Virus record (IMG/VR): IMGVR_UViG_2837719392_000001 | Direction: 5' to 3' (one strand) | DNA from: a virus | Lineage: Duplodnaviria; Heunggongvirae; Uroviricota; Caudoviricetes | DNA length: 15,147 bases | Shown: one piece after another, positions 1 to 15,147 of the stretch | Numbering within the stretch: position 1 is the stretch's first letter | How the letters are laid out: each line of letters opens with the position of its first letter | Position numbers and translations under genes: made by a program | The notes under the pieces: generated by a model | Told to the model about the DNA's origin: nothing | What the model saw: the letters and a program-made list of their open reading frames with translations, nothing else | Database searches by the model: none

Positions 1-20
1 CCTCCTTTTCATTTCTCCAT

Positions 21-50
21 AAAAAAAGAGATGGTAGCCCATCTCCTTTT
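21..50. terminator. Intrinsic terminator-like hairpin; strongest on the minus strand (U7), possibly bidirectional
   Basis: GAGATGG(28-34)/CCATCTC(39-45) stem, A7 at 21-27 and TTTT at 47-50. Confidence 0.6.
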
Positions 51-69
51 CGATATATTATACAATTTA

Positions 70-99
70 AGTATACCATGAAAGGGTGCATTTTGACAA
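70..99 (-). promoter_or_regulatory. sigmaA-type promoter firing leftward
   Basis: Minus strand TTGTCA-18-TATACT with TG extended -10. A GAAAAGGAGG SD lies at positions 10-1 for a gene beyond the window edge. Confidence 0.55.
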
Positions 100-121
100 A
101 AAACAGTTAAAGTGATATGAT
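93..121 (+). promoter_or_regulatory. sigmaA promoter for ORF 148
   Basis: TTGACA(93-98)-17 nt-TATGAT(116-121) with TG extended -10; its -35 overlaps the divergent promoter. Confidence 0.75.
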
Positions 122-147
122 TTTGATTATAGAAAGGATTTTATAAT

Positions 148-978
148 ATGATAGAAAAATATATATTTGAAGATATCAATACCTTAACTTACGGTCATAT
201 AAAAGGATATGAAAAAATGATAGAAAAGATAGGTGCAGACTATCTGGAAGAACATGACTATAAGGTAGCCAATATCTATTCGATGTTAAAACAAGATAAA
301 GATAATTTTCAAAAAATAGCACCTGAGTGCTTCAGCTATGGGGCAAGAAGAACTCATTTACTTCCAAATAAATATCTTATGATGATGACAGCAGTACAGA
401 TTGTAGAAACGCTAAAGCTTTATAAGGAGAACAATCTATTTGATATCCATGTACTAGAAAAGTGGAAAGAAGTCTTACATGATGATAAGAAGTCTAAAAC
501 TTTATTAGATAGAATGATAAAAAGACAGTATAAAATGAAAAAGAATAGTCTTTATTTAAAGCCCTACGAATTTTATGAGGAAACGAACTTGATTAGTGTC
601 AAGGATGTGACGACATGTCTTTTCCCATATTTATGTATACAAAGAAATCTGGTCAAGAAAGAAAAGCTGGAAAGATATTTTGAAAAGGACGTTTTCCTAA
701 GTGATAAACTTATGGATTATAAAAAGGTTCTAGAAAGAATCAATGAATTGTATACAGGGTCAGCATTTGAACAGATTCAGGAAATGTGTACGCTCAAAGA
801 ATGCGAAAGAATTATCTTTTTGGAATATTATGAGCAATATGGATGGAATGATGAAATTCTAAGATGGCTGATTACACTTTTTGAATCCAGAGAAAAAGTG
901 AATGAAATGCCTTGCATAAAGGGAAATCCAACTATTTTTTACGTAAATGATGTGAGAAATTTCATAAAACAATTATAA
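148..978 (+). CDS. Hypothetical protein, 276 aa
   Basis: Long ORF, AGAAAGGA RBS, consensus promoter upstream; no recognisable motif. Confidence 0.85.
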   Translation: MIEKYIFEDINTLTYGHIKGYEKMIEKIGADYLEEHDYKVANIYSMLKQDKDNFQKIAPECFSYGARRTHLLPNKYLMMMTAVQIVETLKLYKENNLFDIHVLEKWKEVLHDDKKSKTLLDRMIKRQYKMKKNSLYLKPYEFYEETNLISVKDVTTCLFPYLCIQRNLVKKEKLERYFEKDVFLSDKLMDYKKVLERINELYTGSAFEQIQEMCTLKECERIIFLEYYEQYGWNDEILRWLITLFESREKVNEMPCIKGNPTIFYVNDVRNFIKQL

Positions 979-1033
979 GCCCAATTTATGATAAAATAAT
1001 AGAGAAGTCGCTTTTTAGCGGGAGGGGAGGATA

Positions 1034-1522
1034 TTGAAAGTTTCTCGCATTTTTCTGGCTTTGATGTGCGCAGGAATGCTTGTAGGATGTACAGACTATA
1101 GTTTGCCAAAAGTGGCACCAGGAAATCCACAGATAATCAGAGTATCAGAACCGGATTCCAAGATGATGTTGACGCAATCAGCGACATCCATTTTGACAGC
1201 CTGTTCATCTCTGAATTCTCAATTGCTTGTGTATCTGGAGGATACAGTCAAACCTACAACAGAAATGAAGACATCGTTGGAAAATGGTATCAATACGGCA
1301 CTTGATTCCATTACACAGACAAAAGATGAATTAAATGCTGTTCATGTGGCAACAAGTTGTCAGGACAAACAAAAAAGCATTGTTACATTAGCTAATAGCA
1401 TGATAAAGACATTGAACTCGATGCTACAAGCTATTGATGAAAATAACTTTACTGAATTGAAGCAATTACAGACTCAATTCAATAATGACGCAACACAAAT
1501 GCAGTCATATTCAATTAATTAG
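1034..1522 (+). CDS. Lipoprotein, helical-bundle type, 162 aa (TTG start)
   Basis: GGAGG RBS, basic N-terminus, hydrophobic core, lipobox LVGC, amphipathic helices. Confidence 0.85.
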   Translation: MKVSRIFLALMCAGMLVGCTDYSLPKVAPGNPQIIRVSEPDSKMMLTQSATSILTACSSLNSQLLVYLEDTVKPTTEMKTSLENGINTALDSITQTKDELNAVHVATSCQDKQKSIVTLANSMIKTLNSMLQAIDENNFTELKQLQTQFNNDATQMQSYSIN

Positions 1523-1534
1523 AAAGGACAAGGT

Positions 1535-2215
1535 ATGAAAGAATTAAAAAAAATGACAATGGAAGAATTATCCTTCCTGTCAAAAGAAGAAATGGAACAA
1601 ATACCACCACAAGATTTCGGCGTTTTTGTAAATGCTGAAAGTCGATATAGGCTTGATGCCTTGACTTGGGAAACGTGGGACAAGTTGACCTATTCTCAGT
1701 TAAGTCATATGAGCGCAAATGTATTTTCCCTATTAAAGGAAGATATCATTCAAAGGTTAATAGACAAATTCAAAGACAATCAGGAAGTTGTCATAATCAA
1801 TAAAAATATTAATGGAAAGACAGTTCCAGTCCAGGTACTATTAGTTTTTACTCTGGAAAGAGCGAAAGAATTAAATAAAGAAATGAAGAAAATGATAAAC
1901 GAATCGTTTCAGATATATCAAAAACATAAAGGGAAAAATGTTGAAGATATACCTGAATCAGATATCATGGAGATATTGATGCTAAAGAGGGTAGATGAGG
2001 AGACAATCCAACTGCTCAAACAGTTTGATACTTTGCCATATTTGCCATATCTGGTACAACCCAAATATATACTACATAAATTCCAGCTGAACAAGTATCA
2101 TAAAATTGTGAAGGAATATTTGCGTAGTCATCCTGAGCAATTCGTTGGGTATAGAATACAGAAGCATACCTATTATAGATATGAAGATATTATCAAAGTA
2201 TTAGCAACTCAATAA
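1535..2215 (+). CDS. Hypothetical protein, 226 aa
   Basis: AGAAAGGA RBS, tightly spaced after the lipoprotein gene, followed by a terminator. Confidence 0.85.
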   Translation: MKELKKMTMEELSFLSKEEMEQIPPQDFGVFVNAESRYRLDALTWETWDKLTYSQLSHMSANVFSLLKEDIIQRLIDKFKDNQEVVIINKNINGKTVPVQVLLVFTLERAKELNKEMKKMINESFQIYQKHKGKNVEDIPESDIMEILMLKRVDEETIQLLKQFDTLPYLPYLVQPKYILHKFQLNKYHKIVKEYLRSHPEQFVGYRIQKHTYYRYEDIIKVLATQ

Positions 2216-2233
2216 TCTATCTCATTGTTTTTG

Positions 2234-2259
2234 AAGGGACTTTTTGAAGTCTCTTTTTT
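2234..2259 (+). terminator. Intrinsic terminator
   Basis: AAGGGACTT/AAGTCTCTT stem followed by a T-run, just after the stop at 2215. Confidence 0.6.
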
Positions 2260-2292
2260 GTCTATCATATTTTAGAGGAGGTAGATAGAGAA

Positions 2293-2994
2293 ATGAGTAA
2301 TTTTGCATATGTTGGAGGAGTTGTCAAAGCTCCTGTTTATTTTGACAATGATTATTTATGCATAGATTTAGATATTTATAGAGCCGAATTGAAGAAATCG
2401 GAAGTTCTAACAGTCAAAACCAAAAATCCATTTGCCATCACAAAAGCAACGGATAAAGTACATGAAGGGCAGTATTTCATGACGACTGATGCAAAATTAA
2501 AGACTATACCATACATAAGAGTGAAGGAGTTAGAATGTTCAGAATGCTTTTATGTAAAGAGTCAGAAAGTAAGAAGTGAAAGAACGGAAGTCGTTTTTGA
2601 AGATTTTACGGTCATGAACATTGATAATCCAGAAATGGCATATGGAATCAATAAAGTCTTTCTGGACGGGAATGTTTGTTCTCCATTGAATTACAGGGAA
2701 AAGGATGGGAAAGCTTACTGCAAGTATAAGATGGCTGTCAATGATACTGTCTATGATTCAGTAGCCGAGTATCCTTATATTGTTGCATTTGGGAAAGACG
2801 CGGAATTATCCAATAAGTATTTAAAAGAAAAGTCTCGTGTCTTTGTTGAAGGAAGTATACAGGAAAGAGTCATAAAACAGACTTCACATTTTATTTGTCC
2901 TGATTGTGGAACAGAAGCAGATAAAAAGATACCGAATATCGTAAGAGAGGTCATTGTAAGCAATGTATTGTTTCTTAATAAGGAAAAAGAATAG
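2293..2994 (+). CDS. ssb: Single-stranded DNA-binding protein-like, two OB folds each with a CxxC insertion
   Basis: The C-terminal half matches the SSB pattern (NKVFLDGNV...YCKYKMAVN...IVAFGKDAE...KSRVFVEGSIQER). The N-terminal half has a parallel pattern. GAGGAGG RBS. Confidence 0.75.
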   Translation: MSNFAYVGGVVKAPVYFDNDYLCIDLDIYRAELKKSEVLTVKTKNPFAITKATDKVHEGQYFMTTDAKLKTIPYIRVKELECSECFYVKSQKVRSERTEVVFEDFTVMNIDNPEMAYGINKVFLDGNVCSPLNYREKDGKAYCKYKMAVNDTVYDSVAEYPYIVAFGKDAELSNKYLKEKSRVFVEGSIQERVIKQTSHFICPDCGTEADKKIPNIVREVIVSNVLFLNKEKE

Positions 2995-3005
2995 AGGTGC
3001 ATTGT

Positions 3006-3758
3006 ATGTTTAAAAAAAATGAAGACTGGAATATTTGGGAAGAAGAGGATGTGATTGAAGAACCCAAAGAAAATGCAAACAAAAAAGACAAGAAAAAAAG
3101 AAAGCTATTGAAAAGAAACAAGAAAACCGAGAAAAAGGAAGAAGAAGTATGGGACGAAAGTGGAGAGATAGACTATTTAAGTGAAGATAGTGATGCCATC
3201 TATTCAAAGGATGATGAAGTCAGATACAGCAAAAAGAAGATTGCTATCTTTTCTATCATTGTCGTATTGATAGGACTATTTGGAATAGGTTATTTCAATA
3301 CGGATTTTGATGAAAATAATAAGGCATATGTTGTCAGCTATGACCTTCACTATGAAAGAAAATATGTAGAAAAGGCAGATGACCTTTATAATTATTGTTT
3401 GAATTTAGAAGAGGAATTAAAAACGATTATTCCAGCCCTTGCATCAAATAGCCTTGAAACAACGAATGAAGTTCAAAAAATCCTTCAAACACTCAATGCA
3501 AAAACTGACAATGTATCTCGCTATACAGAAGTCCCACAGATTATGGCAAACTACAATGATAATCTCATCAGTTTTGCCATGTCTACAGAAACCATGCTGG
3601 AAACAATGCTTGGAAATTATACATCCAGCGATTATATGGCGTGGGCTGAAAGTGCATATAATGATTTTGTTGACTCACTGAATACTTTAAAATATTTAAG
3701 AAGTCAGATTGACTTTGTTATATATAGAAATGTATATGGAGGTGAAGAGAATGAATAA
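3006..3758 (+). CDS. Single-pass membrane protein: charged cytoplasmic N-terminus, helical extracellular domain
   Basis: AGAGG RBS before ATG 3006; K/E/D-rich N-terminus; TM segment IAIFSIIVVLIGLFGIGYF; overlaps the next gene by 8 nt. Confidence 0.85.
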   Translation: MFKKNEDWNIWEEEDVIEEPKENANKKDKKKRKLLKRNKKTEKKEEEVWDESGEIDYLSEDSDAIYSKDDEVRYSKKKIAIFSIIVVLIGLFGIGYFNTDFDENNKAYVVSYDLHYERKYVEKADDLYNYCLNLEEELKTIIPALASNSLETTNEVQKILQTLNAKTDNVSRYTEVPQIMANYNDNLISFAMSTETMLETMLGNYTSSDYMAWAESAYNDFVDSLNTLKYLRSQIDFVIYRNVYGGEENE

Positions 3759-4965
3759 TGATTCCCTTATCATGCAATACGATGCACAGATTAATAGGAT
3801 TGAAAAAGAATATAGAGAAGCTCAATCAAGGGCAAAGAGTCTAAGAAAAAACCTCGAAACAATCGCTGAAAAAACCTGCAATTTTAAATATGCTATCAAA
3901 CAACTGGGTGGCCCTAATGAAATCTTCAAGATGAGTGATGGCCAGTTAAGAGATTTCATCATTACCAATATCATAGAGCAGAAGCAGGAATTTATGCAGA
4001 ATATTCGAGAATTACAGCAATTATATCTGGAATGTCAAAGAGAAAATCAGGAATTGGCTTCTAAGGTGTTGTCGCTTCAGGAAGCATTGGAGAGAAATGA
4101 GGGAAATAATAAAATCTTGCATGCATCTACACCACCTCCTCCAACATTTTCAAATAGTGAAGAGCCTTCTCAGGATAAAGCAGTGGTAGACGACAAGCTG
4201 ATTATGGGAGGAGAAGTGTATGATATTGCAAGAGTTGTTCAAAGACTCACAGTATACCAGGAAGAAATCGTCAAAGTCATGGGAGAAAAGGGTTATTCGG
4301 AAACTGCCGAGATTTTTGGTGAGGTTATGAAAAGGATTGATATTCAGGAAACAACACTGAAGAATGAGATGAGAAACCTTTCTGAAAAGCTTGTTGTAGA
4401 GAGTGAATCCATTTCAACATTTCTAAGAAGAAACCTATCGCTGTATAGATTAACGCAACTTGGAGAAGCAGTCTATAAACGATTAACAGAAAAAACTCCT
4501 GTTAAAGCTCAAAGGGATAAATTGGAATCACAGCATTCAACGCTTGAACATGCCTATCTCATAAAAGATACTGCGAGTATCCTTGAAACTTTAGGTTATA
4601 CAAATGTCACATATGATTCAAAAGACAATCAGATTCAGGTTGCGGGTGGTAACAGATATGTCCCAGATATCAGTGCCGATTTTTCTCCTACAGTCAAGAC
4701 TTACTGGGAATGCGAATTAGGACATCATAAAGATGCAGACTTTTTTGAAAAGTTACAGAAAGCAGCAAAGGTGACTGATACGCTTTATGTCATTACTCCA
4801 CGTAAGGAAGTATCTGATAAAATGAAAAAACAGATTGGTAGATATAAGGCTTCAGTTGTGACAAAACAGATGAAAACGCAGTTGATAGTTTTTGTAGGGA
4901 CAATCAGTCAATTGAAGACAAGACAGTTGTTCTCTAATAAGGATTGTCAAATAAAAATAGGGTAG
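3751..4965 (+). CDS. Coiled-coil + winged helix + PD-(D/E)xK-like domain protein, replication-relaxation-family-like, 404 aa
   Basis: GGAGGTG RBS before ATG 3751; heptad coiled coil; PPPP linker; wHTH ending LYRLTQLG; then EH...VPDIS...YWECELG...EKLQKA. The family call is pattern-based. Confidence 0.6.
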   Translation: MNNDSLIMQYDAQINRIEKEYREAQSRAKSLRKNLETIAEKTCNFKYAIKQLGGPNEIFKMSDGQLRDFIITNIIEQKQEFMQNIRELQQLYLECQRENQELASKVLSLQEALERNEGNNKILHASTPPPPTFSNSEEPSQDKAVVDDKLIMGGEVYDIARVVQRLTVYQEEIVKVMGEKGYSETAEIFGEVMKRIDIQETTLKNEMRNLSEKLVVESESISTFLRRNLSLYRLTQLGEAVYKRLTEKTPVKAQRDKLESQHSTLEHAYLIKDTASILETLGYTNVTYDSKDNQIQVAGGNRYVPDISADFSPTVKTYWECELGHHKDADFFEKLQKAAKVTDTLYVITPRKEVSDKMKKQIGRYKASVVTKQMKTQLIVFVGTISQLKTRQLFSNKDCQIKIG

Positions 4966-4994
4966 TTATTCTAAAAGAATGACTATCCTTTTTT
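4959..4994 (+). terminator. Intrinsic terminator of the left gene cluster
   Basis: 14-bp stem 4959-4972/4976-4989 (2 G-U) followed by a T-run. Confidence 0.85.
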
Positions 4995-5000
4995 GTATAG

Positions 5001-5023
5001 AAAAAAAGCCACATAAGTGGCTC
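5001..5023 (-). terminator. Intrinsic terminator of the minus-strand operon
   Basis: AGCCAC/GTGGCT stem with A7 on the plus strand (U7 on minus). Confidence 0.75.
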
Positions 5024-5038
5024 TTAAAAAGTGTCTAT

Positions 5039-5569
5039 CTATGGAATATTGTTTATAATCTCGCTATTTTCATCATACAATTGAAAATTATTAGCAGAAG
5101 GGTTATTGCTTCCATCTATCAAGTAGATATCTAATATATATTCATTGTTTAGTTCATTAGTATATGATTTGTTTTGATTTTCAAAAGAGTATTTGATAGC
5201 TTTTACGTTGTTTTTACCATATACAACAATTATACTTCTCTCGTTTTCGAGATAATTAAAAGTATCAATATCCTGCGACGAGTCAGAACTTCCATAAAAA
5301 TTGTATTTTGTTGAAAATAAATCATGATTTTCTTCGTATATCACAAGATGACATTCAGCAGCATTGTCCTGATATAGAACGAAATAAAGGTCATCTTTAT
5401 ATTTTATTTTCTCAATAGACTCGAAATTTTTATCTCTTTGAGAAATGTCCTGAATCAAGAAGGGTAAAAAATCCTGAGAACGAGATAATATAACCACCCA
5501 TAAAAGTGAAAGAACAAGTATTCCACTTAAAAATATATAAAATAAATGAATCCTTTTCATCTTACTCAT
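5039..5569 (-). CDS. Membrane-anchored hypothetical protein, 176 aa
   Basis: N-terminal TM helix, beta-rich C-terminal domain; overlaps the VanZ stop. Confidence 0.8.
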   Translation of the reverse strand: MSKMKRIHLFYIFLSGILVLSLLWVVILSRSQDFLPFLIQDISQRDKNFESIEKIKYKDDLYFVLYQDNAAECHLVIYEENHDLFSTKYNFYGSSDSSQDIDTFNYLENERSIIVVYGKNNVKAIKYSFENQNKSYTNELNNEYILDIYLIDGSNNPSANNFQLYDENSEIINNIP

Positions 5570-6101
5570 TATTTGCTATCTGATTATATAAGCTTTGCAC
5601 CTTTGGATATAGACAATGTATTGGATAATAAATCAATATTCCTATACATATACTGATGAGATGAATGATGATATCACCGAAATCATATACATACTGCACA
5701 TATAAAGTTAAAAAATTAATAAGTAACTGTAAATTTTCTATACCAAATATAATAGCAACAGAAATCAAAATTGTATTTTTAAGTGGAAATTCTTTTCTTA
5801 ATATAAATCCAAATGGAATAAATAATACAAAATGGAAAAGAGTGTATTCGGGTAGTAACTCCAATTTTAATATAGGATGATAGAAATCAACAGCCCACCT
5901 TAATTCTTCTCCAAAATGATAATTTTCTCCAGGATTTAAAACAAAAGGGAAAAATAAGACACTAATGACAAATGATATATATATTCCCACAAATCCTGAA
6001 TAAAGTAATGAATAATTTTTAAAAAAGTAAAGAAAAGAGAATATAATTATTGCAATCACAATAAACAAAGGTATAGGAAATTGAATGATGTTCGAATCCA
6101 T
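5562..6101 (-). CDS. VanZ-family membrane protein
   Basis: Multi-TM; HFVLFIPFGF and IENLQ motifs and a terminal D..DI segment typical of VanZ-like proteins; GGAG RBS before ATG 6101. Confidence 0.75.
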   Translation of the reverse strand: MDSNIIQFPIPLFIVIAIIIFSFLYFFKNYSLLYSGFVGIYISFVISVLFFPFVLNPGENYHFGEELRWAVDFYHPILKLELLPEYTLFHFVLFIPFGFILRKEFPLKNTILISVAIIFGIENLQLLINFLTLYVQYVYDFGDIIIHLISICIGILIYYPIHCLYPKVQSLYNQIANNE

Positions 6102-6102
6102 T

Positions 6103-6544
6103 TTAATCTCCAAAAATCACTCTTATTTGCCCATAGACTTTTCTACCAGAATATATATCTGCATAAGAGCTAGTAAGTCTAATAGAATATTTACCAGAAG
6201 GTAATTCACCCCCAGCTTACAAATTTTCCAGAAGTCATCGCAACTGTTTTCTCTTTACCTGTTCTAGTTCCATCTCTAACGAGCTCAAAAGTCATTGTTT
6301 CTTTTGGCATATTTGTATCTGGATATAATGTAATACTAATGCCACCTTTATTTGGAACATAACTACTAATACTAGCAGGAGTTTCATAATAATTACTAAA
6401 ACTATAGGAATATGTAACAGTATTAGCAGTACGTGTACTTATGTTTGGTTGCTGACTAGAAGAAACATTTTCTAAAGCATAAGTATTAGAAATCATACCA
6501 AAAGATAATAAACATGCTAAACATGCACAAACTATTTTTTTCAT
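6103..6544 (-). pseudogene. Secreted beta-rich protein (~146 aa) interrupted by a +1 G in a G5 run
   Basis: Sec signal peptide and AAGGAG RBS. The ORF stops at 6206 right after GGGGG (C5 at 6209-6213). Removing one G extends it (..WGELPSGKYSIRLTSS..GQIRVIFGD*) to TAA 6105-6103, 1 nt before the VanZ ATG. Confidence 0.7.
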
Positions 6545-6587
6545 ATTATATTTCTCCTTAATATTTGTAATTTACGGCCGCAAATGT

Positions 6588-6617
6588 ATTTTATCACGTA
6601 ATACATGCTAAATGTAA
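6588..6617 (-). promoter_or_regulatory. Promoter of the minus operon with an overlapping inverted repeat
   Basis: TTACAT-18-TAAAAT with TG extension; ATGTATT(6584-6590)/AATACAT(6600-6606) inverted repeat overlaps the -10. Confidence 0.45.
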
Positions 6618-6703
6618 TAAACTTTTTTAAAGATTATGTTAAGATAATGTAAATAGAGAAGAGAACCTTGAAAACGACATTTAGGAAATAAACAAATTAT
6701 ATA

Positions 6704-6732
6704 TTGAAAAATTTAGGAAAATATGTTATAAT
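6704..6732 (+). promoter_or_regulatory. Strong sigmaA promoter at the head of the non-coding region
   Basis: TTGAAA(6704-6709)-17 nt-TATAAT(6727-6732) with TG extended -10; no ORF with an RBS follows. Confidence 0.8.
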
Positions 6733-6738
6733 AACAAA

Positions 6739-6875
6739 TGAAAGAAAGGAAGTGTACCAATATTAATTTATTTTAATTAAAACAGCTTTAGAATCTGCCA
6801 TATAACAATTAAAGCTAAAAAATATGTTATGAATCAAGGTACACTATGACTTCTTTTATAGAAGTCTTTTTCTTT
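6739..6875 (+). ncRNA. ~135-nt structured small RNA or attenuator leader
   Basis: Bracketed by the promoter and a terminator (GACTTCT/AGAAGTC + TTTTTCTTT, 6848-6875). Stems AGTGTACC(6751-6758)/GGTACACT(6838-6845) and AGCTTTA(6784-6790)/TAAAGCT(6810-6816). Confidence 0.55.
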
Positions 6876-6892
6876 ATCAATTTTATAAAGGT

Positions 6893-6992
6893 TTCATTCA
6901 CACCTGGAGATAGTGTTTCTCAATTTATCTGTCTGGAAAGGAGGATTAAAGACAAGACAGGAGATGAAGTGAATGGGGTTTTATCAGCCCAC
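6893..6992 (+). ncRNA. Structured RNA element (long imperfect hairpin), possibly a 5' part of the downstream large RNA
   Basis: TTCATTCAC/GTGAATGGG, TTTATCT/AGATGAA and CTGTCT/AGACAG nested pairings; loop contains GGAAAGGAGG. Confidence 0.35.
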
Positions 6993-7039
6993 ATAGAATT
7001 TGTAATCTGCGGAAAAACTTATGCCTGTATTGTATAATT

Positions 7040-7530
7040 TCTGGCTCCCAGGACATTATATAGTGCAGGGTTAACATAAGGGCAAGACCAATGAGATACA
7101 ACCAACCTCCATCATGTCTAAAGTTGGTTTCTATGAAAATCGATACTGATATTCTAGTTGCTATTGGTGTATAGGATGTTGAGCTCGTAAACCCTCAAAG
7201 CCTAGATGGCGAGGTGGATAAGATATCCTATATTGTTAAAGTCTAGATAATGCCTGGTGAGTTCTACCATGTGATATTTATATTGCTAAAATGACGGCGT
7301 GGAAGATGGTACCAGCAGACGAGGGAGGTCTGGACTGGTAGGGGGCAGTTCCCTTTTTGAAGGTGTTTTGGAAACCCATGGAAGCATGGCAAAAGTCATG
7401 TAACTGTAACTGAGAAAACCTCGCGACGACTGACCGACCGACGGAATACTCAATCCCTAGATGAGATAGTTTATCTATCTCCGTGTTTGATAGACCAATG
7501 CGTCTAGTCAAACCCTAGGGGGATTTTTTT
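7040..7530 (+). ncRNA. Large ornate non-coding RNA, probably ROOL class (boundaries approximate)
   Basis: ~43% GC by hand count in a ~30% GC window, with no credible ORF. Many helices and long-range pairings (7170-7179/7223-7232; 7209-7215/7418-7424; 7311-7320/7328-7339) and a 3' multibranch domain ending in a T-run. Motif order resembles ROOL sequences as I recall them; not verified by alignment. Confidence 0.6.
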
Positions 7531-7538
7531 ATTTACAA

Positions 7539-7690
7539 GGGTGCTTCCTGCTCAGAGCTTCTCTCCCTCTAGAATGAAAGGTGGGAACGAGCCCCTGTTT
7601 TTATCGAATGTTTTTATAAATTATGTAAGAACAGTTAGGGCAATGGCGAGCTTCCTTGGAAGCTCTGGGTGGGAGCACCTCCGTGCTCTA
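7539..7690 (+). ncRNA. 6S RNA-like long hairpin with central bubble
   Basis: ~21-bp closing stem 7540-7561/7659-7679 with 3 G-U pairs favouring the plus strand; central bubble; apical stem GCCC-CTGTTTTT/AAGAACAG-TTAGGGC; alternative release-type hairpin 7648-7654/7659-7665. Confidence 0.45.
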
Positions 7691-7714
7691 CTTTAATGCA
7701 AAAGTTGGCTTTCG

Positions 7715-7845
7715 TAATAAAAAATTATCATTTTTATCCATATTTAGCCTTCTAATGATAAAAAATTATCACTCATATCACAAAAATAGTGTTTCTATCA
7801 TAAAAAGTAAGCTTTTGAGCCAAAGTGAGTGGTAAAAAAATATCA
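7715..7845. repeat. Three copies of the 16-bp palindrome TGATAA-N4-TTATCA
   Basis: 7715-7730 TAATAAAAAATTATCA, 7756-7771 TGATAAAAAATTATCA (perfect), 7830-7845 TGGTAAAAAAATATCA. Confidence 0.7.
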
Positions 7846-7870
7846 TTTCTGTACAAATTAAAGAAATATC

Positions 7871-8100
7871 TATTCTTATATAATAGAAATATTCTTCTCT
7901 TACATCAGTAAAAGTTGTTTACTTTTGTAATATATTTCTTCTTATGTAATAGTAAAAGTTATTCACTTCTGTAACAGAAAAGTTAATTCATACATAAAGA
8001 GAAAAGTTTGATAGGGTTTTGATAGATTTTAGATAGTATTATTTTTTCTTTTGTATATAAATATAAGTTAAATAGATTATAATTAGGTTTTATAAGGTAT
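7871..8100. repeat. Very AT-rich region with iteron-like direct repeats; putative origin or protein-binding array
   Basis: ~20% GC. AGTAAAAGTTGTTTACTTTTGTAA(7907-7930) vs AGTAAAAGTTATTCACTTCTGTAA(7951-7974); AGAAAAGTT at 7976 and 8000; TTCTTAT(A/G)TAATAG at 7873 and 7939. Confidence 0.5.
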
Positions 8101-8124
8101 TGCACTTATAATAGAATAATAGTT

Positions 8125-8165
8125 TTCTCAGAGAAGGTTACAGAGGCGTTCTCATTCTCAGAGAA
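8125..8165. repeat. Two copies of the palindrome TTCTCAGAGAA
   Basis: Exact copies at 8125-8135 and 8155-8165 (30-bp period). Confidence 0.7.
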
Positions 8166-8371
8166 TACTTTTTTTGTCTATATAATTCAAGTTATGCTTG
8201 AGTTGGGAGCATATAGTGAGGGTTTTATAGGAGTGATTATTAACATAAATTAACAAAAATAAGTCACATCTCAAGTTATACTTGAATAAGACAGAAAATA
8301 TATCTTTTGTTGGGATGTTTATCAAGATTATTTTGAGTATTGTTTTAGAAAACAGATGTTTTTGTTAGTTT

Positions 8372-8401
8372 TTCTCATAACATTAGTAATAGTGGTATAA
8401 T
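8372..8401 (+). promoter_or_regulatory. Antisense promoter into the 3' end of the 8428-8616 ORF
   Basis: TCTCA(8373-8377)-18 nt-TATAAT(8396-8401) with TG extended -10. Confidence 0.55.
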
Positions 8402-8425
8402 AAAAGAGCAGGGACAAGTCCCCGC
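8402..8425 (-). terminator. Terminator of small ORF A
   Basis: Minus-strand GCGGGGA-CTTG-TCCCTGC followed by TCTTTT, 3 nt after the stop. Confidence 0.65.
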
Positions 8426-8427
8426 GT

Positions 8428-8616
8428 TTATTGCCTTTTCTGGCTCTTGTAGAATGTATCTACTAAATTGATTGTTACATCGGCAGTGATTGTAAGAACT
8501 AATGTGTCGAGAGGTAACATTTGTAGTGTTGTGAGCCATTCTATGATGTCCACTAAAATAATGAACAGAATGGCTTTCCAACTTTTCTTCAAGGCAGACA
8601 ACAGTCTGCTTGCCAT
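8428..8616 (-). CDS. Small hydrophobic peptide A (62 aa), type I toxin-like
   Basis: GGAGG SD sequestered in a 9-bp hairpin (8630-8638/8647-8655); hydrophobic helices; basic C-terminus; own promoter and terminator. The SD-ATG spacing is long (13 nt). Confidence 0.55.
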   Translation of the reverse strand: MASRLLSALKKSWKAILFIILVDIIEWLTTLQMLPLDTLVLTITADVTINLVDTFYKSQKRQ

Positions 8617-8656
8617 AAAGACATTTTCACCTCCGTCGTTTGGAAGCGACAGAGGT

Positions 8657-8696
8657 ATTTTATTATATATATAAGTTAAATTCAAGTTATGCTTGA
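8657..8696 (-). promoter_or_regulatory. Promoter of peptide A with the operator over the -35
   Basis: TTGAAT-17-TAAAAT on the minus strand; palindrome 8682-8696 overlaps the -35. Confidence 0.65.
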
Positions 8697-8901
8697 GTCT
8701 AGACTGCATAAAAAGAGCTTATATAGATATAAAGTTGTCTATAGCGTATGTTCAATACAAGTTTATACTTTAAAAATACCTATAACACCATCTTTTTTTG
8801 TATGTGAGTTAGCTTAGACTAATATAGTTTGAAGAGCGTTGAGGAACCCCGTTATCGACGGTGTTATGAACAGTGTTATATGTTAAAGAGACAACATTCA
8901 T

Positions 8902-8941
8902 ACAAGTTATACTTGAATATGCCTACATTATTACATAAAAT
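8902..8941 (+). promoter_or_regulatory. Promoter of peptide B with the operator over the -35
   Basis: TTGAAT(8913-8918)-17-TAAAAT(8936-8941); palindrome 8902-8916; leader hairpin GCGTACCAG/CTGGTACGT follows. Confidence 0.65.
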
Positions 8942-8974
8942 AAAAGCGTACCAGCTCTAAATATATCTGGTACG

Positions 8975-9178
8975 TTGGTGATTATTATTTTAGGCGGTTG
9001 TTCGCAGGTACTTTTTCATATGTGCCTTCAATTCGCTATTCAATATATCACCGATATATTCCACCTCAATGACTACCAAGGAATTGTCGTGGAAGTTATC
9101 GTGATTGCAATGGTGAATATTGTTGTCATAATAATTAACAATTTAAGAAATGACACTGGACAACAGGCCGAAAAGTAG
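8975..9178 (+). CDS. Small hydrophobic peptide B (52-67 aa, start uncertain), type I toxin-like
   Basis: Strong TM segment IVVEVIVIAMVNIVVIII; promoter upstream; weak hairpin plus T6 downstream; no clear SD (possible starts TTG 8975, GTG 8978, ATG 9020). Confidence 0.5.
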   Translation: MVIIILGGCSQVLFHMCLQFAIQYITDIFHLNDYQGIVVEVIVIAMVNIVVIIINNLRNDTGQQAEK

Positions 9179-9206
9179 GGAACATACAAGATTTCCCCGC
9201 TTTTTT

Positions 9207-9235
9207 ATTATAGCATAATAAATAGTATATTGAGA
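9207..9235 (-). promoter_or_regulatory. Antisense promoter into the 3' end of the 8975-9178 ORF
   Basis: Minus-strand TCTCA-18 nt-TATAAT with TG extended -10; same geometry as 8372-8401. Confidence 0.55.
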
Positions 9236-9247
9236 GGTTTTGTCTTA

Positions 9248-10573
9248 TTAAACATATGGTGTAATCAACCAATCAATCAAATTAATAGATTTAATACCAT
9301 CATAAGAAGTATCTAAGCCTGTATTTAAAGAAAGAACAATTTTTTCATAGTTATCCTTTATTTTTTGAAGTGGTGTTAATTCTCTATCTCGTACTTCTTC
9401 ACTTTCCATTGATTCAGTAACTTGAATATAAAGTTTCTCATCAGTCTTGGTGGCGATAAAATCTACTTCTAAATTGTCAACCTTTCCTATAGAAACATCA
9501 TAACCTCTACGAAGCAACTCTAAATAGACAACATTTTCTATAGCATGTCCACTATCTCTGTTTCTGACACCTAACAGGTAATTTCTAAGTCCAATATCAA
9601 CGATATAGTATTTACCAAGTGTTCTTAAGAATTCTTTACCTTTGATATCAAATCTTTTGATATCATAAAAAAAGTATGATTCTAACAATGCATTTATATA
9701 AGCTTGAACCGTATGAGTACTTGGATTACCTTTTCGTTTCCCATCCTCAAGAAGCCCTTCATTGACTAGAGTGTTACCAATAGAAGAAACAGAAATATTG
9801 TTGCCTATATTATCTGCTAAAAATAGAATAATCTTTTTTAGAAGAACTGGGTCAGTAATTCTTTTTTGTCCTCTTCGATTTTCTCTCTCAAGAATATCTC
9901 TCATAATAACCGTAGAATAAATACCCTCAAGTAATACAAATGCTTTTTCTTGGTCAAGTCCTACATCAGCAATACCTGGCATTCCACCAAAACGCATATA
10001 AGCTTCAAAAAGTTCTTGAAGGTCATAATATTCCCCGTTTTTATCAACAACTTGTTTGCGCGTGCCTCCTAAAGCACTTTTTCTTTCCCTAACTTCGAAA
10101 TCATGAAATATTATAAATTCCATAAATGATAGAGGTAATACCTTAATTTCTATACATCTTCCTGACAAATAAGTTGCATATTCAGAGGAAAGCATATAAG
10201 CATTAGAGCCAGTTACATAGATATCGCAATTGAAATCAACACGGAAAGAGTTAATAGCATCTTCCCAGTTTGGAACTCTTTGTACTTCATCAAAGAAAAG
10301 ATACATTCTTTTGTTAGGTATAATGTGTTGTTTAACATATTCATAGAAAGATTCACTATTCATATCCTTATAGGCATGAGATTCAAAATTCATTTCAAGT
10401 ATCTGGTCATCATTAATCCCGCTTTCTTTTAAATGTAGAATCATAAGCTTTAATAGACTGGATTTTCCACATCTACGAATTCCTGTTACGACTTTGACAG
10501 GCTCAGTGTCTTGAAATGCTATGATTTTATTCAAATATAAATCTCTTTTTTTGAGTTTATGACTATCAATCAT
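9248..10573 (-). CDS. AAA_14-family ATP-binding protein with C-terminal DUF4143 domain, 441 aa
   Basis: Walker A GIRRCGKS, Walker B FFDEVQ, TGSN motif, FGGMP, C-terminal ENVVYLEL...EVDFIA; GGAGGT RBS. Confidence 0.9.
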   Translation of the reverse strand: MIDSHKLKKRDLYLNKIIAFQDTEPVKVVTGIRRCGKSSLLKLMILHLKESGINDDQILEMNFESHAYKDMNSESFYEYVKQHIIPNKRMYLFFDEVQRVPNWEDAINSFRVDFNCDIYVTGSNAYMLSSEYATYLSGRCIEIKVLPLSFMEFIIFHDFEVRERKSALGGTRKQVVDKNGEYYDLQELFEAYMRFGGMPGIADVGLDQEKAFVLLEGIYSTVIMRDILERENRRGQKRITDPVLLKKIILFLADNIGNNISVSSIGNTLVNEGLLEDGKRKGNPSTHTVQAYINALLESYFFYDIKRFDIKGKEFLRTLGKYYIVDIGLRNYLLGVRNRDSGHAIENVVYLELLRRGYDVSIGKVDNLEVDFIATKTDEKLYIQVTESMESEEVRDRELTPLQKIKDNYEKIVLSLNTGLDTSYDGIKSINLIDWLITPYV

Positions 10574-10622
10574 TCGCTATACCTCCTTTAAGCCTAGTAT
10601 AGCATAAACTTTTTAAAAACTC

Positions 10623-10690
10623 AACTTTATGCACTGAAATGCAGAAAGTTCTATTATTTTACAATTATTTGCATTTGATAGCAGAAACTT
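10623..10690. repeat. Two related partly palindromic sites with 40-bp period upstream of the AAA gene
   Basis: AACTTTATGCACTGAAATGCAGAAAGTT(10623-10650) and AATTATTTGCATTTGATAGCAGAAACTT(10663-10690). Confidence 0.5.
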
Positions 10691-10920
10691 ACAAAAATGA
10701 AGTCTTTTTGTCAATTATCTACAATAATTTGATGATTGATAGGGGGTTTTGAATGTATTGAAACCTCCTCATCATCTCAATCAATCCTAAACAGAATGAT
10801 TTCGAGTAGAGTTTTGAAGGAATGTGTCTAGAAATCACTAAAAAATAGGGGTAAGACACACCATGACTATAAAAATGGGGAGATTTTTAGTATAATTTGA
10901 GGGTGAAAGGAGAATTAAAT

Positions 10921-11649
10921 ATGAACCATAATGAGAAAAAAGCAATAATAAATGAAATAAAAAATGATATTCAAAAGGAAAAAGAAAAAATTTATAATGA
11001 AATAGAAGAAATAAAAAAAGAAAGAAATTTCAATAAGATAAATATGTTTTTGACTGTAGTTTCACTAGCAGTAAGTGCGTGGATAGGATTTCAAGCAAAT
11101 AATATAGCGACCACATCTAACGAAATTAGTTCTAGACAGGAACCTATTATAACAAATTATTTAGAGTCTAACGAAGAGGTTATTTATAATATTAATCATG
11201 ATAACGTATTATATGAAACAGTAGCAAAGAAACCAAAAATAGAGTTAATTCAAGGCTCATTAACAGAACTATATGGTGTTATTTGCTATGATAAGAAAAT
11301 ACAAAGTGTTAATGAAGTGGACAAAGAACAAAAAGACAATATGAAAGATGCAGATTTAGTTATCGTTAATTGGGGGATGAAAGATGCTTTTCAAATGGAA
11401 AATAACAAAACTTATGATTATGCATTTGTTTATTTAAAGGATGGTAATGGAAATAGCTATATAAATTTAGTATATGTTCAAATAGAATATAAAAATGGTG
11501 AATTTATATGTTCAAGTCCTCAAAAAATAGATGAAATAGAACTATTACAATATAATAGTGGATATCAATATGAAAATACTACATTTAAAGAAATGATAGA
11601 AGACTATCAATATGTTTTAGATGTGTTTAAGACAGTTAGAAATAAGTGA
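10921..11649 (+). CDS. Single-TM membrane protein with N-terminal coiled coil, 242 aa
   Basis: AAAGGAG RBS before ATG 10921; TM segment MFLTVVSLAVSAWIGF. Confidence 0.85.
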   Translation: MNHNEKKAIINEIKNDIQKEKEKIYNEIEEIKKERNFNKINMFLTVVSLAVSAWIGFQANNIATTSNEISSRQEPIITNYLESNEEVIYNINHDNVLYETVAKKPKIELIQGSLTELYGVICYDKKIQSVNEVDKEQKDNMKDADLVIVNWGMKDAFQMENNKTYDYAFVYLKDGNGNSYINLVYVQIEYKNGEFICSSPQKIDEIELLQYNSGYQYENTTFKEMIEDYQYVLDVFKTVRNK

Positions 11650-11789
11650 TGTTATCATTAGAAAATGCTAAAAGTTAATATCAAAACGAAGAAAACCAAG
11701 AGTTTTCTTTTTTTGTATTCAATTCAAAGAGAATTATTTTTGTATCAAATAGGATATAATATTTCTTATTTATTTAAGAAGGAAAATAT

Positions 11790-11940
11790 ATGAAAAGATA
11801 CGGATATGTCCAAGTTTCAAGCAAGGACCAGAATATAGCAAGGCAGAAAGAGGCCCTGCTTTTTATAATATCTACATAGATAAGCAATCGAGTAGATAAG
11901 CAATCTGGAAAGGATTTCAATAGAGATGAGTACAACAAAG
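11790..11940 (+). pseudogene. Serine recombinase (resolvase) N-terminal remnant
   Basis: MKRYGYVQVSSKDQNIARQ matches the YxRVS..Q...RQ motif with R>Q. IYIDKQSGKDFNR lies in another frame. A 13-bp tandem duplication (TAGATAAGCAATC, 11877/11893) and truncation are present. Confidence 0.8.
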
Positions 11941-12098
11941 ACTGTAAAGAGTAAGGTGTTCTACAGTCTTTTTCACACAGTATTAATAGATATCATGTTA
12001 AATTTGTTAACATCTTTAATATTTATGATTAGAAAGAAAGCTATTCTTTTAACTATGTTATACTTTTTCTGATTACTGTAGCTAATGAAAGGTATATT

Positions 12099-12298
12099 AT
12101 GAATAATGAAAAATTAATAGAGTATTTAAGGGGAATTGTTGAGATAGAAACAAGTCATTATGTTCAATCTGAACTCATAAAAAGATTAAAAAAAGAATTG
12201 AAAACTTGAATAAACTACCTCTAAGGATTCCAAAACCTATAAAAATGGAGAACCACAGATTTCTAGATATTGTAACGAGCAAGCTCAAAAAGAACTAG
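12099..12298 (+). pseudogene. Degraded hypothetical gene, frameshift at an A7 run
   Basis: GAAAGG RBS and extended -10 TGTTATACT. A 36-codon ORF stops at 12209; adding one A at 12188-12194 extends it only to 12298. Confidence 0.45.
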
Positions 12299-12554
12299 AG
12301 TTTATGAATCGTATGAACATTCAAGAAAGGGATGAAAAAAAGGTTTGAAAATCAATAAACGAAGTTAATTCTCTAATTGTTTTGTAGTTTTCTTTATGAT
12401 GAATACATGTTAATAACAAATATAACGAACTTTTTTCATTTTTGAAATTTAACATAAATAGCACAAAAGTGCATAAAAAAAGAATTAGAATAAGGTTGTA
12501 GAAAAAATATCGATATTAAAAACTACAAAATTCAATTATAGGAGGATTATTTTA

Positions 12555-14879
12555 ATGCAACCAAGAATTGATGAAATGGTATTAGAAGTTCAGAAATGGT
12601 TAAATAAAACATATGGTGATGATAGTAGATTTAATCGTGTTGAAGAAAATGGTAGAACAGGTTGGCCAACTATTTATGGGTTAAGACGTGCTTTGCAAAT
12701 TGAAATTGGTATCCAAGAAACAAGTGATAGTTTTGGCCCAACTACATATGCTAAATGTCCTAATATCAATCAAGGAGATGAAGGGAATTTAGTTTATATC
12801 GTACAAGGAGGATTATGGTGTAAAGGATATTCACCTGGAGGTTTTAATGGTTATTATGGGAATGGAACCTATGGAGCTGTTAAGGAATTAAAAGCAGATA
12901 TGGGCTTTCCAACTGCTTCTGGTAATATGAACAGAGACATTATGAAAGCATTATTGGATATGAGTGCATTCGTCTGTTTAGAAGGAGGAACAGATGCTAT
13001 TCGTTCTATTCAACAACAGTTAAATTATGATTATTACGATTATTATCAAATTTGTCCTTGTGATGGATTATATAATCGTGAAATGAACAAAATGTTGATT
13101 TATGCTTTACAAAAAGAATTAGGAATTTCAAAAAGTGAGGCAACAGGTACATGGGGTCCTACTACTACAAGTTTATGTAAGGAACAATCTTTCTCGTTAG
13201 GGACACAAGACCCTATTATTAAGTTGGTTAAGTATGCTACTGTATGTAATGGTTTTGTAATTGATACATCAACTTCATATTATGATGCTGAGCTAGATAG
13301 TGCATTGGAAGATTTTGCTGATTCATTATTAATCTCTAAACCAACAAATACTATTAATTATTCAATTATCAAGTCTTTATTAAGTAGTAATGGAGACCCA
13401 GATAGAAGTGCTAAGGGGTGTGACACAGCGACACAACTCACAACGGCTCAAATTAAGACTTTAAAATCAAATGGATTTGAAATTGTGGGTAGATATTTAA
13501 CAAAGGTAGAAGGTGGATTAAATAAAAATTTGACTGATGAAGAAATTAAAAGAATTTTGGATGAGGGATTGCGTATCTTTCCGATTTTCCAAGAAGATGG
13601 GGGTTCAAATTCTGCCTTTAGTTATGAAAGTGGTACTAAAAATGCAGAAAATGCATATAAGGCTGCTAAAGAATTTGGCATTCCTTATGGAACAACAATA
13701 TATTTTGCTGTTGATTACGACCCACAAGTAACGGAAATTGTAAATTATATCGTACCATATTTCCAAGGTGTTTGTGCAGTAATGAGCTCATATGGAAAAG
13801 CTTCATATAAAGTAGGAGCATATGGTACAAGAAATGTTTGTAATATTCTAAAACAAGAAACTGAAGTTACAACACTATTTGTATTAGATTCTTCATATGG
13901 ATTTAGTGGAAATCTTGGATTTACTATGCCAAAAGATTGGGCCTTTGACCAATTCTCTGTTGATTTGACATATGGCTCAGGTTCAGGTTCTGTTTCCGTT
14001 GATAAAGTAGCTTATTCTGGTAGAGATGATGGATTTTCAAAAGTGAATCCACAACGACAAAGTGATATTGAAAATGTATATTTTGTAATTAAAGACTTAT
14101 ACGAATTGGCCATGATACACACTGGACAAAACGTGAAAGAAAGTAATTTATGTGTTGCACAATATATTAGAGAAAAATCTCAATCATATCGAGGAACTCT
14201 TTGGGAGCTAACTGGAGGCAAATTAGATACAAATTATACTCAAAAAGCTGATGAAAGAGTTGACCAATCTAAAGGATATGATTTTAAAGACCCAGTTAGT
14301 GGAATGACGTATGACATTTATCATCTAATGGCTACTCTTAGTGCCGAACTATATCTTAGTGTAATACCAGGATTTGAGGATATTAATTGGGAAGTATTCG
14401 ACCCATTAGTAGATGTATTTGCTGGATGGGGCGGAGATTTGACTACATTTACTGCGGAAGTTAAGAATAAAGGTGGTTCTAATTATAGAAATTGGGCAAA
14501 AAATAATATTTGCAGTAAAACAGCAGATACGACATTCCCTTATGTAGATTATATTGCTGATATTGATGCATTCAATTTGGGATATTACATGGGAAGTCAA
14601 AAAAGTATTGCAGACGCATTTTATGATTATTTTATTGGTTCAAATTCTGAATTAGCAAAGAATAGAAGTGGTTTGTATGTTAAACAAGCTTATGGTGATT
14701 TTGATAGTTTTTCTGAAGCAGTTACAGTATTTCAAGAAGGAATGTTTCCAAATGTTGAGTTCATGGACCCAATGAAATATTTAAAAGAAAAACTATTAGA
14801 TGGCCAAGAATTACCTGAATTAGAGTATAGATTGGCTGCTGCAGATGCATTTATAGAATATGTTATATCTGAGTTGTAA
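12555..14879 (+). CDS. Peptidoglycan-binding domain + DUF1906 glycoside-hydrolase-like protein (B. subtilis YbfG/YkuG-like), 774 aa
   Basis: N-terminal DEMVLEVQKWLN..GRTGWPTIYGLRRALQIE..DSFGPTT repeats; central GCDTA..VGRYL..IFQ..IYFAVDYD..GAYG TIM-barrel motifs; AGGAGG RBS. Confidence 0.85.
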   Translation: MQPRIDEMVLEVQKWLNKTYGDDSRFNRVEENGRTGWPTIYGLRRALQIEIGIQETSDSFGPTTYAKCPNINQGDEGNLVYIVQGGLWCKGYSPGGFNGYYGNGTYGAVKELKADMGFPTASGNMNRDIMKALLDMSAFVCLEGGTDAIRSIQQQLNYDYYDYYQICPCDGLYNREMNKMLIYALQKELGISKSEATGTWGPTTTSLCKEQSFSLGTQDPIIKLVKYATVCNGFVIDTSTSYYDAELDSALEDFADSLLISKPTNTINYSIIKSLLSSNGDPDRSAKGCDTATQLTTAQIKTLKSNGFEIVGRYLTKVEGGLNKNLTDEEIKRILDEGLRIFPIFQEDGGSNSAFSYESGTKNAENAYKAAKEFGIPYGTTIYFAVDYDPQVTEIVNYIVPYFQGVCAVMSSYGKASYKVGAYGTRNVCNILKQETEVTTLFVLDSSYGFSGNLGFTMPKDWAFDQFSVDLTYGSGSGSVSVDKVAYSGRDDGFSKVNPQRQSDIENVYFVIKDLYELAMIHTGQNVKESNLCVAQYIREKSQSYRGTLWELTGGKLDTNYTQKADERVDQSKGYDFKDPVSGMTYDIYHLMATLSAELYLSVIPGFEDINWEVFDPLVDVFAGWGGDLTTFTAEVKNKGGSNYRNWAKNNICSKTADTTFPYVDYIADIDAFNLGYYMGSQKSIADAFYDYFIGSNSELAKNRSGLYVKQAYGDFDSFSEAVTVFQEGMFPNVEFMDPMKYLKEKLLDGQELPELEYRLAAADAFIEYVISEL

Positions 14880-14885
14880 AATTTG

Positions 14886-14922
14886 GGCTAAACGTGAAAT
14901 TTTATACGTTTAGCCTTTTTTT
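14886..14922 (+). terminator. Intrinsic terminator
   Basis: Perfect 10-bp stem GGCTAAACGT/ACGTTTAGCC followed by T7. Confidence 0.9.
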
Positions 14923-15147
14923 GAATAAATAAATTATAAGCAAAAGGATTGATAGAAAAAGTGTTATGGTAGATATTTCACAGTACAGTTTATATTGGTT
15001 TATTTTCTTTTGAATGTTTTTTTGGTATATCTTAAAATCATATTCAAATAGTTTTCTTCCCACTTGAATGTCATTTTTATTATAATTTTGTGGTTCATAT
15101 AACCCTTTTTCCTCATAAATGTTTTCTTTTGTTAATGGGAAAATTAA

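What the first reader, a model, noticed from the sequence alone, without database searches (positions are those of the whole stretch)
6704..7690. A 1-kb RNA-only island: four consecutive structured elements behind one strong promoter
Seen: one consensus extended -10 promoter is followed by a terminated sRNA (6739-6875), a long hairpin (6893-6992), the large RNA (7040-7530) and a 6S-like hairpin (7539-7690). All sit on the plus strand, where G-U pairs favour plus, and no protein gene intervenes. I found no convincing separate -35/-10 pair for the later elements; a lone TATAAT sits at 7033-7038. Inference: this may be a polycistronic or attenuated ncRNA operon carried next to a putative origin, a layout I cannot match to a described system.
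Basis: partly seen in the sequence, partly recalled or inferred. Interest (0 to 1): 0.75.

Follow-up and report, generated by a model that had tools for sequence, protein, structure and literature searches.

The report
Attenuated giant non-coding RNA locus
A 1-kb gene-free stretch on a large chicken-gut mobile DNA element is most likely a single promoter-driven locus for a large folded RNA of an uncatalogued family, fronted by a small leader that also precedes a second, unrelated large RNA elsewhere; its job is unknown and no expression data were obtained.

Summary
The island is real. Window 6680-7740 is one non-coding block kept intact in four lineages (78-98% identical) of a large gut mobile element. 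Flanking genes are swapped or far more diverged.

- **Promoter.** Only one strong promoter, 6704-6732, is conserved in all four lineages.
- **No known family or gene.** No Rfam family matches and no ORF is conserved.
- **Structure.** 25 predicted pairs show compensatory changes, against 0-6 in shifted controls. Pairing favours the plus strand (97.5% against 85.3%).
- **Element count.** "Four elements" is better read as three parts. Part one is a leader, a three-way junction with a weak terminator T1 and a competing antiterminator. Part two is a ~650-nt body that absorbs the "long hairpin" and ends in a junction plus U7 (T2). Part three is a 3' extended hairpin.
- **New here.** The same promoter, leader and T1 module precedes an unrelated ~700-nt structured RNA at the same site in a sister element and on another contig.

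The attenuated-operon reading is partly supported. No RNA data could be obtained. An origin link is not shown. The scan met this RNA family before on other DNA (e1-5430862).

The parts
6680..6703 (+). Conserved A-rich block upstream of the -35. It marks the left edge of the conserved module and is UP-element-like (inferred).
   Evidence: It is nearly invariant in all 14 aligned copies. In lineages B-D it directly follows the 411-aa gene, so the VanZ cassette 4965-6678 is an indel to its left.
6704..6732 (+). Promoter P1: -35 TTGAAA, 17-nt spacer, TG, -10 TATAAT. The predicted start is about 6739.
   Evidence: It scores 11/12 plus TG. It is the only promoter-like site conserved in all four lineages, at 11-12 points each. 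The same promoter type fronts body B in L035 and L009.
6739..6875 (+). Leader, a three-way junction. It has a 5' purine strand (6741-6749), hairpin P1 (base 6751-6757/6839-6845, top variable in length and sequence), terminator T1 (6848-6866) and a U-tract (6867-6875).
   Evidence: The MFE is -28.2 kcal/mol with z = -3.0. The consensus fold holds across A and B leaders. Pair 6757:6839 changes CG to UA. T1 is -7.3 kcal/mol, and the antiterminator (5' strand with the T1 left arm) is the MFE before the T1 3' arm exists. Fold energy does not favour either strand for the leader: minus gives -29.4 kcal/mol and z = -3.1, so its orientation rests on P1, the terminator geometry and the body's strand bias. 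Model R1 finds the leader only in island-bearing loci.
6876..7535 (+). Body of the large RNA (body A). It ends in a three-way junction (7454-7521) followed by GGGGGA and U7 (7524-7530), called T2 here.
   Evidence: The fold of 6739-7535 has z = -4.5. Compensatory pairs occur at 6932-6934:6955-6957, 7006:7094, 7012:7088, 7021:7077, 7027:7066, 7030:7063, 7032:7061, 7036:7057, 7178:7224, 7269:7300, 7412:7451 and 7490:7508. A core of about 50 nt (7309-7358) is nearly invariant; its only change is one base (G to C) in three near-identical lineage-A copies. The T2 junction has z = -4.3. Rfam gives no match.
7536..7712 (+). 3' domain: an extended branched hairpin (7535-7562/7658-7684 with inner helices) plus a small hairpin at 7689-7691/7698-7700.
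   Evidence: The fold is -60.3 kcal/mol with z = -4.2 on plus, against -42.1 and z = -2.0 on minus. Compensatory pairs occur at 7554:7666, 7591:7647, 7594:7640, 7597:7632, 7602:7627 and 7689-7691:7698-7700.
7716..7740 (+). A-rich stretch with a TGATAA-N4-TTATCA palindrome and a U-run. It marks the right edge of the block conserved in all lineages. It may pair with the T2 U-tract or act as a weak final stop.
   Evidence: Alignment to lineage C (L031-L033) ends at 7733. In lineage D (L034) similarity continues to about 7901. The predicted helix 7522-7533:7716-7729 has one compensatory pair.

Best explanation
One strong sigma-A-type promoter (6704-6732) drives a single non-coding transcription unit on the plus strand.

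**Leader.** The first ~135 nt fold into a leader. Its 5' purine strand can pair with the left arm of a weak intrinsic terminator (T1), which permits read-through. After termination it can instead pair with the U-tail, closing a small stable RNA.

**Body.** Polymerases that pass T1 make an RNA of about 790 nt (about 6739-7531). Its multi-domain body ends in a GC-closed three-way junction plus U7 (T2).

**3' domain.** Read-through of T2 adds a 150-nt extended hairpin domain. The unit ends near 7735.

**Likely role.** The product is a trans-acting, self-contained structured RNA of an uncatalogued family, comparable in kind to ROOL or GOLLD. It is carried as exchangeable cargo by a clade of large mobile elements of chicken-gut Erysipelotrichales-like bacteria.

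**Shown:** non-coding status, conservation as a block, covariation, strand bias, a single conserved promoter, and competing terminator and antiterminator folds.
**Inferred:** co-transcription, the transcript ends, action in trans, and any biological role.
For: - **Block conservation.** 6680 to about 7735 is conserved in 4 lineages at 78-98% identity. The upstream protein is only about 52% identical between lineages A and B.
- **Promoters.** Only P1 is conserved as a strong promoter. The TATAAT at 7033 is specific to lineage A.
- **Covariation.** On the consensus structure 97.5% of cells pair. 25 pairs (76 cells) show compensatory change, against 0-6 pairs when partners are slid. The complement strand gives 85.3% (compare).
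- **Non-coding.** No ORF is conserved.
- **Leader.** The antiterminator is the MFE before the T1 3' arm exists in 7 of 7 leaders. T1 is only -5.4 to -7.3 kcal/mol.
- **Fold strength.** The full-length fold has z = -4.5. T2 and the 3' domain each have z about -4.2.
- **Co-occurrence.** Leader and a large body always occur together. Models R1, R2 and R3 found no orphan copies in about 250 kb of related loci, and R1 found none in 81 family genomes.
Against:
- Only four effective lineages exist. Many compensatory changes are shared by lineages C and D, so independent events are few.
- The most conserved core (7150-7520) hardly varies, so its fold is untested. Two RNAalifold runs disagree on it.
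- T2 looks efficient, so the 3' domain may seldom be transcribed.
- The leader could be an independent small RNA.
- Fold energy does not favour the plus strand for the leader (z = -3.0 on plus, -3.1 on minus).
- Function is unknown.
Confidence: 0.55

Rival explanations
1. These are independent RNAs. P1 makes only the ~135-nt leader, which stops at T1 and acts as a small RNA. The large RNA and the 3' hairpin come from promoters that the sigma-70 scan cannot see, or from processing.
For: T1 is a conserved hairpin plus U-tract. The terminated leader closes on itself, with the 5' strand pairing to the U-tail. In family A, T1 is 2-4 kcal/mol more stable than the antiterminator once it is complete.
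Against: No second promoter is conserved between T1 and the body. The leader never occurs without a large body, nor a body without a leader. In body-B loci the antiterminator stays more stable than T1.
Confidence: 0.2
2. It is an origin-coupled RNA. The transcript runs into the AT-rich repeat zone (7715-8165) and primes or licenses replication of the element, in the manner of ColE1 RNA II.
For: The island lies at the end of the replication module (dnaE, SSB and others). It is followed by an AT-rich zone with repeats. Body-B loci are also followed by AT-rich repeat zones. GC skew is positive over the RNA.
Against: Two terminator-like structures stand between the promoter and the AT-rich zone. 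The zone is conserved only between lineages A and B. No antisense promoter is conserved in the leader. Rfam gives no RNAI or ctRNA match above noise. Sister elements with the same replication genes lack the island (L044 ends about 30 nt after the gene, so it is uninformative). A primer would not need a roughly 50-nt nearly invariant core or a covarying multi-domain fold.
Confidence: 0.12
3. It acts at the DNA level, as a single-stranded or cruciform structure such as a transfer or packaging site or a single-strand initiation site, not as an RNA.
For: The region has long imperfect inverted repeats and sits on a mobile element.
Against: It has a strong conserved promoter and terminator geometry on one strand. 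About 12% of paired cells are G-U, which become A-C on the other strand. Compensatory changes include A-U to U-G.
Confidence: 0.05
4. It is a long cis-regulatory leader for downstream plus-strand genes.
For: The promoter points towards downstream DNA. An attenuator is typical of leaders.
Against: No downstream gene is conserved. What follows differs by lineage: small ORFs, a 323-aa gene after about 1 kb, or a minus-strand ATPase.
Confidence: 0.05

Closest known systems
ROOL RNA (Rfam RF03087) and GOLLD RNA (RF01998), large ornate RNAs of phages and prophages
   Same: The size class is similar: the body here is about 650 nt within a transcript of about 790-960 nt, against ROOL at about 581 nt on average and GOLLD often above 800 nt. 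All have multi-domain folds with covariation, are carried by mobile DNA and have unknown function. GOLLD also has a better conserved 3' region than 5' region (PMC5737381, PMC12286853).
   Different: Neither covariance model matches, even at E<=10. No tRNA genes lie nearby. The carrier shows few phage hallmarks. Neither paper read here mentions a leader with an attenuator for ROOL or GOLLD. Oligomer formation was not tested.
Transcription attenuators with competing terminator and antiterminator helices (textbook knowledge; not checked in papers here)
   Same: A promoter-proximal 5' strand can pair with the terminator's left arm. Terminator and antiterminator are mutually exclusive, and the terminator is weak.
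   Different: What lies downstream is a non-coding RNA, not a gene. No ligand pocket, leader peptide or antisense promoter was found. The hairpin top is hypervariable.
ColE1 RNA II primer with RNA I control (own knowledge)
   Same: It is a several-hundred-nt structured transcript that points towards an AT-rich, repeat-bearing zone beside replication genes.
   Different: Terminators intervene, no antisense RNA promoter is present, and there is no sequence or model match. Sister replicons lack it.
6S RNA (RF00013)
   Same: The 3' domain is a long hairpin of about 150 nt with internal loops.
   Different: The model gives no match. The hairpin is branched, it lies behind a terminator within a larger unit, and it is restricted to one mobile-element clade.

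Membership tests
ROOL (RF03087) | Match to the family covariance model at or above the gathering score | tested here: not met
   cmscan of the window at gathering thresholds gave 0 matches. At E<=10 on 6500-8200 there was no ROOL match. The relatives L016, L031 and L034 also gave none.
ROOL / GOLLD | Frequent location near tRNA genes or islands in phages and prophages (PMC5737381, PMC12286853) | tested here: not met
   ARAGORN found no tRNA in the 15-kb window. Only 2 of 10 window proteins have PHROG matches and 1 of 10 in relatives.
GOLLD (RF01998) | Match to the family covariance model | tested here: not met
   No match at gathering thresholds or at E<=10.
ROOL / GOLLD-like ornate RNA (functional kind) | Homo-oligomeric RNA-only particle | not testable with these tools
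   This needs cryo-EM or native gels of the transcript.
6S RNA (RF00013) | Match to the covariance model; a single long hairpin with a central open-promoter-like bubble | tested here: not met
   No match. The predicted fold of 7540-7689 is branched.
Intrinsic-terminator attenuator | Terminator hairpin plus U-tract, with a mutually exclusive upstream antiterminator pairing | tested here: met
   T1 lies at 6848-6866 with a U-tract. The antiterminator is the MFE of the nascent RNA in 7 of 7 leaders of bodies A and B. This rests on energy models only; there is no transcription assay.
ColE1-type primer RNA with antisense control | Antisense RNA promoter opposite the 5' part of the primer | tested here: not met
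   No minus-strand promoter-like site is conserved in more than 2 lineages within the leader. Only a chance-level ctRNA_p42d hit appears, outside the island.
ColE1-type primer RNA with antisense control | RNA-DNA hybrid processed at the origin | not testable with these tools
   This needs replication-start mapping.

The most novel reading that the evidence does not exclude
The promoter, 5'-clamp and attenuator leader is a portable expression platform. Mobile elements use it to express alternative, unrelated giant structured RNAs (body A here; body B in L035 and L009) at one hotspot beside defence-type genes. On this reading giant ornate RNAs are swappable accessory cargo, perhaps acting in conflicts between elements or between element and host. 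The attenuator would set the ratio of a small clamp RNA to the giant RNA.
Probability: 0.25. Interest if true: 0.85.

Novelty: new variant of a known kind. Interest (0 to 1): 0.66.

Why it matters
Large ornate bacterial RNAs such as ROOL, GOLLD and OLE are few, and the function of ROOL and GOLLD is still unknown. This locus adds an uncatalogued family with a clear expression architecture: one promoter, a leader with a weak terminator, a body, a second stop and a 3' domain.

It also shows that the same leader fronts two unrelated large RNAs at the same site of sister elements. That makes regulation testable, for example by measuring T1 read-through with mutations in the 5' strand. It suggests that giant RNAs are exchanged as cassettes, as accessory genes are. 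One practical point: public gene calls place a 63-aa 'protein' on this RNA.

Tried and rejected
- **Known RNA families.** Rfam at gathering and at E<=10 gave only chance hits, such as snoRNA, rli34 and ctRNA, outside the island or below the noise level.
- **Public collections.** blastn against plasmids and phages found nothing for body A or body B. IMG/VR patterns and neighbour proteins found nothing. Pattern scans of metagenome and genome collections with the invariant core returned only near-identical copies.
- **Whole-genome searches.** 81 family genomes and about 400 order genomes were searched. Only the MAG that carries the element matched. Matches to the promoter alone in other genomes were ordinary protein-gene promoters.
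- **ORFs as bait.** The 77-aa ORF had no homologues. The 63-aa ORF proved useful only as a handle to fetch relatives.
- **Homology of body A and body B.** The local alignment score equals the shuffle mean. Models R2 and R3 do not hit body B.
- The count was redone.
- **Discrete long hairpin 6893-6992.** Rejected (z = -0.75).
- **Palindromic loop motifs as kissing sites.** Considered, but too few variants exist to test.

Full report
**What is there**

Between the minus-strand gene ending at 6544 and the minus-strand ATPase gene at 9248-10573 there is no ORF longer than 93 aa. Within this gap, 6900-7700 rises to 38-47% GC against 22-25% in the flanks.

The promoter scan finds one outstanding site: TTGAAA-17-TATAAT with an upstream TG at 6704-6732, scoring 11/12. 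It also finds a hairpin plus U-tract at 6848-6866. The total number of promoter-like sites in the region is not above shuffles, so only this single site carries weight.

No tRNA is present. No Rfam 15 family matches at gathering thresholds. At E<=10 only chance-level hits appear, all outside the island.

**Carrier**

The window is 98.8% identical over 1-11195 to contig C50 of a chicken-gut MAG titled Candidatus Massilimicrobiota merdigallinarum.

Proteins of the window occur on more than 100 public contigs, up to 256 kb long. Upstream lies a replication-type module with an SSB gene.

Few proteins match phage families. No similar DNA is present in the phage, plasmid or IMG/VR collections. I therefore call it a large mobile element of unresolved type.

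**Relatives and block conservation**

A 63-aa ORF that gene callers place on the RNA, and the upstream 411/418-aa protein, served as handles to fetch 20 related loci. Four lineages carry the island:

| Lineage | Loci | Identity to the window |
|---|---|---|
| A | window, G001, L020-L023, L037 | 96-99% |
| B | L016-L019 | about 90% |
| C | L031-L033 | about 79% |
| D | L034 | about 80% |

The shared block begins at 6680. In lineages B-D the block directly follows the 411-aa gene, so 4965-6678 (VanZ and two other genes) is an indel.

Alignment to lineage C ends at 7733. In lineage D similarity continues to about 7901. Between lineages A and B it runs on to 8204.

The adjacent 411/418-aa protein is only about 52% identical between A and B, while the island is about 90% identical in DNA. 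The island therefore moves or is preserved as a module.

Elements whose 411-aa homologue is 52-59% identical carry protein genes directly after it and have no island there: L024-L030 and L041-L043. L044 ends about 30 nt after that gene, so it says nothing either way.

**It is non-coding RNA on the plus strand**

- No ORF of 40 aa or more is kept across lineages.
- Variable columns are spread evenly over codon positions: 16/19/11, 15/17/15 and 19/23/23 for the three longest window ORFs.
- Indels of 1, 2, 4 and 5 nt occur within those ORFs.

RNAalifold on the 14-sequence alignment gives 236 pairs, 21 with compensatory change. A second run used RIBOSUM scoring and kept the promoter unpaired. It gives 290 pairs with 97.5% of cells paired, and 25 pairs (76 cells) with changes on both sides.

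When the 3' partners are slid by 1-3 columns, only 0-6 such pairs remain. The same pairs read on the complementary strand fall to 85.3%.

Compensatory pairs occur in every part: the leader, the 5' part of the body, the long hairpin 7018-7080, the core, the T2 junction, the 3' hairpin and the small hairpin at 7689-7700.

Three caveats apply. The structure was derived from these same sequences. There are only four effective lineages. Many of the changes are shared by C and D. The core from 7150 to 7520 is so conserved that its fold is untested, and the two alifold runs disagree there. Its most conserved stretch, 7309-7358, differs in only one base, in three near-identical lineage-A copies.

**Anatomy**

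1. **Leader, 6739-6875.** This is a three-way junction. It has a 5' purine strand, a hairpin whose base is conserved (6757:6839 changes CG to UA) and whose top varies from about 20 to 90 nt, then T1 and its U-tract. On energy alone the leader shows no strand preference: z = -3.0 on plus and -3.1 on minus.
   - Before the 3' arm of T1 is transcribed, the best fold in all seven leaders examined pairs the 5' strand with the left arm of T1.
   - Once T1 is complete, it is favoured by 2-4 kcal/mol in family A.
   - In the two body-B leaders the antiterminator stays more stable.
   - The T1 hairpin itself is only -5.4 to -7.3 kcal/mol.
   - After termination the same 5' strand can pair with the U-tail.
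2. **Body, 6876-7535.** Its inner hairpin 6929-6960 has three compensatory pairs. In full-length folds 6890-6905 pairs with 7361-7376. A rival local pairing, 6895-6901 with 6969-6975, cannot be excluded. The body ends in a three-way junction, 7454-7521, closed by CCCUAG/CUAGGG and followed by U7 at 7524-7530 (z = -4.3). I read this as terminator T2.
3. **3' domain, 7536-7712.** This is a branched extended hairpin. It folds at -60.3 kcal/mol with z = -4.2 on plus, against -42.1 and z = -2.0 on minus. It has five compensatory pairs, and a small hairpin beside it has three more.

The whole of 6739-7535 folds with z = -4.5.

**One promoter**

I scanned representatives of the four lineages and mapped the hits onto the alignment. 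Only P1 is present in all four, at 11-12 points each. The TATAAT at 7033 is specific to lineage A and lies inside a covarying helix.

Two internal 9-point sites, at 7237 and 7287, have poor -35 boxes. No minus-strand site is shared by more than two lineages.

**A second body behind the same leader**

L035 is a sister element whose upstream protein is 79% identical to that of lineage B. At the same site it has the same promoter type, 5' strand, hairpin and T1.

These are followed by about 700 nt of GC-rich non-coding sequence (up to 53% GC) that does not align with body A. The same arrangement lies on G001 contig C73 (L009), downstream of what I read by eye as the end of a pflB-like gene (not searched) and upstream of a Csx16-family gene.

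The two body-B copies are 77.5% identical. Their consensus fold has 24 compensatory pairs, against 0-1 when partners are slid. 40 pairs break on the other strand.

Body A and body B show no detectable similarity. The local alignment score equals the shuffle mean. Models of 6870-7010 and 7378-7540 do not hit body B.

Body B matches no Rfam family and was not found elsewhere. The leader model finds no orphan leader in about 250 kb of related loci or in 81 family genomes.

**Reading**

The simplest account is one transcription unit with two successive partial stops. It would yield a clamp-closed leader RNA of about 135 nt, a main RNA of about 790 nt, and a longer form of about 960-1000 nt.

This is inferred from sequence and comparison only. 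An earlier report of this scan on another genome (e1-5430862) says the family is seen in RNA libraries. I could not check that.

Function is unknown. I favour a trans-acting, self-contained structured RNA of the ROOL/GOLLD kind, because four features fit it better than a primer or a leader:
- the nearly invariant core;
- the multi-domain covarying fold;
- the absence of any conserved downstream gene;
- the exchangeability of the body.

The origin-coupled reading stays open at low odds. The island does sit at the end of the replication module and before AT-rich repeats. However, terminators intervene, the repeats are poorly conserved beyond lineages A and B, and sister replicons lack the island.

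**Comparison with known classes**

ROOL averages 581 nt. Like GOLLD, it is found in phages and prophages, often near tRNAs, and its function is unknown. Both form RNA-only cages (PMC5737381, PMC12286853).

The present RNA shares the size class, the ornate fold and the mobile-DNA setting. It fails both covariance models and has no tRNA neighbours. It is therefore not a member of either family.

The 3' hairpin is not 6S by model. The leader meets the formal definition of a terminator/antiterminator attenuator, on energy grounds only.

**Verdict**

This is a real, uncatalogued large structured RNA locus with an unusual modular 5' platform. The operon idea is plausible but unproven. The origin link is unsupported.

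Noticed in passing
L035:5010-5850 and L009 (G001:C73):200-1030: A second, unrelated large structured RNA of about 700 nt (body B) lies behind the same promoter, leader and T1 module. It has 24 compensatory pairs between its two copies and matches no Rfam family.
   Followed up: partly
window 6846-7037: This 63-aa ORF is recorded as a protein on about 112 public contigs. It overlaps T1 and the RNA body, is frame-shifted in other lineages, and is most likely a false gene call.
   Followed up: yes
window 4965-6678: A three-gene minus-strand cassette (a 176-aa protein, a VanZ-like protein and a 112/146-aa secreted protein) is present in lineage A and absent in lineages B-D. It is an indel immediately left of the RNA module.
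   Followed up: partly
window 9248-10573 (-): The AAA_14/DUF4143 ATPase matches the PADLOC candidate defence family PDC-S01 at E = 1.6e-151. Other lineages carry NERD-domain genes here, and body B on L009 is followed by a Csx16-family gene. The zone downstream of the RNA looks like an accessory or defence hotspot.
   Followed up: partly
window 3709-4965 vs L016:3520-4755: The protein just upstream of the island is only about 52% identical between lineages whose islands are about 90% identical in DNA. This points to mosaic recombination at this junction.
   Followed up: partly
window 7716-7775: TGATAA-N4-TTATCA palindromes, two of them 41 nt apart, sit at the right edge of the conserved block. 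They may be a protein-binding site.
   Followed up: no
L024-L030, L041-L043: More distant sister elements lack the island. Instead they carry 59-aa, about 180-aa and about 1276-aa genes, then SAF/CpaB-like and ParA/TadZ-like genes after the 411-aa homologue.
   Followed up: no
window 6741-6749 with 6867-6875 or 7524-7531: The 5' purine strand can pair with the U-tail left by either T1 or T2. Both termination products could therefore have clamped ends.
   Followed up: partly

Follow-up and report, generated by a model that had tools for sequence, protein, structure and literature searches.

A conserved plus-strand RNA with a pseudoknotted core, unmatched in Rfam 15, on plasmid-like elements of gut Erysipelotrichaceae

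Does the GC-rich, gene-free block of about 490 nt at positions 7040 to 7530 of IMG/VR record IMGVR_UViG_2837719392_000001 (15,147 nt, the whole stretch analyzed here and called the window) encode a large structured RNA, and, if so, of which family? OLE, GOLLD, and ROOL are large, ornate RNAs known from Firmicutes and from the mobile elements of these bacteria. Few bacterial RNAs of at least 0.5 kb have complex folds that are conserved (among them rRNA, RNase P, group I and II introns, OLE, GOLLD, ROOL, and raiA), and each newly found large folded RNA has led to unexpected biochemistry or assemblies. The first-pass annotation of the window proposed the block as a candidate member of the ROOL class, with a new class of large RNA as its fallback. 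We consider it probable that the block is the body of a genuine structured RNA, non-coding, read from the plus strand and belonging to an undescribed family, and we include in this assessment the reading that the RNA would be gated by an attenuator and act in trans. The RNA is abundant in public gut assemblies, and the core fold with its invariant loops is open to testing.

Conservation and coding potential

We found the RNA in four diverged lineages among gut metagenome contigs: A (window-like), B (L072 to L075), B2 (L099), and C (the L079 group). Lineages B, B2, and C were recovered through relatives of the neighboring gene for a 418-aa protein (3709 to 4965), whose homologues are 81% identical in B, 81% identical in B2, and 54% identical in C (L079). 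The island that holds the RNA lies directly after this gene in lineage B; in lineage C it lies about 9 kb away, on the opposite side of the module, adjoining an ordinary gene. A metagenome scan added further members of lineage C (L081 to L083, L085, and L086). Identity of the RNA between lineages A and B is 87% across 7036 to 7535 and 90 to 93% across 7098 to 7420, versus 77% at the DNA level for the flanking 418-aa and SSB genes and 52% beyond 7700. Judged by this comparison, the RNA evolves more slowly than the adjoining protein genes, only four lineages of the RNA, all in one element family, being known.

A blastn search of 6880 to 7720 against plasmids and phages gave nothing, and exact and gapped patterns gave only chance hits in IMG/VR. 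The sole find of a pattern scan of GTDB genomes was a near-identical MAG contig, DWZO01000084.1 (contig C50 of genome G001, the MAG Candidatus Massilimicrobiota merdigallinarum). BLAST of 61 relatives returned the same genome only, plus a weak 45-nt match (E = 4e-4) in G027, and model R1 run on 81 genomes of the family also found G001 only. A core pattern gave nothing over 401 genomes of the order, the pattern being too strict and missing even haplotype A2 in G001. The left-neighbor gene has entries in 348 blocks of the collection, on contigs of up to 256 kb, and the copies of the RNA reached through it are all at least 97.7% identical. Within 10 kb of the module, the RNA was absent from the relatives with 36 to 60% identity in the 418-aa protein (L076, L077, L088, L090 to L093, and L095 to L097).

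The GC content of 7036 to 7535 is 42.4% (38 to 47% in 200-nt windows), versus 31.5% for the whole window and 21 to 28% in the immediate flanks, which agrees with the first-pass description of an ORF-free block of about 43% GC. No ORF of at least 40 aa lies on the plus strand of 7040 to 7530. Three ORFs of 42 to 77 aa lie on the minus strand; the 77-aa one proved spurious, and a protein search with it returned nothing. No reading frame is conserved across the relatives: each of the six frames has at least five stops in every lineage, the 58 substitutions between A and B are spread over the codon positions as 21/15/22 and thus lack codon periodicity, and the seven indels between these lineages are each one column wide. 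The ORFs that gene callers place on the block vary in frame and stop position by lineage and are therefore unconserved, and the invariant words GATAAG and TCTAGATAA stand in a different frame in A than in C. The block is non-coding sequence under strong purifying selection.

The pseudoknotted core and the flanking domains

The MFE z-scores of the single sequence are weak (-1.2 for the plus strand and -1.6 for the minus strand), and perfect 7-mer complements within the block number 6, versus 7.5 ± 3.4 in shuffled sequences. Because complementary words taken from the window alone are at chance level, the case for a fold depends on the relatives. The single-sequence MFE fold itself was set aside as uninformative, with 13 of 30 A-to-B substitutions keeping its pairing versus 12.5 expected.

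Gathering homologues, as had been proposed at first pass, and comparing their base pairs yielded the four lineages and a set of core helices that keep pairing through compensatory changes (Table 1). The register between lineages was set by the invariant words TTGAG, TCGTAAA, GATAAG, and TCTAG. The helix 7170-7179/7223-7232, already recognized from the window alone, is P3, in which 8 of the 12 pairs are changed on both sides across lineages, with six double changes between A and C; B2 has gained one nucleotide per strand, readable as one added pair, and all 13 pairs form. P2 carries two double and two single changes, those of P2b being compensatory. One A-U to G-C change and three wobble changes are found in P1, a U-A to A-U change and one wobble change in P4, and double or wobble-keeping changes in P6 and P7, compensatory in P6.

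Table 1. Features of the RNA and of its predicted control elements, in window coordinates
Feature	Position	Strand	Basis or remarks
Predicted sigma-70-type promoter	6704-6732	+	TTGAAA, 17 nt with TG, TATAAT; scan score 11/12
Leader/putative attenuator	6739-6875	+	~130 nt; terminator scan, leader profile
Leader purine-rich 5' segment	~6742-6753	+	
Leader stem	6753-6759/6838-6844	+	loop length varies
Leader terminator hairpin	6848-6866	+	U-run 6867-6875
5' domain	6876-7086	+	alignments; GGAGG, hairpins 6975-6990 and 7036-7057
Conserved pseudoknotted core	7087-7290	+	eight helices, covariance model and pair tables; ~190 nt
PK	7087-7092/7163-7168	+	crosses P2
P1	7100-7106/7123-7129	+	CCUCC at 7106-7110
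P2	7153-7157 and 7160-7162, paired with 7240-7247	+	
P3	7169-7180/7222-7233	+	
P4	7193-7196/7211-7214	+	
P5	7200-7202/7208-7210	+	
P6	7255-7258/7266-7269	+	
P7	7271-7276/7281-7286	+	
Invariant internal loop	7179-7191 opposite 7217-7222	+	asymmetric, UUGAGYUCGUAAA opposite GAUAAG
3' domain (A, B, and B2 only)	7291-7454	+	hairpin 7311-7341, alternative CAUG helices 7376-7401 (RNAalifold)
Three-way-junction intrinsic terminator	7455-7531	+	consensus fold; outer stem 7455-7460/7515-7520
Terminator hairpin a	7463-7469/7475-7481	+	
Terminator hairpin b	7485-7495/7502-7513	+	
Terminator T-run	7524-7530	+	seven T
Second GC-rich element	7539-7690	+	just downstream of the RNA; kept in A, B, and B2 (64% identity, A versus B), absent in C

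Nested and crossing helices had been foreseen, and a crossing does exist, but as PK over P2 and not as any of the crossings then named. The 5' strand of PK, ACCAAU in A, is AUUGAU, AUUAAU, or AUCAAU in B and B2; its partner, AUUGGU, is unchanged and each change makes a G.U pair. The pairing thus survives four different wobble substitutions, with three wobbles in lineage B, and in lineage C the helix reads CACAG/UUGUG. Since the other strand would have C.A mismatches where these G.U wobbles lie, the plus strand is the folded one, and since PK crosses P2, the core is on this evidence an H-type pseudoknot in which 7153 to 7180 is paired continuously.

Model R2, built from A, B, and B2 only with C left out, finds lineage C at 97 bits (E = 1e-16). 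In the R2 alignment with C, 95.5% of cells pair versus 84.0 ± 1.1% after shuffling, and 16 of 44 pairs are changed on both sides versus 8.1 ± 2.0; none of 500 shuffles reached either observed value, a significance that the shuffle controls overstate because the lineages are related, and the alignment itself was fitted to the model. Slid controls gave 34 to 45% paired cells and 1 to 4 pairs changed on both sides.

Four pairings named in the first-pass annotation are not supported by these comparisons. The helix TTGAG/CTCAA and the pseudoknot CTCG/CGAG both compete with the covarying P3 and P4, and pairs of theirs are lost through 7180 T to C in haplotype A2, through 7185 T to A in L069, and also in lineage C. 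The long-range match GCGAGGT/ACCTCGC is of the kind expected by chance (the 6 versus 7.5 ± 3.4 complements above), overlaps P4 and P5, has an A.C mismatch at 7423 in L099, and lacks a counterpart in C. GAGGG/CCCTC overlaps P4, and its hairpin at 7321 to 7325 sits in the 3' domain that differs in C.

Outside the core, the fold is an RNAalifold model that we treat as unverified, several of its long-range helices losing pairs in L099. Its helices 7088-7091/7368-7371 and 7080-7082/7375-7377, with one pair lost each in that lineage, are rejected or at least weakened; so is ACCA/UGGU (7102-7105/7306-7309), whose loss of two of four pairs in L099 favors the P1 hairpin instead. In the 5' domain, the Shine-Dalgarno-like GGAGG at 6940 to 6944 is invariant and could base-pair with CCUCC, itself invariant, in the P1 loop, masking that loop. 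The hairpin at 6975 to 6990 keeps its UUUYAUCAG loop on a stem that is GGG/CCC in A and B and AAGG/CCUU in C, and the hairpin at 7036 to 7057 keeps its pairing in B through one double and two single changes and has one pair broken in L099. Lineage C is without 7020 to 7093 and also without its RNAalifold 3' partner region, as would be expected if a peripheral domain had been lost whole. Two copies of the word GGUUU(Y)AUCA..CC lie in the 5' domain of lineage A (window 6890 to 6906 and 6975 to 6990) and of lineage C (L079 483 to 498 and 562 to 577), and the word may be a repeated binding hairpin. In L079 (527 to 638), an ATG 5 nt after GGAGG opens a 32-codon ORF that runs into the P1 hairpin; a start codon is absent at that GGAGG in A, B, and B2.

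The 3' domain is 93% identical between A and B and is replaced in C by a shorter unrelated stretch. The 3' three-way junction with its T-run, also reported at first pass, is consistent with the variation observed: hairpin b keeps its pairs in L099 through an A-U to U-A change and two wobble-keeping changes, and the other substitutions fall in loops. A simple hairpin and U-run take the place of the junction in lineage C. The body is about 490 nt long, within a unit of about 790 nt, with one supported pseudoknot (PK across P2), at least two multistem junctions, and an unverified architecture outside the core.

Predicted transcription unit and competing explanations

The 5' boundary that the first-pass annotation had drawn at 7040 turned out to be arbitrary, with no conserved promoter there and conservation starting at the promoter at 6704. 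A candidate internal promoter at 7033 to 7038 was discarded, its -10 element being lost in lineage B. The -35, TG, and -10 elements of the upstream promoter are kept in A, B, B2, C, and L098 despite differing flanks, and transcription is expected to start near 6739. The hairpin and U-run of the leader are kept in five lineages, with other stem letters and the same shape in C, and in every lineage the purine run of the leader and the 5' arm of the terminator are complementary. The leader therefore has, at the level of sequence, the layout of an attenuator, namely, a leader terminator and an exclusive upstream pairing, both conserved, and we infer that it is an attenuator with antiterminator pairing. 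A profile of the leader gave one hit per locus, always ahead of a GC-rich block, and a promoter scan of the minus strand of the leader found no antisense promoter.

In L098, where the 418-aa homologue is 79% identical, the same promoter, leader, and terminator stand in the same place. The leader is followed there by a gene-free block of about 650 nt that reaches 48% GC and ends in a long hairpin (promoter to block, L098:5013 to 5810). This body, which matched neither the window RNA nor Rfam, has the look of another large RNA, unrelated to the first, in the position that the first would occupy. A conserved attenuator that would drive a different body in a relative offers a direct handle on the purpose of large mobile-element RNAs.

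In the mechanism that we propose, the unit would start at the promoter with a leader of about 130 nt ending in an intrinsic terminator, and pairing of the purine-rich 5' end of the leader with the 5' arm of that terminator would allow attenuation to gate the amount of RNA made. Readthrough would then yield, in order, the 5' domain with GGAGG, the pseudoknotted core, the lineage-specific 3' domain, and a terminator ending at about 7531. The core would display two invariant single-stranded elements, the CCUCC hairpin loop and the asymmetric internal loop, and the folded RNA would act in trans, with these loops docking a protein or a Shine-Dalgarno-like or anti-Shine-Dalgarno sequence. RNAs of the RsaE/RoxS type are C-rich-loop regulatory RNAs of Firmicutes. 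The window RNA resembles them in that its stable stem P1 presents a C-rich hairpin loop without variation (CCUCC, the complement of Shine-Dalgarno sequences), but it is five to eight times larger, its own GGAGG could mask the loop, and homology with them is absent.

The ROOL label and its extension, that the RNA is a member, possibly divergent, of ROOL, GOLLD, or OLE, draw on real resemblances. Like ROOL (RF03087) and GOLLD, the RNA is large (0.5 to 0.8 kb) and multibranched, with at least one pseudoknot and multistem junctions, and has what appear to be its own promoter and terminator on Firmicute mobile DNA. A trait of ROOL, GOLLD, and OLE is homo-oligomeric, RNA-only assembly, including oligomeric cages (PMC12286853). 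The covariance-model scan suggested at first pass was run with the 4,227 families of Rfam 15, including RF03087 (574 positions; gathering cutoff, 99.1 bits). The whole window gave zero matches at gathering score, and 6500 to 8300 searched at E ≤ 10 with permissive filters gave zero within 6900 to 7700, the four hits obtained (15 to 24 bits, against cutoffs of at least 48) all lying outside that interval. The models unmatched at this block include GOLLD, OLE, HEARO, raiA, group I and II introns, RNase P, tmRNA, 6S, and the other Rfam 15 families. RF03087 also had no match in G001, which holds a 99% identical copy of the RNA, in a search whose control genomes were likewise without an RF03087 positive. 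ROOL and GOLLD often adjoin tRNA genes and occur in prophages (PMC5737381), whereas ARAGORN found no tRNA or tmRNA in the 15-kb window and the RNA was unmatched in phage and IMG/VR collections. Unlike ROOL and GOLLD, the RNA is also preceded by a conserved terminator-bearing leader and is found so far in one plasmid-like element family. The order of motifs offered for ROOL at first pass was an unaligned resemblance. Membership in ROOL, GOLLD, or OLE is effectively refuted, and we give it next to no credence. The evidence favors the fallback, a new class, and the broader claim of a large structured non-coding RNA on a mobile element is upheld by purifying selection stronger than on the neighboring genes, covariation in eight helices, a pseudoknot, and a promoter and terminator that would be its own.

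The main rival, which we think unlikely, has the RNA prime replication or control copy number at an origin in the AT-rich zone at 7715 to 8165, either like ColE1 RNA II or controlled by a countertranscript. An SSB/replication-type module and the AT-rich repeat zone do adjoin the RNA, and the leader, in which a preemptor precedes a terminator as it does in pT181-type attenuation, is akin to the countertranscript or attenuation leaders of Gram-positive plasmids (pT181 and the pIP501/pAMbeta1 type) and to ColE1 RNA II in that a 5' segment can preempt a downstream terminator on a plasmid-borne locus near replication-type genes. The replacement of the body behind the same leader in L098 would also suit an incompatibility or specificity determinant, such as is expected to differ between close relatives in plasmid countertranscript systems. 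ColE1-type primer RNA, however, runs unterminated into its origin, and an antisense RNA is made from its 5' region. The window RNA instead stops at a strong intrinsic terminator (7455 to 7530, with seven T) that parts it from the AT-rich zone in A, B, and B2, and its position relative to the module varies by lineage, with lineage C having it 9 kb off, on the other side of the module and beside an ordinary gene. Unlike the pT181 and pIP501 leaders, this leader has a structured RNA downstream and not a rep gene; an antisense promoter was not detected in it, an adjacent initiator gene is absent, and Rep_3 was not found in G001. The terminator and the position of the RNA in C weaken this rival. 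Less probable still is that the block acts as DNA or single-stranded DNA (a transfer origin, a leading-region single-strand promoter, or a recombination site). The large element looks conjugative (Tad-like ATPases, topoisomerase, sortase), and an SSB gene and a variable region adjoin the block, but its helices are kept through G.U pairs on the plus strand only, as with the three PK wobbles of lineage B, a canonical double-strand promoter and intrinsic terminators frame it, and the fold is multibranched with short helices and not a single long hairpin. We put just as little faith in a reading of the block as an extended cis-regulatory leader or as the mRNA of at least one small protein, the candidates being a 63-aa ORF at 6846 to 7037 in A and a 32-aa ORF in C whose Shine-Dalgarno sequence and ATG are canonical. 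GGAGG is invariant and is followed in C, 5 nt downstream, by an ATG with 32 codons, and gene callers annotate small ORFs on the region; yet a suitably spaced start codon is lacking in A, B, and B2, the frame in C is displaced by 2 nt from that in A when measured against the conserved GGUUUYAUCAGCC block, the stops vary in position by lineage, and a downstream gene common to the lineages is absent.

Beyond the preferred reading of an attenuator-gated, trans-acting structured RNA, we suggest, tentatively and with slightly less than even confidence, that the RNA may represent a new class, large, pseudoknotted, and particular to the giant plasmid-like elements that gut Bacillota carry, residing at a "cargo RNA" locus where one promoter-attenuator drives interchangeable, unrelated bodies. 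These bodies would be the window type in A, B, B2, and C and the other GC-rich body, of about 650 nt, in L098. They might serve as RNA-level determinants of specificity, incompatibility, or host interaction, or they might be self-assembling RNAs like ROOL and GOLLD.

The carrier element and its variable surroundings

The carriers of the RNA are very large plasmid-like elements of gut Erysipelotrichaceae, seen on contigs of up to about 250 to 300 kb. In tblastn searches, relatives of the 418-aa gene occurred only on large Firmicute plasmids, with none in phages. Related loci encode dnaE, topoisomerase, SSB, Tad-like ATPases, sortase, and surface proteins, and the RNA has the SSB/replication-type gene module beside it, stands at the border of a variable region, and is adjoined by the AT-rich, repeat-bearing zone. 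Identity with the Hodor megaplasmids (PMC12934698) was considered and set aside; because Rep_3 was not found in G001, the link to those megaplasmids is only a lead. The dnaE gene is split by GIY-YIG or LAGLIDADG endonuclease inserts in related elements (L076:1967 to 5986 and L088:1 to 5858).

Three minus-strand genes (5039 to 6544, for proteins of 176 aa, 183 aa [VanZ-like], and 112 or 146 aa) are absent from B and B2, where the RNA island begins about 60 nt past the 417-aa gene; to judge from this arrangement, they appear to have been inserted between module and RNA. The gene to the left of the RNA (6104 to 6544, minus strand) encodes 146 aa in most relatives and is cut to 112 aa in the window by a frameshift, due to one extra base within a G run at about 6209 to 6211.

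On the other side of the RNA, the otherwise near-identical L069, L070, and L071 have wholly different sequence from about 8200 (window, about 8200 to 9250), and the RNA island therefore borders a swap-prone variable region. A smaller difference occurs within the second GC-rich element, in the hairpin GAGCTTC-loop-GAAGCTC (7648 to 7665), whose loop is CTTG in the window and CAAG in L059-type sequences, L071, B, and B2, a flip of the central dinucleotide at 7656 to 7657.

What the first reader, a model, noticed from the sequence alone, without database searches (positions are those of the whole stretch)
8372..9235. Mirror-image pair of small-peptide/antisense cassettes (type I toxin-antitoxin-like) under one operator
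Seen: two divergent cassettes share the same parts in the same geometry. Each has a palindrome over the -35, then TTGAAT-17-TAAAAT, a 9-bp leader hairpin (which hides GGAGG in cassette A), a 50-65 aa hydrophobic ORF and a GC hairpin with U-tract. Just beyond each lies an opposing promoter TCTCA-18-(TG)TATAAT whose transcript begins AAAA(G/A)AGC(A/G)GGGA. The two peptides are barely similar, yet the regulatory scaffold is conserved. Knowledge: convergent 3'-overlapping antisense RNA with an occluded SD is the txpA/RatA-type type I TA layout. Inference: a duplicated addiction or abortive module, unusually with operator-controlled toxin promoters, next to a putative origin.
Basis: partly seen in the sequence, partly recalled or inferred. 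Interest (0 to 1): 0.75.

Follow-up and report, generated by a model that had tools for sequence, protein, structure and literature searches.

The report
Repressor-gated antisense-paired small peptide cassettes
A large phage-like mobile element from a chicken-gut bacterium carries two (three in a sister genome) copies of a compact module: a small membrane-peptide gene behind a shared operator, faced by a strong opposing promoter. The layout is that of RNA-controlled (type I) toxin-antitoxin systems, but the peptides belong to no known family and nothing has been shown experimentally.

Summary

- **Operator:** the 14-bp palindrome CAAGTTATRCTTGA occurs 4 times, against 0.41 expected.
- **Opposing promoters:** two of only four TGNTATAAT sites in the 15-kb window are these promoters.
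- **Third copy:** a sister genome (G001) has a third cassette, C, with the same architecture.
- **Coding:** the ORFs are real genes. B aligns with C at E 6e-5, and one further homologue (P0008) is about 45% identical to B.
- **Rarity:** only these members turned up in searches of 5.8 billion clustered proteins and 1.84 billion cluster representatives. None hits Pfam, NCBIfam, PHROGs or PADLOC.
- **Peptide shape:** each has one predicted membrane helix. AlphaFold2 predicts a two-helix hairpin for B.

My refinement is that each "leader hairpin" is followed by a U-tract on the opposite strand. The antisense RNA may therefore span the whole ORF (about 260-325 nt). The claim that the ribosome-binding site (SD) is hidden is uncertain.

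The best reading is a repressor-gated, cis-antisense-controlled membrane-peptide module that works like a type I toxin-antitoxin system (confidence 0.5). It sits in an accessory or defence region of a large phage-like element. Membership of a known toxin family failed every test. Toxicity, the transcripts and the regulator remain untested.

This scan had already noted the same operator array here and on a near-identical element in another genome.

The parts
8372..8401 (+). Opposing (antisense) promoter of cassette A: TTCTCA-18-TGgTATAAT. The predicted start lies at the base of the terminator complement (about 8407-8409).
   Evidence: 10/12 match, TG present; one of 4 TGNTATAAT sites in the window; inverted repeat I1 with 9194-9235.
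8408..8425 (-). Intrinsic terminator of the cassette A mRNA (GCGGGGAC-UUGU-CCCUGC plus UCUUUUAUUA).
   Evidence: z -2.45.: -11.8 kcal/mol on the sense strand against -7.8 on the antisense strand.
8428..8616 (-). ORF A, 62 aa, a small hydrophobic peptide with one predicted membrane segment (ILFIILVDIIEWLTTLQML).
   Evidence: 19-residue hydropathy maximum 1.98. Only weakly alignable to B, C and P0008. No BLASTP hit to B or C.
8589..8624 (-). 11-codon upstream ORF in the A leader (MSLWQADCCLP). Its ATG is 5 nt after GGAGG, and it overlaps the ORF A start out of frame.
   Evidence: Read from the sequence. Not tested further.
8630..8655 (-). Cassette A hairpin (CCUCUGUCG/CGACGGAGG) containing the SD GGAGG. 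On the + strand the same hairpin is followed by UAUUUUAUUAUAU, making it a candidate terminator of the antisense RNA.
   Evidence: (z -3.9 on the + strand).
8657..8696 (-). Sense promoter of A (TTGAAT 8685-8680, 17 nt, TAAAAT 8662-8657) with operator O3 (TCAAGTTATGCTTGA, 8682-8696) over the -35.
8846..8880 (.). Spacer between the cassettes holding 12-nt repeats (GACGGTGTTATG-like). It is expanded by 96 nt, to about 10 copies, in G001; L133 aligns with the same ~80-nt offset at this point.
8902..8941 (+). Operator O4 (ACAAGTTATACTTGA, 8902-8916) over the -35 of the B sense promoter (TTGAAT 8913-8918, 17 nt, TAAAAT 8936-8941).
8947..8974 (+). Cassette B hairpin (CGUACCAG/CUGGUACG), ending directly at the TTG start. 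On the minus strand it is followed by CUUUUAUUUUAU.
8975..9178 (+). ORF B, 67 aa (TTG start; an alternative ATG at 9020 gives 52 aa). It has a strong membrane segment (GIVVEVIVIAMVNIVVIII) and a predicted two-helix hairpin.
   Evidence: hydropathy maximum 3.01. (B vs C, E 6e-5). (P0008, 43-45% identical). (helices 5-29 and 33-66, pLDDT 72.5).
9170..9206 (+). Terminator of the B mRNA (GAAAAG-GGGAA...UUCCC-CUUUUUU).
   Evidence: (z -3.4).
9207..9236 (-). Opposing (antisense) promoter of cassette B: cTCTCA-18-TGcTATAAT.
   Evidence: (I1).
8187..8201 (.). Operator O1. The 20-mer 8184-8203 is identical to 8679-8698 (O3). No ORF follows it.
8271..8285 (.). Operator O2. The 17-mer 8272-8288 is identical to 8903-8919 (O4). 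It lies just downstream of a minus-strand promoter-like site, 8325-8297.

Best explanation
Each cassette is a compact convergent transcription unit on a large phage-like mobile element of an Erysipelotrichaceae gut bacterium.

**Sense side.** A sigma-A-type promoter (TTGAAT-17-TAAAAT) has its -35 fused to a 15-bp palindromic operator. It drives a short mRNA for a 62-71 aa peptide with one membrane helix, and that mRNA ends at an intrinsic terminator.

**Antisense side.** Immediately beyond the terminator, a strong extended -10 promoter (TTCTCA-18-TGnTATAAT) fires back into the cassette. Its RNA starts at the base of the terminator complement. It most likely runs across the whole ORF and stops at the upstream hairpin, which carries a U-tract on that strand and overlaps the sense -10.

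**Inferred mechanism.** An unidentified repressor holds all cassette promoters shut. The constitutive antisense RNA mops up leaky mRNA by duplex formation over the ribosome-binding site and ORF, and by transcriptional interference. When the repressor is lost or inactivated, sense transcription overrides the antisense and the peptide inserts into the membrane. This is how a type I toxin-antitoxin, abortive-infection or addiction module works.

**Shown:** the sequence parts, their non-random repetition in three paralogues, protein-level conservation, and predicted membrane helices.

**Inferred:** both transcripts and their ends, repression at the operator, peptide toxicity, and the biological role.
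For: 1. The architecture repeats in A, B and a third paralogue C in G001: operator, TTGAAT-17-TAAAAT, hairpin, ORF, terminator and opposing TGnTATA(A/C)T.
2. The operator occurs 4 times exactly against 0.41 expected. It has 5 clustered copies in G001 and no clusters in the 400 other Erysipelotrichales genomes searched.
3. Two of the four TGNTATAAT sites in the window are the opposing promoters.
4. The ORFs are coding. B vs C gives E 6e-5 without gaps, and P0008 is 43-45% identical to B, while the ORF DNA is at random identity.
5. The 19-residue hydropathy maximum is 1.9-3.0 in every peptide, and AlphaFold2 predicts a two-helix hairpin for B.
6. The 3' terminators are more stable on the sense strand (A -11.8 vs -7.8; C -8.6 vs -6.5). 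The upstream hairpins are followed by U-tracts on the antisense strand in all three cassettes.
7. The context fits. The neighbour matches PADLOC PDC-S01 at E 1.6e-151, and cassette C lies beside a GH25 endolysin and a holin.
8. Published precedents exist for type I modules on prophages (PMC7699646) and for convergent promoters sharing a bidirectional terminator in par of pAD1 (PMC7472228).
Against: - There are no expression or toxicity data.
- No hit to any toxin family and no structural match.
- The peptides are long for type I toxins. B and C have net charge -3 and -4 and no cationic tail, unlike the C. difficile toxins.
- B has no SD.
- In A an upstream ORF is better placed to the SD than the main start.
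- Only near-identical element copies exist, so there is no covariation test apart from one inner-hairpin swap in the C leader.
- The regulator was not found.
- O1 and O2 are operators without ORFs, so the operator regulon is not purely about these peptides.
Confidence: 0.5

Rival explanations
1. The regulatory design is the same (repressor plus cis-antisense), but the peptides are not toxins. They would be small membrane proteins of the element's life cycle, for example for superinfection exclusion, lysis timing (holin or antiholin-like) or membrane remodelling. The antisense RNA would only sharpen an on/off switch.
For: - The two-helix hairpin, the 62-71 aa length and a polar tail resemble small phage membrane proteins and holins more than classical 30-50 aa cationic-tailed toxins. 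The weak BFVD hits include holins.
- Cassette C sits next to the lysis genes.
- A shared operator implies programmed, life-cycle-linked expression.
Against: - A dedicated strong convergent promoter at each copy is typical of toxin control.
- Three diverged paralogues in accessory rather than core positions, with presence varying between element variants, look like dispensable addiction or defence cargo.
- The holin similarity is not significant (E above 1).
Confidence: 0.27
2. The functional products are the RNAs: a pair of fully complementary ~260-nt transcripts, or one structured RNA made from the strong TGnTATAAT promoter. The ORFs would be incidental or vestigial.
For: - DNA conservation between cassettes lies in promoters, terminators and the 3' end, not in the ORF bodies.
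- B lacks an SD.
- Both RNA ends are hairpins.
- The neighbourhood is rich in non-coding RNA (notes; GC profile).
Against: - Protein-level similarity survives where DNA similarity is gone. B vs C gives E 6e-5, and P0008 was found by profile at E 1.7e-4 and is 43-45% identical to B.
- The frames are open in all copies, with the same pattern of hydrophobic segment followed by polar tail.
- Rfam gives nothing.
Confidence: 0.08
3. This is a DNA-level control region of the adjacent origin-like zone. The operator arrays and convergent promoters would regulate replication or partition, and the small ORFs would be by-products.
For: - O1 and O2 carry no ORF and lie next to iteron-like repeats and the TTCTCAGAGAA palindromes.
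- A variable 12-nt repeat array lies between A and B.
Against: - Cassette C has the same architecture about 3.5 kb away, between unrelated protein genes and far from the repeats.
- The ORFs are conserved as proteins.
Confidence: 0.07

Closest known systems
par of pAD1 (fst RNA I / RNA II) and Fst-like type I loci of Firmicutes
   Same: Convergent promoters, a shared terminator region used by both RNAs, a 5' stem-loop involving the SD, a small membrane peptide, and carriage on mobile elements (PMC7472228).
   Different: - The peptides are not Fst-like: there is no Pfam or NCBIfam hit, and they are 62-71 aa against about 33 aa.
- A and B have no DRa/DRb-type direct repeats.
- The antisense start abuts the terminator hairpin, so the RNA probably runs through the ORF instead of being a ~40-nt RNA.
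- The sense promoter carries an operator.
Prophage type I toxin-antitoxin systems of Bacillus subtilis (txpA/RatA, bsrG/SR4, yonT/SR6) and Clostridioides difficile (CD0977.1/RCd11 and others)
   Same: Small hydrophobic peptide genes on prophages, each with a convergent cis-antisense RNA, present as several diverged paralogues per element (PMC7699646; the B. subtilis systems are from my own knowledge).
   Different: - No sequence relationship.
- The C. difficile toxins have a hydrophobic N-terminus and a lysine-rich tail. Here the membrane helix is C-proximal and the tail is polar or acidic.
- The overlap here is possibly full-length, not 3' only.
- A shared palindromic operator is present.
LexA-gated type I toxins of E. 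coli (tisB/istR-1, symE/symR, dinQ/agrB); own knowledge
   Same: Toxin promoter under a protein repressor plus a constitutive RNA antitoxin, giving two-layer control.
   Different: - The operator here is TCAAGT-N3-ACTTGA, not an SOS box. No Cheo box lies in or near the cassettes.
- The regulator is unknown.
- The host phylum and the peptide family are different.
ibs/sib of E. coli; own knowledge
   Same: The antisense RNA covers the entire small ORF, and there are multiple paralogous copies.
   Different: Ibs peptides are 18-19 aa. There is no operator and no relationship in sequence.

Membership tests
Type I toxin-antitoxin system (generic class) | Small hydrophobic, membrane-targeted peptide | tested here: met
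   The 19-residue hydropathy maximum is 1.98 (A), 3.01 (B) and 1.92 (C). AlphaFold2 predicts two helices for B. The lengths, 62-71 aa, are at the upper end of the class.
Type I toxin-antitoxin system (generic class) | Antisense RNA transcribed opposite the toxin mRNA | tested here: inconclusive
   A conserved convergent TGnTATA(A/C)T promoter is present in A, B and C, and candidate terminators exist for it. No transcript data are available.
Type I toxin-antitoxin system (generic class) | The peptide is toxic and the RNA neutralises it | not testable with these tools
   This needs expression experiments.
Type I toxin-antitoxin system (generic class) | Toxin mRNA folded so that the SD is sequestered | tested here: inconclusive
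   GGAGG lies in the 3' arm of the hairpin in A and C. However, the 5' arm starts 2 nt after the -10, so it may not be transcribed. B has no SD.
Fst/Ldr (par-like) | Fst-type toxin sequence (Pfam and NCBIfam models) | tested here: not met
   No hit at E up to 1 in Pfam or up to 10 in NCBIfam.
Fst/Ldr (par-like) | Convergent promoters with a shared terminator | tested here: met
   The terminator is weaker in the antisense direction.
Fst/Ldr (par-like) | Direct repeats giving 5' complementarity (DRa/DRb) | tested here: not met
   A and B have no room for them, because the antisense start abuts the hairpin. In C I read a 12-nt leader/tail repeat from the G001 sequence, and it is absent from the variant leaders.
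C. difficile prophage type I toxins | Hydrophobic N-terminus plus a lysine-rich cationic tail, 34-53 aa | tested here: not met
   The membrane helix is C-proximal. Net charge is +2 (A), -3 (B) and -4 (C). The family's criteria are taken from PMC7699646.
SOS (LexA)-controlled toxin genes | LexA (Cheo) box at the promoter | tested here: not met
   GAAC-N4-GTTC, allowing up to 1 mismatch, is absent from 8100-9260.
Known anti-phage defence systems (PADLOC) | HMM match of the peptides | tested here: not met
   Only the neighbouring ATPase matches, to the candidate system PDC-S01.

The most novel reading that the evidence does not exclude
This would be a previously undescribed family of two-helix membrane peptides (four members found in searches of 5.8 billion clustered proteins and 1.84 billion cluster representatives). 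They would form a mini-regulon on a giant phage or plasmid of gut Erysipelotrichaceae. Several toxin genes would share one palindromic operator, and each would be buffered by its own full-length cis-antisense RNA. The unit is symmetric, with each promoter's -10 encoding the U-tract of the other RNA's terminator. The result would be a repressor-released kill or abortive-infection switch.
Probability: 0.35. Interest if true: 0.65.

Novelty: new variant of a known kind. Interest (0 to 1): 0.5.

Why it matters
If the peptides are toxic and the antisense RNAs neutralise them, three things would follow.

- It would add a new toxin family to type I systems.
- It would be an early example from Erysipelotrichaceae and their large mobile elements.
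- It would show a tidy two-layer design: one shared protein repressor plus a private RNA antidote per copy. That would link killing to the state of the element, such as loss, induction or infection.

The symmetric promoter/terminator packing is also a compact natural design for tightly silenced genes. If the peptides are harmless, this is simply an antisense-regulated set of accessory phage membrane proteins.

Tried and rejected
**Searches for relatives that found nothing useful**
- blastn of 7900-9400 against the phage and plasmid collections gave no match.
- tblastn of P0008 against the same collections gave no match.
- A DNA search of 81 genomes of the host family found only G001.
- An operator search of 401 Erysipelotrichales genomes found clustered copies only in G001.
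- An operator search in viral contigs gave 9 hits, all chance hits inside coding sequence.
- An operator-plus-promoter search in metagenome contigs gave 66 loci. Only L133 and L140 were real, and both come from the same element at 98-99.7% identity.
- A profile search of 61 relatives in six frames found only G001's own B and C.
- The search for related loci with P0008 found nothing in viral or metagenome contigs.

**Ideas tested and rejected**
- Cassettes travelling with the AAA_14 ATPase: the ATPase is 63-88% identical in many unrelated genomes, none of which has the cassettes.
- A LexA box at the promoters: absent.

**Checks that were uninformative**
- Rfam, at gathering threshold and at E up to 1: nothing.
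- ESM Atlas: scores of 0.81 or below.
- BFVD fold search: nothing at E below 1.
- PDB profile search: nothing.

Full report
**1. What is there**

The window is AT-rich, about 23-30% GC around the site. Positions 8372-9236 hold two divergent cassettes.

Cassette A, minus strand:
- Operator TCAAGTTATGCTTGA at 8682-8696.
- TTGAAT (8685-8680), 17 nt, TAAAAT (8662-8657).
- Hairpin 8655-8630, whose 3' arm is GGAGG.
- An 11-codon upstream ORF (8624-8589).
- ORF A at 8616-8428, 62 aa.
- Terminator 8425-8408 followed by a T-run.

Cassette B, plus strand:
- Operator 8902-8916.
- TTGAAT-17-TAAAAT at 8913-8941.
- Hairpin 8947-8974.
- ORF B at 8975-9178, 67 aa from TTG, or 52 aa from the ATG at 9020.
- Terminator 9170-9206.

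An extended -10 promoter points back into each cassette just beyond its terminator. These lie at 8372-8401 (+, TTCTCA-18-TGgTATAAT) and 9236-9207 (-, cTCTCA-18-TGcTATAAT). The two 3' blocks form a 42-nt inverted repeat that is 74% complementary.

**2. Is it more than chance?**

Generic promoter-like sites are at background frequency in this AT-rich DNA (15 found, 14.5 expected). The specific parts are not.
- CAAGTTATRCTTGA occurs 4 times exactly, against 0.41 expected, and 0 of 200 shuffles reach 4.
- TGNTATAAT occurs 4 times in about 30 kb of both strands, and two of those are the opposing promoters.
- TTGAAT-N17-TAAAAT occurs 3 times, and two are the cassette promoters.
- Terminator-like sites are enriched, with 5 found against 1.2 expected.

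Segment-wise identity between cassettes is significant only in two places. One is the operator/promoter (z 3.0-4.5). The other, for A-B only, is the last 45 nt of the ORF plus terminator plus opposing promoter (z 5.2). Leaders and ORF bodies are at shuffle level.

**3. A third copy and a fourth protein**

The nearest held genome is G001. By its contig title it is a 'Candidatus Massilimicrobiota merdigallinarum' MAG. It carries the region at about 99% identity. It also has a fifth operator about 3.5 kb further on.

That operator heads cassette C (L094, about 1110-1530, minus strand). C has the following parts:
- The operator, then TTGAAT-17-TAAAAT.
- A long hairpin whose 3' arm is GGAGG (-25 kcal/mol, z -4.0).
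- A 69-75 aa ORF.
- A terminator.
- An opposing TTCTCA-19-TGaTATACT.

The window itself diverges from G001 after about 11177 and lacks C.

Peptide B aligns with C over its full length without gaps (E 6e-5). A does not hit either by BLASTP.

Word-based searches of 5.8 billion proteins returned only self hits and near-identical C variants. A full HMMER scan of 1.84 billion representatives added one member. This is P0008, 67 aa, found at E 1.7e-4 and 43-45% identical to B. It comes from a single 710-bp contig.

The ORFs are therefore protein-coding and form a very small family. A is at best a divergent member.

**4. The peptides**

Each has a segment above the usual membrane-helix threshold on a 19-residue hydropathy window: A 1.98, B 3.01, C 1.92. 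Net charge is +2, -3 and -4 respectively.

AlphaFold2 on the B/C/P0008 alignment gives two helices, 5-29 and 33-66, with mean pLDDT 72.5.

No family matched in Pfam, PHROGs, PADLOC or NCBIfam. The PDB profile search, BFVD and the ESM Atlas also gave nothing useful.

**5. RNA geometry, a refinement**

The 3' terminators are stronger on the sense strand (A -11.8 vs -7.8; C -8.6 vs -6.5 kcal/mol). They are good sense terminators and poor barriers to the antisense RNA.

The antisense start, about 7 nt after TATAAT, falls at the base of the terminator complement. That would give the RNA a 5' hairpin.

On the antisense strand each "leader hairpin" is followed directly by a U-rich tract:
- A: UAUUUUAUUAUAU
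- B: CUUUUAUUUUAU
- C: CUAUUUUAUUAUUUUUUU

In each case the U-tract is the complement of the sense promoter's A-rich spacer and -10.

The simplest reading is an antisense RNA of about 260 nt (A, B) to 325 nt (C). It would cover the whole ORF and the ribosome-binding site and end inside the sense promoter. A short RNA stopping at the shared terminator, as in par of pAD1 (PMC7472228), cannot be excluded.

SD occlusion in the mRNA is uncertain for three reasons:
- In A and C the CCUC arm begins 2 nt after TAAAAT, so a normal start site would omit it.
- B has no SD.
- In A the SD is better spaced to the upstream ORF (5 nt) than to the main ATG (13 nt).

The only covariation-like signal is in the C leader. 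There the inner hairpin differs between G001 (AUAUUGUU/AACAAUAU) and the other variants (GUUGUCU/AGACAAC), while the outer stem is invariant.

**6. Context**

Earlier notes of this scan describe a large gut mobile element with its own dnaE and a non-coding RNA island at 6704-7690. I did not re-test those claims beyond the GC profile and a negative Rfam search.

- The right-hand neighbour (9248-10573, minus strand) is an AAA_14/DUF4143 ATPase. It matches the PADLOC candidate defence system PDC-S01 at E 1.6e-151.
- This ATPase is 63-88% identical in many unrelated genomes, and none of them has the cassettes.
- On metagenome contigs cassette C always sits between paralogous 209-224 aa genes. Once it lies next to a GH25 endolysin and a holin.
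- No SOS box is present.
- The regulator that would bind the operator was not found. The only other site in G001 has one mismatch and is at chance level.

**7. Interpretation**

The layout works like a type I toxin-antitoxin system with an added protein-repressor layer. I give this 0.5.

The main rival keeps the same regulation but assumes non-toxic phage membrane proteins (0.27). RNA-only and origin-control readings are less likely because protein-level conservation survives where DNA similarity is gone, and because cassette C lies away from the repeats.

Membership in Fst, in the C. difficile family or in any other known toxin family was tested and not met. I therefore file it as a new variant of a known kind, pending experiments.

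**8. Limits**

- All element copies found are at least 98% identical, so comparative power rests on three paralogues.
- The window's own assembly is not held.

Noticed in passing
window 8187-8201 and 8271-8285: Two further exact operator copies (O1 and O2) form a divergent pair 84 bp apart with no credible ORF. O1's 20-mer equals O3's, and O2's 17-mer equals O4's. O2 lies just downstream of a good minus-strand promoter-like site (TTGATA-17-TATATT, 8325-8297). The operator regulon therefore includes something other than the peptide genes.
   Followed up: partly
window 8125-8135 and 8155-8165: A second palindrome, TTCTCAGAGAA, occurs twice, 30 bp apart (0.64 matches expected). Its half-site TTCTCA is identical to the -35 of the opposing (antisense) promoters of A and C. 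This may be a second regulator site or a coincidence.
   Followed up: partly
window 8846-8880; L001 2845-2976: A variable 12-nt tandem repeat (GACGGTGTTATG) lies between cassettes A and B. The window has about 2-3 copies and G001 about 10 (a 96-nt expansion); L133 aligns with the same ~80-nt offset here. Apart from four nearby point changes, this is the only difference between the window and G001 across 8000-9300.
   Followed up: partly
window 9248-10573 (-): The AAA_14/DUF4143 ATPase matches the PADLOC candidate defence system PDC-S01 (E 1.6e-151). It is 63-88% identical in Lachnospiraceae, Oscillospiraceae, Veillonella, Phascolarctobacter and even Bacteroidales MAGs, so the gene looks highly mobile between lineages.
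   Followed up: partly
window 11790-11960 (+): These are broken remnants of a serine recombinase. The N-terminal piece MKRYGYVQVSSKDQ... gives a weak Pfam Resolvase hit (E 0.02). A stop follows, then a frame-shifted ...IYIDKQSGKDFNRDEY... piece. The remnants lie just past the point (~11177) where the window and G001 diverge.
   Followed up: partly
L094 368-1033 (-) and 1575-2249 (-); L096-L102: Cassette C is always flanked by paralogous 209-224 aa genes with no Pfam, PADLOC or PDB match. They share an N-terminal ...F(L/F)I(M/V)GSDSR(E/D)TF... motif.
   Followed up: partly
L096 1018-1278; L140: One variant of cassette C has a 4-nt deletion in an A-run near the 3' end of the ORF, giving a frameshifted 86-aa product (P0006). 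This is either natural slippage-type variation or an assembly error.
   Followed up: no
window 7040-7700: A block of 36-48% GC sits in DNA that is otherwise about 23-30% GC, downstream of a near-consensus promoter (6704-6732). Rfam gives no hit. Earlier notes of this scan already describe it as an uncatalogued large structured RNA.
   Followed up: no
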